From Parcubacteria group bacterium GW2011_GWC1_45_14 (GTDB taxonomy: Bacteria > Patescibacteriota > Minisyncoccia > Moranbacterales > GWC2-37-73): a stretch of DNA of 64,000 nt. The stretch is taken from contig LCKI01000001.1 of NCBI GenBank assembly GCA_001001345.1, positions 339 through 64,338 of the forward strand. Reading direction: 5' to 3'. Numbering within the stretch: position 1 is the stretch's first letter; each line of letters opens with the position of its first letter. Below the pieces are notes generated by a model that saw nothing but the letters and a program-made list of their open reading frames with translations, made no database searches and was not told where the DNA came from. Positions 1 to 64,000 of this stretch are shown here, in pieces. Made by a program: the position numbers and the translations under genes.

Positions 1-5
1 TTTCC

Positions 6-1403
6 CTACCTCTTCGGCAGGCAAGCTTCCAGGCTCCATATGTTAGCTTTGGTTATTTCCGCTTTCACTATTTTTCCTACCAGATTTTTCCTATCGGATA
101 GCAACTTCACGTTTTTGAGCGTCCTCGTTTTTCCGAAATAAAATTTTATCCCGTGATCAGGCGAGCCTGATTTTACGGGGCCATCTTTTTCTTTTTCTAT
201 GAGAACCTCGATTTTTCTGCCGACATATTTTTTATTGTTGGCGAGCGCCGTCTTTTTGAGGATTTCGTTGAGGGATTTCTCGCGCCACTCCTTTTCCTTG
301 ATCGAAACGTTGTCTTTCATGTTCCAGGCGGCCGTTCCTGGGCGCGGGGAATATTGTCCGAAAAAAACCATATCGAATTTGGATTTTTCCATGACCATAG
401 CGGAATTTCCGAATTGTTTTTTTGTTTCCCCAGGGAAACCGACGATGATATCGGTCGTGATGGAATAGGGAGCATCCGGTTTGTATTTCTTGAAAGAAGT
501 TTTTATTTTCCTGATTAGTCCTAGGTAATGCTTTTGTGTATATTTCCTGTTCATTCTTCGGAGCACGCCGTCGTCTCCGGCTTGGATAGGAAGATGGATA
601 TTTTCGCAAACCTTCTTCAGTTTCGTGATAGTTTCGATCGCCACACTGTCCATATCCTTGGGATGAGAGGAAACAAAATGGATCCAGAATTTTCCAGGAA
701 TTCTGTCTACTTTCTTGAGAAGTTTGGCAAAGGATATTTTTTTATCCGCCTCATCGGCAGATGAATTCTTACTGCTGCTGCAGTAAGAATTCACATTTTG
801 CCCAAGAAGGGTGATGCTCTTGTATCCCTTTGCGACTAAGTTTTTTATTTCAGAAACTATCTCTTCTGCCGGCCTGGAAACCTCGCGTCCGCGCGCATAG
901 GGAACTACGCAATATGAACAGAAATTGTCGCACCCGGTCATTATGGGCACGTATGCGGAAAAAGTGTTTTTGTATTTAGGATTTATTGATAAATAACCTA
1001 TATGCTCTTTATTGTGGAGGGTATTTTGCATCTCGTATTTTGTATCTTGTATTTTCGAATCCATACTAAATACTTGATACAGGATACTTGATACTTTTTC
1101 ACGGAAATCTTTGATTTCCGTGAAAAGATCGACGTCCTTCATTCTGCGGTGGATATCTTTCCTGTTAGCCAGGCATCCCGTGACTACTATTTTTATTTTC
1201 GGATTGTCTTTTTTGAGATTTCTGACTAGCCCGAAAACCCGGTCTTCCGCCATCTGGCGGACTCCGCAGGTATTCAGGATTACCAAGTCGGAGTCTTCTA
1301 TTTTTTCAGCAAGATCAAAACCGCTGCTTTCCAAAAAAGAAGATACGCGTTCGCTGTCGGAAACGTTCATCTGGCATCCGAAAGTTTTTATGAAATAGGT
1401 CAT
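6..1403 (-). CDS. miaB: tRNA-i6A37 methylthiotransferase MiaB (radical SAM MTTase); start moved to MTYFIKTFGCQMN
   Basis: N-terminal MTTase motif FGCQMN, radical SAM CDNFCSYCVVPYARG, C-terminal TRAM-like region; ATG at 1401-1403. Confidence 0.85.
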   Translation of the reverse strand: MTYFIKTFGCQMNVSDSERVSSFLESSGFDLAEKIEDSDLVILNTCGVRQMAEDRVFGLVRNLKKDNPKIKIVVTGCLANRKDIHRRMKDVDLFTEIKDFREKVSSILYQVFSMDSKIQDTKYEMQNTLHNKEHIGYLSINPKYKNTFSAYVPIMTGCDNFCSYCVVPYARGREVSRPAEEIVSEIKNLVAKGYKSITLLGQNVNSYCSSSKNSSADEADKKISFAKLLKKVDRIPGKFWIHFVSSHPKDMDSVAIETITKLKKVCENIHLPIQAGDDGVLRRMNRKYTQKHYLGLIRKIKTSFKKYKPDAPYSITTDIIVGFPGETKKQFGNSAMVMEKSKFDMVFFGQYSPRPGTAAWNMKDNVSIKEKEWREKSLNEILKKTALANNKKYVGRKIEVLIEKEKDGPVKSGSPDHGIKFYFGKTRTLKNVKLLSDRKNLVGKIVKAEITKANIWSLEACLPKR

Positions 1404-1460
1404 AGTTATATTTTTTATAGGGCAGTTCATAATAACAGGAAAACAGGATCGATGCAATGA

Positions 1461-2231
1461 TTAGCGGCATTTGAGATACATTAAAAACTCCTTTTTTCCT
1501 TTTCCTCCCAGAATAGGAGAGTCCGTGATTCCTATGATTTCAAACCCTAAATCTTTGGAGAGATTTTTTATTTTTTCGATGACTTCTTCGTGGAGATTTT
1601 CTTTGTTCACTATACCTTTTTTGATATGCTTTTTTCCTACTTCGAATTGCGGTTTGATGAGCGTGACGATTTCCCCTTTGGTTGAAATCAGTTCAGCGGC
1701 TTTCGGTAGGATATGCGAGAGGGAAATGAATGAGACGTCGATGCAGATGAAATCCAAAAGCTCGGAAAAATTTTCCTTGGATAGGTTTTTGATATGGGTG
1801 TTTTCCATATTCACGACCCTCTCGTCGCTCCTCAGTTTTTCCGCCAATTGTCCGCTACCCACGTCGACGGAGTAAACTTTCTCAGCCTTGTTTTCCAGTA
1901 GAACCTGGGCGAATCCTCCGGTACATGCTCCAAAGTCGGCGCATATTTTATTTTTGACGTCGATGTTCCAATGCTCCAATGCATGTTCCAGTTTCAAGCC
2001 GGCGCGCGAAACCCAGGGAATGTCCTGTTTAATTATTTCAATTTTTGAATTCTCATCCACTTGCTGGGTGGGTTTTGTCGCGATTTTGCCATTCACCCTG
2101 TTAAATTGCTCCGCACCGCCTTCAGCGGATTTAACAGGGTAAATCAAAACACCCCCGTCTTTAATGAGGTTTTTGGCGCGCTCCCTTGATTGCGCCAAGC
2201 CATTTTTTACCAGTAATGCATCCAGTCTCAT
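1461..2231 (-). CDS. tlyA: TlyA-family rRNA 2'-O-methyltransferase (S4 domain + FtsJ-like MTase)
   Basis: S4-like N-terminus (RLDALLVKNGLAQSRERAKNLI), FtsJ motif DFGACTGGF; contains in-frame repeat insertion at 2091-2143. Confidence 0.8.
   Translation of the reverse strand: MRLDALLVKNGLAQSRERAKNLIKDGGVLIYPVKSAEGGAEQFNRVNGKIATKPTQQVDENSKIEIIKQDIPWVSRAGLKLEHALEHWNIDVKNKICADFGACTGGFAQVLLENKAEKVYSVDVGSGQLAEKLRSDERVVNMENTHIKNLSKENFSELLDFICIDVSFISLSHILPKAAELISTKGEIVTLIKPQFEVGKKHIKKGIVNKENLHEEVIEKIKNLSKDLGFEIIGITDSPILGGKGKKEFLMYLKCR
2091..2143. repeat. Palindromic nested-hairpin element copy A, inserted in-frame inside tlyA (encodes YPVKSAEGGAEQFNRVN)
   Basis: ttcaccctgttaaat ... atttaacagggt inverted arms with internal hairpin, same family as copies at 11359, 14846, 14921, 42951, 56444, 62888. 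Confidence 0.6.
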
Positions 2232-2243
2232 ATTATTCGAAAA

Positions 2244-2268
2244 GAGAGCCGCCCGGGAAGCGGCTCTC
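2244..2268 (-). terminator. Hairpin gagagccgc-ccgggaa-gcggctctc followed by U-run on minus strand, downstream of thrS
   Basis: perfect 9-bp stem, T-rich tract on minus strand. Confidence 0.4.
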
Positions 2269-2285
2269 TGGAAAGAAGTTATTTC

Positions 2286-4043
2286 TTAGAGGGATTTGTT
2301 GGAAATTTCCTTTGTCATTTTTTCCACGAAATCTTCAAGTGAAAGAGTTTCTTGTATTTTTTCTCCGCGCTTTCTGATGGTGACGGTTTTGGATTCCTGT
2401 TCTTTTTCTCCGATAACTATCATGTAAGGAGTCTTCTGTTTTTCCGCTTGGGAAATCCGCTTGCCAAGCGATTCCGATTCAAGACTCATTTCCACGCGGA
2501 CATCTTTTTCCAAAAGTTTTCCTTCAACCTTTTTTGCATATCCTTCGAATTTCTCGCTAACAGGTATGATCGCGACCTGGACAGGGGAGAGCCAGAGCGG
2601 GAAGGCGCCAGCAAAATGTTCAATCAGAAGCATCAGGAATCTTTCATATGATCCAAGGATGGCACGGTGGACCATGACGGGATTGATTTCTTTTCCGGTA
2701 TTGTCCGTGTATACGAGATCGAACCTTTTCGGCGTGGCGAAATCCAGCTGTACGGTCGGTATCTGGATTTCCCTTCCCATGGAATCTTTGAACATGAAAT
2801 CGAGCTTGGGTCCGTAGAGAGCGGCTTCACCTTCGCGTTTTTGCGCATCAAGTCCCATCTCATCGGAAATTTCCTGAAGCATCTGTTCGCACTTGTCCCA
2901 ATCCTGGGGGTCACCGATATATTTTTCAGGATGGGCATAGTCTCGCACTGAGAGGGATACCCAATGGTTTCCCCACATTCCGAGCGAGCTATAGAAATCT
3001 TTGATTATCTCAACCATGTTTTTCATTTCCTGTTTCACTTGGTCGACGGTACAGAACGAATGTCCGTCTTCGACGGTAATCGCGATCACGCGATTGAGTC
3101 CTCCGATTTCACCAGGCTTCTCATCGCGGTACTGTTTTTCCGATTCCATATATCTTATTGGAAGATCGCGATATGATCTTGGTCGGGAAGCGAAAATCTG
3201 GGTTTGGTGTGGGCACTGCACCGGCTTCATTACGTAATTCTGTTTGTAGTGCGATTTGACCTGGAAAAGTTCGTCGCCGAATTTCTGGGCATGTCCGGAT
3301 TTCTCATAAAGGTCTATTTTGGCCAGATGGGGAGTGGAAACTTTTTGGAATCCGTAACCCCTGCAAACCTTTTCGATGTGTTTTTGTAGTTCCTCTTTTA
3401 TGGTAGTTCCTCTCGGAGTGAAGAGCGGTAATCCCGGTCCGACGAGATCGGAGAAGGCGAAGAGGTCCAATTCCTTGCCAAGTTTTCGGTGGTCCCTTTT
3501 GGCGGCTTCTTCCAACTGCTGGAGGTATTCTTTGAGTTTCTTTTTATTTTCAAAAACTACTCCATAAATCCTTTGGAGCTGGATATTGTTCTCATCTCCT
3601 TTCCAATAGGCTCCGGAAATCCTGGTGAGCTTGAGCGCCTGCGGGTCTATTTTTCCGGTCGAGTCGATGTGTGGTCCTGAGCAGAGGTCGATGAAATCAC
3701 CGGATTTATAAATCGAGACATTCTCGTTGCCTTGCGTGATAAGGTCGTTGATGATTTCAACCTTGTAACTTTGTCCGATCCCTTCGAATTTTTCCTTAGC
3801 TTCCTGCGCCGAAAGTTCGGCCCGTTCGAATTCGTGGTTTTCCTTGATGATCCTTTGCATCTTTTCTTCGAGCAGGGGAAGATCTTCAGGGATGAGGGTT
3901 CGGGGGAGTTCGAAGTCATAATAGAATCCGTTTTCGATCGCCGGTCCCATGGCGAATTTGGCTTCGGGAAACATCTCAAGAACGGCAGCTGCTAATACGT
4001 GCGCCGAAGAATGCCTTAAGATTTCCAATTTGTCTTGCTCCAT
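2286..4043 (-). CDS. thrS: Threonyl-tRNA synthetase, short form lacking N-terminal TGS domain
   Basis: starts just before HSSAHVLAAA editing-domain motif; class II aaRS catalytic and anticodon-binding regions. Confidence 0.9.
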   Translation of the reverse strand: MEQDKLEILRHSSAHVLAAAVLEMFPEAKFAMGPAIENGFYYDFELPRTLIPEDLPLLEEKMQRIIKENHEFERAELSAQEAKEKFEGIGQSYKVEIINDLITQGNENVSIYKSGDFIDLCSGPHIDSTGKIDPQALKLTRISGAYWKGDENNIQLQRIYGVVFENKKKLKEYLQQLEEAAKRDHRKLGKELDLFAFSDLVGPGLPLFTPRGTTIKEELQKHIEKVCRGYGFQKVSTPHLAKIDLYEKSGHAQKFGDELFQVKSHYKQNYVMKPVQCPHQTQIFASRPRSYRDLPIRYMESEKQYRDEKPGEIGGLNRVIAITVEDGHSFCTVDQVKQEMKNMVEIIKDFYSSLGMWGNHWVSLSVRDYAHPEKYIGDPQDWDKCEQMLQEISDEMGLDAQKREGEAALYGPKLDFMFKDSMGREIQIPTVQLDFATPKRFDLVYTDNTGKEINPVMVHRAILGSYERFLMLLIEHFAGAFPLWLSPVQVAIIPVSEKFEGYAKKVEGKLLEKDVRVEMSLESESLGKRISQAEKQKTPYMIVIGEKEQESKTVTIRKRGEKIQETLSLEDFVEKMTKEISNKSL

Positions 4044-4411
4044 AAATTTTTAACGGCAATTTCAAATGCCAAATTGTAAATTTCAAATCAATGTCTTAAT
4101 TGCAAAATGTTTTAAGATTTGTCATTTGAGAATTTAAAATTCATTTGGAATTTGAAATTTTTAATTTGTAATTCTTATAAATAAAAAACACCCTGAAATA
4201 TGAGAATAGGAAAAATTAATTTTCCAATATCGAGGCTTCCGGTTTCGTTCGGAGGCGGTTCCACTCGATTTCCCATAATTTCTTGGGCACTTTATGCGCC
4301 TATTCGTAGGCCGCTTGAACGGAAGCTCCGCGGATGGTTGGGCCGCATCTGCGCTTCATTCGATTGTGGTTTTATTATATGGAAATATGACCCATTTGTC
4401 AATAAGTATAG

Positions 4412-7400
4412 CTAAGCAAGTTCCACGCTGCCATGCAGGACGATGGATTTCAACTCCTCGATGATTTCGTCCGTGTGTTCTATGGAGAACGGAGTCTGAA
4501 GCTTGGTTTCATTGTGATGGAGAACGACCTTGGTGTCACCGCTTTTGCAGTCCTTGAAAAATTTCCCTAGCCGATGGATGATTTCCGGCGTGGCGTTGTG
4601 GGGAAGTTTTATAAGAAGGCTTCCTGTGGGAGCTGTATGGTTTTGAGATGGCTGATCCGTCGAGGGTGCTGGCGGAGGAGTCTGGTCGTCATCGTTCTTG
4701 TTTTCCTGGTGATACGTTTTTTGTGTCAGCCTGATGCGCATGAATTCGTCGACTTCGTGGCGGTTAAGCTCGTTCGCTTCGTCGGCAATGAGTTTGAAGG
4801 ACCCGTCCTTGTCCGAGAGGCGTCCTTCGGCGATTATCATCCTTTCTTCCTCCCAGGCGCTTTGGGTCTTTTCCAATACCCTTGGAAAAACCAAAAGCTC
4901 AATCCTGCCCTTGGTGTCCTCGAGCGTGACGAAAAGCATGGTTTCATGGCGCTTGGTCAGAATTTTCTGGACTTTCTGGATGACGCCCCCGACCTTGATT
5001 CTTTGTCCGACCATTTCCTTGGAGAGGCTGGCAATCGGAGTAGCGGCTTCGTCTAGGAAATCTTGGAATTCGGCGACCGGGTGGTCTGTCACATAGAGTC
5101 CCAGGAGTTCTTTTTCCCATTTCAATCTTTCTTTTTTCGTGGAAGGTTCGCATTCCGTCATTTGTATAGTCGGCGACTCCAGGATTTCCGCGCCGAAAAG
5201 ACTCACCTGGTTTGAATCTTTATTTTTCTGGATATTTTTGGAAAAGCTTATGATATTCTCGATGTTCTCGATAATCTGTTTCCTTTCTCCAAGATCGTCG
5301 AGCGCGCCGACTTTCGCCAGGGCTTCAATGGATTTTTTGTTGAGGTCTTTGGTTTGCACGCGTTCGACAAGGTCGGCCAGCGATTTGAATTTGCCGTTCG
5401 CTTTCCTTTCTTTGACGATCTCTTCTGCGACGACATGGCCGACGTTTTTGATGGCGTTAAGTCCGAAGCGGATCCTGTTTTTGCCATCGTCTCCTAAAAT
5501 CACCGCGAAGTTTTCAAAACTTTCATTGACGTCCGGAGGGAGGACTTCGATTCCCATGTCGCGCGTTTCGTCCACTTCGATAGCGATGCGGTCGATGTTG
5601 TCCTGGTCGGAAGTGAGGAGCGCAGCCATGAAAGCTTCGGGGTAGTGCGCTTTTAGATATGCCGTCTGATAACCGATGAGGGCGTAGCAGGCCGCATGCG
5701 AACGGTTGAAACCGTAGCCGGCGAACGGTTCGATGAATGAGAATACTTTTTCGCCGATTTCCTTGCTGACTCCGTTTTTGACGCAACCTTCCACGAATTT
5801 TATTTTCTGTTCCTGAATGAGGTCGAGGATTTTCTTTCCCATGGCTTTTCGAAGCACGTCCGCTTCTCCCATGGAAAAACCGGCCAAGGCCCTGGCGATC
5901 TGCATGACCTGTTCCTGGTAGACCGCTACTCCATAGGTGTTTTTGAGGATCGGTTCAAGCTTGGGGTGGACATAGCTGACCTTCCTGGTGCCATGCTTTC
6001 CGGAAATGAAGTCCGGAATCCAATCCATCGGTCCGGGACGATAAAGAGCCACCATGGCGATGATGTCTTCGATGACGGTGGGCTTGAGAAGCTTGAGATA
6101 TCTTTTCATCCCCGAGCTTTCGAATTGGAACACGCCGGTCGTTTTGCCGTCCTGGAAAAGCTTGTAAGCAAGCTCATCGTCGACCGGAAGTTCGTCGATG
6201 TTTATTTCGACTCCTTTGGTTTTTTTGATGATGCGGATGGCGTTTTGGATGATGGTGAGGTTTTTGAGTCCCAAAAAGTCCATCTTGAGAAGGCCGATCT
6301 TTTCCACGTAACTAGTTTTAGTGGAAGATGAATATTGGGTCACCGTCCCTTCGCGCGCCCCGGTGATGTTCTGGATGGGAGTGTATTCTGTTACCGGTTC
6401 TTTCGTAATCACAACTCCGCAGGCATGCATACCGGCGTGGCGCGAAACTCCTTCGAGTCGCATGGCGTTGTTGATGAGTTTTTTTGCATCCTCTCCGGAT
6501 TCATAATGCGTTTTGAATTCAGGTACTTCCTCCAGGGCTTTTTTAATGGAGGTGAACATTGGGATCATCTTGGAGGTCTTGTCGCAAAAATCATAGGGAA
6601 GTCCAAGTGCTCTTCCTGTGTCGCGGATGGCGGCTCGCGCAGCCATCGTTCCAAAAGTTATGATTTGCGCCACATGGTCGTCGCCATATTTCTTCCTTAC
6701 GTATGCAAGGACGTCGTCGCGTCTGTCGTCGGCGAAATCCATATCGACGTCGGGCATGGACACTCTTTCCGGATTAAGGAATCTTTCGAAAAGAAGGTCG
6801 TATTGTATGGGATCCACGTTGGTGATTCCTACTAGGTAGGATACGAAACTTCCGGCCGCGCTTCCTCTGCCTGGACCCACGACGATTCCGTTTTCTTTAG
6901 CCCAATTGACGAAATCCTGGACGATCAAAAAGTATGAGGAGTAGCCGCATTTTTCAATAACGGAAAGTTCATAGTCCATCCTTTCTTCGTGCACATTGGT
7001 GTGCTGTCCTTTGTATCTTTTCTCAAGTCCTTCCTTGGTGAGATGGCGTAAGTATGTGACATCGGTGAAACCTTCCGGAACTTCAAAATGCGGGAGCTGG
7101 GTTTCGCCGAGCTTGAGGTGGAAATCGCAGAGCTCCACGACTTTCTGCGTGTTCTCCAGAACCTCGGGGTGGTCCGGGAAACTGGATAGGACTTCCTCAG
7201 GGGATCGGAGTGAAAGATCGAAGTCCATAAGATTCATTCTGTCTGTTTCCTGTACCTTTCTGTTGGTTTGCACGCAAAGAAGGATGTCTTGAGCGGTCGC
7301 ATCTTCTTTTTTGACGTAATGCACGTCGCAGGTCGCCACGACCGGAATGTTGAGTTCTTTGGAGAGTTTGAATATCCCGTCGTTGGCTATCTTTTGGTTT

Positions 7401-7954
7401 GGGAAGTTGGGATGACTCTGTACTTCCAAAAAGAAGGACCCTTCGTCGAAAATGTCCATGTATTCCAAAGCGAGCTCCTTGGCCTTGTCGTAGTTTCCCA
7501 TCACTATTTGGGCAGGGATCTCTCCTTCCGCGCAGGCCGAAAGGCCCACGAGTCCTTCGCCATATTGGCGCAGAATCTTCCTGTCGATTCTGGGTTTGTA
7601 ATAAAACCCTTCCAAATGCGCGATGGAAACCAATTTCATCAGGTTTTTGTAACCCTTTTCATTTTTCACCAGCAGGATGAGGTGGTATCTTTTCCTGTCT
7701 TCGGCGGTCGGATTCTTCGAATGCAGATCGTTCGGCGTCACATACATCTCGCAACCCAAAATCGGCTTGATTCCTTTTTCCTTGGCCGTGATGAAAAGGT
7801 CGATTGCTCCGTAAAGCACGCCGTGGTCTGTCAGCGCTATCGAATCCATCCCGAGTTCTTTGGCGCGGTCCATGAGGTCGGGAATTTTCCCGAGGCCGTC
7901 TAACAGCGAGTAATGACTATGTACGTGTAAGTGGGTATATTTGGGAGTATTCAT
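4412..7954 (-). CDS. dnaE: DNA polymerase III alpha subunit
   Basis: PHP domain HLHVHSHYSLLDG, 1180 aa, conserved polymerase core. Confidence 0.95.
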   Translation of the reverse strand: MNTPKYTHLHVHSHYSLLDGLGKIPDLMDRAKELGMDSIALTDHGVLYGAIDLFITAKEKGIKPILGCEMYVTPNDLHSKNPTAEDRKRYHLILLVKNEKGYKNLMKLVSIAHLEGFYYKPRIDRKILRQYGEGLVGLSACAEGEIPAQIVMGNYDKAKELALEYMDIFDEGSFFLEVQSHPNFPNQKIANDGIFKLSKELNIPVVATCDVHYVKKEDATAQDILLCVQTNRKVQETDRMNLMDFDLSLRSPEEVLSSFPDHPEVLENTQKVVELCDFHLKLGETQLPHFEVPEGFTDVTYLRHLTKEGLEKRYKGQHTNVHEERMDYELSVIEKCGYSSYFLIVQDFVNWAKENGIVVGPGRGSAAGSFVSYLVGITNVDPIQYDLLFERFLNPERVSMPDVDMDFADDRRDDVLAYVRKKYGDDHVAQIITFGTMAARAAIRDTGRALGLPYDFCDKTSKMIPMFTSIKKALEEVPEFKTHYESGEDAKKLINNAMRLEGVSRHAGMHACGVVITKEPVTEYTPIQNITGAREGTVTQYSSSTKTSYVEKIGLLKMDFLGLKNLTIIQNAIRIIKKTKGVEINIDELPVDDELAYKLFQDGKTTGVFQFESSGMKRYLKLLKPTVIEDIIAMVALYRPGPMDWIPDFISGKHGTRKVSYVHPKLEPILKNTYGVAVYQEQVMQIARALAGFSMGEADVLRKAMGKKILDLIQEQKIKFVEGCVKNGVSKEIGEKVFSFIEPFAGYGFNRSHAACYALIGYQTAYLKAHYPEAFMAALLTSDQDNIDRIAIEVDETRDMGIEVLPPDVNESFENFAVILGDDGKNRIRFGLNAIKNVGHVVAEEIVKERKANGKFKSLADLVERVQTKDLNKKSIEALAKVGALDDLGERKQIIENIENIISFSKNIQKNKDSNQVSLFGAEILESPTIQMTECEPSTKKERLKWEKELLGLYVTDHPVAEFQDFLDEAATPIASLSKEMVGQRIKVGGVIQKVQKILTKRHETMLFVTLEDTKGRIELLVFPRVLEKTQSAWEEERMIIAEGRLSDKDGSFKLIADEANELNRHEVDEFMRIRLTQKTYHQENKNDDDQTPPPAPSTDQPSQNHTAPTGSLLIKLPHNATPEIIHRLGKFFKDCKSGDTKVVLHHNETKLQTPFSIEHTDEIIEELKSIVLHGSVELA

Positions 7955-8336
7955 TGAGTTTGATAAATCGTTTTAGGTTTTTGGAAACATAAGTCATTGG
8001 CAGTAGGTCCGGTTCTTGGTCGTAGGCCTTAGGTTGGAAATCGGTTAAATGGAAAAAAGAAATGGGTTCGGGAAAATAGAAATTTGAAATCGGAAAATCC
8101 TTTTTCTATTCTCCTTTTTCTTGAACCATCTTCCATTTTCTAATAAACTTTTTTCAAAATCCAATGACTAACGACTTTTCCCACGGCTAATGACCAATGT
8201 TGCTTATGACAAACAAAAAACCTCTATCGAAAATAGGGCCTGTTAACAATAAAATATAAAAATATTTTCCATATAATTTCTAATCTCCATAGCCCGGATT
8301 GCTCCCTGGGTTTTGCAAGATGTTTTTACTACAAGA

Positions 8337-8618
8337 TCAGTATAGCATATCGCCTGGGAAAAGAAAAAGAACCTGTCCGAATCGACAGGTTCTCGAGGTT
8401 AACACAAGCGACGCCTTTTTATTGGGAGGTGTCAGTGTTATCACAAGGCCGAGAAAATGGGCGGTCAGTATAACCTTCTTGCTATCGCAAAGGCAGAACC
8501 TGACGAATCTTTTCAGTGCGGTGTAAGAGGGGATGGTGATAAAACACGCCGGGGCTATCATCAAGATGATGATGATTGCGCAATCGGTAATCAGTAACGA
8601 TCTGCGAATAGCTTTCAA
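8337..8618 (-). CDS. Possible small hydrophobic Cys-rich protein with TTG start preceded by GGAGG; may instead be non-coding leader of dnaE
   Basis: GGAGG 5 nt upstream of TTG; hydrophobic N-terminus; no homology recognised. Confidence 0.2.
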   Translation of the reverse strand: MKAIRRSLLITDCAIIIILMIAPACFITIPSYTALKRFVRFCLCDSKKVILTAHFLGLVITLTPPNKKASLVLTSRTCRFGQVLFLFPGDMLY

Positions 8619-8694
8619 CTGGGCCTCCCTTATGATAGGATGTCATTGGTATGAAAGGAACTATTAGACACGGGAGTTAATATACTGAAAAAAT

Positions 8695-9408
8695 ATGGCT
8701 TTGTCAAAATCGACATTCGAATTGGAAAAGATCCTGGCGGAGAAAGGATATGAAATAATAATCGGAACCGATGAGGTCGGACGCGGTCCGCTTTGCGGTC
8801 CTGTTGTGGCGTGCGCGGTGGCTTTTCGCGGTAGCGGTTTTCCGGAGTTCGACTCCGAATCGGAGTCGAACTCCGGTACTCGAAAGATGTGGGATTTGGT
8901 CAGGGATTCGAAAAAACTTTCCGAAAAGCAGAGGGAAGAAGTGTTCGAATTCATCCATGAGCATTTCCATGTCGGCATTGGACTATGCGATCATCAGACG
9001 GTCGACCGCATCAACATTTTGGAAGCAAGTTTTCTTTCCATGAAAAAAGCCATCCAGGATTTGCGACGGAAAATGGAAATGGAAAATCCTAAAACCCAAA
9101 ACCTAGAACCTAAAACCTGCATTCTGGTAGATGGGAACAAGAAAATCCCGAATCTTTCCATGGAGCAGATGGCGGTTATCGGAGGGGACAAGATTGTGAA
9201 ATCCATTTCTGCGGCTTCCATCGTGGCCAAGGTGACTAGGGACAGGATGATGGAGGAATTCCATCAGAAGTATCCCCAATACGGCTTCGATAAGCACAAA
9301 GGTTATGGCACTAAGGTTCATATGGACGCCCTTTTGGAGCACGGTGCGTGCGAAATTCATCGCAAAAGCTTCGGCCCGGTCTCGAGGCTTGCCAATTTGA
9401 AGAAATGA
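8695..9408 (+). CDS. rnhB: Ribonuclease HII
   Basis: GTDEVGRGPLCGPVV motif; ends with TGA stop. Confidence 0.9.
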   Translation: MALSKSTFELEKILAEKGYEIIIGTDEVGRGPLCGPVVACAVAFRGSGFPEFDSESESNSGTRKMWDLVRDSKKLSEKQREEVFEFIHEHFHVGIGLCDHQTVDRINILEASFLSMKKAIQDLRRKMEMENPKTQNLEPKTCILVDGNKKIPNLSMEQMAVIGGDKIVKSISAASIVAKVTRDRMMEEFHQKYPQYGFDKHKGYGTKVHMDALLEHGACEIHRKSFGPVSRLANLKK

Positions 9409-9569
9409 TGATATCGTGCTAATGTTATACCAGCGGATAGCCTGCTTTTAGGTAGGCTGGGATAATGGAAATTTATCATTCATTTGTCGGTTCTAACATT
9501 TATAAAGGGCGCAATAGGAACATAGCTTTACGACCTTCATAAACTTTACGAACTTAATATTACAAAAAC

Positions 9570-9776
9570 ATGTCAGTACCAAAGCAAAGACACACCAAAA
9601 CCAGGCGCGACAGGAAAAGGAAGCGTTTCGAACTCAAACCGGTCGGAACGCAGGTTTGTCCTAAATGCGGAAAACCGATGTTGCCTCACAGGGCTTGCGG
9701 ATCTTGCGGATATTACAAGGGAAAAGAAGTCGTTAACACCGTCAAAAAAGCGACGAAGAAAGCTGCTAAAAAATAA
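9570..9776 (+). CDS. rpmF: 50S ribosomal protein L32
   Basis: MSVPKQRHTKTRRDRKRKRF, CxxC...CxxC zinc ribbon. Confidence 0.9.
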   Translation: MSVPKQRHTKTRRDRKRKRFELKPVGTQVCPKCGKPMLPHRACGSCGYYKGKEVVNTVKKATKKAAKK

Positions 9777-9862
9777 AAATAAAACGCATAACGCGTAGCG
9801 TGAAGCGCATGACGTAAGAAGTTTACGTTCCACGTTTACACGTTCCACGCTTTACGATAAAC

Positions 9863-10369
9863 ATGGCGAACCGGCACCTTCAAAGATCGATAGCGATGCA
9901 ATCCCTTTTCGAGTGGGATTTCAAGGGAAAAAAAGATGAGATGATCGGAGAGATCATCGATCGCAACGTGCACGAATTCGCGCCGGGAGTCAGCGAAGCT
10001 TCTTTCGTGGAGAAATTGTCCAGGGGAACGGTCAGTCATCGCAGCGAAATAGACCCTATAATCGAGAAATGCGCTCCAGAATGGCCGCTTGAGCAGGTGA
10101 CAGTGGTTGACAGGAACATTTTGCGTTTGGGTATCTTCGAGTTGATGTACGGAAATTACGACGAGGTTCCTCCGAAAGTGGCCATCAATGAGGCGATCGA
10201 GCTTGCCAAGACCTTCGGCGGTGAAAGCAGCGCCAGGTTTGTCAACGGCGTCCTTGGAACCATCTATCGCGAATTGGGCGAGCCGATGAAGGACGACGTT
10301 TCAAAGAACCACAAGAAGGAAGAAAAAGAGAAGGATACGGAAACTGAAATAGTTTCCGAAGCGAAGTAA
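9863..10369 (+). CDS. nusB: Transcription antitermination factor NusB with acidic/basic C-terminal tail
   Basis: RRxAxQxLF start, [12 protein letters not shown]...FVNGVLG. Confidence 0.85.
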
Positions 10370-10490
10370 ATACTTAAAGTCCTAATTTCAAATTTCAGAT
10401 TTCAAATCAAATCCTGATATTCAAACCTTCTGGTTTTGATAGCTGGCATTTATTTGACGATTGGCATTTGGATTTTGGAATTGAAATTCC

Positions 10491-11174
10491 ATGATTGAAT
10501 CTTTGTCCAAGAGAATCGGTGTCGAATTCGCCGAGATCTCGCTTTTGCAACAGGCCGTTACGCACAGATCATATCTTAATGAAAATAGGGATTATAAACT
10601 CGACCATAACGAACGGCTCGAATTTTTGGGTGACGCCGTTTTGGAGCTTATCGTGACGGAACATCTTTACAATAATTATGACAACCCGGAAGGCGAGCTC
10701 ACCGCTTGGAGGTCGGCATTGGTGAACGGTGAAATGCTGGCGGTCATCGCCAAGGGCCTGGGAGTGGAGGATTTCCTTATGATGAGCAAGGGGGAGAGCA
10801 AAGACACCGGCAGGGCGCGTCAATATCTTTTGGCCAACGCCATGGAAGCTATCATAGGGGCTATTTATATAGACCAGGGGTATGAGAGCGCGAAGAGATT
10901 CGTTTTGGATAACGTCGTGGTCAAACTTAAGGAGATTTTGGAAAACAAGCTTTATCTCGATGCTAAAAGTTATTTCCAGGAAAAAGCGCAGGAGAATGAA
11001 AAAGTGACGCCTTCATATAGGGTCATCAAGGAATGGGGGCCTGACCATGATAGGCATTTTGTCATAGGTGTTTATTTGGGAGAGAAGTTGGTGGCCGAAG
11101 GGGAAGGTACTTCCAAGCAAGAGGCGCAGCGGGAAGCCGCCAAGAAAGGATTGGAGGTCAAAGGCTGGCTATAG
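10491..11174 (+). CDS. rnc: Ribonuclease III
   Basis: ERLEFLGDAVLELIV signature, C-terminal dsRBD. Confidence 0.9.
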   Translation: MIESLSKRIGVEFAEISLLQQAVTHRSYLNENRDYKLDHNERLEFLGDAVLELIVTEHLYNNYDNPEGELTAWRSALVNGEMLAVIAKGLGVEDFLMMSKGESKDTGRARQYLLANAMEAIIGAIYIDQGYESAKRFVLDNVVVKLKEILENKLYLDAKSYFQEKAQENEKVTPSYRVIKEWGPDHDRHFVIGVYLGEKLVAEGEGTSKQEAQREAAKKGLEVKGWL

Positions 11175-11203
11175 CGTATTTCGGTATCTTTGGAAGTCGG
11201 CGG

Positions 11204-11236
11204 ATTTTTTCCGTCGACTTTTTTAATTTCCAGCCG
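11204..11236 (+). terminator. Rho-independent terminator after rnc
   Basis: aagtcggcgg-atttttt-ccgtcgactt stem then T-run. Confidence 0.45.
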
Positions 11237-11358
11237 CCTTTTCAGTTTGCAAATCGCATCAAAAAGGGGTAAAATTAAACCATAAACTGTTTGAATCATC
11301 AATTTATTTCAAGTATTCCATAAGCTGTTATTTAAGAAATAGCTCAAAAAAATAAAAA

Positions 11359-11427
11359 ACAAAAATTCACCCTGTGAAATCCCCGACGAGTCGGGGTCCG
11401 CCTCCAGCGGAATTTCACAGGGTAAAA
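11359..11427. repeat. Palindromic nested-hairpin element copy B, 5' of the amidohydrolase gene
   Basis: acaaaaattcaccctgtgaaat ... aatttcacagggtaaaa with two internal hairpins. Confidence 0.6.
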
Positions 11428-11437
11428 AACAAACAAG

Positions 11438-13033
11438 ATGTACGATATTTTGATAAAAAACGGCACGATCGTGGATGGCACAGGCAATCCGATGTATAAG
11501 GGGGATGTGGGCATAAAGGATGGATTGATCAAGGAGATAGGAGATTTGCATAACGAAAACGCGGAAAAAATCATCAATGCCTTGGGGAAATTGGTTGTCC
11601 CGGGGTTCGTTGATGTGAACAATCATTCCGATACTTATTGGCGAATTTTTATTGATCCGAATCTGGAAAGCTTGCTTCATCAGGGAATCACGACGATAGT
11701 AGGCGGGAATTGCGGATCATCCCTGGCTCCCCTGGTCAACAAGGATATTATCAAATCCATCCAAAAATGGGTCGATATCAAAGGGGTCAATCTTAACTGG
11801 CTTTCGGTTGGGGAATTTCTTGATGAGATAGAAAGACGGAAATTGCCGGTTAATTTCGCTACGCTCGTGGGGCATGGAACATTACGCCGGGGAATCATCC
11901 AGGATGAGGTCCGCGATCTCACTTCGTCCGAAATAGACATGATGGAGAAAATGCTCAAGGATGCGATGAAGGACGGGGCTATCGGCTTCTCCACGGGTCT
12001 TGTTTATACGCACGCAAAACGCGCTTCGCAAGACGAGATAATGCGCTTGGCCGAGGTGGTCAAAAAATACGAAGGAGTGTATACCACGCACGTCCGCGGT
12101 GAATCCGGAGAACTTATCGACGCTGTCGAGGAGGCGGTCAATATCGCCCAAAAGACTGGGGTGAAGCTCCAGGTTTCGCATCTTAAGGCCATGGGAGAGA
12201 GGCATTGGCATTTGATGGAAGAGGCTGTCAATCTGATCGAGACTGCTAGGATGAGCGGATTGGATATCAATTTCGACGTCTATCCGTATACCGCGACCGG
12301 GTCTGTTTTGTATATTCTGCTTCCGGACTGGGTTGCTGAAGGAGGAAAAAAACTCATGCTGCAAAGACTCAAGGATCCGGATATCAGGGCTAGGGCGATC
12401 AAGGAGATGAAGGAAGACGCCTTTGATTATTCTAAAATCGTGATTTCTATTTCCCCGTTAGACAAGACGCTGCGAAAAAAGAGTATCGCTGAAATAGCTA
12501 AAAGCCAAGGGAAAGGCATTGAGGAGGCTATAATCGACACCCTGATCGCCAGCGAGGGAAGAGTGGTTACCATGATGGAGGTCCTTAGTGAGAAAAATGT
12601 CAAAAACGCTATCCAAAATCCTTTTTCGATCATATCTTCTAATGGTAGCGGATATTCCATCGATCACCAGCAAACCGGAGAACTCGTGCATCCTAGGAAC
12701 TTCGGTTCTTTTCCGCGCGTGCTTGCTAAATATGTGAGGGCAAAGAGTCTTTTGAGTTGGGAGGAAGCTATCCGCAAGATGAGCGGGCTTCCGGCGGAAA
12801 AATTCGGCATAAGGAAAAGGGGAATTATCAAGGTGGATAATTTCGCGGATATCGTGGTTTTCGATAAAAACAATGTCGAGGATCTGTCCACGACCGACAA
12901 CCCGTACCAATATTCGAAAGGTATTGACTGGGTGGTCATAAATGGTAAGGTGGTAATTGACGAAACGAGGCTTACTGAAGCCAGGCCGGGTGCGGTCCTG
13001 CGGAGGGAGTCAAGGTCAATCTTTGAATTTTAA
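11438..13033 (+). CDS. Amidohydrolase, N-acyl-D-amino-acid deacylase (D-aminoacylase)-like; HxH metal motif replaced by NNH
   Basis: YDILIKNGTIVDGTG...VVPGFVDVNNHSD resembles D-aminoacylase N-terminus. Confidence 0.75.
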   Translation: MYDILIKNGTIVDGTGNPMYKGDVGIKDGLIKEIGDLHNENAEKIINALGKLVVPGFVDVNNHSDTYWRIFIDPNLESLLHQGITTIVGGNCGSSLAPLVNKDIIKSIQKWVDIKGVNLNWLSVGEFLDEIERRKLPVNFATLVGHGTLRRGIIQDEVRDLTSSEIDMMEKMLKDAMKDGAIGFSTGLVYTHAKRASQDEIMRLAEVVKKYEGVYTTHVRGESGELIDAVEEAVNIAQKTGVKLQVSHLKAMGERHWHLMEEAVNLIETARMSGLDINFDVYPYTATGSVLYILLPDWVAEGGKKLMLQRLKDPDIRARAIKEMKEDAFDYSKIVISISPLDKTLRKKSIAEIAKSQGKGIEEAIIDTLIASEGRVVTMMEVLSEKNVKNAIQNPFSIISSNGSGYSIDHQQTGELVHPRNFGSFPRVLAKYVRAKSLLSWEEAIRKMSGLPAEKFGIRKRGIIKVDNFADIVVFDKNNVEDLSTTDNPYQYSKGIDWVVINGKVVIDETRLTEARPGAVLRRESRSIFEF

Positions 13034-13160
13034 TAGCAACTCTAATTTACGAATAAACACCCTAATGACCCTAATGGGTTTTTCATTCGAGTCATTCGAG
13101 TGACCGCTGACACCATTAAGGATGGAAGCGGATTCGAGTCATTAGAGTCGCTTTATCAAT

Positions 13161-14558
13161 ATGAATCCATCTTTTTTCAAAAATAAGAAAATAACCGTTT
13201 TCGGACTCGGCCTTCACGGCGGAGGAGTTGGCACGGTTAAGTTCTTGGTCGCCAACGGAGCCAAGGTTATCGTAACCGACATCAAAACGAGGGAGCAATT
13301 GGCATCCTCTTTGGATAAACTTAAGGGGTTGAAGAACGTCGAATATATCTTAGGGCAGCACCGACCGGAAAATTTCACCAAAGTGGATATGGTCATCAAA
13401 ACGCCTCCAGTCCCCTGGACGGACAAGAACGTGAAGCTTGCCCTGGACGCGGGCGTGCCTGTCGAGGGCGATTCGAGTCTTTTTTTTAAGCTCTGTAAAA
13501 ATCCGATCATCGGAGTGACGGGATCGAAAGGCAAGACGACCACGGCGGTTTTTATTTATGAAATCCTTAAGTCTGCCGGAAAGCATGCGGTCAAAGTCGG
13601 AATCGGACAGACTTCGGTTCTGGATAAATTGGCTTTGCTCAAGAAGGATTCCGTCGTGGTTTTCGAGCTTTCCAGTTGGAGGCTTTCCGCGTTGGGTAGA
13701 TATAACCTCAGCCCCCAGATCGCAGTTTTTAAAAATATGCTTCGCGACCATCTCAATTATTACAAGACGATGGAAGCCTACATGAAGGACAAGAAAAATA
13801 TTTTCCTTTTCCAGAAGCCCAAGGATTGGTTGGTTATCAATGAGGATGATGAGCTGGTGAGGGAGGCGGCCAAGGAGGCCAAATCTCAGATATTCAGATT
13901 TTCCTATAATCCCGTTGAAAAAAACAAAGCCGTATTTATCGACAACGACGCCATCTTCCTTAATAACGGTATAGACGTGAAGAAGTTGATTTCGCTTTCC
14001 GAGATAAAGATTCCGGGAAGGCATAATCTTTCCAATATCATGGCGGCGATCTCCGCTTGCTATGCGTTCGGCATCGCTGCGGCGGAAATAAAAAAGGCGG
14101 TCCCTGACCTTAAGGGTGTTCCGCACAGATTGGAGTTTGTGCGAGAGTTCTCCGGGGTGAGGTTTTATAATGATACGGCGGCGACTATCCCGGATGCTAC
14201 CATTTCAGCGCTTAACTCCTTTGAGGCCCCGATCACCTTGATTGCCGGTGGCACCGACAAGGGATTGGATTTTGCCGAGCTTGGAAAGGAAATTGTTCAG
14301 AAAGCGAAAAACGTCATCCTGCTCAAGGGCAATGCGACCGACGATCTTCTGATAAGGATTAGGAAGAATTTTCCCGAAGGACAAGAAAAAGAAATAGAAA
14401 TCGTGGACTCGATGGAAGAAGCTGTTGGGAAAGCTGTCGAGGTGGCTACGGCGGGGGATGTCGTCTTGCTTTCCCCGGGCGCGGCCAGTTTCGGGCTGTT
14501 TCTTAATGAATTCGACCGAGGGGAGAAATTCCGCGAAGCGGTGAATAGGTTGAAGTAG
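13161..14558 (+). CDS. murD: UDP-N-acetylmuramoylalanine--D-glutamate ligase
   Basis: GVTGSKGKTTT P-loop, Mur ligase architecture. Confidence 0.9.
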   Translation: MNPSFFKNKKITVFGLGLHGGGVGTVKFLVANGAKVIVTDIKTREQLASSLDKLKGLKNVEYILGQHRPENFTKVDMVIKTPPVPWTDKNVKLALDAGVPVEGDSSLFFKLCKNPIIGVTGSKGKTTTAVFIYEILKSAGKHAVKVGIGQTSVLDKLALLKKDSVVVFELSSWRLSALGRYNLSPQIAVFKNMLRDHLNYYKTMEAYMKDKKNIFLFQKPKDWLVINEDDELVREAAKEAKSQIFRFSYNPVEKNKAVFIDNDAIFLNNGIDVKKLISLSEIKIPGRHNLSNIMAAISACYAFGIAAAEIKKAVPDLKGVPHRLEFVREFSGVRFYNDTAATIPDATISALNSFEAPITLIAGGTDKGLDFAELGKEIVQKAKNVILLKGNATDDLLIRIRKNFPEGQEKEIEIVDSMEEAVGKAVEVATAGDVVLLSPGAASFGLFLNEFDRGEKFREAVNRLK

Positions 14559-14686
14559 GATTTATTTGGCCGTGCCGCGTGATCATGAGTGAACGTTCTT
14601 CTGCGTACCCACGTAAAATAATTTCTGTTGAAATTATCACGTGGCTCGCGAAAATCATTCACAAATGAACTCATGATTTTACGCGG

Positions 14687-14715
14687 TTGCTTTTTGGGAA
14701 AAAGTGTGCTATAAT
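14687..14715 (+). promoter_or_regulatory. Sigma70-like promoter TTGCTT-17-TATAAT followed by 6-codon mini-ORF (MKGVSP) and hairpin/T-run
   Basis: -35 at 14687-14692, -10 at 14710-14715, terminator-like hairpin around 14735-14770. Confidence 0.4.
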
Positions 14716-14845
14716 GGATATACGAAGGTAAATGAAGGGTGTTTCTCCGTAAGGGGAGCCCTTTTTTGCTTTTATATGGCCCTCCTTCGCACGAGGCTTC
14801 GGGCGGGTAAAAAGAAAAATGAATATTTCAATAGAAAACGGTTCT

Positions 14846-14910
14846 TTTTACCCTGTTAAATAATCCTGCTTGGGCGGGATTGCCGCTTAACGGCATTTAA
14901 CAGGGTGAAC
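14846..14910. repeat. Palindromic nested-hairpin element copy C1
   Basis: ccctgttaaataat ... atttaacagggtgaac. Confidence 0.6.
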
Positions 14911-14920
14911 AAAAATAAAT

Positions 14921-14990
14921 ACAAAAATTCACCCCTGTTAAATTGCGCTTGTAGCGCACCGGCCTTGCCGGATTTAACGGGGCAAGAAAA
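14921..14990. repeat. Palindromic nested-hairpin element copy C2 (tandem with C1)
   Basis: acaaaaattcacccctgttaaatt ... gatttaacggggcaagaaaa. Confidence 0.6.
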
Positions 14991-15063
14991 TTCCGCCAAA
15001 AAGCGGAAAAACCATCATAAAGGCTAGATTCCTCGCCTTTGTCCCTTCGAGGGACTCAACATG

Positions 15064-15102
15064 AAAAAGAATCCTGATTTAAAAGGATTCTTTTTGTTTT
15101 TT
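15064..15102 (+). terminator. Rho-independent terminator upstream of murA leader
   Basis: aaaaagaatcct-gatttaaa-aggattcttttt then gttttttc. Confidence 0.5.
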
Positions 15103-15308
15103 CTGCGCGTTTTTCCGTGGCTGAGCGCGGTGGGATTTGTCTTGAAAAAAACATAGGAGTGCGGTACACTGGGCGTATGCCCGGATGGGTGGTTTTTGAG
15201 GTTACAATAGGAATTGTTGAGAGTTTTTGAAGGTAGTATAGGATAACAATAACTTCGTTATAAATAATTCCTTCGGGGGGAAACCTGAGACGGAATTTTG
15301 AAAAATAT

Positions 15309-16577
15309 ATGGATTATTTCGTCATCAATGGGGGCAAAAAACTTGCCGGTGAAATCGAAGTGCGCGGAAGCAAAAATGCGGCCGCCCCGATAATCGCGGC
15401 GACGCTCCTGACCAAGGAGCCTTGCGTGCTTTCCAATGTCCCGCTTATTGAGGATATCTTCAAGCTTCTTGAAATCATCAAGAGCATGGGAGCGGAGGTG
15501 GAATGGGTCGGGGAAAGGAAAGTGAAGATCACCGCCAAGGATTTGGACGTGGAGAAGATAGATTACGAACTGGTCAAGAAAATCAGATTGTCCGTGCTCC
15601 TGCTGGGATCGCTTTCGGCGCGTTTTGACAAATTCGAGCTGGCTAATCCTGGCGGATGCAAGATCGGCAAAAGGCCATTGGGAACACATTTCCATGCGCT
15701 GGAGGAATTGGGAGTCAAAGTTACTCAGGATGAGAAGTTTTATCTGGTGGATGCGAGCAAAAGGAAGGATGCGCAGATAATCTTGAGGGAGTTTTCCGTG
15801 ACTGCGACCGAGATTGCTATGATGCTCGCTGCCGGAATGCCGGGAAAGACGATAATCAAGATCGCTGCAGCCGAACCGCACGTGGAGGATTTGGGGAAAT
15901 TCCTGATCAGGATGGGCGCGAAGATAAAAGGCCTTGGGACGCACACTTTGGAAATCGAAGGAACCAGGAAACTTGACGGTGCAAAACACGAAATAATTCC
16001 GGATGCCAATGAGGCGGCGACGTTCCTGATCATGGGAGTCGCGACCAAGAGTCCGATTATCGTCAAGAACGCGCGCGAAGAACATTTGGATTTGGTGTTG
16101 GAGAAACTGCGCGAGATGGGAGCGGAATTTTTGGTTAGGAAAAATGAGATCCAAGTAATTCCGGCAAAAAAAATCAAGGCTCTTTCTAAAATCGATGCTA
16201 GGATTTATCCCGGAATTCCGACCGACGATCAAGCGCTGTTCGGCGTTTTGGCGACGCAGGCTGAAGGTGAGACTTTGGTATTCGATACGCTTTTCGAAGG
16301 AAGGTTTAATTATGTGACGGAGATTGAAAAGATGGGAGCGACCGTGAAAGTTCTCAACCCGCACCAGGCCGTCTTTACGGGACCGACGCCGCTTCGAGGG
16401 GAAACGATCACGAGCTATGACCTGCGTGCCGGAGCCTCGCTGATTTTGGCCGCGCTTTTGGCGAAAGGACAATCCGTGATCAAGGAGATTTACCAAGTCG
16501 ATCGCGGTTATGAAAAAATAGAGGAGAGGTTGCAAAAATTGGGAGCGGACATCCAAAGGGTGCCGGAAGGGGAATAG
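15309..16577 (+). CDS. murA: UDP-N-acetylglucosamine 1-carboxyvinyltransferase
   Basis: GGKKLAGEIEVRGSKNAA N-terminus; EPSP-synthase fold length. Confidence 0.9.
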   Translation: MDYFVINGGKKLAGEIEVRGSKNAAAPIIAATLLTKEPCVLSNVPLIEDIFKLLEIIKSMGAEVEWVGERKVKITAKDLDVEKIDYELVKKIRLSVLLLGSLSARFDKFELANPGGCKIGKRPLGTHFHALEELGVKVTQDEKFYLVDASKRKDAQIILREFSVTATEIAMMLAAGMPGKTIIKIAAAEPHVEDLGKFLIRMGAKIKGLGTHTLEIEGTRKLDGAKHEIIPDANEAATFLIMGVATKSPIIVKNAREEHLDLVLEKLREMGAEFLVRKNEIQVIPAKKIKALSKIDARIYPGIPTDDQALFGVLATQAEGETLVFDTLFEGRFNYVTEIEKMGATVKVLNPHQAVFTGPTPLRGETITSYDLRAGASLILAALLAKGQSVIKEIYQVDRGYEKIEERLQKLGADIQRVPEGE

Positions 16578-16641
16578 AAAAAAATTTCTAATTTCCATTT
16601 TTTAATTTTTAATCAAATCTAAATTTTAAATTTTCAATGGG

Positions 16642-17343
16642 ATGAAAGTGTGGAAAAAGAAAAAATTGACCGGTAAATATGGCAAGATCCAGGAGACAGT
16701 TGAAAAGGAACTTTCCTGCAGCGCGCACAATATTGACCACACTATGCGTGTTTATAATATGGCTCTCAATATTGCCAAACAAGAGAGAGATGTTGATTTG
16801 GACGTATTAAAAATGGCGGCGCTTCTTCATGATATTGCGAGAGTGAAGGAGGATGATGATAAAACTGGAAATGTTTGCCATGCCGAGGAGTCATCTAAGA
16901 TGGCGGAACCGATTTTGAAAAATTTGGGATATTCAGCAAATAAGATCGGAGATATAAAGCACTGTATCTTGTCTCACAGACACAGGACGAATAATAAGCC
17001 GGAGAGCATCGAAGCGAAAATACTTTTTGACGCCGATAAGCTGGATTCATTGGGGGCTATTTTCATGATAAGGGCCGGAGCGTGGATGGCTCGCCATAAT
17101 TGTCCGATTTTTCCCCAAATGGGTTTGAAAAAATACATAAAAATCAACCTGATTGGAGAAAAAGAAGATGGGAGGATAAAGGATCCAAGCAAGCATAGCT
17201 TGTATTACGAATTTGAAATAAAGAATAGGAAATTACCACAATTGATGTTTACGAAGACCGGTAAGAAGATCGCGCGGCAGAGGCTGAGATTCGATGAAAT
17301 ATTCCTAGATAGATTAGCAAAGGAAGTGGAGGGAATTTTATAA
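16642..17343 (+). CDS. HD-domain phosphohydrolase
   Basis: HxxxHD...D motifs (HTMRVYNMA...LLHDIAR...DADKLD). Confidence 0.7.
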   Translation: MKVWKKKKLTGKYGKIQETVEKELSCSAHNIDHTMRVYNMALNIAKQERDVDLDVLKMAALLHDIARVKEDDDKTGNVCHAEESSKMAEPILKNLGYSANKIGDIKHCILSHRHRTNNKPESIEAKILFDADKLDSLGAIFMIRAGAWMARHNCPIFPQMGLKKYIKINLIGEKEDGRIKDPSKHSLYYEFEIKNRKLPQLMFTKTGKKIARQRLRFDEIFLDRLAKEVEGIL

Positions 17344-17403
17344 AATTTGGTCATTGGAAATTGTTTAGGAATTAGAAATTAGTAATTAGAAATTTTTTAT
17401 CAT

Positions 17404-18411
17404 ATGTTCATCAGAAAAATGGGAATTGATTTGGGGACGGCGAACACCTTGGTGTTCGTTCCGGGAAGGGGGATTATCATAAACGAGCCGTCGGTGGTGG
17501 CGGTTTCATTAATCGATAATACCGTTTTGGCCGTGGGCAACGAGGCTAAGGAGATGCTCGGAAGGACGCCGGACACGATCGTGGCGTCGCGTCCGATGAA
17601 AGACGGCGTTATCGCGGATTACCGCGTGACGGAGGCGATGCTCCGTTATTTCATCAACAAGGTCAGCGGGAAAGTGCGATTCTTCAAACCCGAAATTATG
17701 ATTTCGATTCCGGCCGGAGTGACGTCGACGGAAAGAAGGGCGGTGGTGGACGCGGCGGTGAAGGCGGGAGCCAAGTCGGCCTATGTCGTGAAGGAGCCGC
17801 TCCTGGCGGCTATCGGCGCGGGAATCCCGATCCATAACGCGCAGGGGAACATGATCGTGAATATCGGAGGGGGAACTTCGGAAATCGCGGTTATTTCTTT
17901 GGGTGGGATCGTCGTGGCTAACAGCGCCCGCGTCGGAGGAAACAAATTCGACCAGGCCATTTCTGATTATATCAAGAGAAAGTACGGGTTGGCCGTTGGG
18001 GAAAGGACTGCGGAGGAAATCAAAATTGAGATCGGCAGCGCCATCGCCCAGGTCAAGGAGGAATACATGGACGTCAGGGGCAGGGATCTTATGGGTGGGT
18101 TGCCAAAGACGGTGAAGATTTCCTCCAATGAAGTGACGGAGGCTCTGCAAGACGAGCTCCGCGAAGTCATAAACGCGATCAAGAAAGTTTTCCAGGATAC
18201 GCCCCCTGAGCTTGCTGCGGACATCATGGACAAGGGGATGGTACTTTCCGGAGGAGGAGCTCTTCTGCGCAACCTTGATCAGCTCATCACTAAGACGATC
18301 GGCGTTCCTTGTTACGTGGCTGACGATCCTCTTTTCTGTGTGATTAAGGGAACCGGAATCTCGTTGGACAACCTGGAACTTTATAAGAGGACCATAATGC
18401 TTTCGAAATAA
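17404..18411 (+). CDS. mreB: Rod-shape determining protein MreB
   Basis: GIDLGTANTLVF actin-fold phosphate-1 motif, 335 aa. Confidence 0.9.
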   Translation: MFIRKMGIDLGTANTLVFVPGRGIIINEPSVVAVSLIDNTVLAVGNEAKEMLGRTPDTIVASRPMKDGVIADYRVTEAMLRYFINKVSGKVRFFKPEIMISIPAGVTSTERRAVVDAAVKAGAKSAYVVKEPLLAAIGAGIPIHNAQGNMIVNIGGGTSEIAVISLGGIVVANSARVGGNKFDQAISDYIKRKYGLAVGERTAEEIKIEIGSAIAQVKEEYMDVRGRDLMGGLPKTVKISSNEVTEALQDELREVINAIKKVFQDTPPELAADIMDKGMVLSGGGALLRNLDQLITKTIGVPCYVADDPLFCVIKGTGISLDNLELYKRTIMLSK

Positions 18412-18414
18412 AAT

Positions 18415-19515
18415 ATGAAAATCGGTATCGACGGCTCAAGGGCCTTCATAAAAAGACGGACGGGAATAGAGGAGTATTCTTATCAGGTCATTAAGAACTT
18501 GCGTCCGTGGCTCAATGAAGACGAGGTGTTTTTATATGTGCGCCATAATCAAGCGGTCGATTTCGATCTGCCGGAAAACTGGAAAATTAAAAAACTTTGG
18601 TTTCCGAGATTTTGGACCCAGATACGACTTTCCTTGGAAATTCTTTTGGGGTCGGTCGATAAGCTTTTCGTTCCGGCGCACACTGTGCCCTTTGTGCATC
18701 CTAAAAAAACGGTCGTGGTCATCCATGGCCTGGAGTATGAATTTTGCCCCAAAGCGTATTCTTTTTTGGAAAGGATATATATGCGGTTCGTGATCAAAAA
18801 TTCCTGCAAGTGGGCGAGCAAGGTTGTTTGCGTTTCGGAAAACACCAAGAGGGATGTGATGAAACTTTATGGCACAGAGGAAGATAAAATAGAAGTCGTC
18901 TATGAGGGATATTCCGGAAAAGACGGTGCGTCGGAGAGCGCCGGCATCCTCGGGCATGCCTCGAAGGAGAAATGCGATATCGGGGCGCCCTACATCCTTT
19001 TTGTCGGAAGGATAGAGGAAAGGAAAAACGTGAAGGGAATCATAGAGGCTTTCGAGATAGTGAAGGAGAAATACGGAGTGGAGCATAAACTGGTTCTTGC
19101 AGGTAAACCCGGTTACGGATACGGGGATATACGGAAAAGGATTGAGATTTCCAAATTCAGAAATGATGTCGTGGAGATGGGATATGTGAGCGATGAGGAG
19201 AAATGGGAAATCCTCAGGTGCGCCGACGTGTTCGTTTTCCCGACTTTTTATGAAGGATTCGGACTGCCTATTTTGGAAGCGCAGAACGCCTTTGTCCCGG
19301 TTGTTACCTCCAAGGTTTCTTCTATTCCGGAAGTGGCCGGTGACGCTGCCCTGTATGCTGATCCGAATGACCACCACACAATCGCCGAAAACATATACGT
19401 CCTCATTAGTAACAGGGAGGCCAAGGAGGACATGGTGAGAAGAGGGGTTGAAAACGTGAAAAGGTTCAGTTGGGCGGATTGCGCCAAGAAACTGGCGCTT
19501 ATGATCAAGGAATAA
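18415..19515 (+). CDS. Glycosyltransferase family 1 (GT4-type)
   Basis: EGFGLPILEAQ...PVVTS motif. Confidence 0.8.
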   Translation: MKIGIDGSRAFIKRRTGIEEYSYQVIKNLRPWLNEDEVFLYVRHNQAVDFDLPENWKIKKLWFPRFWTQIRLSLEILLGSVDKLFVPAHTVPFVHPKKTVVVIHGLEYEFCPKAYSFLERIYMRFVIKNSCKWASKVVCVSENTKRDVMKLYGTEEDKIEVVYEGYSGKDGASESAGILGHASKEKCDIGAPYILFVGRIEERKNVKGIIEAFEIVKEKYGVEHKLVLAGKPGYGYGDIRKRIEISKFRNDVVEMGYVSDEEKWEILRCADVFVFPTFYEGFGLPILEAQNAFVPVVTSKVSSIPEVAGDAALYADPNDHHTIAENIYVLISNREAKEDMVRRGVENVKRFSWADCAKKLALMIKE

Positions 19516-19561
19516 TATCGTCATCGACGGCTGAGAGTAGTGATTAGGAAGTAAAAAAAAT

Positions 19562-20677
19562 ATGGAAAATTTGAAAAAAATAAAAGTCGCCATTGTCCAT
19601 GATTTCCTGGTGCAAAGGGGCGGGGCGGAAAGGGTTCTGGAATCGATATCTGAAATGTTTCCCGATGCCCCGATTTATACGCTTCTTTATGACAAGGAAA
19701 AGATGAGGGGAATGCTGGAGGAGAGGGATATCAGGCCTTCATATCTTCAAAAGCTTCCGAAGTTTCTCAGAAAAAGGTATCAATGGTTACTGCCTTTTTT
19801 AGTGGTGATTCCGGAAACGCTCGATCTTCGCGATTTTGATTTAATCATCTCCTCTTCCGGGGCGTGGTCCAAAGGTATTGTGACGAAACTGGACACTGTC
19901 CATGTGGCCTATATCCATTCCCCGATGCGTTTCGTTTGGGATTATAACGAGAGGTATCTGAAAGAAAAGAAAGTCCGTAATTCTATGTTGAAGCGTTTGA
20001 TGTTTAGTTATCTGCGCATCTGGGATCGTTTGGCAGCCGAACGTCCTGATTTTTTGATCGCCAATTCGAAATTCACCCAGAGCCAGATCGCGAAATATTA
20101 CAGAAGGGAAAGCGCCGTCATATATCCGCCCGTGGAGATATCCGCGTCTGCCAGTAAGAAATCATCGGAAAAAATAAAGGATTACTTCCTTGTCGTCTCG
20201 AGGCTTTCGGGATACAAGAAAACAGACGTCATAGTAGAAGCTTTTAATAAACTGGGGCTGCCCTTGGTTGTCATCGGTGAAGGTGAGCAGGAAAAGCATT
20301 TGAGAAATATCGCGGGGGAAAACGTGAAGATACTTTCCTGGAAGGCTGACGAGGAGTTGGCGGAATATTATAGAGGAGCGCGGGCGTTCGTTTTTGCTTC
20401 CCAAGAGGACTTCGGAATGGCCCCGGTTGAGGCGATGTGCTTCGGTGTTCCGGTTGTCGCCTATCGGAGCGGTGGGGCGCTGGAGACCGTGGTGGAAGGC
20501 GTAAGCGGGGAATTTTTCGATGCCCAGACCCCTGAGGTACTCGCTGACGGAGTCAGACGTTTTTTGGAAAAAGAAAATTCCCACGACAGGGATGAGATAA
20601 AAAGATCTGCCGAGAAGTTTTCAAAAGAAAGATTCAAAGAGGAATTTGGAACATATATTGGACGTATTTTAAATTGA
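19562..20677 (+). CDS. Glycosyltransferase family 1 (GT4-type)
   Basis: EDFGMAPVEAMCFGVPVVA motif. Confidence 0.8.
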   Translation: MENLKKIKVAIVHDFLVQRGGAERVLESISEMFPDAPIYTLLYDKEKMRGMLEERDIRPSYLQKLPKFLRKRYQWLLPFLVVIPETLDLRDFDLIISSSGAWSKGIVTKLDTVHVAYIHSPMRFVWDYNERYLKEKKVRNSMLKRLMFSYLRIWDRLAAERPDFLIANSKFTQSQIAKYYRRESAVIYPPVEISASASKKSSEKIKDYFLVVSRLSGYKKTDVIVEAFNKLGLPLVVIGEGEQEKHLRNIAGENVKILSWKADEELAEYYRGARAFVFASQEDFGMAPVEAMCFGVPVVAYRSGGALETVVEGVSGEFFDAQTPEVLADGVRRFLEKENSHDRDEIKRSAEKFSKERFKEEFGTYIGRILN

Positions 20678-20700
20678 TTTAATCGGATGTCCATCAAGCG

Positions 20701-21600
20701 ATGAATTTTGTAGGAAATAAAAAAGCGGTAAGCTTCATAGAAAAGACACTCGAAAGGGGGGCGACCAGCCAGGCCTATCTTTTTTCCGGACCGGAAAGCG
20801 TGGGAAAATTTTTTTTGGCCCAAGCTTTCGCTAAAAGCTTGATAAACGAAGGAAGTTTGCGTTTTGAAGATAGCGGAGCCGGCGGGCTTGTCGTGGACTT
20901 GGTTGTCATCAAACCGGAGATAGAGGAGCGGAAGGGTGTTATCAAGGAGAGAGATATCACGATCGAAAGGGTCAGGGAGGCGCGCAAGGATCTCGCCCTT
21001 TTTCCTCATAGCGGGAAAAGGAAGGTTCTGATCGTGGACAACGCCCATAAGATGAACATCACTTCGCAAAACGCTTTCCTTAAGATTTTGGAAGAGCCGA
21101 ATTCCACCTCGGTCATAATATTGGTAACGCATGAGGATTCCAAGATTCTTCCAACCATCAAATCCCGCTGTCAGAAGGTGAATTTCGGATTGGTCGGGAG
21201 GGAAATGGAAATGGAGATGGGAAGCTTGGTCGGCGAGGATTTTGCTGGAAAATATGGGGCGCTTGCCATGGGAAGACCCGGGTTGCTTTTCGAGATGGCG
21301 CGGGAAAAGGAAAGACTGGAATATCATGTCGGATCCTATGAGCAATTCAGGAAGGTTTTCTCCATGGATCTCAACCAGAGACTTTCATTCGCGGAAAAGA
21401 TGTCCAAAGACGTGAATGCGGCGATCGGCACCCTCAACGTTTGGAATTGGATTTTAAGGAAAGAAGGTCTCGAGGACGGCGGTCGGGAATTGGGGGAGAC
21501 ATATCTGAAAATCTCCGCTATCGAAGACTCCATGGCGACATTGAAAAGCACCAACGCTAATCCAAGATTGGTTCTCGAGAACCTATTGATAAGTATTTAG
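20701..21600 (+). CDS. holB: DNA polymerase III delta-prime subunit-like AAA+ protein
   Basis: QAYLFSGPESVGK Walker A-like, VLIVDNAHKM, SRCQ sensor. Confidence 0.7.
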   Translation: MNFVGNKKAVSFIEKTLERGATSQAYLFSGPESVGKFFLAQAFAKSLINEGSLRFEDSGAGGLVVDLVVIKPEIEERKGVIKERDITIERVREARKDLALFPHSGKRKVLIVDNAHKMNITSQNAFLKILEEPNSTSVIILVTHEDSKILPTIKSRCQKVNFGLVGREMEMEMGSLVGEDFAGKYGALAMGRPGLLFEMAREKERLEYHVGSYEQFRKVFSMDLNQRLSFAEKMSKDVNAAIGTLNVWNWILRKEGLEDGGRELGETYLKISAIEDSMATLKSTNANPRLVLENLLISI

Positions 21601-21610
21601 AAACCTGACG

Positions 21611-22561
21611 ATGTTCCGATCTTCCAGAAAAAACAAAAATAAAAAAGAGCTCGAATATAAGAAGATGCGTTCCGTTTCCAAGAAGGAAGAGGGATTCAGG
21701 CTGCTGCGCTCGGCGTATAGGATACTTTTTTATTTCCTATTGGCGATGTTCGTGGCCGTCTCTTTCTATGTCGTTATCTTTTCGCCGTTCCTTGCGGTCG
21801 AGAAGGTGAAAATCGAAGGAACGAGGAAGCTTGGCTCAGTCGAAGTTTTGGCGGCTGCAAGCGCGGTTTATGACGGCAGATATCTGGGAATTTTCCCCAA
21901 GGATAATTTCCTGCTTTTTCCAAAAAGAGCCGTGATTAAAAAGTTGGAGGATGATTTCAAAAGGATACGGACAGTGGAGGTGAAGAAGACATTTCCAAGC
22001 GGCGCGCTTATTCGTGTTGAGGAAAGGGAATCCCTTCTTCTTTGGTGCGACACATCCGGGGAGTGTTTTATTATCGACGAGAACGGTTTTGCCTATCACA
22101 AAGTCGGATTGGATTCCAGAGAGGTCTTGGAGAATAACTTGATGAGAGTGCTTGGCCAGGACGACAGGAAGGTTTCCGAAGGGGAGAAAGTTTTGGACGC
22201 GGAAAAGGTTTCTTTTCTTATGGATGCCAAAGATGTCATGGAGAAATCCGCCGATATGAGGATAGTCGGTGAAGCTCGGGCTAAGTCCAGGATCGCGGAA
22301 GAGGTTACGCTCAGGAGCCTGGAAGGTTGGGATATTTTGGTCAGCACTTCTTTCCCCCTAGAAAGGGCGGGAAACTTTCTCAAGCTTTTTTTGGATAAGG
22401 AAATCAGCAGTGAAGACAGGGGCAAATTGGAATATGTGGACCTTCGGGTGGAGAACAGGATTTACTATAAATTAAAAAAAGAGGAAGAACAAAAGGAGAG
22501 TGAGAATAAAGAGGGAGAGAATGGCGGAGAAAGGCAGGACGCTGAAAATAAAAATGAATGA
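21611..22561 (+). CDS. FtsQ/DivIB-like cell division protein (single TM + POTRA)
   Basis: N-terminal TM helix then VEKVKIEGTRKLGSVEV POTRA-like start. Confidence 0.5.
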   Translation: MFRSSRKNKNKKELEYKKMRSVSKKEEGFRLLRSAYRILFYFLLAMFVAVSFYVVIFSPFLAVEKVKIEGTRKLGSVEVLAAASAVYDGRYLGIFPKDNFLLFPKRAVIKKLEDDFKRIRTVEVKKTFPSGALIRVEERESLLLWCDTSGECFIIDENGFAYHKVGLDSREVLENNLMRVLGQDDRKVSEGEKVLDAEKVSFLMDAKDVMEKSADMRIVGEARAKSRIAEEVTLRSLEGWDILVSTSFPLERAGNFLKLFLDKEISSEDRGKLEYVDLRVENRIYYKLKKEEEQKESENKEGENGGERQDAENKNE

Positions 22562-22621
22562 TCATAGGGCAGGCAACAAAAAAACAGCCACATGGGTGGG
22601 CTGTTTTTTTGTTACAAGTTT

Positions 22622-24448
22622 TTATTTGATATCCGTGACGTGGTAGATAAGAATGGAGGTTCCTACCTGGGCGACGGGGCTGTATTTTTTTAGCCAGCTG
22701 TAATTTTCTTCGACGCTTTTCCTTTCGTCGTGGAGACTTTCTTGGATAAAAAGTACTGAAATGGCGTACCAGCCATTTTCGACAGGCCTTCTGGCGTCCC
22801 ACCAGGAAATCACCTTGTCTTCTCCCAGGTAGTGATTGACGTCGCCTCCGCCGAAATAGTTCACCCTGATTTTGTCTATCCGGGGATTTTCTTCAAGGTA
22901 TGTCTTCAGTCGCTTAATGTCTTGCCCCCAGTCCGCGTTGGAATCGGTGACGTATTGGTAGCCACTGCTTGGTCCGCCGGCGACTTGATTGAAATAGGAA
23001 ATATAATACGGGTAGGATGCCACAGCTTCGATAATCAGCCAGAAGACCATTGTCACGATCATCACGTTGATGAAATTTTTCTTGTGATGGTCTTTTCTCC
23101 TGTAGGAGAAAATCTTTTTGGAGAGCAGAATATAGGCGAACGGGAATATAGGGAATAGATGACGGAAGCCGATATTGAGATTTCCAGTGATGCTGACGAA
23201 GGAATAAATGATTATGAATGAGAGCAGGGCAGTTTCCGTTATCCTGCTATGCAGAAACTCTCTCAGTAAGGTGATATTTTCCCTGGCTGATCTTTTGAAT
23301 GAGTGGGTTAGCGAGAAGAAAGATTCCTTAGCAACGACGGCTAAAGTAAAGAAAAGCAAAACGAGTATCGGCAGGGGCTCTTTCATGAGAAATACCAACG
23401 GGAAGTAGGATGCTTTGGCATCATTGGAAACTTCTCCCATGAAATAAGTTACGTTTCCGCCGGCGACCCGCTGGAAGACGCGGGCTACTCCGAAGAGATA
23501 TTCCCCCAGGGGCTGCAGGATCTCATGCTCATTGATTGCGAAGAGGGCTTTTCTGGTATAGATAGTTTTGATATTGGAATCATTGGCTTTGAAATAGTGA
23601 TTTATGCCGTCGTTCATGACTTCCACTGGCATGCCGGACGTGTTGAAAGCGTAAAGGGCCCAGACCGCGGCGATGGAGACGGCGAAAACCAAAAATCCCT
23701 TAAATACGTATTCGAAGAATTCGCCGATTTTTTTCCTTTCAGGCTTGGTTTTTTTGATAAGGGGATAGCCGACAACTAGCAGGAAAAAAACGGGGAAGGC
23801 GATCACTGAGGAGAATTTTGCCAATTGCAAAAGTCCCAAGAAGAGTCCGGCCAGAAAAACGTTTTTCCAGGAAGGTTGCTTGATGAACTTGAGGAAATAG
23901 TAAAAGGAGAAAGTGATGAAAGCCGCGATTCCCAAATCCGTCGTCACGAGATGGTTGTGTCCCAGGACATTGGGATTGAAGGCGTAAAGAGCCAAGGCTA
24001 AGAGGGCGGCCGGAATAGAGGCGATTTCCTTCGTCCATCGGAAGATGAAAAGTCCGAGAGCCAGGGCAAGCAGGATAAACGGCACACGGGACCAGAAGAT
24101 TACCCGGTCTGGATCGTTGCCTGAACCGTAGAGGAATTTCCTGCCGGCATTCCATTGGTTGTCCGCCACGTTATCGGTCGTCCAGGAGCTGTGGGTCGTG
24201 TCGAAATTGAGATCCAGGAACTGCAAGGGTAGACCTGCTAAATCTTTGAGTAGCGGAGGATGCTCCGGATTGAGGCGCATGTCATGCTCCGAAAGATATG
24301 AATATGACGCCGGGATATGCGCGACTTCGTCATATGTCGCTCCGTCGTTTTTCGCATTGAGCAGGGAAACTGCCAGGACGAAGGACATCATTGTCAAAAC
24401 TAATTTTTTAGAGTGTCTCTTGAGGAAGTAGTCGATTTTTTGCAGCAT
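22622..24448 (-). CDS. GT-C family membrane glycosyltransferase (PMT/ArnT-like, GT39/GT83)
   Basis: multi-TM, YDEVAH acidic loop near N-terminus. Confidence 0.7.
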   Translation of the reverse strand: MLQKIDYFLKRHSKKLVLTMMSFVLAVSLLNAKNDGATYDEVAHIPASYSYLSEHDMRLNPEHPPLLKDLAGLPLQFLDLNFDTTHSSWTTDNVADNQWNAGRKFLYGSGNDPDRVIFWSRVPFILLALALGLFIFRWTKEIASIPAALLALALYAFNPNVLGHNHLVTTDLGIAAFITFSFYYFLKFIKQPSWKNVFLAGLFLGLLQLAKFSSVIAFPVFFLLVVGYPLIKKTKPERKKIGEFFEYVFKGFLVFAVSIAAVWALYAFNTSGMPVEVMNDGINHYFKANDSNIKTIYTRKALFAINEHEILQPLGEYLFGVARVFQRVAGGNVTYFMGEVSNDAKASYFPLVFLMKEPLPILVLLFFTLAVVAKESFFSLTHSFKRSARENITLLREFLHSRITETALLSFIIIYSFVSITGNLNIGFRHLFPIFPFAYILLSKKIFSYRRKDHHKKNFINVMIVTMVFWLIIEAVASYPYYISYFNQVAGGPSSGYQYVTDSNADWGQDIKRLKTYLEENPRIDKIRVNYFGGGDVNHYLGEDKVISWWDARRPVENGWYAISVLFIQESLHDERKSVEENYSWLKKYSPVAQVGTSILIYHVTDIK

Positions 24449-24604
24449 GGATTTTGTCTTTTAAATTTATTATCAAACGAAGTGAGTGAAATGGAAATTA
24501 ATTTCCATTTCCGAACGAGTGCAGATACCAAAAGGTTCAATACCTCGCAGCTCTGCTGCGTGATCCCAAAGAGTCCAGGGCTCTGCCCTGGGGTATGATA
24601 CCTT

Positions 24605-26170
24605 TTATTTTTTGATTTCCCAAAATTTGTCACCCGGAAATTCCTCATGTTCAATAACCTTGTATTGGGGTGAAATTGAGCGGACTTTCGTTATGATATC
24701 ATCTTCTTTGTCATACATGACAACGACGAAATCGCCTTTTGGATCAAGCGAAAGGAAATCTTCCTTGTAGAGATAGGAGATATTAGGCATTTGGGGATTG
24801 AGGTATTTTATCGGAATCCTTTCCATATTGCCGGAAATTACGTATTTTTGAGTTTCGACTGGGATGGTCTGGAGATGATAGGCGATGTCCTTGAGATTCG
24901 CATTGAAGGATGAATGCTGCTTCGGGTTATTTTGGAAAAAAACGAAATATTTGAGGGTGTTGAAGAGTCCGATGAAAATTAGCGCGCCGACTAAAATAGA
25001 AAAGATTGTTATTTTCATCGAAGAATAGGTGTGCTTGGAAAGTTTTCCCAAAAGCCAAAGGAAAGGGATGGTTGCCAAGATCATCACGACCGGCAAGGTG
25101 CCGATAGCGCGCAGGGCATGAGGGAGTCCTTCAGCAGTCAGGAATTCGGGAGCGAGCATGGCGAAAAACCAAGCAAGAAGGAAAAAGTATAGGTAGAGTT
25201 TTTCATCATGTACGTCATGTTTGAATCTGAGCCAGAGCAGGTGCAGAGCCTTGGAGATGACATAGATTATTCCGGTAAGGAAAGCGATTCCCATGACGGG
25301 GTCCAAGATCGGATAGGGAGGGTAGTTGTGACGCCAATTTTGGTCTCCCCAGAAGTTATATTTGACCAGGCTCAGGCCGAAACTTCGCAGTCCCGTCTGG
25401 ATGAGGCTCCCTTCGTTCATTTCCGGGGAGAAGATGGAAACGGAAGCGGAGCGCGACTCGAGATATTCCGGGTGGTTATAAAACTCATACACCATCGGCG
25501 AGAGCGAGATGAAGACGGCGACGGAAAAAATCAGGATTTGTTTCCAGAAACTTCGCAGGAAATGTTTCTGGGTAATGAGCATGAAGACGAAAAGGGCGGC
25601 GATGATCGCCGGAGCGATGCGGAAGGCGATGTAGGTGTGAAAGCCTAGGCCGAAAATGAGTCCGGAGATTATGAAGTCGGAATATTTCTTGGTGCGGAAT
25701 CCTTTGAGCAGGAAATAGGAAGAGAAGGTCATTATTAGGGGGACCATGATGGCGCGGAAACCGATGCGGGAGAAGTTTATCGCCCAATAGGAAAAGGTCG
25801 TCAGATAGGCGCTGATAAGCCCTGCCCGCTGGCTGCGGAAGATTTCTTTGGAAAGCAGATATACGCCGAGAACCGTGAGTGTGCCGAAGATTATCGACGC
25901 GAGTTTGAGCGCCATGACGGTGCTGCCGAAGAATTTGATGCTCAGCGCTTGGATGTTTATGAAAAGGCCTTCGCGCCCGTTGTTATCGATGTAGAAAAGT
26001 TGGTAATTTCCGGAGCTGTTGGCGTCCTGCGCGTTGATGCCATTGACCGCTTCATCCGGATATATTCCGGAAGGCAGATCTTCGATGCCGGTGAAACGGA
26101 GGAAGAACGCGCAGACGACGATGGCGAAGAGCAGGACGTAGTTAAGAATTTTTTTTTGTTTCGGTTTCAT
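24605..26170 (-). CDS. GT-C family membrane glycosyltransferase (ArnT/PMT-like)
   Basis: multi-TM, PDEAVNG loop motif. Confidence 0.7.
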   Translation of the reverse strand: MKPKQKKILNYVLLFAIVVCAFFLRFTGIEDLPSGIYPDEAVNGINAQDANSSGNYQLFYIDNNGREGLFINIQALSIKFFGSTVMALKLASIIFGTLTVLGVYLLSKEIFRSQRAGLISAYLTTFSYWAINFSRIGFRAIMVPLIMTFSSYFLLKGFRTKKYSDFIISGLIFGLGFHTYIAFRIAPAIIAALFVFMLITQKHFLRSFWKQILIFSVAVFISLSPMVYEFYNHPEYLESRSASVSIFSPEMNEGSLIQTGLRSFGLSLVKYNFWGDQNWRHNYPPYPILDPVMGIAFLTGIIYVISKALHLLWLRFKHDVHDEKLYLYFFLLAWFFAMLAPEFLTAEGLPHALRAIGTLPVVMILATIPFLWLLGKLSKHTYSSMKITIFSILVGALIFIGLFNTLKYFVFFQNNPKQHSSFNANLKDIAYHLQTIPVETQKYVISGNMERIPIKYLNPQMPNISYLYKEDFLSLDPKGDFVVVMYDKEDDIITKVRSISPQYKVIEHEEFPGDKFWEIKK

Positions 26171-26304
26171 TTTGTTTTATGTTATGTAAACATGCTTTTT
26201 ATTTGGTTTCATTGTAGCATTTTTTTCGTTTTCCCAACAGAAGCTTCGGTGTGAAAAAATCACGTAGGAATTCGGATTATTTTGTGGTATAATTTTGAAG
26301 AAGA

Positions 26305-29300
26305 ATGCGTCTGAAATTTTTTCGATTAGAAATAAAAATGGCCCAGGAAAACAAAGACATAACAATAATGAACGTGGAAACCGAAAAGATGAGGGCGCTT
26401 AACGCTTTTATTGAAGACGTGTTGAATCGGAAAATAAGATTGTTGAAGAGCGGCCAAGTTGACGGTGCGACCGTCACGTTCGAGGATTTCAAAATCAAAG
26501 GCTCCGATATCCCTCAGAACAAGCTACCGAACAACAGCGAGGACACGATTGAGCTGGAAAAACGTATCCAGAAATCTAATAGGATATTGCGCAAGGCTTA
26601 TGAGAGCATTTTGGAAGCCGGAATAAGCCAAGCAATGGAAAGGGAAATAGAGGAAATTTTCGAGTCCATTTTTATGGATGGGGCGCTTTTTGGAAAGTTG
26701 TACAAAGCTGACCAGGAGCTTATTAGAAAGGCGAATGAAGAGGGGATAACGGGAGATTTGGAAGATCTTTTCATAAAATCCGTCGCCAAGGAAGGGATCG
26801 GGAAAATGGGAAGGGAGGAATTGAAAAAACTCATCAAGGATTTTTGCACGGACAGGGGAAATCTTGAAAAGATAGTTACCAAAGATGAAGATAAAGACAA
26901 GATGATCGATGCGATAGTAAATCTTACTGGTCTTTTTGGTAGTTCCAGGGGAGAAACCGGGGAGAATAAACAGGAGCCGACAAAAAACGAAATATTGGAG
27001 AAATATCTCAGCTACCAGGATACTGATTTGCTGGATGAAAGAAAAAAATCCATGCTTGAGTCGACGATGAAAGGGGTGAGCGCGCAAAAATATGCCGAGG
27101 CATTATTGGAGATTTCTCGGAATGGGGATATGGCGGAGGTAGAAAGATTGGTAAAAGGCATGAAAGCAGAGTGTCTGAATGCGTTAATTGCTTTAAAAAT
27201 TGAAAAAACAAAGTACGCCGACAGTGATAGTTGGGCGATGTGGGATATAGCCAAACAGTATCACTTTTACACCCACCCGAGCGAAAATGACCCAAGATAC
27301 TTATTGGCGAATCCATTGGAGTCCGAGGAAAAAATTGAGGAAATCATAGACAGGCACATAGGATGGGAGCTGTATGCTTATTTCAGTAAAAATGGGGTTG
27401 ATGTGGTGAATATCGTAGGCGATGGCGAAAAAAAGAAAAAGATCCTGGATATTCTGACAGGAGAAAAGAATGCTTCAGGGGGGATAAGTTCGTTTAATTT
27501 AGCCGTGCTTGGAAAGTTATTAAAATCTGAAATTCCAGGATTTAAGCATGAAAAGATGCTGAGTGTTGACGGTGGAAATCCGGATGGAAAAAAAGACAAG
27601 GATGCTTCCGACGGCAAGGAGGAGAAAAAAACAAAGGAGGAGGTTCCATTGGATAAAAATTCCCTGTTGGAAAAAGGCAAGACCGCATCTGCGGAACTGG
27701 ACAAGCTCTGGAAGAAGCTCCCTGATTATCCCAGGATGGAGCCGGAGTTCGAATCCGTTTTCCGAATACTTGATATGGAAGGTGAAAATTACTTCGATTA
27801 TCTTTGCAAAAAAGACGAACAATCCTCCGATTGGAAAACTCTGGATGAAGAGGGAAAGAATAAAAAGATCAATAACAGGGTCGAGCACGTCGAAACCATA
27901 AGGGGTATGGTCAAGAAAAAGTTGCTGGAGCTCGGCATAGAATTGGAGGACCCTAAGAAAAAAGAGAAGGGGGCTGATAAAAATGAGGGATCGGCCGAGG
28001 AGCGGAAAGATGATGGCAAGAAAGCTGAAGATATGAGCGAAGAGGTTACTGAGAGGGTGAAGATCTTAAAGAAGGAAGTGGAAATCGCCAGAAAGGAGTA
28101 TTTGGAAACGGACTATAGGAAAAAGAACTCCCTGAGAAGAATCTATGCGTTTTTGGGAGCTAGTTTCAAGAACAAAGAAGAAAAGACCCTGGAAAAAGAT
28201 CTGGATATCGCATGGCATAGGGCCCATTATGATAACAAGCTTTTCGATCTGCAAAAGGTGATGCTTGACGATGCGAAAGAGAGAGGCGTGTCCGACAAGG
28301 AACTTGCTGAGATAGGCATATATTTCAGAATGGAGCAGAAGATAAACATGGCTGAGGTCCATGATCAGGTGAAATCCGAGCAACAAGACAAGAAGTTGTC
28401 GGGATTCATTGAGAAGAAAGCGCTTGAATTAACCGATTTTTACAAGACTATGCCGCTGGGCAAGAAGCTCTTGATTGCCGGAGTGTTTTTGGGTGGCAGT
28501 GTCGTGACCGCTGGAGTCGGTGGAGCTGCTGCTGGGGCTTTTATTACAACAGCTACCGGAAGAAAAATGCTGATGGGCATGTTCGCCGGAGTGGGAGTCA
28601 CTCTCGGACTTGAAGCGAGGGGAAAAAAGAGCGAGAAAGCCGCAATCGAGAAAGAGAAGGCGGGGTTTTTGGAATCCATTAAAAACATGAATGAGGAAGA
28701 AAAATATAACTTCATTGCGGGCAATATAAAGAACATATCGATCAAAGACGGGGAATTAGCTATCAATAAGATCAAAAATCAAGATATCCGCCAGAAGATT
28801 GCCGGTGTGTCCGCGGGATTTGCAGCCACCGTCCTTCCCGGCATTGTCAGTTCTTATGCCGGGGAAGCGTATGCCGGGATACTTGAAAAAATCTCCCCAG
28901 AAAGCGTTCCGGCTCCGCCAGTTATGTCCGAGGTGGTCCTTGAGGTCAAAAAAGGCAGCAGTTTCGAGGGAACCATCATAAAGCATCTTTCGGATCCCAA
29001 TTCTGAGATATACAAACATCATCCCGAGCTTAAAAATGTCGATCCCGGAGTCATCGCCCATAGATTAGCTTTGGATTTCGCGCACGATCATGGGACCGGG
29101 CTTCCGGATTTGGTAAATCCTGATGACAGGATAAGCATAAAATTCGATCCGGCCGCTTTGAAGATAAATGGAACGCTTGAGGATTCCGTCAGGATAGATA
29201 TTGAGAGCCATTTGGAGCCCGGAAAGACCTCTGAGATTACTAAGGCGGTTCCTGCTGAAATTCCGAAAGTCGTTCCGGCTACGGAGGTGCCGGCTTCCCC

Positions 29301-29907
29301 GGAGACCCCTATTTCGGAAGAAAAAAATATTATTAGTAAGAATAATTCTCGCTTGGAGAGCGTTATGCAGGAGCCGCAAGGAGCGAATACTGAAACTCCC
29401 GCCGCGGAAAATCCGGTAGAGCAACAACCTGATGAAAATTTAGGGACTTCTTCAGGGGAGCGGCAGGTTTCCACGGAAAGGGAAGCGACGCAGGAAAACA
29501 ATGCCCCGGCTTTGGCAGTGGAAAAAAACTTCACAGAGAACAATTCCTTTGGAACGAAGAATGGAAAAATAGGCTTCAGCTATGACAAAGACGGAAAGAT
29601 AACCGCGATCCTGCAGGAGGTTTTAATTTCCGGACTGGAGGGCAATGAAAACCTGACTCCTGATTTCAGGAAAATTGTAATGGAAACCGGTAAATTGAAA
29701 AATACGTCCATGGCTATGAATATAGCAAATATGGGAAGCAGGGAGGTTTCCAATTATATGGAGGCATTCGAAGAACTCAAAAAAGGCGGGCACGACAAAG
29801 AGGCCAGGGCCGTGCTGGATAGGATTTATGGCATAGTTCTGGGAACGGAAAAGCATCTTGGCGTTAAGATTTTCGACAGATCAAAATTGCCTTTAATGGA
29901 AAAATAA
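26305..29907 (+). CDS. Giant (1200 aa) charged/coiled-coil hypothetical protein with central Gly/Ala-rich TM hairpin (aa ~715-760)
   Basis: long ORF, K/E-rich, no recognisable domain; hydrophobic segment LLIAGVFLGGSVVTAGVGGAAAGAFITTATGRKMLMGMFAGVGVTLGL. Confidence 0.6.
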   Translation: MRLKFFRLEIKMAQENKDITIMNVETEKMRALNAFIEDVLNRKIRLLKSGQVDGATVTFEDFKIKGSDIPQNKLPNNSEDTIELEKRIQKSNRILRKAYESILEAGISQAMEREIEEIFESIFMDGALFGKLYKADQELIRKANEEGITGDLEDLFIKSVAKEGIGKMGREELKKLIKDFCTDRGNLEKIVTKDEDKDKMIDAIVNLTGLFGSSRGETGENKQEPTKNEILEKYLSYQDTDLLDERKKSMLESTMKGVSAQKYAEALLEISRNGDMAEVERLVKGMKAECLNALIALKIEKTKYADSDSWAMWDIAKQYHFYTHPSENDPRYLLANPLESEEKIEEIIDRHIGWELYAYFSKNGVDVVNIVGDGEKKKKILDILTGEKNASGGISSFNLAVLGKLLKSEIPGFKHEKMLSVDGGNPDGKKDKDASDGKEEKKTKEEVPLDKNSLLEKGKTASAELDKLWKKLPDYPRMEPEFESVFRILDMEGENYFDYLCKKDEQSSDWKTLDEEGKNKKINNRVEHVETIRGMVKKKLLELGIELEDPKKKEKGADKNEGSAEERKDDGKKAEDMSEEVTERVKILKKEVEIARKEYLETDYRKKNSLRRIYAFLGASFKNKEEKTLEKDLDIAWHRAHYDNKLFDLQKVMLDDAKERGVSDKELAEIGIYFRMEQKINMAEVHDQVKSEQQDKKLSGFIEKKALELTDFYKTMPLGKKLLIAGVFLGGSVVTAGVGGAAAGAFITTATGRKMLMGMFAGVGVTLGLEARGKKSEKAAIEKEKAGFLESIKNMNEEEKYNFIAGNIKNISIKDGELAINKIKNQDIRQKIAGVSAGFAATVLPGIVSSYAGEAYAGILEKISPESVPAPPVMSEVVLEVKKGSSFEGTIIKHLSDPNSEIYKHHPELKNVDPGVIAHRLALDFAHDHGTGLPDLVNPDDRISIKFDPAALKINGTLEDSVRIDIESHLEPGKTSEITKAVPAEIPKVVPATEVPASPETPISEEKNIISKNNSRLESVMQEPQGANTETPAAENPVEQQPDENLGTSSGERQVSTEREATQENNAPALAVEKNFTENNSFGTKNGKIGFSYDKDGKITAILQEVLISGLEGNENLTPDFRKIVMETGKLKNTSMAMNIANMGSREVSNYMEAFEELKKGGHDKEARAVLDRIYGIVLGTEKHLGVKIFDRSKLPLMEK

Positions 29908-29929
29908 ACACTAAAGTATCATAAAAAAT

Positions 29930-30241
29930 ATGGACGAGTCAAAAAATACGGCGTCCGAATCCCTGGATCAGCTCGTGAGGGAATTGGGAATCGACACTTT
30001 GCCCGAAGACAAGCGCAATGATTTACTGATCAAGATGACCGAGGTGCTGCTGAAGCGCATTTTTCTCGAGACGATGGAAAAGCTCGGGGAGCAGGGAAGG
30101 GATGAATATGAGGAAATCATGCAAAAAAACCCCCAACCGGAGGAACTGGAGGCTTTTTTTGCCGAAAAGATAAAAGATTACGAAGACATGGTCCAGGGAA
30201 TTGTGGCTGATTTCAAAAAGGAAATGCTTACTATTAAATAG
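29930..30241 (+). CDS. Small acidic helical hypothetical protein (103 aa)
   Basis: ORF in operon context between giant protein and ATPase. Confidence 0.45.
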   Translation: MDESKNTASESLDQLVRELGIDTLPEDKRNDLLIKMTEVLLKRIFLETMEKLGEQGRDEYEEIMQKNPQPEELEAFFAEKIKDYEDMVQGIVADFKKEMLTIK

Positions 30242-30305
30242 ATGGCAAGGAAGCGACAATTTGTATATAATGGTCATATAACAAATAACGGATTTTAGAA
30301 ATATT

Positions 30306-30755
30306 ATGGAACCGATAAAATCGAACTTGGAGCCGCTCGAGGAGAAGGATATCAACTTGGAACGGAAGCTCAAAAAAGAGGATGTGGGCGGATTGGGATT
30401 CGAAAGGGATGAAGATGTTTTCAGAGTTGAAAAAGAGGTTGCTAGTGAAAAGAGCGGCGCGGAGAAGGACGCCGCTTATTCCCAGATAATGTCCAAGTTG
30501 GGGGATGATACGCCCGGTAGCGGCATTTCCAATGATGATGTTTCCGGTGATGCCAAGGATGTCTCCCAAAGAACGGATGCTGAATCGCAGATAAGCCATC
30601 TCGTTGACATAGCAATGGTCAAGGGCGTCGTCCACGCCGTGAAGGTGGCTCAGCATATCGAGGATAATTACGTCCTGGATACGTTCCATGACAAGCTTAT
30701 GGCGGAGGATTTGCATGATGCGCTTGTCCATAAAGGATTACTGAAGAATATTTAG
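30306..30755 (+). CDS. Small acidic hypothetical protein (149 aa)
   Basis: operon context. Confidence 0.45.
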   Translation: MEPIKSNLEPLEEKDINLERKLKKEDVGGLGFERDEDVFRVEKEVASEKSGAEKDAAYSQIMSKLGDDTPGSGISNDDVSGDAKDVSQRTDAESQISHLVDIAMVKGVVHAVKVAQHIEDNYVLDTFHDKLMAEDLHDALVHKGLLKNI

Positions 30756-30788
30756 ACCGGGTTTAAAAAACAAAAATAAAAACAACAT

Positions 30789-33266
30789 ATGCCAACTTTC
30801 GATCTTAATCTGGTGCTGATGCCTCTTACCGTGGCTTTGGCCACCCTCTCTTTTTTGACGGGAGGATATTTGGTTTTGCGGAGTTTTTTTAATTTTCGCG
30901 CCCAAATCAACAGGTCCGTCAACATGGATCTCGAGATAATAAAGATCGCCAAGGTGTTTAAAAACAAGCAAGAACAGGAAGACCCGGAATCTTGGAAGGA
31001 TGAGATAGGGGCCATGGAACAGCTTTTGGGAACGCTTTCCAATATGAAGGACAAGAGCTCTTTTTTTGGCAGATTTCTCTATGGCGAGCCCCATGTAACC
31101 TTGGAATTGGCTCAACCCGCCAACAGCGAGGAGATCCTTTTCTATATGGCTATCCCTAAGAAATTCAGGGAAAGCATAGAGAAACAAGTACACAGTTATT
31201 TCCCGGAGGCTTCGATAGAGAAAGTTTCGGATTACACTATTTTTTCCCCGGGAAGCTTCACTGCCGCCGCCGTTTTGGGACTGAAAAACACTCACGCCTT
31301 GCCGGTTACGACATATGAAGATATGAACGTCGATCCTTTGAATGAGATTTCCAATGCTTTGAGTAAGTTGCATGATTTCGAGGAGGGAGCGGTCATTCAG
31401 TTGGTTCTTCGTCCAGCTGGGACTGCCTGGCGCAAGTTGGGTAGGGATATAGCTCATCGGATGCAACAAGGAAAGAGACTTAAGGACGCCCATGAGGAGT
31501 CATTTATTCTTAATGCTGGAAAAGAAACTATAAAGATATTGCAAAACAGGCCTACTGATTCCGGCTATGGAAACGAAGGGTCGGTCCAACTCACTCCAGA
31601 GGAACAGGAGTTAATTAAGGACATTGAGAGAAAAGCGAATAAAGTGGGATTCAATGTTAATATACGCATCTTGTCTTCCGCTAAGACCCAGCAGCGGGCT
31701 GATGACATCCTTTCCCATCTGGAAAACTCCTTCTCTCAATTTGAAAACGCGGAAGCTAACCATTTTGTTATAAAAACAAGAACCAAAAGCAAAAAAGTTG
31801 CATTCGATTATATATTTCGGAATTTTGATGAGGACAATTCGATGATCCTCAGTACGGAGGAAATAGCCAGTATCTTCCATTTCCCGATTTCCACCACTGA
31901 AACACCGAAGATAAAGTGGCTCAAGGCTGGGGCTGCTCCGCCTCCCCTTAATATACCCAAGGAAGGTTTGCTTTTGGGATACAATGATTATCGTGGGGTG
32001 AAAACAGATATAAGGATGACCGACAGCGATCGAAGGAGACATTTATATACCATAGGTCAGACCGGCGCAGGTAAATCAAATTTCCTGCAGGAGCTGGCCA
32101 AACAGGATGCGAGAAACGGGAAGGGTTTCTGCTTTATTGATCCGCACGGTGACGCCATTGAGGACATCCTCACGGCAATCCCCAAGGAGAGGGCGGAGGA
32201 TGTTATCGTGTTCGATCCTTCGGATATGGAGAGGCCGTTCGGCCTTAATATGTTGGAATATGATCCGGCCAATCCGCAGCAGAAAACTTTCGTGATCAAT
32301 GAGATGATCGGCATCTTTGACCAATTGTATGATTTGAAATCGACAGGAGGGCCGATGTTTGAGCAATATGTCAGGAATGCCATGCTCCTTATCATGGAGG
32401 ATCCAGATTCGGGTTCCACTTTGATGGAAATTTCTAAGGTTTTGGCTGACGAAGACTTCAGGCGGATGAAGCTTTCCAAGTGCGCCAATCCGGTTGTGAG
32501 GGATTTCTGGGTAAAGGAGGCGGAGAAAGCCGGAGGGGAAGCGGCACTGGCCAACATGGTCCCTTATATTACCTCCAAACTTACCACTTTTATTTCGAAC
32601 GACATGATGCGTCCGATAATAGCGCAGCAGAAAAGCACGCTCAATTTCCGCGAAATCATGGATGATGGCAAAATACTGCTCGTGAAGCTTTCCAAAGGAA
32701 AGATCGGGGAAATAAACGCGCACTTGCTGGGCATGGTCATCGTGGGAAAGATCCTAATGAACGCGCTGGCCAGGGTTGATATGGCGGAAGACGAGCGAAA
32801 GGATTTCTATCTTTATCTGGATGAATTCCAGAATGTCACCACGGAATCAATCTCCCAGATCCTTTCCGAAGCGAGGAAATACCGCCTGTGCCTCGTAATC
32901 GCGCACCAATTCATAGGACAACTTAGCGAGGACATATCCAAGGCGGTTTTTGGTAACGTGGGCTCGATGTGCGCATTCCGCGTGGGCCCGGAAGACGGGG
33001 AATTTTTGGAGAAACAGTTCGAGCCCATATTCAAAGCCAATGATCTGGTCAATGTCGACAATTACAATTGTTTCACCCGCATGCTTATAAACAACGAGCT
33101 TTCTAAGCCCTTTAGCATGAAGACGTTCCCTCCGACAGCCGGGGATCAGAAGGTTGCAAATTATCTCAAGGAGCTTTCCAGGTTGAAATACGGAAGGGAT
33201 GCCAAAATCGTGAATAGGGAAATAATCGAAAGGACCAAGCTCGCTGAAAAGATGAGAGACGCGTAG
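30789..33266 (+). CDS. Membrane-anchored FtsK/HerA-superfamily ATPase resembling type IV coupling protein (VirD4/TraG/TraD-like)
   Basis: two N-terminal TM helices; Walker A GQTGAGKSN; FIDPHGD; Walker B YLYLDEFQN; ARKYRLCLVIAHQFIGQL (RKYG...Q..QL TraG-D_C-like). Confidence 0.6.
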   Translation: MPTFDLNLVLMPLTVALATLSFLTGGYLVLRSFFNFRAQINRSVNMDLEIIKIAKVFKNKQEQEDPESWKDEIGAMEQLLGTLSNMKDKSSFFGRFLYGEPHVTLELAQPANSEEILFYMAIPKKFRESIEKQVHSYFPEASIEKVSDYTIFSPGSFTAAAVLGLKNTHALPVTTYEDMNVDPLNEISNALSKLHDFEEGAVIQLVLRPAGTAWRKLGRDIAHRMQQGKRLKDAHEESFILNAGKETIKILQNRPTDSGYGNEGSVQLTPEEQELIKDIERKANKVGFNVNIRILSSAKTQQRADDILSHLENSFSQFENAEANHFVIKTRTKSKKVAFDYIFRNFDEDNSMILSTEEIASIFHFPISTTETPKIKWLKAGAAPPPLNIPKEGLLLGYNDYRGVKTDIRMTDSDRRRHLYTIGQTGAGKSNFLQELAKQDARNGKGFCFIDPHGDAIEDILTAIPKERAEDVIVFDPSDMERPFGLNMLEYDPANPQQKTFVINEMIGIFDQLYDLKSTGGPMFEQYVRNAMLLIMEDPDSGSTLMEISKVLADEDFRRMKLSKCANPVVRDFWVKEAEKAGGEAALANMVPYITSKLTTFISNDMMRPIIAQQKSTLNFREIMDDGKILLVKLSKGKIGEINAHLLGMVIVGKILMNALARVDMAEDERKDFYLYLDEFQNVTTESISQILSEARKYRLCLVIAHQFIGQLSEDISKAVFGNVGSMCAFRVGPEDGEFLEKQFEPIFKANDLVNVDNYNCFTRMLINNELSKPFSMKTFPPTAGDQKVANYLKELSRLKYGRDAKIVNREIIERTKLAEKMRDA

Positions 33267-33395
33267 CAGGCTTATCGGTTTACCTTCTTTTGATTCTCAT
33301 TAGCTTGCTTTCCCTGCTTCTTTTTCGAAATAGAAAAAACTACCCTTGCAGAAAGGGTAGTTTTTTTATGGGTGGCAGTCAGGTATTTCTGATCC

Positions 33396-35723
33396 CTATA
33401 AGTCCATGGCATCTATTTCTCCAGGCAATATCAGGTAAGCCTTTCTCCTTTCTTCATCCACGGAGAATCCTTCGGCGTTCGCGATGGCTTCGTGGTGGTA
33501 TTGCTTGATTAGTTTGCCTTCCTTGTCGAATTGGATGAGTCTGGAGTTGGGTATATCCAAGACATATATGCCGTTCATGGTTATATCAGTGACGATATTC
33601 TCAAAGTTTATCGGGGTATGGGAATTTTCCAGTGAAAAGCCCGTATCCTTTCCTCTGAAAAGTTGCTTGATGCCATTTCCGGTGGCTAAATATACGTTGT
33701 CGTCAATAGTCATGTCCTTAATTGAGGATAGGTCGATTTCCTCCTTAAGCCAATCCGTTTTTTCTCCGAATCCGCCTTCCGCTCTCGGATAACGATATAT
33801 TTGGTCGTTTTTCGAGTCTAGCAGGTATACGTAGGTCAGGTAGGTGGATGCGAAATCGATCTGAGAATTTTCAGGGAGTGTTATCGTATTATCTTTCAGC
33901 TCCAAGGACACGGGGCTGAAGGAGATGACCTTGTCCTTATCAGTCAGAACAAGAATAAGGTTTAGGTCGCTCATGTAAGTGGCAAGTTTTCCTGGGCCAT
34001 ATTCTTGTGGCCAGGAGAAATCCCGAGCTTCGCTTCCATTTAGTACCGTTATTTTCCTCTCATCTACCGCATAAAGGGATCCTTCCAACGGAAAGGCGTC
34101 GATAACGCCGGAAATTTCACGTATTTTTTCTATTTGCTCAACGAAGGAGATGTTTTTTTCTTGCGAATATTTTTCATTGTCGGATATTTGCGTCATCGGA
34201 AGGGTTTCTATGGAAGTCGCTGGCTCTTTTTCAAAATTTATTTTAGAGAGCGCAAGTGGGACCGTCACGATGAGCAGCAGCGTCGAAAAAATAAAAAGCT
34301 TCTGTTTGAGGGTCATTGATGGCAAGAGTTTTTTTATTTTGGAGAAGCTCGGGAGAAGCTCGGAGAAACTGAAAGCATTCCTGTTGTCTTCTTGGCGGGA
34401 TATTTCCGCCTTGGCCAGGTTTATTTTTTCAAACAAACTCGACTCCGAAGCAATTTCTTCCGGGTTTTCCTTCGGAGCTGATTTTCTTTTGGGAGTAATT
34501 TCAGTCCGGGAAATTTTTTGTTCGGCTTGGAAAGAGTCCTCGCTTTCTCGGTATATTTCTTCCAAGGCCTCTTTTTTCTCCCTTCTTGATCGGTCAAATT
34601 CTTGCTTCTTTTTATCTACCGCCTCCTTTAACACGTCGAATTTTCCAGCATAATCGTATTCCGATATCCTGGATGAAATCCGTTTGGTTTTTTTCCAAAG
34701 AGATGATGACTGCTTGGCAAAAAATTCTTTCGCTCCATATGACAGGTCATATAACATCTCCTTGGCCATTTGCGTCCGTTCATGCATGGGACTGCTCGTC
34801 TCCTCATTTCCTTCATCCCCTTGGATATAGATGTGGCCGGTCTTCTTGTCCGTGTATTCTTTTTCGGCTTCCGCCAGATACTCCTCTATGGAAATATCTT
34901 CCGATTCTTCCATTGGAGAGGATGAAGACTTTCGGTTTTTTTTCGCGAAAGCCTTCTCGCTGAAAACGTTCAGATCTCTGGATGCATGAGTTGCTGGTTT
35001 TTCTCTTTTGGGGATGATCTTCCGGGGTTCGTCTATGTCTACCACTATGGTTCCGGCCAAATCCAATTCGTTGGTCAGCGCGGTCCTGAGGAATTGGGCG
35101 AATTTGTCCTTGTCGAACCGCTCGATGTTTTTTTCCAGATCTGCAACCGAAAGTATGTTGAAAAGATCGTCGGAAGTGATTATGAGTTTGTCGCTTTTTT
35201 CCAGTTTCCCGCTGGAAACGTTGATGAAGGTCTTCAGAGGGTGCGGCTCGGGCAATTCAGGAGCCAAGCCTTCGGTTATATCGGTAAGTGAGATGTTTCT
35301 GGAAAGCAATATCTTGGCATTTCCGGTCACGGTGAAGTGGATGTTGTTTTTTTCCAAAACACAGATAGCGGAATCAAGTTTCCCGAGCCAGTTTATATTC
35401 CCATGTTTGACCAACTCAGAGAGCGCTAAATTGACCTTGTGTAAAGCGGAATCGAAGCTTTCTTGGACCGGACGCTTGGGATTGAGATAATATTCTTTTT
35501 TGAGGACGGAGTTGAGGAAGTTGACCACGTAGGCTGAGTCCTCGCTGTACTCCCTTATTTCGAAAAATCCGACCAGTAGGCCCAGGGGCTGCTGGGTTAT
35601 GTTTTCAGGATGGTACTGAAAAATTTCAATATAAGGCTTAAGATTGGCGTTATTGACGACTAAAATGGGGGAAATTTCCTTTTCCATATTCATTGTATTC
35701 TTACTGCCAAGGAATCCTGGCAA
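33396..35723 (-). CDS. Hypothetical bitopic membrane protein: cytoplasmic N-terminal domain, one TM, large C-terminal extracytoplasmic domain
   Basis: 775-aa ORF, TM LFIFSTLLLIVTVPLAL mid-protein. Confidence 0.55.
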   Translation of the reverse strand: MPGFLGSKNTMNMEKEISPILVVNNANLKPYIEIFQYHPENITQQPLGLLVGFFEIREYSEDSAYVVNFLNSVLKKEYYLNPKRPVQESFDSALHKVNLALSELVKHGNINWLGKLDSAICVLEKNNIHFTVTGNAKILLSRNISLTDITEGLAPELPEPHPLKTFINVSSGKLEKSDKLIITSDDLFNILSVADLEKNIERFDKDKFAQFLRTALTNELDLAGTIVVDIDEPRKIIPKREKPATHASRDLNVFSEKAFAKKNRKSSSSPMEESEDISIEEYLAEAEKEYTDKKTGHIYIQGDEGNEETSSPMHERTQMAKEMLYDLSYGAKEFFAKQSSSLWKKTKRISSRISEYDYAGKFDVLKEAVDKKKQEFDRSRREKKEALEEIYRESEDSFQAEQKISRTEITPKRKSAPKENPEEIASESSLFEKINLAKAEISRQEDNRNAFSFSELLPSFSKIKKLLPSMTLKQKLFIFSTLLLIVTVPLALSKINFEKEPATSIETLPMTQISDNEKYSQEKNISFVEQIEKIREISGVIDAFPLEGSLYAVDERKITVLNGSEARDFSWPQEYGPGKLATYMSDLNLILVLTDKDKVISFSPVSLELKDNTITLPENSQIDFASTYLTYVYLLDSKNDQIYRYPRAEGGFGEKTDWLKEEIDLSSIKDMTIDDNVYLATGNGIKQLFRGKDTGFSLENSHTPINFENIVTDITMNGIYVLDIPNSRLIQFDKEGKLIKQYHHEAIANAEGFSVDEERRKAYLILPGEIDAMDL

Positions 35724-35876
35724 TAGAATGTGTTTTTGTCATTGTTTTTTCGAGGATATGTCTCTTGTATTATAACATATTTTCCATCGGGAATTCATCC
35801 TTTCGCTCTCTTGTCATTATATAATAATAATCATCCGAAGCCAAACGGAAAAATGATGCTTATTTGGAGCGAAATA

Positions 35877-35905
35877 TTTACTTTTTGCGCAAGGGGCTTT
35901 ATAAT
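35877..35905 (+). promoter_or_regulatory. Sigma70-like promoter TTTACT-17-TATAAT upstream of 35963 gene
   Basis: -35 35877-35882, -10 35900-35905. Confidence 0.4.
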
Positions 35906-35962
35906 GGCAACATGATGTGTTGAAAAAGGAGAAAAGTCTAATATTTATTAAATGAAAACGCT

Positions 35963-36568
35963 ATGTCTGAAATTCTAGAGACGCTATTCGGTTCCAAGGC
36001 CAAAACCAGGATATTGAGATTTTTTTTACTTAATCCCGATGTGGAATATTCGATTCTTGATATAGCGCAAAAAAACATGTTGACAGGGCCCCAGGTAAGG
36101 AAGGAGCTGAACGCTTTGAAAAAAATCAAATTTGTCACTGAAAAAAGCCGCAAAAACCAAAGACACTTCATCCTGAACAAGAATTTTCATTTCTATCCCG
36201 AGCTCAAGGGATTGATCGCCAAGTCCAATATCTATCCTCAGTGCAGGAGCCTGGGCAAAATAAAAGCGGTAGGGGATGTGAAACTTGCTCTGATAAGCGG
36301 AATCTTCCTTAACCATCAAAAGAGCAAGGTTGACATGATCTTGGTCATCAACAATGTCAGCAGGGGGAAGTTGAAGAATGTGATGAATAATCTCGAAGCG
36401 GAAGTGGGCAAGGAAGTCAGCTTCGTGCTGATGAACAGCGAAGAGTTCAAATACCGGCTCGACATGCTAGACAGGTTCTTGATGGAGTTCTTGGAGGGTC
36501 CTTATGATGAGATAGTGAACAAGATTCCCGGGCTCAAGCGGATCGTGATGGGTCTTAAGAAATACTGA
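35963..36568 (+). CDS. Putative winged-helix transcriptional regulator-like protein
   Basis: N-terminal KTRILRFFLLNPDVEYSILDIAQ wHTH-like. Confidence 0.45.
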   Translation: MSEILETLFGSKAKTRILRFFLLNPDVEYSILDIAQKNMLTGPQVRKELNALKKIKFVTEKSRKNQRHFILNKNFHFYPELKGLIAKSNIYPQCRSLGKIKAVGDVKLALISGIFLNHQKSKVDMILVINNVSRGKLKNVMNNLEAEVGKEVSFVLMNSEEFKYRLDMLDRFLMEFLEGPYDEIVNKIPGLKRIVMGLKKY

Positions 36569-36640
36569 TTGTCGAGCGAGTGATGACAACAAATCAGTGA
36601 GTGCCCATTTATTTTTTCAATTAATTTTCAAATATAGGAT

Positions 36641-37765
36641 ATGACTTTGACTTTTTTGATATCGATTTCGATACTTTTGCTGGCGGTAGTCCTATGGTTC
36701 GTTTTCGATTTGAAAAAGAGGGTCGTTTTGAGTACGGAAAATCGTGAGGAGCGCGACAGAATGGTGGCTATGCAGGAATCACTCCGGCATATCGTCGATG
36801 AAAACCGCGAGCTTCGCAAGGAGATAGATTCGAAGCTCTCCCAAACCCATCGCGCCGGTCAGGATCAGATGACCCAGACGATACGCACAGTACAAGGGAT
36901 TACCGAGCAATCCGCAAAACTTATCAGTAACGTCACGGAAAAACTGACGAAACTGGATGAAACCAACAGGCAAGTGGTTAATTTCTCCGCCCAACTCCAA
37001 AACCTTCAGGATATCTTGAAAAATCCCAAACAGCGAGGCGTTCTGGGCGAATATTTCCTGGAAGAAACACTCAAGAACGTGCTTGGTCCGAAATCGTACC
37101 AGATGCAATATAAGATGGGAAAGAGCGAACGGACCGAACAGGATCTGATAGTGGACGCGGTCGTTTTCGTCAAGGACAAGATAGTGCCCATAGATTCCAA
37201 GTTCTCCCTGGAGAATTATGAGAGGATTTTGAATTCCGCCGACAGTGCGGAGCGCGAAAAGTTCGAGAAATTGTTCAAGCAAGATTTGAAAAATCGCATC
37301 GACGAAACTTCGAAATACATCCGTCCTGAGATGGGGACTATGGATTTCGCTTTCATGTTTATACCGTCGGAGGCGATTTATTATGATTTATTGGTGAATA
37401 AGGTGGGTACTGGCCAGGTGAATACGCGGGATCTGATCGAATATGCCTTCCAGGAGAAAAAGGTCATCATCGTTTCCCCAACCTCTTTCTTGGCTTATCT
37501 GCAGACGGTTCTGCAGGGGCTCAGGGCCTTTCAAATAGAGGAGAGCGCCAAGGAGATCCGGACCAACGTCGGCAAGCTCCAGCAGCATATCGCGAAGTAC
37601 GACGAATATTTCAAGAAAATAGGGAACAGTCTGGGAACCACGGTGAACCATTATAATGCCGCCCACAAGGAATTTGAAAAAGTCGACAAGGATGTCGCAA
37701 GGATAACGGAAACCGACAAGGTGATCGAACCGCTCGCACTGGAAAGGCCGTATGAGAATATGTGA
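36641..37765 (+). CDS. rmuC: DNA recombination protein RmuC
   Basis: N-terminal TM, coiled coil, C-terminal RmuC domain (FAFMFIPSEAIYYDLL). Confidence 0.8.
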   Translation: MTLTFLISISILLLAVVLWFVFDLKKRVVLSTENREERDRMVAMQESLRHIVDENRELRKEIDSKLSQTHRAGQDQMTQTIRTVQGITEQSAKLISNVTEKLTKLDETNRQVVNFSAQLQNLQDILKNPKQRGVLGEYFLEETLKNVLGPKSYQMQYKMGKSERTEQDLIVDAVVFVKDKIVPIDSKFSLENYERILNSADSAEREKFEKLFKQDLKNRIDETSKYIRPEMGTMDFAFMFIPSEAIYYDLLVNKVGTGQVNTRDLIEYAFQEKKVIIVSPTSFLAYLQTVLQGLRAFQIEESAKEIRTNVGKLQQHIAKYDEYFKKIGNSLGTTVNHYNAAHKEFEKVDKDVARITETDKVIEPLALERPYENM

Positions 37766-37786
37766 CCGATGTCTCGGATGTTTTAA

Positions 37787-38182
37787 ATGTGCCCCGGATA
37801 TTTTATTAGGCTGAAAATGAAAATAAAATCATTCATAACGCAGGAATTTTTCAGAAATGCTATCGTCCATTGGGTGTCGATAGCTTCTTTTCTAATCAAC
37901 GGCGTCTGTTGGGGCGCGCTCGTGTTTTTCATCAGACCTGTTGATTTTCCCATCATATTGCATTATAATGTCTACTTCGGGGTGGATATTATAGGTGCCT
38001 GGTGGCAGGCGTATTTCCTACCCTTGATAGCATTAGCCGTGATGGCTGTTAATATGGTTTTGGCTTATTATTTTTATAAGCACGGGGAAAGGATGATTTC
38101 ATATATATTGCTGCTGGCCGCGTTTTTAGTCCAAATTAGCGGCGCAATAGCTATAGGAGGTATAATAAGGATAAATTACTAA
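37787..38182 (+). CDS. Small polytopic membrane protein upstream of GT2
   Basis: hydrophobic 131-aa ORF. Confidence 0.4.
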   Translation: MCPGYFIRLKMKIKSFITQEFFRNAIVHWVSIASFLINGVCWGALVFFIRPVDFPIILHYNVYFGVDIIGAWWQAYFLPLIALAVMAVNMVLAYYFYKHGERMISYILLLAAFLVQISGAIAIGGIIRINY

Positions 38183-38184
38183 AA

Positions 38185-39867
38185 ATGTTCAAATTTCCAG
38201 ATCCAAAAACTAAAGACCCCAAACAATGGAAGATCCAGCGAAGATTGGAAGTGATTCCTGGAATCTTAACCTGGCTGACTATCCTGGGGATGTTTTTCCT
38301 CTCATTCGTTGTTCCGGTATGGGTAGCCGTATTTATCATAGCCTTTGACGTCTATTGGATTTATCGGACGATTTTCATTACTACTTATTCCGTAGTGGCT
38401 TATAGGAAATTCCAGGAAGGAAAAAGCACTGATTGGTGGGAGAGGTGTCAGAACATCGTCGATCCGACTAAATACGCCAGGGACATTTCCGCCAGGATTT
38501 TGCAGATGGAGGGACAGCTCAAGGAAGGATTGCGTTTCGGAGAAAAAAGGAAGGTCAGGAAGGAGATAAGGAGGCAAAAAAAATTCCTTCAGACCGTCAG
38601 GGAGATAGAGAAAAACAAGGACCAAATTTGGGACTGGAGAAAGATCGTGCATGTCGTGATGCTTCCGACGGCCAACGAGCCGGCCGAGGTCATCGAACCG
38701 GCCATCCAAGCCATCGCCGACAGCAATTTCCCGAACCAACAAATCATCATTCTGTTGGCTACCGAGGAAAGGGAGAATGAGAAGCAAAGGACGGAAAAGG
38801 TGGAGTTTCTCAAAAACAGGTTCAAGGGCGTTTTTAGGGATTTTCTGGTGACGACCCACGAGGTCGCGGCGGGAGAACTAAAGTGCAAAGCTTCAAACGC
38901 CACTTATGCGGCCAAGAAATTGCAGGCATATTTGGACGAAAGGAGTATAGACTATAAAAAAGTCGTCTTTTCTAATTTCGATTGCGACAGTGTTTGTCAT
39001 CCGCAATATTTCGCCGCGCTTACCTATGAATATATAACCGATCCCAAAAGACTCCAGCGCTCATACCAGCCCCTTCCCATGTATCACAATAACCTCTGGG
39101 ACACGAACGCGTTCGTGCGCGTCATCGTGACCAGTTCCTCTTTCTGGCACATGTATCAAAGCACCAGAATAGAAATGGTGACTTTTTCGTCGCATAGCGA
39201 ACCATTCGACACTTTGGTCAAAGTGGATTTTTGGCCGGTGAACGTGATAAGCGAAGACTCCATAATCTATTGGAAATGCTACTCCTATTACCATGGGGAT
39301 TATATGGTAAAACCGATTTACCTGCCGATTTCCCTAGATGCCGTGTTGGCTCACACTTACTGGCAGACGATCAAGAACCAATATAAGCAGAAAAGGCGCT
39401 GGGCATATGGAATCGAGAATTTCCCAATGATCATGAGGGCCATCTGGCCTGATAAAAAAATCAAGCTTTCGAAAAAGCTGGGAATCGCTTCTGAGATGCT
39501 CGAAGGGCATCATTCCTGGGCGACATCATCTTTCATTCTGGCTATTCTCGGTTGGCTTCCTCTTATTTTCGGGGGAGCGGCCTTCAATCAAAGCGTGATC
39601 GCCCACAATCTTCCATTCGTCACGAGGTATCTTATGATGTTGGCCATGGGAGGACTCATCGTTTCGATGTTCCTCAGTTTCTTCCTCCTTCCGCCGCGTC
39701 CAGCCAAATATTCCAAAAAGAGATATATCTATATGTTCTTGCAATGGTTCTTGGTTCCGGTCATAGCCCCAACACTGGGAGCTATGCCCGCGATCGATTC
39801 TCAAACCAGGATATTGTTCAAGAAATACTTCGGGGAATTCTGGGTTACTGACAAGATCAGGAAGTAG
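38185..39867 (+). CDS. Membrane glycosyltransferase family 2, processive type with QxxRW motif
   Basis: DxD-like FDCDS, KQKRRWAYG (QxxRW), flanking TM helices. Confidence 0.75.
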   Translation: MFKFPDPKTKDPKQWKIQRRLEVIPGILTWLTILGMFFLSFVVPVWVAVFIIAFDVYWIYRTIFITTYSVVAYRKFQEGKSTDWWERCQNIVDPTKYARDISARILQMEGQLKEGLRFGEKRKVRKEIRRQKKFLQTVREIEKNKDQIWDWRKIVHVVMLPTANEPAEVIEPAIQAIADSNFPNQQIIILLATEERENEKQRTEKVEFLKNRFKGVFRDFLVTTHEVAAGELKCKASNATYAAKKLQAYLDERSIDYKKVVFSNFDCDSVCHPQYFAALTYEYITDPKRLQRSYQPLPMYHNNLWDTNAFVRVIVTSSSFWHMYQSTRIEMVTFSSHSEPFDTLVKVDFWPVNVISEDSIIYWKCYSYYHGDYMVKPIYLPISLDAVLAHTYWQTIKNQYKQKRRWAYGIENFPMIMRAIWPDKKIKLSKKLGIASEMLEGHHSWATSSFILAILGWLPLIFGGAAFNQSVIAHNLPFVTRYLMMLAMGGLIVSMFLSFFLLPPRPAKYSKKRYIYMFLQWFLVPVIAPTLGAMPAIDSQTRILFKKYFGEFWVTDKIRK

Positions 39868-39931
39868 CGGCCGGCTTGAATCATCCCGCACTTAGGCGAA
39901 AATCCGATATTAATATTCGCGGATAAATCCA

Positions 39932-40963
39932 ATGGATCATTCTCTATATCTTTTGCCTTTTCTCTCTTCTTTTTCGATAGCCTTGGCATTGTTACTTTTT
40001 TTGCTTTTTGCGAAAGGATTCGTTCCGGAAAAAAGAAAGGCAGCTAGGCATATCCACGGGAAGGGAGTTTCCAGGCTCGGGGGTATCGCTATTATTCTGT
40101 CGTTCGGAGCTTCTTTGCTTTTGGACCCCAATCTTTTCATCTCCCGTCCGCTACAGGGGGTGTTGATAGCGCTTGTCTTCGTTTTCATAGTCGGCTTATG
40201 GGATGATGCCAGGGAACTGGATTGGAGGGCTCAGATTTTTTTTCAAATAGCTATCGTCGTCTTCATTTTTATCATGGGGGTGAGGGTGGAATATGTCTCC
40301 AATCCCCTTGGCGGAGTTTTTGAGTTGAATCCTGAGAAATTCTTTCTACCTAGCCTTTTGCTGATAGTGGCTTGGGTTATCATCCTTATGAATTCCATGA
40401 ATTGGGTGGACGGGGTGGATGGTCTCAGTGGGGGAATAACGCTTATCGGAGCAATCACTATTTTTTTGCTCAGTCTGAAGCCGGAAGTGAATCAGCCCCC
40501 GGTGGCCATCATAGCGGCGTCTTTGGTCGGAGCAGTGTTGGCCTTTCTTATTCTCAATTTCCACCCATCAAAAATTCTCGCAGGCACGAGCGGTTCCATG
40601 TTCATGGGCTTCATTCTGGCTATCTTGGCCGTTTTTGCGGGAACGAAAATAGCCACGGCCCTCTTGGTTATGGCTATACCTATTGCGGATGCTTGCTGGG
40701 TGATTTTTGAAAGAATCAGAAGCGGCCAGTCGGTGTTCGAGGCGGACAGAAGACATCTCCATCACAAGCTTTTGGAGCTGGGCTGGAGCCAGCGGAAAAT
40801 CTGCCTGTTTTTTTATATCATTACCGCTCTTATAGCCGCGGTAGCGCTCAACACCAGGACGATCGGCAAAGCAGTGACGATTCTGCTGGTTGCAGTCATA
40901 ATGCTTGCCATGCTTTATTATATAAATAGGAGAACCAATTCCGTTACAAATAAGGTTATTTGA
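39932..40963 (+). CDS. Polyprenyl-phosphate N-acetylhexosamine-1-phosphate transferase (MraY/WecA family)
   Basis: LWDDARELD and NSMNWVDGVDGLSGG motifs. Confidence 0.8.
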   Translation: MDHSLYLLPFLSSFSIALALLLFLLFAKGFVPEKRKAARHIHGKGVSRLGGIAIILSFGASLLLDPNLFISRPLQGVLIALVFVFIVGLWDDARELDWRAQIFFQIAIVVFIFIMGVRVEYVSNPLGGVFELNPEKFFLPSLLLIVAWVIILMNSMNWVDGVDGLSGGITLIGAITIFLLSLKPEVNQPPVAIIAASLVGAVLAFLILNFHPSKILAGTSGSMFMGFILAILAVFAGTKIATALLVMAIPIADACWVIFERIRSGQSVFEADRRHLHHKLLELGWSQRKICLFFYIITALIAAVALNTRTIGKAVTILLVAVIMLAMLYYINRRTNSVTNKVI

Positions 40964-40966
40964 GAC

Positions 40967-41419
40967 ATGCAAAGAATTAAAAAATACATGGTCGTTTGGG
41001 CGGTTTCAGCGGTGCTCATGGTGGTCCTGGTCTTTTTCGCATACCCTGGTTCTTATTCTGTTCATGGCAATGCCGTGAAAAACGCTTCTTTGGATGGGGA
41101 AAATTTGCGCGTGGAAATCGTGGATACGGCGGAAAAGATGCGGCAGGGACTAGGGGGAAGAAAGGGGATTTGTGAGAGATGCGGCATGCTGTTCGTTTTT
41201 TCCGAAAGTGGCAAGCATTCTTTTTGGATGAAGGGCATGGAATTCCCATTGGACATCCTTTGGTTGAGAGACGGAAAAGTGGTGGCGATAGAGGGCGGTG
41301 TTTCCCGTGATTCGAGAGAAATTTTTTCCCCCGATGTCGTTTCTGACCAGGTCCTGGAACTTAACGCTGGCATGGCCGACGGACTTGGCATAGGGATCGG
41401 CAGCGAACTGGCGCTTTGA
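40967..41419 (+). CDS. DUF192 domain protein
   Basis: MEFPLDILWL motif. Confidence 0.65.
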   Translation: MQRIKKYMVVWAVSAVLMVVLVFFAYPGSYSVHGNAVKNASLDGENLRVEIVDTAEKMRQGLGGRKGICERCGMLFVFSESGKHSFWMKGMEFPLDILWLRDGKVVAIEGGVSRDSREIFSPDVVSDQVLELNAGMADGLGIGIGSELAL

Positions 41420-41534
41420 TCCAATAAACAGCCAACATAAAACCCCGCATTTGCGGGGTTTTATGTTATCTATAAAGATTTGAATTTCTTGTCTTAAAGA
41501 ACGATGTCGTCAGATTTCCCGACACTGGCAATCC

Positions 41535-42131
41535 CTATGACAGGGAGGTTACTAGCGCTGAGTATTTCTGCAAATTCTGGAGCTGCTTCTCGTTCAGGTT
41601 TTTGGACTGTCCGATAGCATTCTGGATCAGTTCCTTGGAGAATTCTATCGTCGTTCCCGGGTGTACTCTTTCCTGGAATCCGACATTCTTCCTGAGGTAA
41701 TCTTCGATGTAGATCTTGTGTTCCTTGGTCAATGCTGAGTCCGGATTCTTTTCGAGGTAATTGGCGAGAGCTCTACGTGCCAAATGGGTCACGCCGTCTC
41801 CCTTCACTGCTGTTTCTACGAATGAAGATTCCGTTTCTTTGCTCACAGGAGCCTGTACTTCTTCGGCAGCTTTTGGGGTTTCCGTTCCGGCAACCTGTTG
41901 TCCGGCCTGTTCTCCTTCAATCTCGACGGTTCCTTGTTCCTGCGTCTCGGTCTGCTGTTGGGAACCTTCTTCGACTACCGCAAGCTTTTCTGATCTTTTG
42001 GAGTAAGAATAGATTCCTCCGGCTATAGCTACCACGATAATGACGCTCACGATGATACGCAGATTATCCTGAAACCATCTTTTTGCTGCATCAGCCTTGG
42101 TTTCCTGTGACTGGGGTGTTGTTTCTTCCAT
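41535..42131 (-). CDS. Hypothetical single-TM protein
   Basis: RBS GGAAGGAAGG upstream of ATG at 42131. Confidence 0.5.
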   Translation of the reverse strand: MEETTPQSQETKADAAKRWFQDNLRIIVSVIIVVAIAGGIYSYSKRSEKLAVVEEGSQQQTETQEQGTVEIEGEQAGQQVAGTETPKAAEEVQAPVSKETESSFVETAVKGDGVTHLARRALANYLEKNPDSALTKEHKIYIEDYLRKNVGFQERVHPGTTIEFSKELIQNAIGQSKNLNEKQLQNLQKYSALVTSLS

Positions 42132-42950
42132 ATTTTCACCTTCCTTCCTAGTTTAATCATTAATGGCCGAATGCTTTCGTTGAAGCGCCCTTAAAGCTCC
42201 GAAGAGCTTCTCGACCCACTCTTTCCTTCATTGTATAAGAGGCATATTTGCGCGTCAACTAGACAATGTGGGCATTTATTGTCGTAATAAAGCGGCAAAG
42301 AACACCTTATCATTCGCTGATTGCCTACCCTAATAGTCAGATATTTTCCCGAGGAAGCAGGGAGGAGGTGATCGGGAATCGAGAAGAAACCGGAGGCAAA
42401 TTTTCGAAAAAGGGCGTAGCTGATCATAAGAGAAATAGCGGATATTTTTTTTCAATATTTTTTTAAAAAAAATAAAGTGAAAAAATGCCTTGCTAAAATT
42501 TTTTTTGAAAAATTCTGACAAGGATAATGTTCGATCCCACGAATGATCCCTGGAGGAGTGGCGGATTGGTTGGGCGGATACACTGCGTGACTTTTTCACC
42601 TTACCTGATATTATCCAGTAAAAATCGATGTTAAAAACATTTTGAAAAAATAAAAATCATTTAAAAATTTTTTTCACCTCCCGTAACTTTTTACGCGGTG
42701 AAACGGGTGGGTGTGGATAACTTTTTTGCATTGCTTTTTTAAAAAAATAACTTATACTTAAGACATGAGAAAATTATTTTTGAAAAATATTTTTAAAAAT
42801 AATTTGTAGTAAGTTCTGTGAAAACAAAATTTAAAAATTAAAATAAAATTTTTTATACCGGTGCATCAAATGATGTTGTCGGGAAAAAAATAAAAGCTGT
42901 CGAAGATGCGGTGTGCGGATGTTGGTCTTGCGTCTTTCTCAAAGATAAAA

Positions 42951-43025
42951 ACAAAAATTCACCCAGTTAAATAATTTTGCTTTTGGCAAAATTTCCGCAA
43001 AGCGGAATTTAACGGGGCAAGAAAG
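42951..43025. repeat. Palindromic nested-hairpin element copy D
   Basis: acaaaaattcacccagttaaataat ... aatttaacggggcaagaaag. Confidence 0.6.
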
Positions 43026-43106
43026 ATTATCTGAAAAAAAGACGCGGGGCTAACAGCTTCGTATACTACAGGATTTCTGACAGTATTTTAGAAGGAGGTG
43101 ACTATC

Positions 43107-43244
43107 ATGGCAAAGAAAAAAGTAGCTAAAAAAGCAGTAAAAAAGGCTGTAAAAAAAGTTGCAAAGAAGAAAGTTGCTAAAAAAGCTCCTAAAAAAGCTG
43201 TAAAAAAAGTAGCAAAGAAGAAGACTGCAAAAAGAAAAAAATAG
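43107..43244 (+). CDS. 45-aa Lys/Ala-rich histone H1-like basic protein (MAKKKVAKKAVKKAVKKVAKKKVAKKAPKKAVKKVAKKKTAKRKK)
   Basis: GAAGGAGG RBS 7 nt upstream, followed by terminator; below ORF-track length cut-off. Confidence 0.55.
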   Translation: MAKKKVAKKAVKKAVKKVAKKKVAKKAPKKAVKKVAKKKTAKRKK

Positions 43245-43290
43245 TATTTTGAATCTCACTAAGCTTAAATGCTTTTAGTGCGCACAAGCA

Positions 43291-43316
43291 AAAAACCACC
43301 AAATGGTGGTTTTTTG
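43291..43316 (+). terminator. Rho-independent terminator after small basic protein
   Basis: aaaaaccacc-aaat-ggtggtttttt. Confidence 0.5.
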
Positions 43317-43348
43317 CGTTATCGCTGCCATGTTTTAACGCCTTGAAA

Positions 43349-44269
43349 TCAATACGTCAAAGTGACTTTCGCCACCCTCCATTTTCCGGCCAGATCTTTT
43401 TTAAATTCCGTTTTCGCCTCGGGAAAGATTTCTTTTATGAGATCTTGAAGAGATGTTTTTTGCTCCGGACTTATTTCCATGTAGCATGTGACGTGTGCCA
43501 TTCGGCATGCAAGCGATTCCTTTATCTGGCTAAGAAGTTCCTCGTAGTGGCCCAGGCCTTGCTTGGGACTATACAGCGCCGATTTCGGTTCGAAATCCTT
43601 CACATCCTTGGGCGCGCTTTCGTAAATATCTTTTGAGAGATAGGGGAGGTTTGCCAGAATCACTATTTTAGAATTTCTAATTTCTAATTTCAAATTTCGA
43701 ATGAGCGGCTCGAGCAGGCTTCCATGCAGAAAGTCTACATCGTCAGCTACCTTATGGAGCTTGGCGTTTTTCTGGGCAACTTCCAATGCATCTTCACTCA
43801 TGTCGATCCCAAATAATGAGACGTGCTTATTGTTTTTCAATTCATGCGCAAGTGAGATTATGATGTTTCCTGATCCTGTTCCGATGTCGGCGACCGCGAT
43901 GCCGTCGCTTTGGCTGCGCAGCCCATCTTCGTCATGTTTCGTCGAGGCAAGCATGTTGCGTAGCAGTTTCAGTGAATCCTCGACGAGTATTTCCGTTTCC
44001 GGGCGGGGAATCAGGGTGTGCTTGTTGACGGAGAAATCCAATCCGTAAAATTCCTTGTGCTCCGTGATGTAAGCGAGCGGCTCACCCTTGATTCTTCTTC
44101 CTATATTTTTTTCAATTACGGATGACTGGTGACTAGTAACTGTCGCCTCCGGATGCGTTAAAATAAATTCCCTCGGCTTGGCAAGGGAATTTGCGATGAT
44201 AATCTCGGTATCGAACGCGTCCAGCTTATTTTTGTATTTTTGGATGATATTTTTGATCGTCATTATCAT
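43349..44269 (-). CDS. prmC: Release factor glutamine N5-methyltransferase PrmC/HemK (NPPY variant LANLPY)
   Basis: [12 protein letters not shown] motif, LANLPY, adjacent to prfA with 4-nt overlap. Confidence 0.85.
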
Positions 44270-45345
44270 TGCTTATCCGAAGAAAGGAGTTTCTTGATAT
44301 TTTCTTCTTGGAGTTCGTTTAGGATATCCTCCAGGTTTCCATCAAGCACTCCCTCGATGTTGCTCCAGGATTGCTTGATGCGGTGGTCGGTAATCCGGTC
44401 TTGCGGGAAATTGTATGTCCTGATTTTTTCGCTGCGGTCGCCTGTTCCGATCTGGCTTTTTCTTTCATCGCCGAGTTCCTTGGCCTTCCTTTCCTCTTCG
44501 GCCTGGACAAGTCTCGATCGCAGGACCTTCATGGCCTTGTCCTTGTTCTTGTGTTGGGATTTCTCATCCTGGCAGGAGACTATGAGGCCGGTCGGGATAT
44601 GCGTGATGCGGATAGCTGATTTGGTGGTGTTGACCGATTGTCCACCGGGACCGGAGGAGCAGAAGGTATCTATGCGCAGATCATTCGGGTTGATTTTGAA
44701 TTCAACTTCTTCGATTTGAGGAAGCACCGCTACTGTCGCGGTGGACGTGTGGATCCTGCCCATCTTTTCGGTTTCCGGAATCCTCTGCACGCGATGCACT
44801 CCGGATTCATGCTTGAGACTCCTATATACCGGGACGTCGCCGGTCGAATTTATTTCAAAAACTATTTCTTTGAACCCTCCGAGGTCGCTCTGGTGCGAAT
44901 CCATGACGGAAACCTTCCAGCCCCTCTTTTCTGCGTACTTTGAATACATCCTGAAAAGGTCTCCGGCGAAAAGGGAGGATTCATCTCCTCCGGCTCCCGC
45001 GCGGATTTCCATGATCACGTCTTTGCTGTCATTGGGGTCTTTCGGGAGCAGCATGAACTCGAGCTCCTTTTCCAACCCTTCCTTCTTTTTAGCCAGTTCG
45101 ATGCTCTCCTCCATGGCCATCTGTTTCATTTCCTCGTCAGTTTCCATGTTCATAATCTCGGCGTTTCCCTTCATGTCTGATTCGATCTTTTCCAATTCCT
45201 CAATTGTCCTGATGGTTTCGGAAAGTTCGGATTGCCTTCTTCCCAGAGTAGCCATCTTTTTGGGATCGGAAACTATCTCAGGGGAATTGAGTTGGTCGGA
45301 GATGTCCTGGTATTCTTTTTTGATTGCGTCTATTTTGTTCTTCAT
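44266..45345 (-). CDS. prfA: Peptide chain release factor 1 (GGQ; tripeptide motif reads PET instead of PAT/PVT)
   Basis: [26 protein letters not shown]. Confidence 0.9.
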
Positions 45346-45715
45346 ATGGATACTGTGTCGATAATGCGAATTTATGGGGAATATGATATGATTAAACCAT
45401 AAAATACGCGTAAATACAGTTTATCTTTCAAAAGGGGGAAAGTCAATGAAGGAGGATGAGGGAGTGTTATCCAGGCTTTTCGCGATAGGCTGGAGAGGCG
45501 AAAAAGGTCAGCTGAAAATCGAAATTTAATAATCAATGAAAAAGCTTATGTTCAAAGATAAAATAGCTTTACTGATAAGGAGGATTATCGGTGGATATTC
45601 CAATCACATAGGGAAGTTGGAAAACGAGCAGAATAAGCTCATCGACGAATTCGTCCTGAAATTGGAAGAAAAAAAGAAAGAAAATTTAAGGAGAGAAATT
45701 GATAAATAAACACAT

Positions 45716-46831
45716 ATGTTCAAATTGGATGAAAATTTTCAAACAAAAAAAGATCCTTCAGTCGGGAGCAACAAGCTTGAAAGAGGGTTCGCGGAAAAAA
45801 CTTTGGAAAAAGATGTCCTGGGTATGGAGGACAAGGCGCTCGAATTGAAAAAAAGAGGGGATGCGAGATTGGAAGAAGCGCTCGAATTATGCGGATTGGA
45901 AACTGAACAAATAGCGAGAATAAAGAAGGAATTGAAAATCGATGAGAAAATGAGAGATATAAACATACGGGCAAACAATTCCCTGGCCCGCGCTTTTCAT
46001 TTCGTGAAAAAGACGATCACTGTCGGCCTGGCATTTCTGGCCTTTTCGGGAGATGCGATGACCGGCCAAGCGCAAACCGATGGGTATGAAAAAATATTAG
46101 AGGAAGTGACGATGAGAATGAAAGAGATCGCTTCGGATAGCGCCAAGGAAATCAGGCGTACGCTGCAAGAGCATATCGCAAGCAAGGAGTATTTGGACAA
46201 GCTGGCGCTTGAGTTTGATGGGGACCTTGGGATGGCGGAAGATGCTCAAAAAAGAAGATTGGAATATTTGACCTCGACAAGCTCCGAATTTATGAGTTAT
46301 GACGATATCCAGATTGAAATGACCAGAAGAGAAGGCTCCTTTGAGATCCCAAGGTGGCTTGCGGAATTGAGTTTCATAAAAAAAGATTTCAAGACCGTTG
46401 CTTTTTACAGTACTTCTGAACATAGCGCGTTTCTTCCATTGGGTGAAAACAGGGAAGCGGTCGAGCATGAGCTTCTGCATGCCAGCACGAAAGGCCGAAA
46501 GGATATATCCGGGACTGCTAAAAAAATGCTTCGCGATTCCTATGATCCGTTGCATGACGAAGAAAGTGACAGGTATCATATCAACCCGACGGAAAGATTG
46601 GTCAGGAAACAGATGCTGGATCTGGAAATGGAAGAACTCGGCATCAAGGGGTATGGGGAAAAATTCACACATGACCATTATGAAACCCTAATCGACCTAT
46701 ATAACAAAGGGGAATTATCCCAAGGCGCCCGCGAATTCATTGAGACGACCAAGGCGGAATATTTCGAAGAGATTTTCAACGGGATAGCCGGTTTCAGTTT
46801 TGATTCTCCCGAGGTGGAAAATATTTCCTAA
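45716..46831 (+). CDS. Hypothetical protein with one TM segment
   Basis: long ORF, no recognised domain. Confidence 0.45.
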   Translation: MFKLDENFQTKKDPSVGSNKLERGFAEKTLEKDVLGMEDKALELKKRGDARLEEALELCGLETEQIARIKKELKIDEKMRDINIRANNSLARAFHFVKKTITVGLAFLAFSGDAMTGQAQTDGYEKILEEVTMRMKEIASDSAKEIRRTLQEHIASKEYLDKLALEFDGDLGMAEDAQKRRLEYLTSTSSEFMSYDDIQIEMTRREGSFEIPRWLAELSFIKKDFKTVAFYSTSEHSAFLPLGENREAVEHELLHASTKGRKDISGTAKKMLRDSYDPLHDEESDRYHINPTERLVRKQMLDLEMEELGIKGYGEKFTHDHYETLIDLYNKGELSQGAREFIETTKAEYFEEIFNGIAGFSFDSPEVENIS

Positions 46832-46865
46832 AAAGGAAATATTCATTTGTTTGCAATAAAAAACC

Positions 46866-46896
46866 CGGCCGATGTGGCCGGGTTTTTCGAAGTCGG
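46866..46896. terminator. Bidirectional terminator between convergent genes
   Basis: aaaaaacccggcc-gatgt-ggccgggttttt. Confidence 0.5.
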
Positions 46897-46902
46897 AATA
46901 AC

Positions 46903-47181
46903 TTATTTCTTTTTCTCTTCTTTTTTGACGGCAGGCTTCTTCGCGACCTTCGCTTTTTTGGAAGCTTCCTTTTTGGCTTCGGATTTTTCCGCGAGCTTCT
47001 TGAAGCGGTCTACGCGTCCGGTCGTGTCCAAAGTCTTTTTCTTTCCGGTATAGAAAGGATGGCACTGTGAGCAGATTTCTATATTCATCTCTTTCTGCGT
47101 AGCTCCGGTAGTCAAAACCGCTCCGCAAGAGCAGGTTATTTTCGCTTCGTCATAAAACTTCGGGTGGATATTCTTCTTCAT
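46903..47181 (-). CDS. rpmE: 50S ribosomal protein L31 with Lys-rich C-terminal extension
   Basis: [10 protein letters not shown]...CSCG...[11 protein letters not shown]. Confidence 0.9.
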
Positions 47182-47498
47182 GGATGTTCTCTGTGAATTG
47201 CGAATCCATACGATATATACGGATCCGAATAGATGATAATATTGTTACTAGGGCAATTTAGCACGTCTTATCAGAATTGACAAGGGCCAAAGGTCTGCTA
47301 TACTGAAGCTCGTACTCACTATTTGAATAAAAAACATATTTTTTCCCGGTCTCTTCCTGCCCCGAAATATCGGGGTTGAGGCTCATATAAAGGAAAAAAT
47401 AGGTGATTACTCCCGCTCCAAGAAGGCGGATGTTAATAAATTAAGGAAAATCCCAACTGAATAAATTCGCTTTTTTTGAAAAAGCGGGGTTTGGCGGG

Positions 47499-48287
47499 AT
47501 GAAAACGATGAAAAAAGAAGAAAAAGCCCCGGTGGCTGCGACTGCGGTTGCGAAAAAGGAAGAAGGAGCTGAGAATTATTTCTCGACTCTCGATTTTTCC
47601 GCGTTGGAAGTGAGTATGGAAGAAATGCTCAAGGCGGGTGTCCATTTCGGTCACCAGAAATCAAGAAGGAATCCGAAGATGAATGAATACATCTTCACGA
47701 CGAAAAAGAGCATAAATATCATCGACCTCTCGAAGACCCAGCAGAAGGTTTCCGAGGCGCTTGAATTCATCAAGGAGCTTAGGAAAGAGGGAAAGCACAT
47801 TCTATTCGTGGGAACGAGACCCCAGGTGAAGAACTTGGTGGTTTCAGCCGCCAAGTCTGTCGAAATGCCATATGTCGTTGAGAGATGGCTCGGTGGAACA
47901 TTTACGAACTTCAAGAACATCAGATCAAGGACGAGATACCTCGTTGATTCCCAGGCTATGATGGAGAAAGGGGAATTTCAGAAATACACCAAATTCGAAA
48001 GAATGAAGAAGGTGGAAGAGCTTGAAAAAATGGAAGAAAGGATGGGTGGAATAAAGCACATGAGCGAGCTTCCAGGAGCTATTTTCGTAACCAGCGTTAA
48101 GGAGGATAGGATCGCCATCAATGAAGCGCAGAAAATCGGCATCCCTGTGATCGGAATCTCCGATACGAATACGGATCCGACCCTTGTCGATTATCCTATT
48201 CCAGCGAACGATGACGCTCTTTCATCCGTCAAGTTGATTCTGAGCTACGTCTGCAAGGCCCTGTCGACAAGCAAGAAACAGGCATAA
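47499..48287 (+). CDS. rpsB: 30S ribosomal protein S2 with N-terminal extension
   Basis: VHFGHQKSRRNPKM. Confidence 0.9.
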   Translation: MKTMKKEEKAPVAATAVAKKEEGAENYFSTLDFSALEVSMEEMLKAGVHFGHQKSRRNPKMNEYIFTTKKSINIIDLSKTQQKVSEALEFIKELRKEGKHILFVGTRPQVKNLVVSAAKSVEMPYVVERWLGGTFTNFKNIRSRTRYLVDSQAMMEKGEFQKYTKFERMKKVEELEKMEERMGGIKHMSELPGAIFVTSVKEDRIAINEAQKIGIPVIGISDTNTDPTLVDYPIPANDDALSSVKLILSYVCKALSTSKKQA

Positions 48288-48339
48288 ATAAATTTGAAAT
48301 TTGAATTGAAAAATTAAGAATTTAAAATTGCATACGAAT

Positions 48340-48918
48340 ATGTTGGAAACAATAAAGAGAATAAGGGAAAGGACCGGAGCCGGAGTCGTGAATATTAAAA
48401 AAGCTCTCGACGAGGCCCAAGGAAATGAAGACAAGGCCATTGAAATCCTCAGAAAACAAGGAGAGGGAAAGGCTCTTAAAAAGGCTGACCGCGAAGCCAA
48501 GGAAGGCGTAGTGGTTTCCTATATCCACTCAAACAACAGGGTCGGAGCATTGCTCAAGCTTCTTTGCGAAACCGATTTCGTCGCCAGGAACACCGAGTTT
48601 CAGGAATTGGCCAAGGATATCGCCATGCACATCACCGCGATGAATCCTCAATTCGTGAAACCGGAGGAGGTCCCATCGGAAGCTGTTGAGAAGGAGAAGG
48701 AAATTTGGAAAGCCCAGCTGGCCACGGAAGGCAAGCCTGAGAATATGATGGAGAAGATCATGGAAGGTAAAGAGAAGAAATTCCGCGAGGAAATCTCCCT
48801 TTTGACCCAGTCGTTCGTCAAAGACCCTTCGGTAAGTATCGGAGAATTGATCAATGAGAAAATCGGGAAAATCGGAGAGAATATCCAGATAGGAGAATTT
48901 GTCCGTTTTGAGTTATAA
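48340..48918 (+). CDS. tsf: Elongation factor Ts (short form)
   Basis: IKRIRERTGAGVVNIKKALDEAQG UBA-like N-terminus. Confidence 0.85.
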   Translation: MLETIKRIRERTGAGVVNIKKALDEAQGNEDKAIEILRKQGEGKALKKADREAKEGVVVSYIHSNNRVGALLKLLCETDFVARNTEFQELAKDIAMHITAMNPQFVKPEEVPSEAVEKEKEIWKAQLATEGKPENMMEKIMEGKEKKFREEISLLTQSFVKDPSVSIGELINEKIGKIGENIQIGEFVRFEL

Positions 48919-48961
48919 TACGAAGGAAGGAGGTCTGACTCTTTTTGAATAAGATTCGCTT

Positions 48962-49741
48962 ATGATGAAATATCTGGTGAAAGTGTATAGCTGGGAGAAT
49001 CCCCATTTATGTTATGGTGAAGACGGATTTGAACGAGGAGACAGGGTTGTTTTGAAAAAAGAAGAGTTCCAAAATGAGATAGGCACGGTTGAAACCGTCG
49101 CCGTCGACACCAAAGAGAAACCGGAATGTGCCATTGCCAGAAAAGCTACCGAAAAAGATGTCGAAGTTTTCGAGAAGAATGAGGAGAAGAAAAAAGAGAT
49201 TCTGGGAACATGCAAAGAGGAGGTGAAAAGATTGGGATTGGGGATGAAACTCGTCGATGCCAGGATAAGCCTGGACTCAAGCAATGTCGTCATCGCGTTC
49301 ACTGCCGAAGAGAGGGTGGATTTCCGTGAACTGGTCAAGAACCTTTCCAAGATATTCCGAAGGAGCGTGAGGATGCACCAGATCGGATCTCGTGACGAGG
49401 CCAGGAATCTTGGTGGCTGCGGGGTGTGCGGAAGGGGATTGTGTTGCAAGAGGTTTTCAGGAAGTCTGCCCAGCATTTCGATCGATATGGCGAGGGTCCA
49501 GCAGATCGCGCACCGCGGGAGCGAAAGGATTTCCGGAATTTGCGGAAGATTGATGTGTTGTCTCTCATATGAAGCCAAGCAGTATCAGGAACTCATGGTG
49601 GGAATGCCGGAATTGCACTCTAGCGTGAAGACGCCGGAAGGAAAAGGAACGGTCATTGAATTAAATCCTCTGACGCAGGAAGTAAAGACAAGATTGATTG
49701 ACGGTAAATACGCCACTTTCAAGAAAAAAGACATAAGCTAG
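48962..49741 (+). CDS. PSP1 C-terminal domain protein (YaaT/RicT-like)
   Basis: CGRGLCCKRF ... GICGRLMCCLSYE Cys motifs. Confidence 0.7.
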   Translation: MMKYLVKVYSWENPHLCYGEDGFERGDRVVLKKEEFQNEIGTVETVAVDTKEKPECAIARKATEKDVEVFEKNEEKKKEILGTCKEEVKRLGLGMKLVDARISLDSSNVVIAFTAEERVDFRELVKNLSKIFRRSVRMHQIGSRDEARNLGGCGVCGRGLCCKRFSGSLPSISIDMARVQQIAHRGSERISGICGRLMCCLSYEAKQYQELMVGMPELHSSVKTPEGKGTVIELNPLTQEVKTRLIDGKYATFKKKDIS

Positions 49742-49759
49742 TTAAAAAAACATCAATAC

Positions 49760-50491
49760 ATGCTGTACTATATTGTTCCACCGATAATAATAGTTCTAAG
49801 TCTCGCTTTTTTGATATCCTTCCTTTTTCGGAAGTTTTCAGCGGCTGGACGCGCGAATCTCGATTTGTTGGAGGACATGAATGGTGCCGAAGCGGCTAGA
49901 GCGGGAGGAAGCAGGGTGGGATCTTTTTTTTCACAGTTTTGGTTCCGGATCCTGGAAAGGATGACCCAACATCTGAAACTTCTTTCCTTGAAGATGCATA
50001 ATGCTAGTAACAATTGGTTCCACTCTGTAAGAAACAAGCGCGAAAGGGTTCATATGGCAGAGGTGGAAAGGTCTAATGAGGGCGGCGTGGCTGAGCTAAG
50101 GCAAGAAAGGAAAGATTTTGCCCCAGCTGAAAACATCAAAACCGAGACGGCCAGTGGATCGAACGAAGAGATAGTTATCAGGAGGAAACCCAGGTTGGAA
50201 AATTTTTCCATCAAGCAAAGGATTGTGCGCAAGAGGTTTATGCCCGTGAAAAAAGAGGAACCGGCGAAGCCTGCGCCTATGGAAAAAAACAGACTGGAGG
50301 ACGCGCTCATCAAGAGGATCGCGGTGAACCCCAAAGACATTGAGGCCTACGAGAGACTGGGGGATTATTATTCTGATATAAAGAATTTCAAGGACGCCGT
50401 CGAATGTTACAAGCAGGTTACTAAATTGAGTCCGCGCAACCTTAAAGCGAAGGTTAAACTCAGGAGCCTGGAAAGAATTTTGAAAAGGTGA
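49760..50491 (+). CDS. Membrane-anchored TPR-repeat protein
   Basis: N-terminal TM, C-terminal AVECYKQVTKLSPRN TPR-like. Confidence 0.45.
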   Translation: MLYYIVPPIIIVLSLAFLISFLFRKFSAAGRANLDLLEDMNGAEAARAGGSRVGSFFSQFWFRILERMTQHLKLLSLKMHNASNNWFHSVRNKRERVHMAEVERSNEGGVAELRQERKDFAPAENIKTETASGSNEEIVIRRKPRLENFSIKQRIVRKRFMPVKKEEPAKPAPMEKNRLEDALIKRIAVNPKDIEAYERLGDYYSDIKNFKDAVECYKQVTKLSPRNLKAKVKLRSLERILKR

Positions 50492-50526
50492 TAGAATGAA
50501 TTTTGTTCGGCTTTGGCCGGATAAGC

Positions 50527-50598
50527 GCCACCCTAGCTCAATGGTAGAGCTACTGTTTTGTAAACAGTGGGTTATCGGTTCAAATCCGGTGGGTGGCT
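50527..50598 (+). tRNA. tRNA-Thr(UGU)
   Basis: cloverleaf: acceptor GCCACCC/GGGTGGC, anticodon loop TTTGTAA, T-loop TTCAAAT. Confidence 0.7.
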
Positions 50599-50605
50599 CA
50601 GGAGT

Positions 50606-50641
50606 AGTATTTAGTATTTAGTATTTAGTATTTAGTATTTT
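50606..50641. repeat. 7-bp tandem repeat (gtattta)x4.5 followed by a hairpin aatactgtatacaagatacagtatt
   Basis: direct inspection. Confidence 0.7.
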
Positions 50642-50682
50642 TATACCGAATACAAAATACTGTATACAAGATACAGTATTTT

Positions 50683-50765
50683 GGGTAGTTGGCGGAGTGG
50701 TCAATCGCAGCTGACTGTAAATCAGCCGACTTCGGTCTTCGGGGGTTCGAATCCCTCACTGCCCA
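50683..50765 (+). tRNA. tRNA-Tyr(GUA) with long variable arm
   Basis: acceptor GGGTAGT/ACTGCCC, anticodon loop CTGTAAA, T-loop GGTTCGAATCC. Confidence 0.8.
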
Positions 50766-50862
50766 CCGCGTAAAATCATGAGCTTTGCGAGTGATTTAAG
50801 CGCCCCGTGATAATTTGCGAAAGCGAATTATTTTACGGGGATATACCATTAAAAATAAGCTC

Positions 50863-51156
50863 ATGATCACGCGGCACGGCCGTGAGGGATTCTACTATGT
50901 ATATGTCATAGAAAATGACCATGATTTGAGTTGGTATATTGGATTTACGATTAATTTTGGAAAAAGATTGCAGGAGCACAACTCCGGTAAATCACCGTAT
51001 ACTTCCAGGAAACAGGGAAAACGGAGGGTTATATATGCGGAGTGTTATCTTTCCAAAAAAGATGCGTTGTCAAGGGAGGAATTCTTGAAATCCGGTTCTG
51101 GTAGAAGATTTTTAAAGAACCAATTAAAGAACTACTTGCACGCGACGCCGTTGTAG
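50863..51156 (+). CDS. GIY-YIG nuclease domain protein (YhbQ/UPF0213-like), stop overlaps 5' end of tRNA-Thr(GGU)
   Basis: FYYVYVIEN...WYIGFTINFGKRLQEHNSG. Confidence 0.6.
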   Translation: MITRHGREGFYYVYVIENDHDLSWYIGFTINFGKRLQEHNSGKSPYTSRKQGKRRVIYAECYLSKKDALSREEFLKSGSGRRFLKNQLKNYLHATPL

Positions 51157-51415
51157 CTCAGTCGGTAGAGCGTATCCATGGTAAAATTTTGCCCACCGCA
51201 TGGGAAACCAAGCGGTGAATCCCGAATAACGGTTAAAGGCCTCGCATAAGGTTCAGACCGTGGCGTCAGCAAGGCGCCCGAACGACTGACAAGGGGAGCT
51301 GCGTCCGAAAGGATATGCTCAATATACAGTCTAATCCTCTACGATATATGTTTGTTGGAAAAATAGAGGTGTTAAATGAAGGATAAGGTCCGCGGTTCGA
51401 TCCCGCGCAACGGCT
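51147..51415 (+). tRNA. tRNA-Thr(GGU) interrupted after anticodon by ~196-nt group I intron
   Basis: 5' exon GCCGTTGTAGCTCAGTCGGTAGAGCGTATCCATGGT, 3' exon AAGGATAAGGTCCGCGGTTCGATCCCGCGCAACGGCT form a complete cloverleaf when joined. Confidence 0.6.
51183..51378 (+). ncRNA. Group I self-splicing intron (Azoarcus tRNA-Ile-like IC3 architecture)
   Basis: follows exon U, ends with G; CCGCATGGGAAACCAAGCGG (P3/P4-like), GGTTCAGACCG and ATATACAGTCTAA (P7 strands CAGAC/GTCTA). Confidence 0.55.
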
Positions 51416-51424
51416 CAGGGAAAA

Positions 51425-51457
51425 AGTAATCAGTAATCAGTAATCAGTAATCAGTAA
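51425..51457. repeat. 7-bp tandem repeat (gtaatca)x4.5 following tRNA-Thr(GGU)
   Basis: direct inspection. Confidence 0.7.
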
Positions 51458-51505
51458 GCGTTAAACAATAACGAATAACCGATAATTGATAATAAATTTA
51501 TTTTT

Positions 51506-51667
51506 ATGGGACACATCAAGGACACGATGGCGAAGATGCGATGCTCCGAATGCAAGGAGATCAACTATTATTCTTCACGCAACAAGAAGAAAGTGAAGGA
51601 GAAACTTGAGATGAACAAGTATTGCAAGAGATGCCAGAAGCATACGCTTCACAAGGAAATGAAATAA
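51506..51667 (+). CDS. rpmG: 50S ribosomal protein L33
   Basis: [44 protein letters not shown]; below ORF-track cut-off. Confidence 0.8.
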
Positions 51668-51733
51668 CCTGTCAGTCGCGACTGACGGGTTAAACCCGTT
51701 GCTCGCGAGCGACGGGTTAGCTCCTTCTGACTT

Positions 51734-51982
51734 ATGCATTACGTCTATCTTCTTAAATTGGAAAACACCAAAAAGAATTTTTATATTGGTTGTACTTCTG
51801 ATTTGAAGAGGCGTTTACGTGAGCATCAGTCTGGGAATACTCAAACGACAAAAGGAAAAAATCCCAAACTTATCTATTATGAAGCATTTTCCGATAAGGA
51901 TTTGGCTCAAAAAAGAGAAGAGGGATTGAAAACAAGCGGATCCGTTTATAATGCGCTGATAAGAAGGTTGGGATTAAGATAA
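51734..51982 (+). CDS. Second GIY-YIG nuclease domain protein, flanked by 20-nt direct repeats
   Basis: HYVYLLKLEN...FYIGCTSDLKRRLREHQSG. Confidence 0.6.
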   Translation: MHYVYLLKLENTKKNFYIGCTSDLKRRLREHQSGNTQTTKGKNPKLIYYEAFSDKDLAQKREEGLKTSGSVYNALIRRLGLR

Positions 51983-51986
51983 GATT

Positions 51987-52055
51987 GCGGGCATCGTATA
52001 GTGGTAATACGGCGGTCTCACCAGTCAGTCGCGACTGACGGGTGTCTCCAAAACC
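51987..52055 (+). pseudogene. Pseudo tRNA-Trp: 5' half (to anticodon loop) carrying 26-nt palindromic insertion with ctc duplication, no T-arm/3' half
   Basis: identical to 52088-52120 of intact tRNA-Trp then accagtcagtcgcgactgacgggtgt insert. Confidence 0.45.
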
Positions 52056-52087
52056 TCCATTTTTAAAAATTGTGATTATATAAGTCT

Positions 52088-52158
52088 GCGGGCATCGTAT
52101 AGTGGTAATACGGCGGTCTCCAAAACCGTTAACGTGGGTTCGATTCCTACTGCCCGTG
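52088..52158 (+). tRNA. tRNA-Trp(CCA)
   Basis: anticodon loop CTCCAAA, T-loop GGGTTCGATTCC, acceptor GCGGGCA/TGCCCGT. Confidence 0.75.
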
Positions 52159-52162
52159 CAAT

Positions 52163-52210
52163 AAAATAAAACAGGTACTTATTCAAATAAGCACCTGTTT
52201 TATTTTATTT
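52163..52210 (+). terminator. Strong rho-independent terminator after tRNA-Trp
   Basis: aaaacaggtacttatt-caa-ataagcacctgtttt plus T-run. Confidence 0.55.
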
Positions 52211-52335
52211 GTATTGATGCGTAGGAATCGAAGGGTATTTCAAAAAGGCAAACTGCTTTGCGTTTTTGAAAACCCAGGCTTTGAAGGAGGAAATGAGGCA
52301 TGTGCTTGCAAAGCACGCCGAATGACGGGTGAAAA

Positions 52336-52355
52336 GGATTCCTACTGCCCGTGCA
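52336..52355. repeat. 20-nt direct repeat of tRNA-Trp 3' end (gattcctactgcccgtgcaa), att-site-like
   Basis: identical to 52141-52160. Confidence 0.45.
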
Positions 52356-52497
52356 AATTAATGAAAAAACGCTTATTTAGGGCGTTTTTTTGTATCTTCT
52401 ACTTCTATAATATTTTTTAATATTGACAATTTTTTTAAAACCTTGTATATTTTCATGAAAGTTTTGTTCCTTAAACAATTTCGAGAGGAGAAGCGCC

Positions 52498-53496
52498 ATG
52501 CCTAAAAATAGCTTTTATTTTCAGTGGCATATCACTGATTTTTGCGGCAATCGTTGCACACATTGTTATTTGAATGATTTCAATAAAACCAAGGTCTCCT
52601 TACGAACAGCGCGAAAGATCATGGATGACATGCAAGATTGTTGTAGTGAGCTTGATGCTGAAACAATCTTATCCATAACTGGAGGTGATCCACTTACTCA
52701 TCCAAACATTTGGGAAATTCTTGAGCAGGCGAGAAAATTTGTTCGCAAGTTGGCTGTTTTGGGAAATCCCGAGTTACTTAATGAAAAAAGTATAGGGAAG
52801 CTACAGAGTATAGGAATTGATTGGTATCAAGTTTCCCTGGATGGCTTACAGCAAACCCATGACAAAATTCGTAGTCCGGGAAGTTTTCAAAGAACCGTTG
52901 GTGGCATTAGGAGATTGGTAGATGCGGGCATTACGGTTGTTGTGAATTCGACCATTTCGGATTTGAATCTTAATGAAATGTCGGATGTCATGAGGTTGTG
53001 CTATAACTTGGGTGTTGGAAAATGGTCGTTTGCTCGTTATGTTCCAAATAGTGGAACGTGCGGACTAACAGCCAGGGAATATAACAATTTCCTGAAAGAA
53101 GTGTATCGTGAATCAATTGATCTAGCGGGAGAAAAATCAACCTTCATTTCAGGGGATTCCCTGATGAATTCTGCTATTGATAGACCTCAAGATTGTGATA
53201 GTATTGTAGGAGGATGTGCGCTCGGTGGCTCCGCAATGTGCATATTGCCTGATAATACTGTTATGTCTTGTCGTAGACACAAGGAAAGTTCCTTGGGCAA
53301 ATGGATGAAAAAGGGCGATTTATTGGAACTTTTTCTTTTTCATCCAAAAATGCAAGAGTATCGGAAAACAGAGTTGATTGAAGGATGTGGAAAATGTGCA
53401 TTTAGGTTTCAGTGTCGCGGATGTCGTGCATTAGCACTTGCTCAAAGCGGAAACACATTTGGGAAAGATCCCCAATGTGTCATTACTGACAGCTAA
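52498..53496 (+). CDS. Radical SAM / SPASM-domain peptide-modifying enzyme
   Basis: CGNRCTHC (CxxxCxxC) near N-terminus, C-terminal Cys clusters CDSIVGGCALGGSAMC...GCGKCAFRFQCRGC. Confidence 0.8.
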   Translation: MPKNSFYFQWHITDFCGNRCTHCYLNDFNKTKVSLRTARKIMDDMQDCCSELDAETILSITGGDPLTHPNIWEILEQARKFVRKLAVLGNPELLNEKSIGKLQSIGIDWYQVSLDGLQQTHDKIRSPGSFQRTVGGIRRLVDAGITVVVNSTISDLNLNEMSDVMRLCYNLGVGKWSFARYVPNSGTCGLTAREYNNFLKEVYRESIDLAGEKSTFISGDSLMNSAIDRPQDCDSIVGGCALGGSAMCILPDNTVMSCRRHKESSLGKWMKKGDLLELFLFHPKMQEYRKTELIEGCGKCAFRFQCRGCRALALAQSGNTFGKDPQCVITDS

Positions 53497-53519
53497 TAGC
53501 TGGGAAAGGAGAATGAGTG

Positions 53520-53639
53520 ATGCCTAAGCGGAAAAAAGCGAATGTGGCAGCTGCCAAAAAAGAATTGCAGCGGCAAGGGTTCATTTCCAAGGCTTCGGCC
53601 GAAACTTGCGCCATCTGCACCGGCATGGATGGGGACTAG
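53520..53639 (+). CDS. Candidate RiPP precursor peptide (39 aa, MPKRKKANVAAAKKELQRQGFISKASAETCAICTGMDGD)
   Basis: AAGGAG RBS 8 nt upstream of ATG, 24 nt after rSAM stop, C-terminal CxxC. Confidence 0.45.
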   Translation: MPKRKKANVAAAKKELQRQGFISKASAETCAICTGMDGD

Positions 53640-53715
53640 GAAGCATTCTGGTCTCAAGACGGGAGAGGAGGCAAATGCTTCTTCTCCCGTTTTTTATTAA
53701 TACTTCAGTATCAAT

Positions 53716-54309
53716 ATGAATAAAAAATATTTAAAAGTTGAAAGTTTTTATAATTCTAACTCCCAAGGTTATGCGGAAAATTCGGCAGTTATTTTGCGTG
53801 AACAGGTAGGATATTTTCTTTCTAGTATTCCTGATAATGGTCGTATTCTAGATGCCGGTTGTGGTCCTGGTCATGATACGGAATTTTTTTCAAGAAAAGG
53901 ATTTGACACTACAGGTATAGACTTCTCTGTCGAGATGATTGAATTTTGTCGAAAACATAGAAAGGGTGGCGTTTTTAGAAAGATGAATATGTTAGATATG
54001 GGCAGGAATTTTCCCAGAAATTATTTTGATGGAATCTGGATGTCGTCATCAATTACGCATCTGGAAGACAGGGATATTATTAAAGTATTAAAACAAGCAA
54101 AGAACATTCTCTTGGAAAATGGAACGTTGGCAATTATTATAAAAAGAAAGTTCAATAATAAATTGCAGCCAAGAGAAATATTATTCAGGCAATTTTATAA
54201 AAAAGAAATCATAAGTCTATTAAAATTGTCGGGTTTTTCAAAAATTAAATTAACAGATTTTGAAGCTTTGAATAAGAAATGGCTTTTTGTTCTTGCGAAT
54301 AAAGCTTAA
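53716..54309 (+). CDS. Class I SAM-dependent methyltransferase
   Basis: ILDAGCGPGHD motif I. Confidence 0.8.
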   Translation: MNKKYLKVESFYNSNSQGYAENSAVILREQVGYFLSSIPDNGRILDAGCGPGHDTEFFSRKGFDTTGIDFSVEMIEFCRKHRKGGVFRKMNMLDMGRNFPRNYFDGIWMSSSITHLEDRDIIKVLKQAKNILLENGTLAIIIKRKFNNKLQPREILFRQFYKKEIISLLKLSGFSKIKLTDFEALNKKWLFVLANKA

Positions 54310-54458
54310 TTCTTTTTATAATTTTCTTAATAGGCTGTTTGCGCGCTGCAATCTGACATCGATTCTGTCCCAATTTTCCAAAATATTGTTCCTAGTCGTA
54401 TCCATAGCCCGTGCAAACAGTAAAAATGCCTTTATATGGGCATTTTTGCGTTTTAGTC

Positions 54459-54487
54459 TTGACATAAACAAAAAATAGGAGTATAAT
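54459..54487 (+). promoter_or_regulatory. Consensus sigma70 promoter TTGACA-17-TATAAT
   Basis: -35 54459-54464, -10 54482-54487, followed by AAGGAGG RBS and ATG 54554. Confidence 0.55.
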
Positions 54488-54553
54488 ATATGGTCATGGA
54501 AATGACGATTTATAGTTTACTTAACCACGCACCTTAAAAAAAGGAGGAAGTGA

Positions 54554-55381
54554 ATGAAAGTGGAACTGCAAGAACAGGTCAGGAAGCTGGAGAAGGATAT
54601 CCGCCTGAAATCCGCTGAAGCCGCAAGAATTTCGGAGGAAAACGAAATTATCCGTGCGGAGGACGGACGTTTGCGTGAAACCATGAATTTTCGGGAACGC
54701 AATCTTGGCGGCTGGTTTGGCGGCGACAGGAATAAGGTGGCGAGGGTTCGCGAGCTTGAAATGAAATCCGCAGAACTTGATTCGCAGGCAAGCAATTTGG
54801 GGCAAGAGGCAGAAAAGTGCGAGAATGACCTGAAAGTCTTCATCGATGCCTATCTTCGGAATTGCGACGCGAGTTATCAGTCACTCGTCCAGCCTTACGA
54901 TAGGGCTGTCGAGATGAAAAAAGCCATCGCTGTTTTTCTGGAAAAAATCGACATCGCGCTTTCTGAAATCGGCGACGCGCAAGGAATGGAAACGATCGAT
55001 CTCTTAAGTAGCAACAAGGGGATAGCGGCTCTCTCTTACATGGAGAATTCCGAAGCAAGTGATGCGATCGACGAGGTCCGTGCGGCTGTGAAAATTTTCC
55101 AAGAGGCCGTTATCGCTTATAAGGATTCTTCTGGAGGTTTCCAGTCTTCCAAGATTGAAACGGAGATAGGCGACGGTATCGATCTCGTATTCGATTTCGC
55201 CTTGGAAGGTTTCGACTTCATGAGTATCTTCACCCTTTCCGCGTTAGGCGATGCGGAAGACGAATTGAGCGATGTTCGTGAAAAAGTGAACAAGTTTGAT
55301 GAAATCTTCTCCGATTATTTCGCAAAGATGGAGGAAGCCGTTACTTCCTATATCCGCAATGTCAGAGTTTCCTGCGCTTGA
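54554..55381 (+). CDS. Hypothetical coiled-coil protein, likely highly expressed
   Basis: consensus promoter, strong RBS, terminator hairpin at ~55405-55436. Confidence 0.55.
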   Translation: MKVELQEQVRKLEKDIRLKSAEAARISEENEIIRAEDGRLRETMNFRERNLGGWFGGDRNKVARVRELEMKSAELDSQASNLGQEAEKCENDLKVFIDAYLRNCDASYQSLVQPYDRAVEMKKAIAVFLEKIDIALSEIGDAQGMETIDLLSSNKGIAALSYMENSEASDAIDEVRAAVKIFQEAVIAYKDSSGGFQSSKIETEIGDGIDLVFDFALEGFDFMSIFTLSALGDAEDELSDVREKVNKFDEIFSDYFAKMEEAVTSYIRNVRVSCA

Positions 55382-55533
55382 TCGCTCAGGAAAAACATGC
55401 GACCCGTCACTTATCCAAGTGGCGGGTCGTTTTTAATTTCATTCGCTTCGGTTTTGGTATTTTTCAAAAATATAGGGAATCGGGATTTTTCGTGATAAAA
55501 TAATGGGGTAATAATCAGTCTGGTAAATTATAT

Positions 55534-56319
55534 ATGAAAAGGAATTTTTTTATCACCCTTTTTTCTTCCATGGTTCTTTTGACGGCCAATATTTCTTTTG
55601 CTGCTGATTGTGAATGGCCAAGCAGGCCTACCGATTATCAGACAACGGTTGAAAATTTTAGGAAGGCGGAAAGCCGTTGCGATCCGGACGATGCGAAGTT
55701 TAATTTGGAAGAATGCAGAAAATGTTGCGATAGGATAGACACCATAAAACACAGTGAGCCATGGGGCGGTGCGCATCCTGGTGAATGCAAGATATTGAAA
55801 GATCCGCCTACGACCAAGACAGTCAAAGTCGCCCCCATTGCTTCTCCGATTATCACGCCTGCAGTTAAAAGCGAAGCCGTAAAAGCAGTCGATGATAATG
55901 CCCAAATAGAACAGCAAAAACAAAAAGAAGAGCTTGAACGCCAGCAGGAAGAGATTATTCGAAAAAAAGAACAGATCAGGGATGAATTGGAAAAAGATGA
56001 GCTTGAAAAAGAAAATTTATTCAAAAACCAAAAAAATCTTGTCGCTTCCATTGAGAACAAAAAAGCCGCAATAGTCTTTTTGCTTGGTCCTGATTATAAA
56101 AACATAGGTCAGCTTAGAAGCGAGTTGGTAAAAAATTCCGCACTTTCAAAAAAGCTTCAGGAAAAGTTGAATGACGAAATGGACGAGGAGAGTAGGATTA
56201 TGATCCAAGAGGAAATCCAGCAAATATCAAGTCAGCAAGAAACTATAAATAATGTTATTGAAAAAAGTGAAAATGTTTTCAGTTTATTCGGATGGGCCTT
56301 TAAATTCCTTGGAAAATAG
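55534..56319 (+). CDS. Secreted Cys-containing coiled-coil hypothetical protein
   Basis: signal peptide MKRNFFITLFSSMVLLTANISFAADC. Confidence 0.5.
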   Translation: MKRNFFITLFSSMVLLTANISFAADCEWPSRPTDYQTTVENFRKAESRCDPDDAKFNLEECRKCCDRIDTIKHSEPWGGAHPGECKILKDPPTTKTVKVAPIASPIITPAVKSEAVKAVDDNAQIEQQKQKEELERQQEEIIRKKEQIRDELEKDELEKENLFKNQKNLVASIENKKAAIVFLLGPDYKNIGQLRSELVKNSALSKKLQEKLNDEMDEESRIMIQEEIQQISSQQETINNVIEKSENVFSLFGWAFKFLGK

Positions 56320-56443
56320 TGCCAATGTTCTTACAATGAAATTATAACGGACATGCATCATCATGATATGATGCATGTCCGTTTTTTTATTTTTTATGTC
56401 GTTTGTGGTAAAATAAAATCACTTGAAAAAACTTCATATAAAA

Positions 56444-56508
56444 ACAAAAATTCACCCTGTTGAATCCCCGATGCTTCGGGGTCGGCTGGGCCGAATTCAA
56501 CAGGGTAA
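56444..56508. repeat. Palindromic nested-hairpin element copy E, right arm abuts ATG of oxidoreductase
   Basis: aaaacaaaaattcaccctgttgaat ... attcaacagggtaa. Confidence 0.6.
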
Positions 56509-57873
56509 ATGAAAAAAATACTTTCAATCGGTTGCGGAGGAGCTGGAATGTTCAGTGCCATCGTCGCGACGCAACTGAGAAAGGGGGAATTTGAGGCGAT
56601 AGTGCTTTCGGATGAGAAGGATATCTATTGCCGTTGCACGACGCCGTATATCGTGACGGGAGAAGCCCAGCTATGCGACGCTATCCAGCCGGAGAGCATG
56701 ATCGAGAGTTATGGTCCGAAAATCGTGCATGAAAAAGCTATCAGTATAAATACTAAAAAGAAACACGTCCTTACGAAAGAAGGGCACATTTTCGATTATG
56801 ACTACCTGGTCATCGCTACCGGAGCATCTCCCTTTGTTCCCCAAATCAAGGGAATAGATTCCGAAAAGGTCTATACAGTCAGAAACAGTTCCGATATGGA
56901 ATGCATCCAAGGGTGCCTGGGAAAATCCAAGAGCGCGGTCGTGGTCGGCGCGGGAGTCATCGGGATCGAGATGGCGGGAGCGCTAAGAGCCAGAGGTCTG
57001 GACGTGAGTTTGGTGGAATACGCGTCCTCGCTTTCTTCCGGCATCGCCGACAAGGAATTTTCCAAAAAAATAATCTCCCACCTGGAAGAGAATGGAATAA
57101 GGACGATGTTCAGAAGCAAAGTCGTGGAGATCAATGACGCATCAAGAAAAAGAAAAGAAATAGTTATTAAAAAAGGAAGGAATCAGGAGAAACTGGTCGC
57201 CGATTTCGTGGTAGTGGCGGCGGGAATACGCCCCAATTTGGATGTCATCGAAGGAACGAAGATCAAAGCCAATCAATTCGGGATATTGGTTGATGGGAAA
57301 ATGCAGACGAACGCGAAGGACGTCTATGCTTGCGGAGATTGCGCTGTGCCTATTTCGGCGGTGACTGGAAAAAACGAGCCGAGCTCGCTGGCTTCAAGCG
57401 CTATCCAACAGTCCAAGATCGTCGGCTACCAGATGGCCAGTTTTCCAATCAAATATGCCGGCTCGACCGGGGCGTTCGCTTTCCAGACGCTCGGAAAAGA
57501 ATATGCGGCTGCGGGACTGACCGAGGAGGAAGCGCGCAAGAAATTCAGGTGGGTGGTCGTTGGACGCGCCGCGACTACGGATGTGTATAAGGATTTGGAA
57601 CGTAACAAGCCCTTGGACGTGAAACTGATCTTTGCCGGACCCAAGATGAGGTTGGTCGGTTATGAAGGTTTCGGCAACGGAGTGATCGCCTCGGCGGAAG
57701 TGGCCAGTTTCGCGATCGGACTCCGTCTGAATATCTTGAAAGTCCTGAAATTCAACTACATCGCTCATCCGAGCCTGACTCCTTGGCCGTTCATGAATCC
57801 GATTATCATGGCGACCGAGGACGCGGTGGGGAGTATTATGAAAAAAATCAAGGTTTTTTTCGGGAAAAAATAG
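56509..57873 (+). CDS. FAD-dependent pyridine nucleotide-disulfide oxidoreductase (NADH oxidase/CoA-disulfide reductase family)
   Basis: GCGGAG FAD motif, VVVGAGVIGIEMAGAL NAD motif, redox Cys YCRCTTPY. Confidence 0.8.
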   Translation: MKKILSIGCGGAGMFSAIVATQLRKGEFEAIVLSDEKDIYCRCTTPYIVTGEAQLCDAIQPESMIESYGPKIVHEKAISINTKKKHVLTKEGHIFDYDYLVIATGASPFVPQIKGIDSEKVYTVRNSSDMECIQGCLGKSKSAVVVGAGVIGIEMAGALRARGLDVSLVEYASSLSSGIADKEFSKKIISHLEENGIRTMFRSKVVEINDASRKRKEIVIKKGRNQEKLVADFVVVAAGIRPNLDVIEGTKIKANQFGILVDGKMQTNAKDVYACGDCAVPISAVTGKNEPSSLASSAIQQSKIVGYQMASFPIKYAGSTGAFAFQTLGKEYAAAGLTEEEARKKFRWVVVGRAATTDVYKDLERNKPLDVKLIFAGPKMRLVGYEGFGNGVIASAEVASFAIGLRLNILKVLKFNYIAHPSLTPWPFMNPIIMATEDAVGSIMKKIKVFFGKK

Positions 57874-57895
57874 TAGTGTCTTTTAAAGCAGCTCA

Positions 57896-57925
57896 TTAGA
57901 ACACCCTTTCGGGTGTTTTTGTTGG
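57896..57925 (+). terminator. Rho-independent terminator
   Basis: aacaccc-tttc-gggtgttttt. Confidence 0.5.
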
Positions 57926-57998
57926 TAAAATAAGAGAAATATACAAATTTTACCAGTGTATTAAAATTGTAGGTTTAAATCGCATTTTAATCCCATCT

Positions 57999-58298
57999 AT
58001 GTTTGGAATAATAAGAACATTGGTAAATATAGTTTTCGGAGTGATTGAATTTCTGTTATTGCTCCGTTTCGTGTTCAAGTTTTTCGTTGCGAACCCTGGT
58101 ACCCCTTTCGTGTCTTGGATTTATGGTGCGACGGCCTCACTGGTAAGACCATTCGCAGGAATCCTTCCGGACTTTAAACTGGGAGGATTCGTGGTCGATT
58201 TTGCGACATTGGCAGCGCTGATCGTTTACGCCTTCATAGGTTATCTGATTTTACAATTATTTTCCCATATTGGCCCCGGATATTATCGGGATCCGTGA
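57999..58298 (+). CDS. YggT-family membrane protein
   Basis: two TM helices with FLLLLRFVFKFF and C-terminal Pro-rich pattern. Confidence 0.55.
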   Translation: MFGIIRTLVNIVFGVIEFLLLLRFVFKFFVANPGTPFVSWIYGATASLVRPFAGILPDFKLGGFVVDFATLAALIVYAFIGYLILQLFSHIGPGYYRDP

Positions 58299-58343
58299 AT
58301 ATAGCCTAGATTTTTTTAAGGTAATTTCTTTAATAACAAACAT

Positions 58344-58493
58344 ATGTTGTGGACAATAGCCGTAATCTTATTCGTGCTCTGGCTCTTGGGATTTATAACG
58401 GCAAGCTCTTTCGGTGGATGGATCCATGTGCTGCTGGTCATAGCGCTCGTGGTAATCGTGATACAACTTCTTCAGGGCAGGAAAATTTTGTAG
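58344..58493 (+). CDS. lmo0937-family small membrane protein (49 aa, MLWTIAVILFVLWLLGFITASSFGGWIHVLLVIALVVIVIQLLQGRKIL)
   Basis: MLWTI..ILxVLWLLG...IHILLVIA signature, terminator downstream (58521-58552). Confidence 0.55.
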   Translation: MLWTIAVILFVLWLLGFITASSFGGWIHVLLVIALVVIVIQLLQGRKIL

Positions 58494-58739
58494 CATCATC
58501 CTTGCTGATGATAACAAGAAAACACCTCTTTCGGGGTGTTTTTTTGCTTGCCCATAAATGGAAACCTGAATCGAAGGAAATAGTTTTGCCATTGTAATAT
58601 AAATATTAATCATTTCGGCAAAAATATGCCGCATAAAAATATAGAGGAATGTAAAAAAGACGCGAAATCCGGCAAATGGAAAAAAAGGGAATGAAGTGCC
58701 CGCGCTTTTTTATTTTTCTAACAATTAAATTTCAAACAT

Positions 58740-59069
58740 ATGGAATTTCTAATAGCATGGCTAGTATCCGCGGTCGTCATATTGTTGCTATCCTATCTCT
58801 TGCCCGGAATTACCGTCGCAAGCTTCGTCAGCGCTTTGCTGGTGGCTTTGGTATGGGGGCTGCTCAATGCCTTCATCAAACCAGTCCTTCTGTTTTTGAC
58901 ATTGCCGATCAATATACTGACGCTCGGACTCTTCACTTTCGTCATCAACGCTCTTCTGGTGATGCTGGTCGCCGCCATCGTTCCCGGTTTCAAGGTGGAG
59001 AATTTCTGGTGGGCCCTTCTCTTCAGTATCCTGCTGTCGCTCGTCATATCTTTGGTCTCTAGTTATTGA
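58740..59069 (+). CDS. Phage holin family 4 / DUF360 membrane protein
   Basis: four TM helices, LPGITVASFVSALLVALVWGLLNAFIKP. Confidence 0.6.
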   Translation: MEFLIAWLVSAVVILLLSYLLPGITVASFVSALLVALVWGLLNAFIKPVLLFLTLPINILTLGLFTFVINALLVMLVAAIVPGFKVENFWWALLFSILLSLVISLVSSY

Positions 59070-59282
59070 ACAGGGGATGTCTTTGATTGGCGCACCATCT
59101 GACGGTGCGCCTTTCGTTTTTGCGTTGTATAACTGCCTTATAGGATTAATCTTCAAGCAATAGGAATGAAAAAACAAAAATAGGAAGTATGAAAGAAAAA
59201 TCCAGGCAAGGAAATTATTTTCGGCAACAAAAAACACACCCTTCCGCCGGTTGGCGGAGGGTGTGTTTTTTAAAATCGGGAT

Positions 59283-60533
59283 TTATCCGATGAAGGTCAG
59301 GGCGACTCCGGTCTTTCCGGCGCGTCCGGTCCTGCCGATACGGTGGATGTAATCTTCGAAGGTCGCAGGGACATCGAAGTTGATCACATGTGAGACGTTC
59401 GGGATATCGAGTCCTCTTGAGGCGACGTCGGTCGCGACCAAAATCTGGACGATATTTTCCTTGAAAAGTTTCAAGGCTTTCTGTCTTTTAGCGTGGGACT
59501 TGTCTCCGTGGATGGATTCAGCTTTGAATCCTTTGTGATGCAAGGCCTTGGAAAGCTTTTCCGCTCCGTGTTTGGTCCTGGAAAACACCAGGACTTTTTG
59601 AAAGTGGGTCTGCGCCAAAAGGTTATGCAGCACCTCGATCTTGTCCTCTCCGCGGGCGATGCGGATAACGTCCTGGTCGACTTGTGCGGAAGTATCCCTC
59701 TTTCTGATGGAAATCTTTTCGGGATTGTTCAAGAACTCGCCGGTAAGCCTTTCGATTTCAGGCGCAAGCGTGGCTGAGAAAAGTAAAGTCTGTCTTTTCG
59801 GGGAAACCAGTGAGAGCAGATAACGGACATCCGGAATGAATCCCATGTCGAGCATCTGGTCCGCTTCATCCAAAACGACGTTGGCGAATCGGTCAAGCAT
59901 CAATCTTTTCCTTTGAATGAGATCTTTCAGTCTTCCTGGAGTTCCGATCACGACGTTGTGCCTTGAGCGGAGCTTGTCGATCTGCGGTCGGATGTTAGCT
60001 CCACCGACGACGACTACCGAGTTGATGTGAAGTCCCCTGGAGAACGCCACGAACTCCTCCTGGATCTGGATGGCCAGTTCCCTGGTAGGGACAACGACCA
60101 GGAGTTTCTCATGCGGGTTACTTAGCATCTTATTGATCATAGGCACCAAAAACGCTCCGGTCTTTCCGGTTCCCGTGTTGGCCAAGCCGATCACGTCCCT
60201 TCCCTCCATGATAAGTGGAATGGTTTTTTCCTGGATCTCCGTCGGGGTTTCGAACCCTCTCTGGGCGATTATCGTTTTGAGGCGCTGGTCAATCGGGAAA
60301 TCAGGGAAAAGAGTCTTGGCGATATATTTGTCCTCGGCGACCGGTCCGGCCGACTTGTTGATGAATTTGTTGATGTCGATCGCTTTACCTGCGAATCTGC
60401 CGCCTCTTCCGCCTCCTCTGTTGAAGCTGTTACCTTTTCCTCCCTGGTAACCTGCTCCCGGACCTCTTCTTTTGGCGCCTCTTGGCCCTGTGCTTGATCT
60501 GGGCCCGTTCGGTTTAAAGTTTCTGCTCTGCAT
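59283..60533 (-). CDS. DEAD-box ATP-dependent RNA helicase with Gly/Arg-rich N-terminal extension
   Basis: Q-motif, GTGKTGAF, DEAD, SAT, HRIGRTGRAG; alternative TTG start at 60569. Confidence 0.85.
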   Translation of the reverse strand: MQSRNFKPNGPRSSTGPRGAKRRGPGAGYQGGKGNSFNRGGGRGGRFAGKAIDINKFINKSAGPVAEDKYIAKTLFPDFPIDQRLKTIIAQRGFETPTEIQEKTIPLIMEGRDVIGLANTGTGKTGAFLVPMINKMLSNPHEKLLVVVPTRELAIQIQEEFVAFSRGLHINSVVVVGGANIRPQIDKLRSRHNVVIGTPGRLKDLIQRKRLMLDRFANVVLDEADQMLDMGFIPDVRYLLSLVSPKRQTLLFSATLAPEIERLTGEFLNNPEKISIRKRDTSAQVDQDVIRIARGEDKIEVLHNLLAQTHFQKVLVFSRTKHGAEKLSKALHHKGFKAESIHGDKSHAKRQKALKLFKENIVQILVATDVASRGLDIPNVSHVINFDVPATFEDYIHRIGRTGRAGKTGVALTFIG

Positions 60534-60781
60534 TGTGTTTTTGGCCTGAAAAGTCAGGGCACATAACAAGTAAGGGGACCGATAACGGTTCCTTGTTTAT
60601 ATTTGCCAGGCTCTAGGCCGATGATTGTTGTTGTAGCTCCCCGCCTCTTCGGCGGGGCTCAAAAAGTAATCCCGCTTTCGCTTGGATAAGTCCTCTCGCT
60701 GCTAAACAATGAAAATTAAAATCTATGTTTAGATACACGAGATAGTTCAAGGTATTAACATAGATGCTTATAGTAGCACGC

Positions 60782-60810
60782 TTGACTTTTCTTGTCAATG
60801 GGAGTATAAT
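60782..60810 (+). promoter_or_regulatory. Sigma70-like promoter TTGACT-17-TATAAT followed by ~220-nt structured leader
   Basis: -35 60782-60787, -10 60805-60810. Confidence 0.5.
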
Positions 60811-61038
60811 ATACAAAGAGGATGAAGAGGGGATTGGCAGTCCTTTTGCGCCTAGGATAAGGCATAATCTTCGGAAAATTCAAGAGCGGCCTCGATGGAA
60901 AAATCGGGGAAAGCGGGTGGAACCGCGGGCATGAAAGCTCGTCCCGGATATATCAAGAGTAATTTTGATGTGTCGGGGATGGGCTTTTTTTATTTGCTTA
61001 TCTCCCTACAAAAATACAAATCGATTACAAATTTACAA

Positions 61039-61434
61039 ATGTGCGAAGATAAAAATATAGATAAAGTTATATACAAGGAATTGAGCTATGAGGTGATGGG
61101 GGCGGTGTTCGAGGTATACAACGAGCTAGGCTATGGTTTCAAGGAGAGATTCTATGAAGACGCTATCGCAAAAGAATTTGACAGGAAGAATATAAACCAC
61201 AAGAGGCAGGTTCCCTATAAATTAAAATATAAGGATGAGGTGATAGGGCTATACAGATTTGATTTTTTGGTGGAAGACAAGATTATAATAGAATTGAAAA
61301 GAGGCGATTTTTACTCTAAGCAGAATTATACGCAAGCCCTCCAATACTTGAAAGCTACTGGATTGAAATTGGCGATTTTAGTGAATATAACCCAACAAGG
61401 AGTTAAATATAAAAGGATACTGAATATAAAATAG
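61039..61434 (+). CDS. GxxExxY family protein (PD-(D/E)xK-like)
   Basis: VMGAVFEVYNELGYGFKERFYEDAIAKEFDRKNI ... DFLVEDKIIIELK ... YLKATGLKLAILVN. Confidence 0.65.
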   Translation: MCEDKNIDKVIYKELSYEVMGAVFEVYNELGYGFKERFYEDAIAKEFDRKNINHKRQVPYKLKYKDEVIGLYRFDFLVEDKIIIELKRGDFYSKQNYTQALQYLKATGLKLAILVNITQQGVKYKRILNIK

Positions 61435-61491
61435 ATATTTTGTATATTTGTAAATTTGTAATTAATTCGTAATTCGTTAACATTAAAAAAT

Positions 61492-62907
61492 ATGGCGGAG
61501 AAAAAGGAAAACATGATGGAAAAAATCGTTTCGCTTTGCAAAAGGAGGGGTTTTGCGTTCCCTTCATCCGAAATCTACGGAGGGTTCGCGGCTATCTATG
61601 ATTACGGGCATTACGGAACGCTTCTCAAAAACAATATCCGCGACGCCTGGTGGAGGCATATGGTGCAATACAGGGATGACGTCGTCGGTTTGGACAGCGC
61701 GATCTTCATGCATCCCACGACCTGGAAAGCTTCCGGGCACATAGACAGCTTCGATGATCCGCAGATCGATTGCAAGAAATGCAAAGCCAGGATGAGGGCG
61801 GACCATGTCTTGGAGCTTTTCGGCATCAGCGCCGACAAGGCCCCCTTGGATTTCATCAATGTCGAATTGGGGAAATTGCGCGAACTTGGAAAATTGAAAT
61901 GCCAGACTTGCGGTTCGGATGAATTGACTGAGGCGAAAAGATTTTCCTTGATGGTCAAATCGAATCTGGGATCCCCGACGGATGCCCTCAGTGAGGAGAA
62001 TGTGGTGTATTTGCGTCCGGAAACTTGCGGAGGGATATACTTGGAATACAAAAACACTTTGGATTCGACCCGCGTGAAACTCCCTTTCGGAATAGCCCAA
62101 GTGGGAAAAGCGTTCAGGAATGAAATCGTGGCGAGGCAGTTCGTTTTCAGGACGAGGGAATTCGAGCAGATGGAGATGCAATACTTCCTGCACCCGAAGG
62201 ATATGAAGGAGAAATATGATATGTGGAAGCAGGTCAGATGGGATTGGTACAAGGAATATGGCATGGGCGAGGATGATGTCAGGTGGTACGAGCATGAGAA
62301 ATTGGCGCACTACGCTTCGGAAGCCTATGACGTCGAATATAATTTCAAATCCTTGGGAGGCTTCAAGGAAGTGGAAGGAATCCATGCTAGGGGCGATTGG
62401 GATCTTTCCCAGCACAGCAAGTTCTCCGGAACCGACCTGAGTTATTTCGATGAAAAGACTGGAGAGAAATTCATTCCCCATATTATGGAGACATCAGTGG
62501 GTCTCAACCGTCTGTTTTTGATGTTTATCGACAAGGCTTACACTGAAGAGGAAATCAGCGGTGAGATAAGGACCGTCCTTAAGTTCGACAAGAGGTTGGC
62601 TCCGATTAAGGTCGCCATCTTCCCTTTGATGAAAAACAGGCCCGAACTGGTCGGAAAAGCCAGGGAAATCTATGACAATCTCAAACTCAGTTTCATGTGC
62701 GAATTCGACGACAACGGAAATGTCGGAAAAAGATACCGCCGACAGGACGAGATCGGAACCCCGTATTGCGTAACCGTGGATTTCGATTCTCTGGAAAAAG
62801 GCGACGTGACGGTGCGCGACCGCGACACGATGGAGCAGGAAAGGGTGAAAATAGAAGAATTGGAAAATTATTTCACGGAGAAGTTTAATGTTCACCCTGT
62901 TAAATAA
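61492..62907 (+). CDS. glyQS: Glycyl-tRNA synthetase, alpha2 dimeric type
   Basis: KRRGFAFPSSEIYGGFAAIYDYGHYGTLLKNNIRDAWW N-terminus; last 5 codons and stop supplied by repeat copy F. Confidence 0.85.
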   Translation: MAEKKENMMEKIVSLCKRRGFAFPSSEIYGGFAAIYDYGHYGTLLKNNIRDAWWRHMVQYRDDVVGLDSAIFMHPTTWKASGHIDSFDDPQIDCKKCKARMRADHVLELFGISADKAPLDFINVELGKLRELGKLKCQTCGSDELTEAKRFSLMVKSNLGSPTDALSEENVVYLRPETCGGIYLEYKNTLDSTRVKLPFGIAQVGKAFRNEIVARQFVFRTREFEQMEMQYFLHPKDMKEKYDMWKQVRWDWYKEYGMGEDDVRWYEHEKLAHYASEAYDVEYNFKSLGGFKEVEGIHARGDWDLSQHSKFSGTDLSYFDEKTGEKFIPHIMETSVGLNRLFLMFIDKAYTEEEISGEIRTVLKFDKRLAPIKVAIFPLMKNRPELVGKAREIYDNLKLSFMCEFDDNGNVGKRYRRQDEIGTPYCVTVDFDSLEKGDVTVRDRDTMEQERVKIEELENYFTEKFNVHPVK

Positions 62908-62956
62908 TTTTGCTTAGGCAAAATTCCTGCGCTGCAGGATTCAACGGGGCAAGAAT
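62888..62956. repeat. Palindromic nested-hairpin element copy F overlapping glyQS stop
   Basis: ttcaccctgttaaataat ... attcaacggggcaagaatc. Confidence 0.6.
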
Positions 62957-62974
62957 CAAAACGATAAAACAAAA

Positions 62975-63004
62975 AGCAGGATCCGACAAGGGTCCTGTTT
63001 TTTT
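62975..63004 (+). terminator. Rho-independent terminator after glyQS
   Basis: gcaggatcc-gacaa-gggtcctg ttttttt. Confidence 0.55.
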
Positions 63005-63056
63005 GTCGGAAATCGTGGTATAATAAATCAAATCAAAGACTTGAAACAAAAATAAA

Positions 63057-64000
63057 ATGAACACTTTCGGTTACGTGGCGCTTTTCAATGCTCTTGTCCT
63101 TTTCGGACTGGGATTGATTGTATTTTTCGGAGCGAAAAAAAATAGGATACATAGGATTTTGGCGACAATCATGTTTCTTATCGCCCTTTGGAGTCTGGGA
63201 TTTTTCTTCTGGCAATTTTCTTCATCCGAAGCGGAAGCGATCGTTTGGATAAATCAGATGATGTTTTGGCCAATGTTCGTGCCGATTCTGTTTTTCCGTT
63301 TCATTCTTGAGTTTCTGGGGATTTTTGAAAAACATAAAATTTCTTGGATAATTGCCATATCAATCGCTACTATCTTGGGAATGGGTATAATCGGGGGGTA
63401 TCTGACAGAGGGAGCGGCTGGAAATAATTCTTTTATCGATTATGCTCCACTTGCCGGTGTTCTGTTTGTGCCCTATATCGCTTTCTTTGCCGTTTACTTG
63501 GCTTACGGGAGCGCCTTCTTGGTCATTAATCATAAAAGTGCCACGCCCATAAGGCGCCAGCAGATAAAGTATATTCTCTGGGGATCGTTGGGGGCATATG
63601 CTATGACCACGACGAACTATTTCATGTGGTTCGGCTTGGATATTCCGCCATTTGGAAATTTTGCGTTGGCAGCATCCCTGCTCTTGGTGGTGTATGCGAT
63701 CATTACCAAGCACCTTTTCGACATCAGGATAGTTTTTCGCAAATCGACAGTTTTTGTCGCCGCCCTCTTTTTCCTGGTGATATTCCTTCTTGTTGCTAAA
63801 TATCTGTCCATGACACATTTGCCTTCTTTCGGGATTTTGGCCGATGTTACGGTGTTATTGGTGGCGGTACTTGTTTTTCCAAGGCTAAAAAAACTGTTCT
63901 ATAAGTTTTCCAATAAATATTTCTCGACCTCCTTTTATGACAAGGCTAAATTAATTGGGGAGCTTACCGTTAAACTCAGTTCGACTTTGGACACCAGGAT
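63057..64000 (+). CDS. Polytopic membrane protein, 5' partial (runs off window); N-terminal multi-TM domain reminiscent of sensor kinase membrane modules
   Basis: uninterrupted + frame from ATG 63057 to window end, many hydrophobic helices; not in ORF track because no stop in window. Confidence 0.45.
   Translation, partial: MNTFGYVALFNALVLFGLGLIVFFGAKKNRIHRILATIMFLIALWSLGFFFWQFSSSEAEAIVWINQMMFWPMFVPILFFRFILEFLGIFEKHKISWIIAISIATILGMGIIGGYLTEGAAGNNSFIDYAPLAGVLFVPYIAFFAVYLAYGSAFLVINHKSATPIRRQQIKYILWGSLGAYAMTTTNYFMWFGLDIPPFGNFALAASLLLVVYAIITKHLFDIRIVFRKSTVFVAALFFLVIFLLVAKYLSMTHLPSFGILADVTVLLVAVLVFPRLKKLFYKFSNKYFSTSFYDKAKLIGELTVKLSSTLDTR

Follow-up and report, generated by a model that had tools for sequence, protein, structure and literature searches.

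The number of tRNA intron types was raised from 4 to 21 by Williams (2020, bioRxiv 10.1101/2020.01.27.920355), whose seed alignment includes the IC3-type Thr.5Ug. Closest to the locus described here are the introns at position 36/37 of tRNA-Thr(GGU) that were reported from three complete Patescibacteria genomes (Nakagawa et al. 2026, mSystems, PMC13011429, Table 1). The name "divergent group I introns" is used in that paper, which in the passage concerned credits it to Castelle et al. 2018. The Thr(GGU) introns were undetected by RF00028 and were found by the gpI_bact_tRNA model of tFind, ARAGORN often miscalled them as Arg(GCG) introns at 34/35, and they branched with the IA-type introns of Patescibacteria on a long branch (PMC13011429). 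In vitro splicing was shown in the same work for the Patescibacteria Asn and Asp 35/36 introns only.

We analysed a stretch of 64,000 nt of DNA, referred to hereafter as the window, in which positions 51147-51415 very probably constitute a functional tRNA-Thr(GGU) gene carrying a 196-nt, ORF-less group I intron between U36 and A37, of the divergent family of Patescibacteria. Likened by description, the introns of Nakagawa et al. share with the window intron the tRNA, the anticodon, the 36/37 site and a comparable length, and like it they are negative with RF00028 and positive with a bacterial tRNA-intron model. Nothing essential differs, and the window copy is one more member of the described Patescibacteria tRNA-Thr(GGU) divergent family. 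The original prediction knew of no published group I intron in tRNA-Thr(GGU); that statement is superseded by the 36/37 introns listed in PMC13011429 and by the Thr.5Ug entry of Williams (2020).

All parts of the split gene lie on the plus strand. The 5' exon, nucleotides 1-36 of the tRNA (GCCGTTGTAGCTCAGTCGGTAGAGCGTATCCATGGT), occupies 51147-51182 and ends with the anticodon bases G34, G35 and U36. The 3' exon, nucleotides 37-73 including the discriminator U (AAGGATAAGGTCCGCGGTTCGATCCCGCGCAACGGCT), occupies 51379-51415, and CCA is absent from its encoded end. The insert between them (51183-51378) starts directly after U36, and its last base is G51378, the omega-G. When introns were allowed, ARAGORN called the gene as tRNA-Thr(ggt) and placed its 196-nt intron at 36/37, and the joined exons gave a canonical cloverleaf with the acceptor GCCGTTG/CAACGGC, the anticodon stem TATCC/GGATA and the loop AUGGUAA. 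Assembly of a canonical tRNA-Thr(GGU) from these two pieces, as originally predicted, is therefore upheld by ARAGORN and by the spliced cloverleaf. Run with default settings on the window, ARAGORN found only tRNA-Thr(UGU), tRNA-Tyr and tRNA-Trp, and the Rfam tRNA model at its gathering score found the same three; the split tRNA-Thr(GGU) was missed by both.

Uninterrupted alleles in relatives fixed the boundaries of the insert independently. A gene that lies 90 nt downstream encodes an L33 protein, which is identical on three public contigs. One of these (L001; GCA_003484185.1, DNCZ01000014.1), an assembly outside the three complete genomes of Nakagawa et al., equals the window across a 431-nt aligned stretch. 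In the other two (L002 and L003), the syntenic site, which precedes rpmG and tRNA-Trp, holds an uninterrupted tRNA-Thr(GGU) with 2 nt differences from the window exons, both at loop positions; these two contigs so represent the empty site. Since the 196 nt are absent from L002 and L003, they are an insertion or a deletion when compared with close relatives, whose intact gene shows that the intron was gained or lost recently in the window's lineage. The exon junction reads CCAUGGU/AAGGAUA. Because A's repeat at the junction, the boundary is ambiguous by up to 2 bases; among the possible boundaries, the one that leaves U before the insert and G at its end (U/...G/) alone satisfies the group I rule. 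The separation of about 196 nt and the flanking U and terminal G given in the original prediction agree with these alleles.

The minimum free energy (MFE) fold of the insert (-62.2 kcal/mol; z = -3.1 relative to shuffles) yielded P2 and P4-P9, whereas P1, P3 and the outer P7 pair A51282-U51332 were added by inspection; with these, the fold through P1-P9 that had been suggested as a check on the original prediction was recovered. P1 (51180-51193) pairs exon GGU and intron AA (51180-51184) with UU-GCC (51189-51193) around the loop AAUU, which places a U36.G51191 wobble at the 5' splice site with two G-C pairs flanking it. Among the matches listed from genomes (see below), GGU/GCC with the U.G wobble was present in 103 of 103 homologues, and intron nucleotide 1 paired with the base that precedes GCC in 102 of 103, as G.U (46), A-U (40), U-A (8) or G-C (8). 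The P1 extension thus crosses the splice site with four pair types in these listed homologues. P2 (51194-51217) is a hairpin closed by a GAAA tetraloop (51204-51207), and 9 of its 9 pairs covary. It includes CCGCATGGGAAACCAAGCGG, which had been taken for an Azoarcus-like P3/P4 module. The 5' strand of P3, CCC at 51221-51223, pairs with GGG at 51293-51295 and forms a pseudoknot with P7. P3 has 3 bp and was paired in 100% of the metagenome homologues among the matches listed, with a C to U change giving G.U in 8 of 58; because it is invariant in the 103 listed genome homologues, it shows no compensatory change there.

The MFE fold places P4 (51229-51234/51256-51261) around P5 (51238-51242/51249-51253), together spanning 51229-51261, and the canonical model R2 (see below) aligns the same two P4 strands as P4. 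P5 covaries, and P4 is invariant within the Thr family among the matches listed. The segment GGTTCAGACCG, originally read as a P7 strand, belongs instead to the 3' strand of P5, J5/4 and the 3' strand of P4. The P6 hairpin of the MFE fold (51262-51278) covaries in both homologue alignments and in the wider family. P7 has as its 5' strand A-(C bulge)-GACUG (51282-51288), which R2 aligns to canonical P7 and which pairs with CAGUC-U (51327-51332). Its inner helix is GACUG 51284-51288 with CAGUC 51327-51331, and the outer pair adjoins the bulged C51283; G51284-C51331 beside this bulge is, by analogy, the predicted guanosine-binding site. J7/3 (ACAA, 51289-51292) leads into the 3' strand of P3 (51293-51295). 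P8 (51296-51320) is a hairpin, GAGC...GCUC, that contains an internal loop and is capped by a GAAA loop; it covaries in both alignments and, judged by the comparisons below, would be the receptor-like partner of L2. J8/7 (AAUAUA) and the 3' strand of P7 (CAGUCU) occupy 51321-51332. Among the matches listed, ATACAGTCT was invariant in 103 genomes; the three J8/7 positions that precede it varied and read AAG in most cases. The P9 hairpin (CCUCUA/UAGAGG, 51336-51369; 6 of 6 pairs covary) is followed by a 9-nt tail to the omega-G.

The core therefore has the topology P3-P4-P5-P6-P7-P3'-P8-P7'-P9 with a P3/P7 pseudoknot, and covariation supports it. The joining segments GAAUA-ACGGUU-AAA, CGA-ACGACUG-ACAA-GGG and AAUAUA-CAGUCU are similar to the classical P/Q/R/S elements of group I introns. 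In the R2 alignment, A-(C)-GACUG/CAGUC-U with J8/7 AAUAUA matches the canonical GUAGA-GACUA/AUAGUCC column by column, and the P7 strands, J6/7 and J7/3 were invariant or nearly so in the 103 genomes among the matches listed.

Homologues were collected in two scans. A metagenome scan that used the R and S elements as anchors gave at least 120 stretches with 123 matches. In 61 of these 123 matches listed, a tRNA-Thr(GGU) gene was interrupted behind U36 by a G-ending insert of 173-250 nt; the exon search required the terminal G of the insert plus a valid Thr(GGU) cloverleaf. In line with the literature, ARAGORN often shifted the boundaries of these homologues and called them Arg(gcg), His, Leu or Pro. 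The 61 listed matches supplied 58 distinct sequences for the first alignment (A2). A scan of GTDB species genomes, anchored on P4 alone with P7 and R/S left free, gave at least 120 matches, and 103 of the 120 matches listed were the same split tRNA-Thr(GGU) (alignment A3). Carriers among the matches listed were nearly all Patescibacteria MAGs, the others being the isolate Niastella populi, one Pedobacter MAG and MAGs labelled Gammaproteobacteria; the nearest introns listed, at 76-77% identity, came from Moranbacteria/Moraniibacteriota MAGs. The gene content of the window itself looks CPR-like. In all, more than 160 homologues from metagenomes and GTDB interrupt tRNA-Thr after GGU, end in G and have an intact exon cloverleaf.

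The proposed structure was strongly represented in both alignments. In A2, 92.3% of cells were paired and the covariation value was 0.399, compared to 0.14 for shuffled controls (0 of 500 reached the observed value) and at most 0.094 for slid controls. The corresponding values for the 103 listed sequences of A3 were 93.2% and 0.431, compared to 0.14 (0 of 500) and at most 0.106. Compensatory changes were many in P2, P5, P6, P8 and P9. The P1 core, P3, P4, P7 and the R/S strings were invariant even where they had not been selected, the listed genome set having been picked on P4 only. In a wider-family alignment, which was fitted to the model and is biased towards the structure to that extent, P4 does covary (U-A 33 and A-U 22, among others) and the outer P7 pair alternates between A-U (41) and G-C (23). 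Judged from sequence conservation, intact cloverleaf exons together with an invariant core are presumably the product of purifying selection, not of decay.

The loop of P2 and the form of P8 changed together. Among the matches listed, 49 of 50 sequences with a GAAA L2 had a P8 whose internal loop is receptor-like (..GCU(A/U/G)(A/C)...UAUGC..), while other L2 loops, mostly GUAA or GCAA, were accompanied by a plain P8 helix in 53 of 53 and by the receptor-like form in 0 of 53; these counts are of raw sequences and ignore phylogeny. The pattern suggests that L2 GAAA and the P8 receptor may make a tertiary contact in the Thr intron.

Covariance models differed in their response to the insert. RF00028 (Intron_gpI) gave no match on the window at the gathering score, none at E <= 10 on the 451 nt at 51050-51500, and none at the gathering score on 20 related loci, yet it found its positive controls, the Twort orf142 introns (64-101 bits) and an intron of phage PH15 (96 bits). 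Since control introns were found and the literature reports this blind spot, the miss was not taken as refutation. A core model of the family (R1) had the insert, at 111.8 bits, as its sole match in the window. Against the canonical introns of Twort, RB3 and PH15, its best matches fell inside the introns and in register but were short of significance (E about 0.2). For a model built on canonical introns (R2), we used the published seed alignment of the Williams gpI_bact_tRNA model and took 17 canonical cores, P3 to P7', among them the Azoarcus Ile2.5Ug row, the classes Leu.3Ug, Arg.5Ug and fMet.2Ug, and Patescibacteria-type Tyr and Asn rows. These cores were realigned and the published structure was transferred; no member of the Thr(GGU) divergent family was included.

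With filters off, the best match of R2 on both strands of the 64-kb window was 51217-51334, which spans the full model with P4, P6, P7 and P8 in the proposed register (12.9 bits, E about 0.014, a weak score under a rough calibration). On 18 relatives the intron was the top match in 18 of 18, 16 of them with E <= 0.014 and the best at 31 bits (E 4.5e-8); controls, including the Twort and PH15 introns, scored 31-58 bits. Group I membership is therefore supported by a canonical model, weakly for the window copy and clearly for the family. The original prediction had named the lack of a group I covariance hit as one half of what would count against it. Such a lack is what RF00028 gave, and the rebuilt bacterial tRNA-intron model overturned it; with the empty-site alleles and the covariation-supported topology, the R2 match sustains the claim of a tRNA-Thr(GGU) split after nucleotide 36 by a group I intron.

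The Azoarcus pre-tRNA-Ile(CAU) intron (IC3) occupies the same 36/37 anticodon-loop site and is about 200 nt long; its P1 is short and contains a U.G wobble, its P2 carries a GAAA loop, and like the Thr intron it has neither P5abc nor P7.1/7.2. It also has an L2-P8 tetraloop-receptor arrangement, which the co-variation in the Thr intron matches. P7 corresponds in the two, with the canonical GACUA/UAGUC in Azoarcus and GACUG/CAGUC in the Thr intron. They differ in the sequences of P3, P4 and P6 (AAAUUCGGCG...CGCCGAGCC in the Thr intron, compared to GAAUAACGGUU...GACCGUGGC), and in the length of P3, which is 3 bp in the Thr intron, with ACAA as J7/3, and 6 in Azoarcus. An L9 GAAA/P5 receptor pair of the Azoarcus/IC3 kind was not evident in the Thr intron. 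The IC3-like traits are thus a compact core without P5abc, the P2 and the L2-P8 co-variation, while the P4-P6 sequences depart from the IC3 consensus.

The introns at 35/36 of tRNA-Asn, -Asp and -Tyr of Patescibacteria, classed IA and represented by the Williams rows Mba143.Tyr.4Ug and Pgr210.Thr.2Ug, come from the same host phylum. Of the seed rows, Tyr.4Ug and "Thr.2Ug" (= Asn) are closest to the Thr intron in the P4 region, which is nearly identical (GAUAACGGUGAA...ACCGUGG in these rows, GAAUAACGGUUAA...GACCGUGG in the Thr intron). They differ in site (35/36, not 36/37), in a longer P3, in being positive with RF00028, and in the R element, which is GUAGAGACUA in the Asn/Asp/Tyr introns and GAACGACUGA in the Thr intron. 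The P7.1/P7.2 hallmark of subgroup IA is absent from the Thr intron, in which only the 4-nt J7/3 ACAA separates P7 from P3'. Rba53.Thr.5Ug of the Williams 2020 seed interrupts tRNA-Thr(GGU) at the same position (ggU/A) but has a typical IC3 core (AAAUUCGGGGAAA...CAAUCCCGAGCCAAG) and belongs to a separate intron lineage. The three introns of Twort orf142 are group I introns of a phage structural gene with P7.1/P7.2 and strong RF00028 matches.

From this anatomy and established group I chemistry, the intron most likely removes itself by standard self-splicing, started by a guanosine, and tRNA-Thr(GGU) is thereby restored. The pre-tRNA would be transcribed and its intron would fold into P1-P9, with exon G34-G35-U36 paired to intron G-C-C (51191-51193) so that the U36.G wobble lies at the cleavage site. 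A free guanosine would occupy the predicted P7 site (G51284-C51331, bulged C51283) and attack after U36, the terminal G51378 would next occupy the same site, and the 3'-OH of U36 would then attack the 3' splice site, joining U36 to A37 in the mature tRNA-Thr(GGU). Docking of the L2 GAAA tetraloop in the receptor-like P8 may stabilise the fold, and the exon halves, paired as the anticodon stem, probably do so too.

The gene lies in a cluster with the order tRNA-Thr(UGU), tRNA-Tyr, GIY-YIG ORF, tRNA-Thr(GGU), rpmG, a second GIY-YIG ORF and tRNA-Trp. The first GIY-YIG ORF overlaps the 5' end of tRNA-Thr(GGU) by 10 nt and is missing in the intronless relatives. We considered the flanking GIY-YIG ORFs as a free-standing homing endonuclease of the intron and rejected this as a general feature: among other Thr-intron loci with adequate flanks, a GIY-YIG ORF lay within 300 nt in 4 of 115, and these ORFs were therefore left out of the intron system.

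Three other explanations were weighed. The element may be a genuine group I intron that is not autonomous, its minimal 3-bp P3 and short P1 requiring a protein cofactor of the host. P3 consists of CCC/GGG, the P1 core has 3 bp plus 2, the family has diverged so far that RF00028 does not detect it, and the in vitro splicing of PMC13011429 covers Asn and Asp introns and none of Thr. Against such dependence, the predicted tertiary contact between L2 and P8, together with the invariance of the core, points to a fold that needs no help, and no conserved protein gene accompanies the intron, the GIY-YIG ORF being as infrequent as stated above. A P1 of 3 bp does not keep the Azoarcus intron from self-splicing. 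Together with the in vitro self-splicing of the related Asn and Asp introns of Patescibacteria (PMC13011429), these points make a cofactor requirement improbable.

That the locus is instead a dead tRNA pseudogene, with an intron relic or some other insertion, its role being filled by an intact tRNA-Thr(GGU) at another place in the genome, gains something from the intronless alleles of relatives and from a view limited to 64 kb of the genome. We regard it as very unlikely, given perfect cloverleaf exons here and in the more than 160 homologues, an intron core that is invariant over many Patescibacteria lineages, and the place of the gene within a conserved Thr-Tyr-Thr-rpmG-Trp cluster in which relatives keep Thr(GGU). 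A structured mobile element other than an intron (a MITE or IS remnant) that targets the anticodon loop is scarcely credible. The insert does lack a match to any Rfam family and BLAST similarity to annotated phage records, but it has neither terminal inverted repeats nor a target-site duplication, its U(-1) and omega-G boundaries are strict, it contains a P3/P7 pseudoknot and canonical R and S motifs, and the canonical group I model matches it in the correct register. A functional tRNA gene with a self-splicing intron remains our preferred reading.

Because default ARAGORN, the Rfam tRNA model and RF00028 all miss this tRNA, CPR genomes can look as if they have no tRNA-Thr(GGU), and completeness estimates are affected. 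The intron involves no new principle, as group I introns in tRNA anticodon loops, the Thr(GGU) type included, were already described. With a length of 196 nt, and of about 171 nt in its shortest homologues, the intron ranks among the smallest group I ribozymes, and a highly conserved core and rich natural covariation recommend it as a minimal ribozyme for structural studies. A cultured carrier of the Thr-family intron exists in Niastella populi CCTCC AB 208238, where the split gene lies on contig NZ_LWBP01000002.1.

The non-tRNA matches of the metagenome scan, among the matches listed, included close relatives of the Thr intron that scored 60-95 bits with R1 and often occurred 2-4 to a contig. 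Structural genes of uncultivated phages contained 2-4 members of this RNA family per gene among the matches listed; Ga0208465_1000533 is one of the intron-bearing phage contigs. By eye, other host genes look like tail-fibre-like, capsid and tape-measure genes, and a small membrane protein gene was also interrupted repeatedly by family members.

It is conceivable that the Thr(GGU) intron is the tRNA branch of a large and coherent group I clade of very compact introns (about 180-200 nt, core CGAACGACUGACAAGGG ... AUACAGUC) that escapes RF00028 and is common to Patescibacteria tRNAs and to genes for structural proteins of uncultivated phages (head, tail-fibre-like, tape-measure), often with 2-4 copies per gene; we offer this tentatively and lean somewhat against it. 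RF00028 at the gathering score gave no match on the five phage-type loci examined, in contrast to the Twort introns, which it detects. A BLASTN search of 50,697 phage records with the intron as query yielded chance matches only (E = 8). If such a clade exists, introns traded by phages and CPR hosts, or drawn by both from one pool, would account for their patchy presence and absence in close relatives, and surveys based on RF00028 would systematically undercount it.

One phage contig (L005) allowed the interrupted gene to be reconstructed. The gene in question follows a portal gene and a probable scaffold gene and is interrupted by three introns (6280-6469, 6746-6935 and 7569-7752), each after U and each G-ending. 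Brute-force restoration of the reading frame was uninformative (37,240 solutions) and was replaced by splice sites guided by P1 and omega-G. Removal of the three introns at U/...G/ restored an ORF of 442 aa, which matches PHROG 9953, a major head protein, with E 1.1e-5, and the match is colinear across the first two junctions.

The group I intron family represented in the split tRNA-Thr(GGU) also occurs in protein-coding genes of phage. In the metagenome contig Ga0208465_1000533 (L005), where the gene order is portal, probable scaffold and then head-protein gene, the head-protein gene (6187-8079) is split by three introns of the same family, which are 190, 190 and 184 nt long. Excision of the three introns at U|...G| regains an ORF of 442 aa, and the restored ORF matches PHROG 9953, a major head protein, in an alignment that spans the first two junctions. 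Many metagenome contigs (L045, L052, L061, L087, L092, L093, L106, L107 and L119) carry 2-4 copies of the intron family each, with scores of 23-95 bits against R1, the covariance model of the Thr-intron family core. By eye, the genes that host these multiple copies resemble those for tail-fibre, capsid and tape-measure proteins, and a gene for a small membrane protein (...LLPTVAQQVGTAQADGNVTG...) is also split repeatedly in metagenome contigs. Because the five family members tested (L005, L012, L028, L041 and L060) gave no match to the Rfam model RF00028 at the gathering score, this intron clade may be undercounted by surveys.

A second RNA family, the '57-nt class' (L006, L008, L011, L014, L036, L047, L053, L070, L096 and L099), shares the core strings GACUGACAAGG...AUAUACAGUC with the Thr-intron family but differs from it in the P3-P6 region (GAAAGCAGGG...CCCUCAAC). 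R1 gave these loci only 21-25 bits, and RF00028 had no match in the six that were tested.

Carriers of the tRNA-Thr(GGU) intron were also found outside Patescibacteria. The cultured Bacteroidota isolate Niastella populi CCTCC AB 208238 has a Thr(GGU) intron of 181 nt at position 36/37 (L173, NZ_LWBP01000002.1, 5226-5422) that scores 22 bits with R2, the model of canonical bacterial tRNA group I intron cores, and offers a tractable organism for splicing tests in vivo. The same intron is present in a Pedobacter MAG and in MAGs labelled Gammaproteobacteria. When introns were allowed, ARAGORN placed the boundaries two bases off at L007, L009, L016, L020, L026 and other metagenome loci, and labelled many of these split genes Arg(gcg), His(gtg), Leu(gag) or Pro(ggg). 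Once the U(-1)/omega-G rule and the cloverleaf were enforced, all of the miscalled loci proved to be Thr(GGU) 36/37.

In the alignment of 103 genome homologues, and with no correction for phylogeny, an L2 loop of GAAA coincided with a receptor-like internal loop in P8 in 49 of 50 sequences, while other L2 loops (mostly GUAA and GCAA) accompanied a plain P8 helix in 53/53. This near-perfect co-variation of loop and helix types indicates a tertiary contact between L2 and P8. The window intron has GAAA in L2 and the P8 variant GCUGCG...UAUGC.

The split tRNA and rpmG are flanked, one per side, by two small plus-strand ORFs consisting of a GIY-YIG domain only (50815-51156 and 51734-51982; Pfam PF01541, E about 1e-13). 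The first overlaps the 5' end of the tRNA by 10 nt and is missing from the intronless relatives L002 and L003. A general link between GIY-YIG ORFs and the intron is not supported, since such an ORF lies within 300 nt in only 4 of the 115 other Thr-intron loci with adequate flanks, among the matches listed. Between the tRNA and rpmG, the heptamer AGTAATC is repeated perfectly in tandem, 4.7 times (51425-51457); in L002 and L003 this repeat is degenerate.

Follow-up and report, generated by a model that had tools for sequence, protein, structure and literature searches.

The locus was analysed within a 64-kb stretch of DNA, hereafter the window, from an ultra-small Candidate Phyla Radiation (CPR) bacterium. 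It comprises a small GIY-YIG nuclease gene, a broken tRNA-Trp copy and three 24-nt hairpin repeats, all beside tRNA-Trp. The left neighbour is rpmG (ribosomal protein L33; 51506..51667, + strand), an open reading frame that matched Pfam Ribosomal_L33 with 63.5 bits and whose stop codon lies 2 nt ahead of the first hairpin repeat, palindrome a (51667..51690). Palindrome b (51694..51717) follows, then GIY-YIG gene 2 (51734..51982, + strand) and a pseudo 5' half of tRNA-Trp (51987-52019, + strand). This half is interrupted by palindrome c (52019..52044) and resumes with the rest of a pseudo anticodon arm (52045..52055, + strand). A 32-nt spacer (52056..52087, + strand) leads to the functional tRNA-Trp(CCA) (52088..52159, + strand; ARAGORN; Rfam tRNA, 63.3 bits). 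The GIY-YIG gene is the sole ORF between the repeats, with rpmG and a radical-SAM gene as neighbours; no tyrosine or serine recombinase and no HUH (RAYT) or DDE transposase is present at the locus. GIY-YIG gene 1 of the window adjoins a tRNA-Thr(GGU) gene whose anticodon loop carries an intron.

The original prediction had placed a GIY-YIG ORF between two copies of a 20-mer. That ORF is intact and encodes a UPF0213/YhbQ-like protein of 82 aa that consists of the catalytic domain only. Pfam PF01541 matched residues 1-67 with 52.1 bits against a cut-off of 22.6 (E 8e-14). The family profile matched the UPF0213 structures 1zg2 (E 1.4e-8) and 1ywl best, followed by SLX1. These best solved-structure matches, the UPF0213/YhbQ proteins BH0048 (1zg2) and EF2693 (1ywl) and the SLX1 core, share the size of the window protein and its restriction to a catalytic domain. 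SLX1 acts with its partner SLX4 on branched DNA. Residues Y5, Y17, G19, R27, H31 and E62 were invariant in 21-32 aligned homologues and are all present in the window protein; the catalytic ones among them (Tyr of GIY, Tyr of YIG, Arg, His and Glu) correspond to Y6/Y17/R27/H31/E75 of I-TevI. The dN/dS of the ORF was 0.04-0.17 and, judged from this ratio and the invariant residues, the protein looks active. Domain searches detected no sequence-specific DNA-binding domain beyond the Pfam domain in the 82 aa; characterised GIY-YIG homing enzymes carry a DNA-binding domain. We know of no UPF0213 protein with demonstrated activity.

The 20-mer GTCAGTCGCGACTGACGGGT was found twice (51671-51690 and 52024-52043), whereas 0 matches arose in 100 shuffles of the window that preserved dinucleotides. 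A palindrome had been reported inside each copy, and both copies proved to be the core of a 24-nt near-palindrome. The first copy is included in palindrome a (ACCTGTCAGTCG and CGACTGACGGGT as its two halves; repeat scan). The second is included in palindrome c, which extends to 26 nt (CACC...GGTG) around a 24-nt core at 52020-52043 (ACCAGTCAGTCG and CGACTGACGGGT). Palindrome b (sequence ACCCGTTGCTCGCGAGCGACGGGT, halves ACCCGTTGCTCG and CGAGCGACGGGT; repeat scan) at 51694-51717 is a third, diverged member beyond the two noted earlier; it belongs to the same family with another arm subtype that differs by compensatory changes. All three are 24 nt long, TCGCGA-centred and members of the family ACCnGTCnnTCGCGAnnGACnGGT, and they are the sole family copies in the 64 kb. 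Palindromes a and b folded together gave -35.1 kcal/mol (z -6.4). A frequent terminator motif had been named as the alternative for the 20-mer. It is borne out so far as the family is dispersed in other genomes, and fails in that the 20-mer is not frequent in the window and is not a terminator: at all three palindromes a terminator scan came up empty on the + strand, and no T-tract follows any of them.

Family members were then compared across loci. Of 123 non-redundant family copies, 26 share the insertion point of palindrome c together with its TCT duplication, and every one of these is of the tRNA-Trp type; the same insertion is found in loci of configuration A (for example L021, L024, L025, L026, L030 and L035). 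Identical 4-nt flanks were present in 21 of the 123; the chance level for the flank and TCT duplications is estimated at 1-2%. Nested copies were observed in L023 and L043. Of the 35 TCGCGA hexamers that lie no more than 450 nt from these ORFs, 34 form the middle of a palindrome whose arms measure at least 10 bp, and an earlier palindrome scan found no family member elsewhere in the same ~5-kb loci. Among metagenome copies, ~62 of 81 matches had no GIY-YIG gene or tRNA in the stretch examined and were scattered in intergenic DNA. Nuclease and palindrome are linked statistically and not exclusively. The site of palindrome a after the rpmG stop holds a homologous palindrome in L013, L017, L018, L019, L109 and L214; more generally, palindromes are placed variably around the ORF in relatives. 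Palindromes of the same subtype lie on either side of the ORF in the window, L013, L025, L028 and L033, and L163 has a same-subtype pair beside the ORF with the two copies 444 nt apart. Such flanking pairs suggest local copying, and the two 20-mers are probably local copies of each other. The proposal that they are a target duplication or the ends of a cassette was not upheld: their flanks differ, and they are members of an independent palindrome family that has short duplications (3-4 nt) of its own. The flanks of the palindromes are TAAACC, TAGCTC and GTCTCC.

The pseudo-tRNA had been described as a 5'-half copy of tRNA-Trp (51987-52055) without a T-arm, whose anticodon loop is interrupted by an insertion with the second 20-mer, flanked by a ctc duplication; this description was confirmed, with TCT(C) as the duplicated flank. 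The segments 51987-52019 (100% identical to the real gene) and 52045-52055 (TCTCCAAAACC, tRNA positions 31-41) make up positions 1-41 of the real tRNA-Trp, split by 25-26 nt, and the copy stops there. The direct repeat is longer than earlier noted and reaches into the last ~19 nt of the ORF. Alignment of 51968-52019 (+ strand) with 52070-52120 gave 90% over 52 nt, and the shorter alignment from the repeat scan 95% over 41 nt. Copy 1 runs from the final ~19 nt of the ORF through a linker of 4 nt to the tRNA part, positions 1-33/34 of tRNA-Trp; copy 2 is carried by the functional tRNA-Trp. The true duplication is ~52 nt and comprises the 3' end of the ORF and tRNA-Trp positions 1-34. In the window the ORF lies outside the two copies, which enclose palindrome c and the 32-nt spacer and nothing else; direct repeats of tRNA segments that flank the ORF, with an intact tRNA at one end, are present in relatives and with other tRNA types. 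The pseudo copy and palindrome c are lineage-specific, being missing in L214, L017 and L018.

In alignments to the ORF end and to the junction of relatives, the 3' 19 nt of the spacer are similar to the 3' end of the GIY-YIG gene (z 6.4), and the 5' end of the spacer to the 'CCAAAACC..ATGTATTA' junction (z 3.4-3.8). From these short alignments the spacer is probably what is left of a tandem duplication or of a second ORF copy that was deleted. Tandem ORF-pseudo-ORF-tRNA arrangements were seen in L019 and L031. An intron-containing or split tRNA was considered for the pseudo-tRNA and rejected: the copy has nothing 3' of position 41, and a complete tRNA follows after 32 nt. The interrupted copy is incomplete, which speaks against a tRNA intron of the group I or bulge-helix-bulge type, and it has no Rfam family match. 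Rfam at permissive thresholds returned noise only for the palindromes, the pseudo-tRNA and the downstream unit.

The association with tRNA-Trp is recurrent: across Patescibacteria the ORF family is essentially confined to sites beside this tRNA, in the same orientation. A same-strand tRNA-Trp (ARAGORN) adjoins the ORF in 29 of the 30 non-redundant loci with the ORF family, in hosts whose housekeeping proteins are merely 30-62% identical to those of the window. In most loci the tRNA starts 0-15 nt after the ORF stop; the gap is up to 105 nt where pseudo-tRNA or palindrome pieces lie between, and larger with a second ORF. At two loci tRNA-Trp ends right at the ORF start codon. The common order is pseudo-5'-half, TCTC, palindrome, TCTCCAAAAC, 3-10 nt, ATG to stop and intact tRNA (L014, L021, L023-L026, L029, L030, L032 and L035), and the mirror-image order was found in L034 and L036. 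Additional pseudo-3' pieces with palindromes are present in L024, L025 and L043. Pseudo pieces in L024, L025 and L026 differ from the resident functional tRNA, and L025 has a pseudo-3' half of the same type as the functional tRNA in L024. Among distant UPF0213-like ORFs from many phyla, a co-oriented tRNA lies within 400 nt in 37/59. Direct repeats flank 19 of these 59 ORFs; most are partial or whole tRNA copies of 90-100% identity and up to 171 nt, and the readable repeats stop at the anticodon loop or T-loop. Hairpins at the distant loci sit in the anticodon loops or T-loops of tRNA copies with 2-4-nt duplications.

An empty site, with rpmG followed directly by tRNA-Trp, was sought in relatives and was present in L004, L007 and L008 as rpmG, 36 nt and tRNA-Trp. 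L004 is the closest relative (PSP1 85%, EF-Ts 90%, S2 84% and L33 100% identical; tRNA-Trp 98.7% identical), and it lacks the ORF, the pseudo-tRNA and the palindromes. The window segment is an indel because none of its parts occurs in L004; the comparison of filled with empty sites is one between different species (rpmG dS 0.48). The 36-nt spacer of L004 was also considered as a decayed cassette scar. It holds TCCAAA, GCGGGC and GTCTC motifs, but its alignments were not distinguished from shuffles (p 0.29 and 0.09), and the site is treated as empty with these motifs as a caveat. The 87%-identical relative L214 has rpmG, palindrome a, palindrome b, the ORF and tRNA-Trp. No filled/empty polymorphism was found within the species; L213, with a 99%-identical homologue, is structurally identical. 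An ancestral arrangement, the second alternative raised beforehand, applies in part: the order rpmG-ORF-tRNA-Trp is common to many distant relatives, but it is missing in the closest.

Mis-assembly of a mixed population, or chance similarity, as the source of the repeat and pseudo-tRNA is effectively refuted. In its favour, one related scaffold, L006, is a visible chimera, with N gaps and with window-like stretches of 100% identity set into a backbone that resembles L004. Against it, four independent assemblies (JGI, NCBI MAG and two ENA) have the same sequence and arrangement, which excludes an assembly artefact; shuffles gave 0 expected matches, and dozens of unrelated assemblies show the architecture again.

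Synonymous sites were saturated among the ORF homologues, and ORF identity broadly tracks L33 identity, with L011 and L018 as outliers. In L011, L017 and L018 the ORF is better conserved than L33, PSP1 or TPR; dS was saturated and the overall trend vertical. Given the saturated dS and the tracking of L33, a long vertical descent in which the L004 lineage lost the gene fits about as well as recent gain. A phage vector was rejected, as neither the palindrome nor the ORF family was present in a viral contig collection.

We lean towards reading 51668-52087 as a small selfish element that is built around a UPF0213-type GIY-YIG nuclease and lives at tRNA-Trp, with a homing-type mechanism that we infer. 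The original prediction of a mobile cassette, or a homing event with target duplication, survives in part. The indel against the nearest relative, the duplicated tRNA-Trp segment and a nuclease gene of a homing-endonuclease superfamily inside the segment support it; the part that cast the 20-mers as target duplication or cassette ends does not stand.

Under the homing reading, the nuclease would make a staggered break in the anticodon-loop region of the tRNA-Trp gene DNA. The break would be repaired off the cassette-bearing copy, with the conserved tRNA halves serving as homology arms. The recipient would be left with a pseudo-5'-half, the ORF and an intact tRNA, or the mirror image, and the essential tRNA would be restored without splicing. 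The 24-nt palindromes would be a nano-element in their own right, able to form hairpins and to make a target duplication of 3-4 nt. They would gather at break points (disabled tRNA loops and the centres of other palindromes) and near the nuclease gene. For the window, the lineage may have begun as rpmG, palindrome a, palindrome b, ORF and tRNA-Trp, as in L214. A second event at the anticodon arm would then have duplicated the 3' end of the ORF and the 5' half of the tRNA, and a copy of palindrome a would have landed in the redundant anticodon loop. Any intervening second ORF copy would have been deleted down to 32 nt. The homing model leaves self-cleavage unexplained: the intact tRNA-Trp beside the ORF keeps any target that lies within the tRNA.

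An old resident gene, co-transcribed with tRNA-Trp, was weighed against this and is considered unlikely. On that account the hairpins would stabilise, process or terminate the RNA, the pseudo-tRNA would be a leader that remains from an old tandem duplication, and L004 would have lost the gene. The strong purifying selection with saturated dS, the conserved position and orientation of the ORF across classes and its rough agreement with L33 identity are all in keeping with a resident gene. So are the very stable hairpins that are predicted for many subfamilies immediately before the start codon and the palindrome arms, in which positions 4 and 5 covary. Against it, target-site duplications accompany the hairpins, some copies are nested, and others are scattered in either orientation in unrelated intergenic DNA, which argues for insertion at the DNA level and not for RNA design. 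The frequent mismatch at arm position 9 has no strand preference (A.G 5, C.A 5 and T.G 1), and a G.U preference at the RNA level was accordingly rejected at this mismatch. No palindrome is followed by a + strand T-tract, the pseudo-tRNA pieces of L024-L026 are of foreign type, the ORF is missing from the closest relative, and the same geometry occurs with different tRNAs and hairpins in many phyla.

A transposon bounded by the palindromes is rated improbable. Here a GIY-YIG dimer would bind the dyad-symmetric GTCnnTCGCGAnnGAC and cut and move the segment between two palindromes, the cassette of the original prediction, and solo palindromes would be collapsed or non-autonomous forms, as REPs are to RAYT. 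Palindromes are recognised by some restriction enzymes of the GIY-YIG type (Eco29kI and Hpy188I). Palindromes lie on both sides of the ORF, often in the same subtype, in the window, L013, L022, L024, L025, L028, L033 and L043, with L163 in addition, and the two of L025 are identical over 24/24 nt. The 4-nt target duplications at solo copies and the nested insertions at palindrome centres would also be accommodated. However, palindromes are one-sided in L014, L021, L023, L030, L032 and L034-L036, and solely upstream in L017 and L018; the termini would be whole palindromes rather than half-sites; and no target duplication surrounds the supposed element in the window, where the flanks of palindromes a and c differ. 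Dispersed copies are common where the stretch examined shows no GIY-YIG gene, and the strict adjacency to tRNA-Trp and the duplications of tRNA halves would be left unexplained.

The proposed homing element was compared with known systems. PMC2330249 describes SegB, the free-standing GIY-YIG homing endonuclease of the T4 tRNA gene cluster, as making mostly 2-nt 3' overhangs. As with the Seg genes of T4-like phages, a non-intronic GIY-YIG gene lies among tRNA genes and is present or absent between relatives; spread with co-conversion of adjacent tRNA sequence and staggered cuts would be shared with SegB, cleavage by the window protein being our proposal. Seg proteins have a DNA-binding region, whereas the window protein is an 82-aa catalytic core alone. 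The host is a bacterial chromosome and not a phage, with no copies found in viral contigs, and the element includes palindromic insertions as well as one tRNA half in duplicate. Zeng et al. 2009 and Bonocora & Shub 2009 reportedly described collaborative homing between free-standing mobE and an endonuclease-less group I intron of nrdB in phage Aeh1. For GIY-YIG genes 1 and 2 alike, an insertion disrupts the presumed target of the nuclease beside a free-standing gene, as in that system. In contrast to it, the interrupted copy at gene 2 is a non-functional half gene, the functional tRNA is uninterrupted, and the insert is a 24-26-nt DNA palindrome and not a ribozyme.

Genomic islands and prophages that carry an integrase reportedly use tRNA genes as integration sites, where direct repeats of tRNA fragments stay behind (Williams 2002). 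The window element resembles them in its partial-tRNA direct repeat, in the intact tRNA regenerated at one junction and in breakpoints in the anticodon loop or T-loop. It differs in having no integrase, in its total size of ~0.3-0.45 kb with one nuclease ORF, and in that duplication of the 5' half is the common form. Fragments of tRNA genes in prokaryotes are the subject of PMC9897764. The palindromes are like REP/RAYT and miniature inverted-repeat elements (MITEs) in being ~24-nt imperfect palindromes in intergenic DNA that cluster round one nuclease gene and conserve an asymmetric stem. Unlike in REP/RAYT, the associated gene is GIY-YIG and not an HUH/Y1 transposase, and copy number is low (three in 64 kb, at one locus). 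Target-site duplication, here of 3-4 nt, is a MITE feature; to our knowledge, REPs have none. PMC3293823 proposes an evolutionary model for the disruption of archaeal tRNA genes by mobile elements (intron-containing and split tRNAs), which is the same general question that the tRNA fragments of the window raise. In the archaeal case the split or intron-containing genes are functional, whereas here a complete tRNA is always kept and the fragments appear dead.

Literature searches returned phage SegB, organelle genomes and group I introns of tRNAs, and nothing on an association of UPF0213 or GIY-YIG with tRNAs and palindromes; as far as they show, UPF0213 has neither a described function nor a described genomic association. 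More tentatively, the UPF0213-type proteins in general, a widespread family with solved structures, may be nucleases of unrecognised minimal mobile elements (~0.3-0.45 kb) that home into the anticodon loop or T-loop of tRNAs. Such elements would carry a replacement part of the tRNA instead of splicing, its halves acting as portable homology arms, and the same activity would make staggered breaks that capture or mobilise the 24-nt hairpins. This would explain the pile-up of hairpins in disabled tRNA loops beside the gene.

Many of the ORF homologues sit on 1-3-kb contigs. If the homing reading is true, these loci would yield tRNA fragments, broken assemblies and missed tRNA genes, which would be of use in annotation. 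Reduced Candidate Phyla Radiation genomes would harbour a palindromic insertion element that is very small and duplicates its target. Selfish DNA has two known ways into essential tRNA genes, self-splicing introns and integrase-borne islands. The element would represent a third, with duplication of half the gene in place of splicing, and it would give the orphan nuclease family UPF0213 a concrete, testable role.

At the rpmG/tRNA-Trp locus, rpmG (51506-51667) is followed by palindrome a, a 24-nt near-palindrome (ACCTGTCAGTCG/CGACTGACGGGT), and palindrome b (ACCCGTTGCTCG/CGAGCGACGGGT; 51694-51717), of the same TCGCGA-centred family and a different arm subtype. An intact GIY-YIG ORF of 82 aa (gene 2; 51734-51982; Pfam 52.1 bits) and a 4-nt linker precede a pseudo tRNA-Trp half comprising tRNA positions 1-34 (51987-52019). 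Palindrome c, a 24-nt near-palindrome (ACCAGTCAGTCG/CGACTGACGGGT), then lies between a duplicated TCT(C), with TCTCCAAAACC directly 3' and a 32-nt spacer before the real tRNA-Trp (52088-52159). Palindromes a, b and c were the sole family copies within the 64-kb window. The 20-mer GTCAGTCGCGACTGACGGGT forms the core of palindromes a (51671-51690) and c (52024-52043). Both copies, the second inside the pseudo tRNA-Trp, were present as described in the original prediction, with 0 matches in 100 shuffles and the arrangement concordant in four independent assemblies. They had been taken to bracket the ORF as a mobile cassette or homing event; the true direct repeat is instead 51968-52019 versus 52070-52120 (90% over 52 nt), spanning ~19 nt at the ORF 3' end and the tRNA 5' half.

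A second species (loci L004, L007 and L008), located by exact look-up of the L33 protein, was the nearest available relative (PSP1 85%, EF-Ts 90%, S2 84% and L33 100% identical; rpmG dS 0.48 relative to the window). All three loci carry rpmG, 36 nt and then tRNA-Trp, without ORF, pseudo-tRNA or palindrome. This is the empty site envisaged in the original prediction, and the window differs from its nearest relative by an indel. GIY-YIG gene 1 and the tRNA-Thr(GGU) insertion were both absent from this species too. Loss of an old gene in the L004 lineage is a serious alternative to insertion, because synonymous sites are saturated and the signal is broadly vertical. Within the species no polymorphism was seen on comparison with the 99%-identical homologue L213. 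The reading of the 36-nt L004 spacer as a decayed cassette scar was unsupported (p 0.09-0.29). The public scaffold L006 is chimeric, joining two co-occurring species (5293-5303, 5670-5679), with stretches 100% identical to the window placed between N gaps in an L004-like backbone; it should be used as an 'empty site' with caution.

The gene 2 protein consists of the catalytic domain only, and its closest solved structures were the UPF0213 proteins 1zg2 and 1ywl, followed by SLX1. Many homologues (48-87% identity) were found in Patescibacteria, with Y5, Y17, G19, R27, H31 and E62 invariant across the family and a dN/dS of 0.04-0.17, indicating purifying selection. Linkage to tRNA-Trp was strict: the ORF was co-oriented with it in 29 of 30 non-redundant loci, most with 0-15 nt between stop codon and tRNA-Trp start, and in two loci tRNA-Trp ended at the start codon. 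Hosts sharing this linkage were only 30-62% identical in housekeeping proteins.

Duplicated tRNA halves with breakpoints in loops recurred among these relatives. The commonest layout (L014, L021, L023-L026, L029, L030, L032, L035) comprised a pseudo tRNA-Trp 5' half to GGTCTC, a 25-26-nt palindrome, TCTCCAAAAC, 3-10 nt, the ORF from ATG to stop, and an intact tRNA. L034 and L036 were its mirror image (intact tRNA, ORF, pseudo copy from anticodon stem to 3' end), and the palindrome occupied the same position in the loop; pseudo pieces flanked both sides in L024, L025 and L043. Pseudo halves were often 100% identical to the adjacent functional tRNA (L023, L025, L030, L035 and the window). Foreign tRNA pieces also occurred: L024-L026 carried pseudo halves of a sequence type other than the functional neighbour, and the L025 pseudo 3' half was of the functional type of L024. 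The nearest subclade (L013, L017, L018, L019, L109, L214) has two palindromes directly 3' of the rpmG stop and the tRNA directly 3' of the ORF, so the pseudo copy, palindrome c and spacer of the window are a later lineage-specific addition. The spacer is similar to the ORF 3' end over its 3' 19 nt, and at its 5' end to the junction of the commonest layout; it is probably a remnant of a second ORF copy. A tandem ORF-pseudo-ORF-tRNA order was found in L019 and L031. Tandem ~112-nt units were observed in L022 (2760-2985) and L028 (2395-2870), each with a pseudo-tRNA-Trp 5' part, a palindrome in the D-loop and an end at anticodon-loop position 33, followed by a spacer that has AAATTGTGATTrATATAAGT in common with the window spacer (52068-52085). 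The 87%-identical relative L214 (55-170) has a palindrome after rpmG with a mutated centre, TCACGA, and its right arm repeated ~70 nt on, as if by insertion into the palindrome centre.

Every TCGCGA hexamer within 450 nt of the 30 ORFs was surveyed without preselection, and 34 of the 35 were palindrome centres with arms of 10 bp or more; scanning of the same ~5-kb loci gave no family member beyond this distance. Arm positions 4 and 5 covaried (CG 18, GC 9, TA 6, AT 1; AT 17, GC 14). Position 9 was often mismatched without strand bias, which argues for a DNA-level rather than an RNA-level hairpin. A metagenome scan returned 116 stretches matching CnGTCAGTCGCGACTGACnG; among the matches listed, about 19 of 81 adjoined this ORF family, usually with tRNA-Trp too, and the remainder were mostly in AT-rich intergenic DNA. 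The palindrome-nuclease link is thus not exclusive; in ORF-carrying genomes the palindrome was strongly concentrated at the ORF/tRNA-Trp locus. Identical 4-nt flanks (TTTA, TAAA, TCAA) were present in 21 of 123 non-redundant copies and the tRNA-type TCT duplication in 26 of 123, against a chance expectation that we estimate at 1-2%. Nested palindromes occurred at the centres of others (L023, L043). Target duplications, scattered copies and nesting indicate that the palindrome is itself an insertion element. No Rfam family matched it, and the terminator motif considered in the original prediction was rejected, since a terminator scan gave no + strand site at palindromes a, b or c. A second palindrome type (CCCCGCCyTTCGCGArGGCGGGG-like; L019 2810-2833, L031, L037 838-861, L042 2406-2427) lay in pseudo-tRNA-Trp upstream of related GIY-YIG ORFs as CTCCAA[hairpin]CGATTCC, replacing the anticodon-stem 3' strand, variable loop and T-stem 5' strand.

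Generality was sampled with 59 UPF0213-like ORFs that are more distantly related and come from many phyla. A co-oriented tRNA (Ser, Gln, Pro, Asp, Leu, Tyr, Asn, Arg, Gly and others) lay within 400 nt of 37. Direct repeats flanked 19 of the 59, most being partial or complete tRNA copies (90-100% identity, up to 171 nt) which, where readable, stopped at the anticodon loop or T-loop. Several loci had one or two other G+C-rich hairpins within the pseudo-copy loop, with 2-4-nt duplications, followed by the remaining loop and then the start codon.

Other tRNA-linked features were noted in the window. tRNA-Thr(GGU) (51144-51415), missed by both ARAGORN and Rfam, carries in its anticodon loop a 196-nt insert (51183-51378) that separates position 36 from position 37; T is the last base of the 5' exon and G that of the insert. 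This tRNA is uninterrupted in L004, and L013 has the same insert, a putative member of the 'divergent group I introns' that PMC13011429 mentions for Patescibacteria tRNA-Thr. Gene 1 (50863-51156; 97 aa, JGI call) shares 13 nt with the 5' end of tRNA-Thr(GGU), and its N-terminal codons repeat the tRNA-Tyr 3' end in inverted orientation (50878-50892 versus 50749-50763). In L011 the gene 1 homologue is followed by a different tRNA-Thr, after which comes a pseudo copy of the 3' part of the window-type tRNA-Thr. Gene 1 at the intron-bearing tRNA-Thr(GGU) conforms to the pattern of tRNA adjacency and appears to be a further case of the gene 2 phenomenon. Downstream of tRNA-Trp, a ~135-nt unit (52221-52357; predicted fold -48.7 kcal/mol, z -3.2) opens with GTAGGAATCGAA, the T-arm 3' strand in reverse complement, and closes with 20 nt identical to the tRNA 3' end from the T-loop on (52142-52161 = 52337-52356). 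It had no ORF or Rfam match and could represent either a structured RNA or a further small tRNA-linked element. Two units of this type occur in L004 (6332-6418, 6473-6572), and a homologous-core unit (cgaaggg..cccagg..ggag) follows tRNA-Tyr in L006 (5690-5775), ending in the tRNA-Tyr 3' end. Heptamer tandem arrays follow tRNA-Thr(UGU) ((TAGTATT)n, 50605-50641) and tRNA-Thr(GGU) ((AGTAATC)n, 51425-51459), with similar arrays at corresponding places in L011 and L006.

The cassette appears most like a few known systems, one of them collaborative homing, in which an intron occupies the target; here there is no splicing. Its geometry resembles that of integrase islands located in tRNA genes, without a recombinase, and its palindromes resemble REP/RAYT or MITE repeats, although no HUH or DDE transposase was seen at the locus. 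The cassette would work much like free-standing GIY-YIG homing genes, of which T4 SegB is presented in PMC2330249 as an example within a tRNA cluster; its protein differs in having no DNA-binding domain. Defining features of each of these systems are missing from the cassette. PMC13011429 describes group I introns in tRNA genes of Patescibacteria; the literature searched gave no description of UPF0213 genes at tRNA genes or of these palindromes.

A nuclease model is proposed, against which the missing DNA-binding domain counts; a further weak point is that the functional tRNA is left unprotected. The nuclease would break tRNA-gene DNA in loop regions, and a cassette-bearing copy would serve for repair with tRNA halves as homology arms, giving a pseudo half, the ORF and an intact tRNA. 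Such breaks would also be where palindromes are captured or mobilised, to survive only in the redundant tRNA copy.

Follow-up and report, generated by a model that had tools for sequence, protein, structure and literature searches.

A structured element bounded by copies of the tRNA-Trp 3' end in a Patescibacteria genome, a candidate miniature insertion element

Integrase-borne elements integrate in the T-loop or 3' part of tRNA and tmRNA genes, and CIME-type elements are their integrase-less derivatives. The attC sites of integrons, the attP(+) of CTX phage and the ends of IS200/IS605 elements act as folded single strands, with element DNA pairing with the target. Group I introns possess a P3–P9 core, usually measure 200 nt or more and require splicing, and the Mauriceville and Varkud retroplasmids of Neurospora acquire tRNA sequences and integrate at tRNA genes via hybrid cDNAs. 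IS91-type elements, which have an HUH transposase, insert 3' of GTTC or CTTG. Integrase-borne elements in tRNA and tmRNA genes were reportedly treated by Williams, writing in NAR in 2002.

The locus described here lies in a 64-kb stretch of DNA, hereafter the window, where tRNA-Trp is followed by a member of a family of ~105–135-nt non-coding elements ('type-A units') located behind Patescibacteria tRNA and tmRNA genes. Type-A units share with integrase-borne and CIME elements the direct repeat from T-loop to 3' end, a putative element-borne regeneration of the gene, tmRNA as a target and the occurrence of tandem arrays. They differ in containing neither integrase nor cargo genes, in measuring only about 175 bp including the spacer, in an interior formed by a conserved three-way junction, in a 5' arm that is the inverse of the target and in the range of targets, one unit family serving at least 12 tRNA specificities. 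They nevertheless combine att-like repeats lacking a recombinase with several similar copies per genome, as CIME- and MITE-like elements do.

Comparison with the folded single-strand systems is equally mixed. As in attC, attP(+) and IS200/IS605 sites, structure is conserved in one strand while sequence drifts, self-pairing can rebuild a duplex resembling the chromosomal target, and target choice could lie in the nucleotides of the element; unlike these sites, the unit is linked to no IntI, XerCD-dependent phage or Y1/HUH transposase, its target is the tRNA T-loop, and its junction loops have no counterpart among them. Insertion in a conserved tRNA loop, a guide-like 5' segment over the junction, an invariant G before the downstream 'exon' and abundance in the same phylum recall group I introns, but the unit core of about 105 nt has no P3–P9 catalytic core and no match to RF00028, and it sits in the T-loop and not in the anticodon loop; splicing is not called for, the tRNA upstream being complete as it stands. 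With the Mauriceville and Varkud retroplasmids the units have in common small size, a tRNA-like 3' end, tRNA junctions and duplication at a tRNA gene, whereas the retroplasmids encode a reverse transcriptase and copy mature CCA-ended tRNAs, and the units hold genomic non-CCA bases with no reverse transcriptase seen. Bacterial MITE and REP repeats are likewise short and non-coding, rich in hairpins and present in many copies, and any mobilisation that they undergo occurs in trans, but the terminal inverted repeats of the units are the target sequence and change with it, their placement relative to tRNA genes is strict and their structure is far more conserved. Set against IS91-type elements, the unit junction follows the GTTC of the T-loop and the arrays are one-ended and longer than a unit; neither a transposase nor IS91-like ends were seen.

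The tRNA-Trp(CCA) gene of the window is intact (52088–52159, on the + strand, like the unit, its flanks and the 5'-side features; ARAGORN; Rfam tRNA, 63.3 bits). From T-loop G57 to its 3' end, with an overrun of 2–3 nt (CAA), extends the exact 20-mer GATTCCTACTGCCCGTGCAA (52142–52161), which occurs twice in the window, the other copy being at 52337–52356. Shuffled sequences are expected to hold 0.01 matches to this 20-mer and two copies appeared in 0 of 100 shuffles, so chance similarity is excluded. The 175 nt that separate the two copies are non-coding. They contain an inverted 18-mer, gcgtaggaatcgaagggt (52219–52236), within which 12 nt (52221–52232) are the perfect inverse of the T-arm, T-loop plus T-stem, at 52139–52150. 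Folding also places between the repeats a spacer ('D', 52160–52209), a strong terminator-like hairpin followed by a T-tract, with 24-nt arms at 52160–52183 and 52186–52209 that are 96% complementary. Proximal tail, spacer and 5' arm read as a single long palindrome, interrupted and with the terminator loop at its centre. The initial annotation had recognized the exact repetition of the 20-nt tRNA end, with coordinates 1 nt too low and a separation of about 176 bp, as well as the very strong terminator hairpin; the inverted T-arm fragment that it placed at 52213–52230 exists, 6 nt further on.

According to the predicted fold, a closing helix (P1) has the inverted piece as one strand and the second 20-mer as the other, which makes a single element at 52221–52356. 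Its 5' arm (52221–52232), the inverse of the T-loop and the 3' strand of the T-stem, reads GTAGGAATC and would form the 5' strand of P1, as judged from the inverted match and from the agreement of such arms with their own tRNAs; the invariant GAA comes next. P2 (52233–52275) is a long hairpin closed by GGG/CCC, variable in sequence among homologues with pairing kept, compensatory changes being found in 13 of its 17 pairs. The junction AGG, the 5' strand of P4 (CTTT) and a conserved GAAGGAG follow at 52276–52290, delimited by invariant alignment columns and P4 covariation. P3 (52291–52323), assigned from the alignment and the predicted fold, is a variable hairpin missing from short-form units. 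The conserved GACGGGTGA and the 3' strand of P4 (AAAG), located at 52324–52336 by alignment, fold and covariance model, abut the tail directly. Supported by the exact 20-mer, the covariance model and the comparison of copies, the distal tail (52337–52356) comprises the 3' strand of P1 (52337–52345) and the remainder of the tRNA-Trp 3' end, and is probably the displaced original 3' end of the gene. Beyond it, a hairpin with T-tract (52364–52391), detected by folding and partly similar to the equivalent flank of relative L005, is probably the native tRNA-Trp terminator. The whole type-A unit matches covariance model R1 at 52214–52356 with 135.1 bits and is the sole copy in the window.

A scan of 185,579 species-representative genomes, with the interior signature common to units as query, returned 52 loci, comprising 37 genuine units and 15 chance matches in GC-rich coding DNA. 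Every one of the 37 lies in a Patescibacteria MAG, often with several units per genome, and the hosts include Moraniibacteriota, Saccharibacteria, Parcubacteria, Uhrbacteria, Kuenenbacteria and Paceibacterota. Thirty long-form units were aligned over about 140 columns to give R1, which found 51 matches in the fetched loci; a further weak match in the window (23962–24069) falls within a 608-aa ORF and was discarded as noise. RNAalifold predicts from these 30 units a three-way junction, in which P1 joins the 5' arm to the first part of the tail copy and is followed by GAA, the 17-pair P2 is followed by AGG, P4 (CUCY/RGAG) stacks directly on P1, the variable P3 belongs to the same stack, and GRAGGAG together with GACGGRUGA makes a conserved, purine-rich internal loop. 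Standard pairs occupy 95.3% of cells, compared with 34–60% in controls with the partners slid, and both sides have changed in 24 of 34 pairs, compared with 8–13 in the controls, values reached in 0 of 500 shuffles. G.U pairs outnumber A.C pairs by 25 to 9, which favours the tRNA-sense strand as the folded one; given the positive GC skew of the window, this is the lagging-strand template. Folding of the window unit as a single sequence gives z = -3.5. Because the alignment was seeded with a pattern that fixed some motifs, the invariance of motifs is partly by construction; pairing was not demanded by that pattern. An invariant G immediately precedes the tail. Related type-B and 5'-side inserts share the module 'hairpin-CCCAGG-N-GAAGG', and short forms devoid of P3, P4 and the conserved loop occur at four different tRNAs.

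A 68-aa ORF over the unit (52214–52420) was rejected as a gene in view of P3 indels and compensatory stem changes among homologues, as was GGAGG as a Shine-Dalgarno or coding signal, no conserved start codon following it. Upstream of the units no conserved promoter was found, and the T-tract of the preceding terminator ends about 10 nt before the unit. Rfam 15 gave only hairpin noise, leaving the unit unmatched at E values up to 1 for the window and up to 0.5 for eight loci, and no covariance-model match supports any of the likenesses considered (tmRNA 5' region, SRP RNA motif, hammerhead, K-turn/C-box). Scanning of IMG/VR viral contigs with the core pattern yielded two matches, both chance occurrences in GC-rich coding DNA, and blastn with the unit had no match in phage records. 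The literature that was searched contained no description of the type-A unit. The family is absent from Rfam 15 and apparently undescribed.

Units lie 17–67 nt behind a same-strand tRNA gene, the specificities being Tyr, Trp, Ser, Gly, Glu, Gln, Pro, His, Asp, Lys, Thr and Asn, and one unit lies behind a tmRNA gene. Their direct repeats always start at T-loop G57 and are 8–79 nt long; most stop at, or a few nucleotides from, the 3' end of the tRNA, and conservation of the distal tail extends well past the 8–9 nt needed for P1. Non-CCA bases of genomic origin (GCAA) are present in the repeats of the window and of L040, which implies copying from DNA or a precursor and not from mature tRNA. The 5' arm with its GAA is the inverse of the T-loop from U54 onwards and is complementary to both sides of the 56/57 junction. 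Beyond the universal GAWTCC, arms match their own tRNA over a mean of 2.9 nt, compared with 1.1 nt in mismatched pairings, and 0 of 10,000 permutations reach this value; the arm of L061 reproduces the entire tail in inverse orientation at 18 of 19 positions. At the tmRNA locus the encoded CCA is kept in the distal copy and missing from the proximal one, as would fit if the element had brought the proximal copy and displaced the original, now the distal one. Units always have the orientation of the tRNA and a terminator usually comes next. In the window one of the four tRNAs has a unit, and some copies elsewhere have no tRNA nearby (L026).

The window contig is identical to JGI Ga0209727_1000141 and NCBI DNCZ01000014.1, from groundwater Patescibacteria, and a close relative is represented by L005 to L009; the sequence of L005 (NCBI LCNJ01000003.1) is also present in a Candidatus Moranbacteria MAG (L022). 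In this relative the L33 protein is identical to that of the window, both GIY-YIG genes are absent, and three different small ORFs stand in place of the radical-SAM block of the window. Behind tRNA-Trp, L005 carries a terminator, an inverse T-arm piece, a hairpin, CCCAGG..GGAG, the same 20-mer and a terminator, with a second, different unit downstream of the first. Thus the same tRNA-Trp has a long-form unit in the window and a short form lacking P3 and P4 in L005, apparently the result of a deletion between two GRAGGAG motifs; the proximal spacers, including spacer 'D', are unrelated in sequence and the flanks past the distal tail are partly similar. The tRNA-Tyr of L005 is followed by a homologous unit, with both ends matching tRNA-Tyr, that is missing from the window and from L006. 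L005 and L006 were considered as an occupied/empty pair at tRNA-Tyr and rejected, L006 holding another short remnant with its own tail copy.

Arrays and interior similarities provide further evidence of turnover. At each of three loci (L043, L052 and L033) an entire unit precedes a tail, a spacer and another copy that is truncated at its 3' end, the exact repeats measuring 60–79 nt, and one MAG has an identical spacer-plus-core at three loci with different distal flanks. Interiors at different tRNAs are 77–89% identical within a genome, against a mean of 61% between genomes, and the interior of the window unit is 88% identical to that of a tRNA-Gly unit from another Moraniibacteriota MAG, against 66% to Parcubacteria Trp units. 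By these identities, unit interiors track host lineage and not tRNA identity, which requires movement between tRNAs or gene conversion. In L061 one unit is flanked on either side by the same tail and terminator. A metagenome scan for empty sites or circle junctions, made with the exact 20-mer, returned only L005-type contigs and two unrelated bacteria with the order tuf-tRNA-Trp-secE and no unit; it recovered neither a clean empty site nor an excised circle. No autonomous parent with the same ends was found among the genome-scan loci, viral contigs and phage records (loci with the 5' core motif), and orphan unit halves, as a sign of large insertions inside units, were not convincingly found.

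Gene order on the upstream side of the window locus is tsf, PSP1, TPR, tRNA-Thr(TGT), tRNA-Tyr, GIY-YIG, split tRNA-Thr(GGT), rpmG, GIY-YIG and tRNA-Trp, followed on the downstream side by a radical-SAM gene, a methyltransferase gene, two unknown genes and a Pyr_redox gene. The 4-kb radical-SAM block is variable between relatives, lower in GC and not enclosed by the repeats; from 56402 onwards, in the promoter region of Pyr_redox, the window is again homologous to L005. Among the 45 window ORFs screened, Pfam recognized no integrase, transposase or reverse transcriptase. Clustering of the ORFs beside units at about 38 loci revealed no recurrent neighbour protein, and no IntI, Y1/HUH or other cognate recombination enzyme was found within 8 kb of units.

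Taken together, the evidence points to the unit probably being a miniature insertion element of a new kind. We put at roughly 0.5 the probability that it is a non-autonomous insertion element, currently or formerly mobile, and not the scar of a lost island. Under this model the element would integrate between T-loop positions 56 and 57 and supply a replacement tail and terminator hairpin (52142–52220, attL-like), so that tRNA-Trp stays intact, while the original 3' end and native terminator would be pushed downstream (52337–52391, attR-like); the 175-nt 'island' with attL/attR geometry would be the element itself. In the most speculative step, the 5' arm of the free form would pair with the element's own tail and rebuild the target-site duplex at the base of the junction, and the folded single strand, ssDNA or RNA, might be the substrate of an enzyme encoded elsewhere. 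The predicted empty site is GTGGGTTC, GATTCCTACTGCCCGTGCAA and ATTAATG in direct succession, and the predicted circle or tandem junction is GGGTGAAAAG, GATTCC...GCAA and TAAAATAAAAC. Several points count against the insertion model. The scans yielded no empty site, circle or autonomous parent, and no recombinase, transposase or reverse transcriptase was recognized in the window or as a recurrent neighbour of units. An element carrying its own tail to another tRNA would not easily avoid creating a chimeric tRNA, gene conversion could have made the resident copies of a genome alike, and conserved unpaired loops together with a distal tail extending beyond P1 would also fit a functional RNA. The L061 duplication looks more like a target-site duplication and, together with the 3'-truncated distal array members and the need to refit both tail and inverse arm at a new tRNA, keeps models based on RNA or template switching alive.

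The initial annotation had taken the repeats, by their attL/attR signature, to suggest either a decayed integrase-mediated island or the site where the downstream region (52400–56400) was acquired. A tRNA 3'-end direct repeat bracketing inserted DNA is indeed the classical att signature, and the downstream block, when checked, proved to be both lower in GC and variable between relatives. However, the intervening DNA is an intact, conserved ~135-nt element that matches the family model at 135 bits with all helices kept, the same element stands behind many other tRNAs, and no integrase was recognized in the window, as had been stated. The far side of the variable genes lacks a tail copy, the next-best match to the 20-mer anywhere in the 64 kb having 4 mismatches (at 26844), and L005 presents the same repeat arrangement with other genes downstream, an outcome that counts as refutation on the initial annotation's own terms. 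Decay of an island, or chance similarity, is thus a highly improbable explanation, and acquisition of the radical-SAM block through the repeats is not supported; the original reading is partly supported, in that its att geometry was right and its view of the insert was wrong. A by-product of nuclease cutting and repair is also improbable, if somewhat less so. Here the abundant GIY-YIG enzymes would cut in or near tRNA genes, and fold-back or template-switch repair, acting at the terminator palindrome and the universal T-loop microhomology, would duplicate tails around a passenger. GIY-YIG ORFs do abut tRNA genes (two cases in the window, L053 and L041), in every case together with a displaced 5' half of a tRNA; ORF 1 of the window (50863–51156) contains a 15-nt inverse copy of the tRNA-Tyr tail (50878–50892, 93% complementary), and tail, spacer and 5' arm make a single palindrome on the terminator. 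A precedent exists in T4 SegB, a nuclease of the GIY-YIG type that is reported to act within a cluster of tRNA genes (PMC2330249) and was later tied to segmental amplification (PMC13096335). Such accidents would not be expected to give a conserved ~105-nt core with covariation across phyla, and a GIY-YIG gene lies within 8 kb at only 4 of the ~38 unit loci.

More weight is due to two explanations in which RNA is central. The unit may be a resident, non-mobile small-RNA gene tied to tRNA or tmRNA, its copies homogenized by gene conversion, a doubtful reading that still has an appreciable chance; possible roles would be in processing, or as a decoy or regulatory RNA with a tRNA-like 3' tail, transcribed with or after the tRNA. 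This agrees with the strong structural covariation and invariant unpaired loops, the sense-strand G.U bias, the constant tRNA orientation with a terminator usually after the unit, the absence of a mobility enzyme nearby and the excess conservation of the distal tail. It agrees poorly with the lack of a conserved promoter behind a terminator that stops just before the unit, with units at only one of the four window tRNAs, with presence, subtype and spacer varying between close relatives, with tandem and 3'-truncated copies carrying exact long repeats, with short forms that lack P3, P4 and the conserved loop and still sit at four tRNAs, and with copies remote from any tRNA. Alternatively, spread could be RNA-mediated or guided: the unit RNA would recognize the tRNA gene by both ends, using the 5' arm to pair with the top strand and the tail for the bottom one, and would be copied in by reverse transcription with template switching, or by a ribozyme-like or guide-dependent reaction, the ends being regenerated each time. 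In favour of this, each end derives from the target and fits the particular tRNA, the arm and GAA span 56/57 like an internal guide with an invariant G before the tail, L061 combines its inverse tail copy with a target-site-duplication-like tail and terminator, and the arrays of complete and 3'-truncated units resemble longer-than-unit copying products. Yet no reverse transcriptase was seen near any unit, a published survey reports no group II introns for Patescibacteria (PMC13011429), the non-CCA bases in the repeats of the window and L040 mean that mature tRNA was not the template, and the ~105-nt core is unmatched by known ribozyme or intron models; we regard this route as unlikely.

A bolder proposal, tentative and in our view rather unlikely, is that type-A units, type-B units and 5'-side inserts form a new class of protein-less, structure-defined mobile elements, guided by their own nucleotides to the universal T-arm, with target-matched ends regenerated at each insertion via an RNA or ssDNA intermediate, and belonging neither to integrase att systems nor to a known intron, ribozyme or insertion-sequence family. 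The 5' arm would then read one DNA strand and the tail the other, and the intermediate might be a small circle of about 180–200 nt with the same three-way junction. Patescibacteria have some of the smallest bacterial genomes, yet harbour many unit copies beside essential, single-copy tRNA and tmRNA genes. If the units are mobile, they would illustrate how insertion into an essential RNA gene is rendered harmless by carrying a spare tail, and target recognition may be written in the bases of the element and be reprogrammable in principle; if they are functional RNAs, they would amount to an RNA class that is widespread yet missing from annotations, with ties to tRNA biology, in a phylum for which few regulators are known. 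In either case, R1 permits a phylum-wide census of units, and partial tRNA copies, whether in units or in GIY-YIG/5'-half inserts, will mislead att-site and island finders, tRNA annotation and assembly.

The 5' side of tRNA-Trp carries a different kind of copy, which the initial annotation had overlooked. A repeat search showed that 41 nt at 51979–52019 reproduce the leader and 5' half of tRNA-Trp (positions 1–33) with 95% identity, and that positions 31–41 recur at 52045–52055, so that the displaced pseudo-copy spans 51979–52055; it is interrupted by a palindromic element (52020–52044) that also occurs twice after rpmG (51667–51717). GIY-YIG nuclease ORF 2 (51734–51982, 82 aa; Pfam PF01541, E = 8e-14), absent from L005, has its end described as 3 nt before the pseudo-copy. 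This pseudo-copy belongs to a class separate from the type-A unit. In L053 and L041, too, a GIY-YIG ORF has the intact tRNA on one side and, on the other, a displaced copy of the tRNA 5' part that stops at U33; by their sequence arrangement, the GIY-YIG/5'-half inserts appear to be a mirror-image class that would enter at the anticodon loop and carry the restoring 5' half.

Small GIY-YIG ORFs directly precede intact tRNAs in the window (GIY-YIG ORF 2, 51734–51982) and in two other loci, L053 (808–1206) and L041 (1413–1844). The displaced tRNA 5'-half copies accompanying these ORFs, including the tRNA-Trp copy at 51979–52055 in the window, stop in the anticodon loop. This arrangement looks like a second insertion class, in which the interrupted gene is restored by the 5' half that the insert itself carries. 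GIY-YIG ORF 1 (50863–51156) lies between tRNA-Tyr and tRNA-Thr(GGT), and a 15-nt stretch within its opening codons (50878–50892) repeats the tRNA-Tyr tail in inverse form, with 93% complementarity, as an arm of the same kind as the 5' arm of type-A units, the folded non-coding elements found behind tRNA genes. At L007, a locus of a close relative, this segment is located upstream of the tRNA-Tyr unit, with an assembly gap between them. The inverse-tail segment may link GIY-YIG cassettes and units. Neither GIY-YIG gene is present in L005, another locus of this close relative (LCNJ01000003.1).

The tRNA-Thr(GGT) gene of the window (51147–51415), undetected by ARAGORN and Rfam, is divided at anticodon-loop position 36/37 by a 196-nt insert (51183–51378) that is directly preceded by U, ends in G and folds with a z-score of −3.7; the L005 gene (9859–9932) is uninterrupted. 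The insert matches the ‘divergent group I introns’ that PMC13011429 reports from Patescibacteria tRNA-Thr(GGU).

Downstream of rpmG lie two copies (51667–51690 and 51694–51717) of a palindromic element, ACC(T/A)GTCAGTCGCGACTGACGGGT, and a third is found within the tRNA-Trp pseudo-copy (52020–52043), with no further copies in the window; the pseudo-tRNA of L041 holds a palindromic insert unlike that of the window. Perfect 7-nt tandem repeats lie directly 3' of tRNA-Thr(TGT) (TAGTATT, 5.1 copies, 50605–50640) and of the split tRNA-Thr(GGT) (AGTAATC, 4.7 copies, 51425–51457), both absent from L005.

Gene content between the distal terminator of the tRNA-Trp unit and the Pyr_redox promoter varies among relatives. 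The window block (52400–56410, GC 0.36–0.41) encodes a radical-SAM gene with a strong promoter (TTGACA-17-TATATT, 52423–52451), a methyltransferase and two unknown ORFs, whereas that of L005 (10575–11690) comprises three small minus-strand ORFs; no repeats flank the block. L005 also lacks a hairpin insert of ~58 nt, TTCACCCTGTTGAAT...GAATTCAACAGGGTAA, in the Pyr_redox 5' leader (56451–56508). A PD-(D/E)XK (PDDEXK_3) nuclease ORF (60895–61434), flanked by DEAD-box helicase and class II aminoacyl-tRNA synthetase genes, represents another presence/absence gene, since none was called at the equivalent position in L005.

A second family of tRNA-tail units, type B, starts with an inverse T-arm, carries a tail copy and at times stands in tandem with type A (L038 6020–6170, L020 200–350, L056 3700–3870, L005 10464–10574 and, in the related locus L006, after tRNA-Tyr). 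These units share a ‘hairpin-CCCAGG-N-GAAGG’ module with a 68-nt insert in L016 (4225–4320), a copy of the leader and positions 1–18 of tRNA-Ser. A type-A unit also adjoins the 3' side of a Saccharibacteria tmRNA gene (L047 2838–3321, minus strand), where the encoded CCA is present in the distal tail copy and absent from the proximal one.

Follow-up and report, generated by a model that had tools for sequence, protein, structure and literature searches.

The window analysed here, a stretch of 64,000 nucleotides, is CPR/Patescibacteria DNA of Candidatus Moranbacteria, and the glycine-tRNA ligase (GlyRS) and amidohydrolase it encodes match proteins of Candidatus Moranbacteria GW2011_GWC2_45_10 at 100% identity (P0121 in the case of GlyRS). 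Between positions 56,444 and 56,511 the sequence runs AAAAA-TTCACCCTGTTGAAT-CCCCGATGCTTCGGGG-TCGGCTGGGCCGA-ATTCAACAGGGTAA-ATG, so that a short foldback element (copy E) leads directly into the start codon of an oxidoreductase gene. The left-end 15-mer of this element occurs nine times in the window against 0.11 occurrences expected, and R1, a covariance model based on related copies, picks out exactly seven strong ones there, scoring 42–74 bits with E-values of 1e-10 to 1e-20; its matches span 2092–2143, 11366–11426, 14847–14909, 14928–14986, 42958–43021, 56451–56509 and 62891–62953. The element measures 52–65 nt, its seven copies are spread over 64 kb, and the same copies recur in independent assemblies. 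Housekeeping genes are its neighbours (miaB, tlyA, dnaE, rnc, murD, aroA, prfA, rpsB, tsf and glyQS), and a scan of 30 window ORFs gave no match to any transposase or recombinase family. At gathering thresholds Rfam reports three tRNAs and nothing else in the whole window; a permissive scan of 56380–56580 returned sub-threshold chance matches only, and no Rfam family fits the element. The first-pass annotation had placed copy B 15 nt ahead of the amidohydrolase gene, which is about right, as GGGT ends at 11423 and the ATG lies at 11438. That annotation had missed copy A, in frame inside tlyA, and the presence of the family beyond the source genome. The features are collected in Table 1.

Table 1. 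Positions of the foldback element copies, their host or neighbouring genes and associated signals in the window
Feature	Position	Strand	Remarks
tlyA	1461-2231	minus	hosts copy A
Copy A	2092..2143	+	inside tlyA, adding 16 residues in frame (YPVKSAEGGAEQFNRV) within the S4 domain
rnc	10491-11174		on the upstream side of copy B
Copy B	11366..11426	+	between rnc and the amidohydrolase gene (ATG 11438)
Copy C	14847..14909	+	opposite end polarity, TTTACCC...GGGTGAA; murD-aroA spacer
Copy D	about 14928..14990	+	18 nt after copy C
Seventh copy	about 42958..43023	+	~85 nt upstream of a Lys/Ala-rich histone-like ORF
Intrinsic terminator of the gene upstream of the oxidoreductase	56346..56393	+	16-bp stem and T-run; independent of copy E
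A-rich motif AAAAACAAAAA	56440..56450	+	directly 5' of copy E; existing leader sequence, not element
Copy E	56451..56509	+	adjoins the oxidoreductase start; R1 match; folds
Copy E, left end TTCACCCTGTTGAAT	56451-56465		
Copy E, hairpin 1	56466-56481		
Copy E, hairpin 2	56482-56494		
Copy E, right end ATTCAACAGGGTAAA	56495-56509		
Oxidoreductase CDS (pyridine nucleotide-disulphide), 454 aa	56509..57873	+	Pfam Pyr_redox_2, 2e-50
glyQS, glycine-tRNA ligase, 471 aa	61492..62907	+	100% identity to P0121
Copy F	about 62891..62955	+	glyQS 3' end; variant with right end ATTCAACGGGGCAAGAA
glyQS intrinsic terminator	about 62975..63003	+	3' of copy F; GCAGGAUCC...GGGUCCUG and U7

Every copy has the same layout, TTY-ACCCTGTTRAAT followed by a hairpin, a second hairpin and ATTYAACAGGGT-RAA. 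The inverted ends, 15 nt long (TTYACCCTGTTRAAT / ATTYAACAGGGTRAA), pair together and close the two small inner hairpins, which abut with no unpaired junction bases in a three-way (T- or Y-shaped) junction that either strand can form. Folding energies of the window copies lie between -21 and -37 kcal/mol, and on either strand the z-scores fall between -3 and -7. A 12-nt core of the ends, ACCCTGTTAAAT, is almost invariant; the hairpins differ greatly between copies of one genome. Among copies with C or T at the expected positions, one end carries TTC and the other TTT in 45 of 54, and the order of the two hairpins relative to this polarity is random (16 to 15).

Standard pairs occupy 96% of cells across 144 distinct aligned copies (about 96% in the inverted ends, over 12–15 nt, and 97% in the inner hairpins) and G:U pairs about 1%, counts that are inflated, as the pattern is not, by an alignment that was fitted to the model and holds both strands of many copies. 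In the inner hairpins double-sided changes are seen at all 13 of 13 pairs with all four Watson-Crick types in use, and the covariation score of 0.445 compares with 0.108 for shuffled alignments and at most 0.071 when the partners are slid. Copies B and E have matched changes in both arms, copy B with the variant TGTGAAAT/ATTTCACA. Because G:U pairs are scarce and both strands fold equally well, the evidence points to palindromy kept at the level of DNA and not to selection on RNA. Perfect stems of this kind would result from template-switch correction of quasi-palindromes, which is well established as a mutational process, and the inner hairpins may be kept perfect in this way or by a need to fold.

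Comparison with relatives shows that the copies are inserted DNA and that this Moranbacteria lineage has acquired such insertions repeatedly. Five of the seven (copies A, B, C, D and E) are absent at the orthologous loci of relatives with 79–88% amino-acid identity; for copies B, C and D, four related lineages give no R1 match over ~20 kb each (L148–L152, and for copy B L148–L151). At tlyA both alleles are available. The window TlyA and P0002 have 16 extra residues in the S4 domain, which are found in neither P0003, P0004 nor the more distant TlyA proteins. In the empty allele (L122), GTGTTAATT is joined directly to GACGGTAAA; in the filled allele, 48 nt stand between GTTTTGATT and AATGGCAAA, and the L122 gene is short by exactly those 48 nt, or 16 aa. 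The Pfam match to the S4 domain of TlyA stops at profile position 30 of 48, the domain being split by the insert, and read-through of copy A would be expected to give peptides such as YPVKSAEGGAEQFNR. A substitution cluster at this site, considered as co-conversion of the flanks, is explained by the mosaic nature of contig L123, which joins two lineages.

The oxidoreductase gene illustrates what an insertion can do at a 5' end. As had been proposed, copy E meets the start codon, the last A of the element (56509) being the A of the ATG; the protein begins MKKILSIGCGGAG, a Rossmann motif, and this ATG is therefore the real start. The orthologue comparison suggested alongside that proposal is supplied by two contigs of a sister lineage (n = 2; L124 and L125), whose oxidoreductase is 88% identical and whose leader reads ...cttcatatgcaaaacaaaaacaaaATG with the element absent, where the window leader reads ...cttcatataaaaacaaaaa, element, ATG. 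The idea that AGGG(T) of copy E serves as a Shine-Dalgarno surrogate is not supported: the ancestral leader, caaaacaaaaacaaaATG, was already without a Shine-Dalgarno sequence, and in the filled leader the AGGG lies only 3 nt from the AUG and is base-paired within the stem that closes a junction of -34 kcal/mol. In the transcript, copy E probably reduces translation initiation at the oxidoreductase gene, and the folded copy may occlude the start codon as an RNA-level side effect.

At the other end of a gene, copy F forms the terminus of glyQS by supplying the codons (V)HPVK and the TAA at 62905–62907. Homologous proteins end in ...EKF[NKS]x without VHPVK, which upholds the earlier suggestion that insertion made the present C-terminus. 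The sister lineage represented by L124 and L125 has an orthologous copy F at the same place, with stems intact and loops changed relative to the window, and its GlyRS ends in ...KVYPVK*. Copy F is an older insertion than the copies absent in relatives. The proposal that copies E and F act as terminators fails on several counts, since no sense-strand T-run follows either copy, the scan calls no sense terminator at them, and the gene upstream of the oxidoreductase and glyQS each have a canonical intrinsic terminator of their own (at 56346–56383 and about 62975–63003; Table 1); in L124 too, a corresponding hairpin with a T-run stands at the position of the glyQS terminator.

Copies within or at the end of coding sequences are not confined to tlyA and glyQS. 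Among 109 distinct copies, seven are read through by ORFs extending at least 150 codons on either side and ten provide the stop for an ORF at least 150 codons long, five of these giving a tail xHPVK* or xDPVK*; the two classes together make up ~16% of distinct copies. With looser length cut-offs, in-frame copies are found in GatA, KsgA, an IscS-like desulfurase, the FtsZ linker, a MalK-like ATPase, HolB, ExbB/MotA and LeuRS of Patescibacteria and Omnitrophota, and all five that were scanned with Pfam were confirmed. The usual reading frame is [VI][HY]PVK[SC]...[QL]FNRV[KN]. Copies in coding sequence persist when they are in frame (xHPVK...FNRVx) or when they lie at the very 3' end and terminate the gene through a TAA in the element. 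No clear case of an out-of-frame gene interruption was found, the two candidates looking like adjacent genes and not one split gene, and therefore nothing suggests removal of the element at the RNA level.

The flanks of the copies provide an explanation for their positions. The left flank AAA(A/T)ACAAAAA is common to four of the seven window copies (B, D, the copy at 42958 and E), and AAAACAAAAA is already present at the empty E site (L124/L125) and at the empty B site (L151). Since the motif occurs at empty sites, it belongs to the target, an A-rich leader without a Shine-Dalgarno sequence, and not to the element; the comparison of filled and empty sites shows this target preference. Copies would come to lie at gene boundaries because of this target preference and of selection against disruptive insertions, and fusion to the oxidoreductase start and the glyQS stop would be a by-product of preference for A-rich leaders together with purifying selection. 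Flanking direct repeats of at least 6 nt accompany 35 of 105 copies, as compared with about 5 in each of two controls (shuffled and inverted), and their offsets vary. At the tlyA site there is no room for a duplication, the net gain being 48 nt for an element of 52 nt end to end, and the E and B sites lie in A-runs, so that duplication there is ambiguous. The relatives used to place insertion boundaries are 79–90% identical.

The family extends well beyond Moranbacteria. Using the pattern ACCCTGTTRAAT-N20-50-ATTYAACRGGG and one genome per species, we found the 12-nt core in at least 120 loci, with about ten bacterial phyla among the matches listed. These include Patescibacteria (many classes), Desulfobacterota, WOR-3/Stahlbacteria, Omnitrophota, Bacteroidota, Cloacimonadota, Calditrichota, Acidobacteriota, Armatimonadota and Thermodesulfobacteriota. 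A 4.1-Mb Desulfobacterota contig and a 253-kb polished Bacteroidota contig are among the carriers. The pattern matches 1 of 2.9 million viral contigs, and curated plasmid and phage collections gave chance partial matches only. Subfamilies can be recognised that each extend the conserved ends in a manner of their own or have both arms changed together, for example ACCCCGTGTAAT/ATTACACGGGGT in L059.

Several described systems share features with the element, and the closest resemblance is to RPEs and to bacterial MITEs such as Correia; no prior description of the element, and nothing relevant on MITEs in CPR bacteria, was found in the literature that could be searched. RPEs are about 100–150 bp long and largely confined to Rickettsia. 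They are small palindromic mobile repeats, often in frame inside unrelated housekeeping genes whose protein is kept (PMC10969869). The foldback element is likewise a palindromic repeat in frame in genes (the split S4 domain of TlyA; GatA, KsgA, FtsZ and others) that adds peptides, and for neither has a mobilising enzyme been assigned; compared by description only, it differs from RPEs in its length of 52–65 nt, the fixed 12-nt core at both ends, the three-way junction and its occurrence in about ten phyla. Correia elements are 100–155 bp long, with a TA duplication, an IHF site and promoters. With Correia, ERIC, RUP and SPRITE elements the foldback element shares terminal inverted repeats, many dispersed copies, a location beside genes and variation between strains in which copies are present. 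When transcribed, Correia elements and other bacterial MITEs fold into hairpins that are open to cleavage by RNase III, and inversion is also reported (PMC10969869). The foldback element differs from Correia in being much smaller, in showing no clear fixed duplication and no convincing promoter, and in its structured, covarying inner hairpins and multi-phylum range. It agrees with MITEs in being short (52–65 nt) and non-coding, in its terminal inverted repeats, and in dispersed copies that are present in one genome and absent from related ones; a cognate autonomous IS with the same ends was found neither in the 120 loci (~0.9 Mb) nor in the window. It differs from described MITEs in its very small size, the gap-free junction with strongly covarying hairpins, the great variation of the hairpins within one genome and a 12-nt core shared by about ten phyla.

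Other classes could be set aside. Each REP is itself a palindrome; a REPIN is an inverted doublet that folds as a hairpin and is believed to move via single-stranded DNA. One account of REPs gives a GTAG or CGTC tag at one end (PMC3733652). The element resembles REPs, BIMEs and REPINs as a short extragenic palindrome of high copy number, but its ends, TTYACCC / GGGTRAA, carry no such tag, TTYACCCTGTTRAAT is not palindromic, and no RAYT-like gene was seen. Integron attC sites, 5'-RYYYAAC ... GTTRRRY-3' with extrahelical bases and in arrays beside intI, have a structure that is conserved more than the sequence, as here, and the inner 7 nt of the element arms fit GTTRRRY / RYYYAAC; the boxes come in the opposite order, the stems are perfect, with neither extrahelical bases nor an unpaired spacer, the copies lie dispersed among housekeeping genes and not in arrays, and no intI was seen. 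The CTX-phage attP hairpin is a further case of recombination through a folded single strand. Eight nucleotides of the element arm resemble the XerD arm of E. coli dif; only these 8 nt are alike and the arm spacing of 20–50 nt is wrong, so that a dif/Xer site is retained as a lead only. Elements of the IS200/IS605 type have no inverted ends and two hairpins that resemble each other, unlike the foldback element, and derivation from them was rejected. The terminal repeat of parvoviruses (AAV), which is 125–145 nt long, terminates a linear viral genome and serves as a nicking site for Rep, is a structural analogy only: a long stem closes two small palindromes and both orders occur (flip/flop), whereas the foldback element is interspersed in chromosomes.

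Taken with the insertion history, these comparisons make it probable that the element is non-autonomous, MITE- or RPE-like foldback DNA mobilised in trans, most likely selfish and not a dedicated regulator. An enzyme acting in trans would recognise the conserved core, either on double-stranded ends or on a folded single strand. Several observations fit a MITE less comfortably. No IS-length pair of ends encloses a transposase in the 120 loci (~0.9 Mb) or the window, the ORFs found between solo ends are housekeeping genes, and an all-against-all BLAST of 1,749 ORFs revealed no constant neighbouring gene, the largest cluster (UvrA/ABC-type) being present at 10 of 121 loci. Target-site duplications are not clean, given the varying offsets and the lack of room at tlyA; the strong divergence of hairpins within one genome is unusual for a recently amplified MITE, and a 12-mer invariant across about ten phyla among the matches listed is unusual for MITE ends. 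Orientation relative to transcription, 15 sense to 4 antisense, is a modest bias that could hint at an RNA-level or transcription-linked role. A more sweeping proposal is that the copies belong to a hitherto undescribed pan-bacterial, ~60-nt, T-shaped foldback family, propagated or maintained via folded single-stranded DNA, much as parvoviral terminal repeats or attC sites are, by an enzyme that reads the stem ACCCTGTTAAAT, moving between at least ten phyla, mostly of uncultivated bacteria, and remodelling essential proteins in frame; we offer it tentatively and think it rather doubtful as a whole.

The main mechanistic alternative is movement or recombination through a folded single strand, on the model of attC sites, REPINs or parvoviral repeats, in which an HUH nuclease or tyrosine recombinase would read the closing stem and junction. 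It concerns the mechanism of the same mobile element and does not deny mobility, and we judge it unlikely. The architecture of a long stem with two small palindromes is that of the AAV terminal repeat, the random order of the hairpins resembles flip/flop, the stems are nearly always Watson-Crick on both strands, and the tlyA site has no clean duplication, all of which would suit such a route. The matched arm changes of copies B and E also speak for it, but could likewise arise if one protein binds both ends. The inner 7 nt of the arms and the 8-nt match to the XerD arm of dif count in its favour, although the boxes stand in the reverse of the attC order without extrahelical bases or cassette arrays, and no HUH or recombinase gene was seen nearby. 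The enriched flanking direct repeats fit staggered double-strand cuts better.

That the copies are selected cis-acting RNA modules at gene boundaries, whether terminators, mRNA stabilisers, RNase III sites or translational regulators, had been raised in the first-pass annotation and now appears improbable. The fold is very stable, several copies lie at gene edges, sense orientation prevails 15 to 4, and Correia and ERIC elements do affect mRNA through RNase III or RNase E (PMC10969869). Against a dedicated regulator, close relatives keep the same genes in the same order without five of the seven copies, and the same element lies in frame inside essential proteins such as GatA, KsgA and FtsZ. 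The flanking genes have their own terminators with no T-run after the element, no Rfam family matches, and near absence of G:U with equal folding of both strands is not what structural selection on an RNA would produce. By analogy with Correia elements (PMC10969869), any transcribed copy could plausibly be cut by RNase III in its 23–25 bp coaxial helix. Chance similarity or assembly artefact, to which one palindromic contig (L005) and the mosaic L123 among those fetched might lend colour, is refuted by the excess of the 15-mer, the E-values, the sharing of copies by independent assemblies and their presence on long-read contigs of 0.25–4 Mb, and has a negligible chance of being correct.

The element illustrates how essential genes (GlyRS, TlyA, FtsZ, KsgA and GatA) come to have their 5' leaders, the ends of their proteins and internal protein loops rewritten in streamlined CPR genomes, which otherwise carry few mobile elements. 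Gene callers and annotators working with metagenome-assembled genomes (MAGs) should expect inserts of 16–20 residues with the pattern xHPVK...FNRVx, as well as xHPVK* tails. A copy cleanly marks recent insertion, and may also mark horizontal exchange, in uncultivated phyla living in the same habitats, and the invariant 12-nt core offers a practical starting point in the search for a new transposition or recombination activity.

A copy of the foldback element in Moraniibacteriota UBA12142 (L061) exactly fills the intergenic gap between two reading frames. The upstream ORF, of 397 codons, stops inside the left end (...IHPVK*); the other frame, free of stops over about 360 codons, begins within the last few bases of the element. 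This single copy parallels what two copies in the window do separately, copy E adjoining the oxidoreductase ATG and copy F supplying the HPVK and stop of glyQS. Elsewhere in the window, a 12-nt periodicity at 43098-43223 encodes a Lys/Ala-rich repeat (AKKAVKK...) within a small histone-H1-like ORF, whose start at 43108 carries a strong GGAGG ribosome-binding site, indicating that Shine-Dalgarno sequences are used at some genes of this genome.

Features compared in the window and in related loci
Feature	Sequence	Coordinates	Strand	Context
Element copy	L061, Moraniibacteriota UBA12142	3918-3974		intergenic
WOR-3 subfamily of element	L117, WOR-3 MAG	4700-6450
WOR-3 subfamily of element	L120, WOR-3 MAG	4800-5700
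~120-nt repeat, copy 1	window	14569-14690	+	murD-aroA
~120-nt repeat, copy 2	window	50762-50882	-
rnc (RNase III)	window	10491-11174		copy B directly 3'
RmuC	window	36641-37765		encoded in window
Copy of tRNA-Trp 5' half, then hairpin	window	51979-52019		ahead of tRNA-Trp
tRNA-Trp	window	52088-52159
Copy of tRNA-Trp 3' end	window	52337-52366		after tRNA-Trp

Two public contigs carrying related sequence are unusual in their construction. The MAG contig L123 (DODM01000016.1, 1-4136) is a mosaic of two lineages, being 100% window-like until about 40 nt beyond the tlyA element and thereafter 100% identical to the lineage of L122, a relative lacking the tlyA copy; either the assembly is chimeric or the recombination is real. 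L005 (JAHJJO010000063.1) forms a perfect palindrome about the contig midpoint, which is an assembly artefact, and its LeuRS ORF nonetheless contains an in-frame element insert.

In the WOR-3 subfamily of the element the interior is single-hairpin or unstructured, and the short direct repeats on the flanks are always the same, AACCACAGA or ATCTGCGT. The copies are interleaved with small ORFs and other palindromes. Site-specific insertion may account for these features, or the copies may belong to a larger composite repeat.

The RmuC protein of E. coli is linked to inversions at short inverted repeats. The presence of RmuC in the window and the position of rnc next to copy B are probably both coincidences. 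The partial copies of tRNA-Trp (51979-52366) could be what is left of an integration or a duplication. In the Moranbacteria relative L148 (1-1168), a reverse transcriptase (RVT_1) lies beside a bAvd-like gene a few kb upstream of dnaE, a pair resembling a diversity-generating retroelement and apparently absent from the syntenic region of the window.

The second repeat family in the window, of about 120 nt, consists of a nested AATT hairpin within an outer inverted repeat, ACCGCGTAAAATCATGAG / CTCATGATTTTACGCGGT. Its two window copies score weakly (18.5 and 16.9 bits) against R1, the covariance model built from related element copies. The murD-aroA copy is also kept in the relatives L149 and L150 and is therefore old; it may be a functional RNA.
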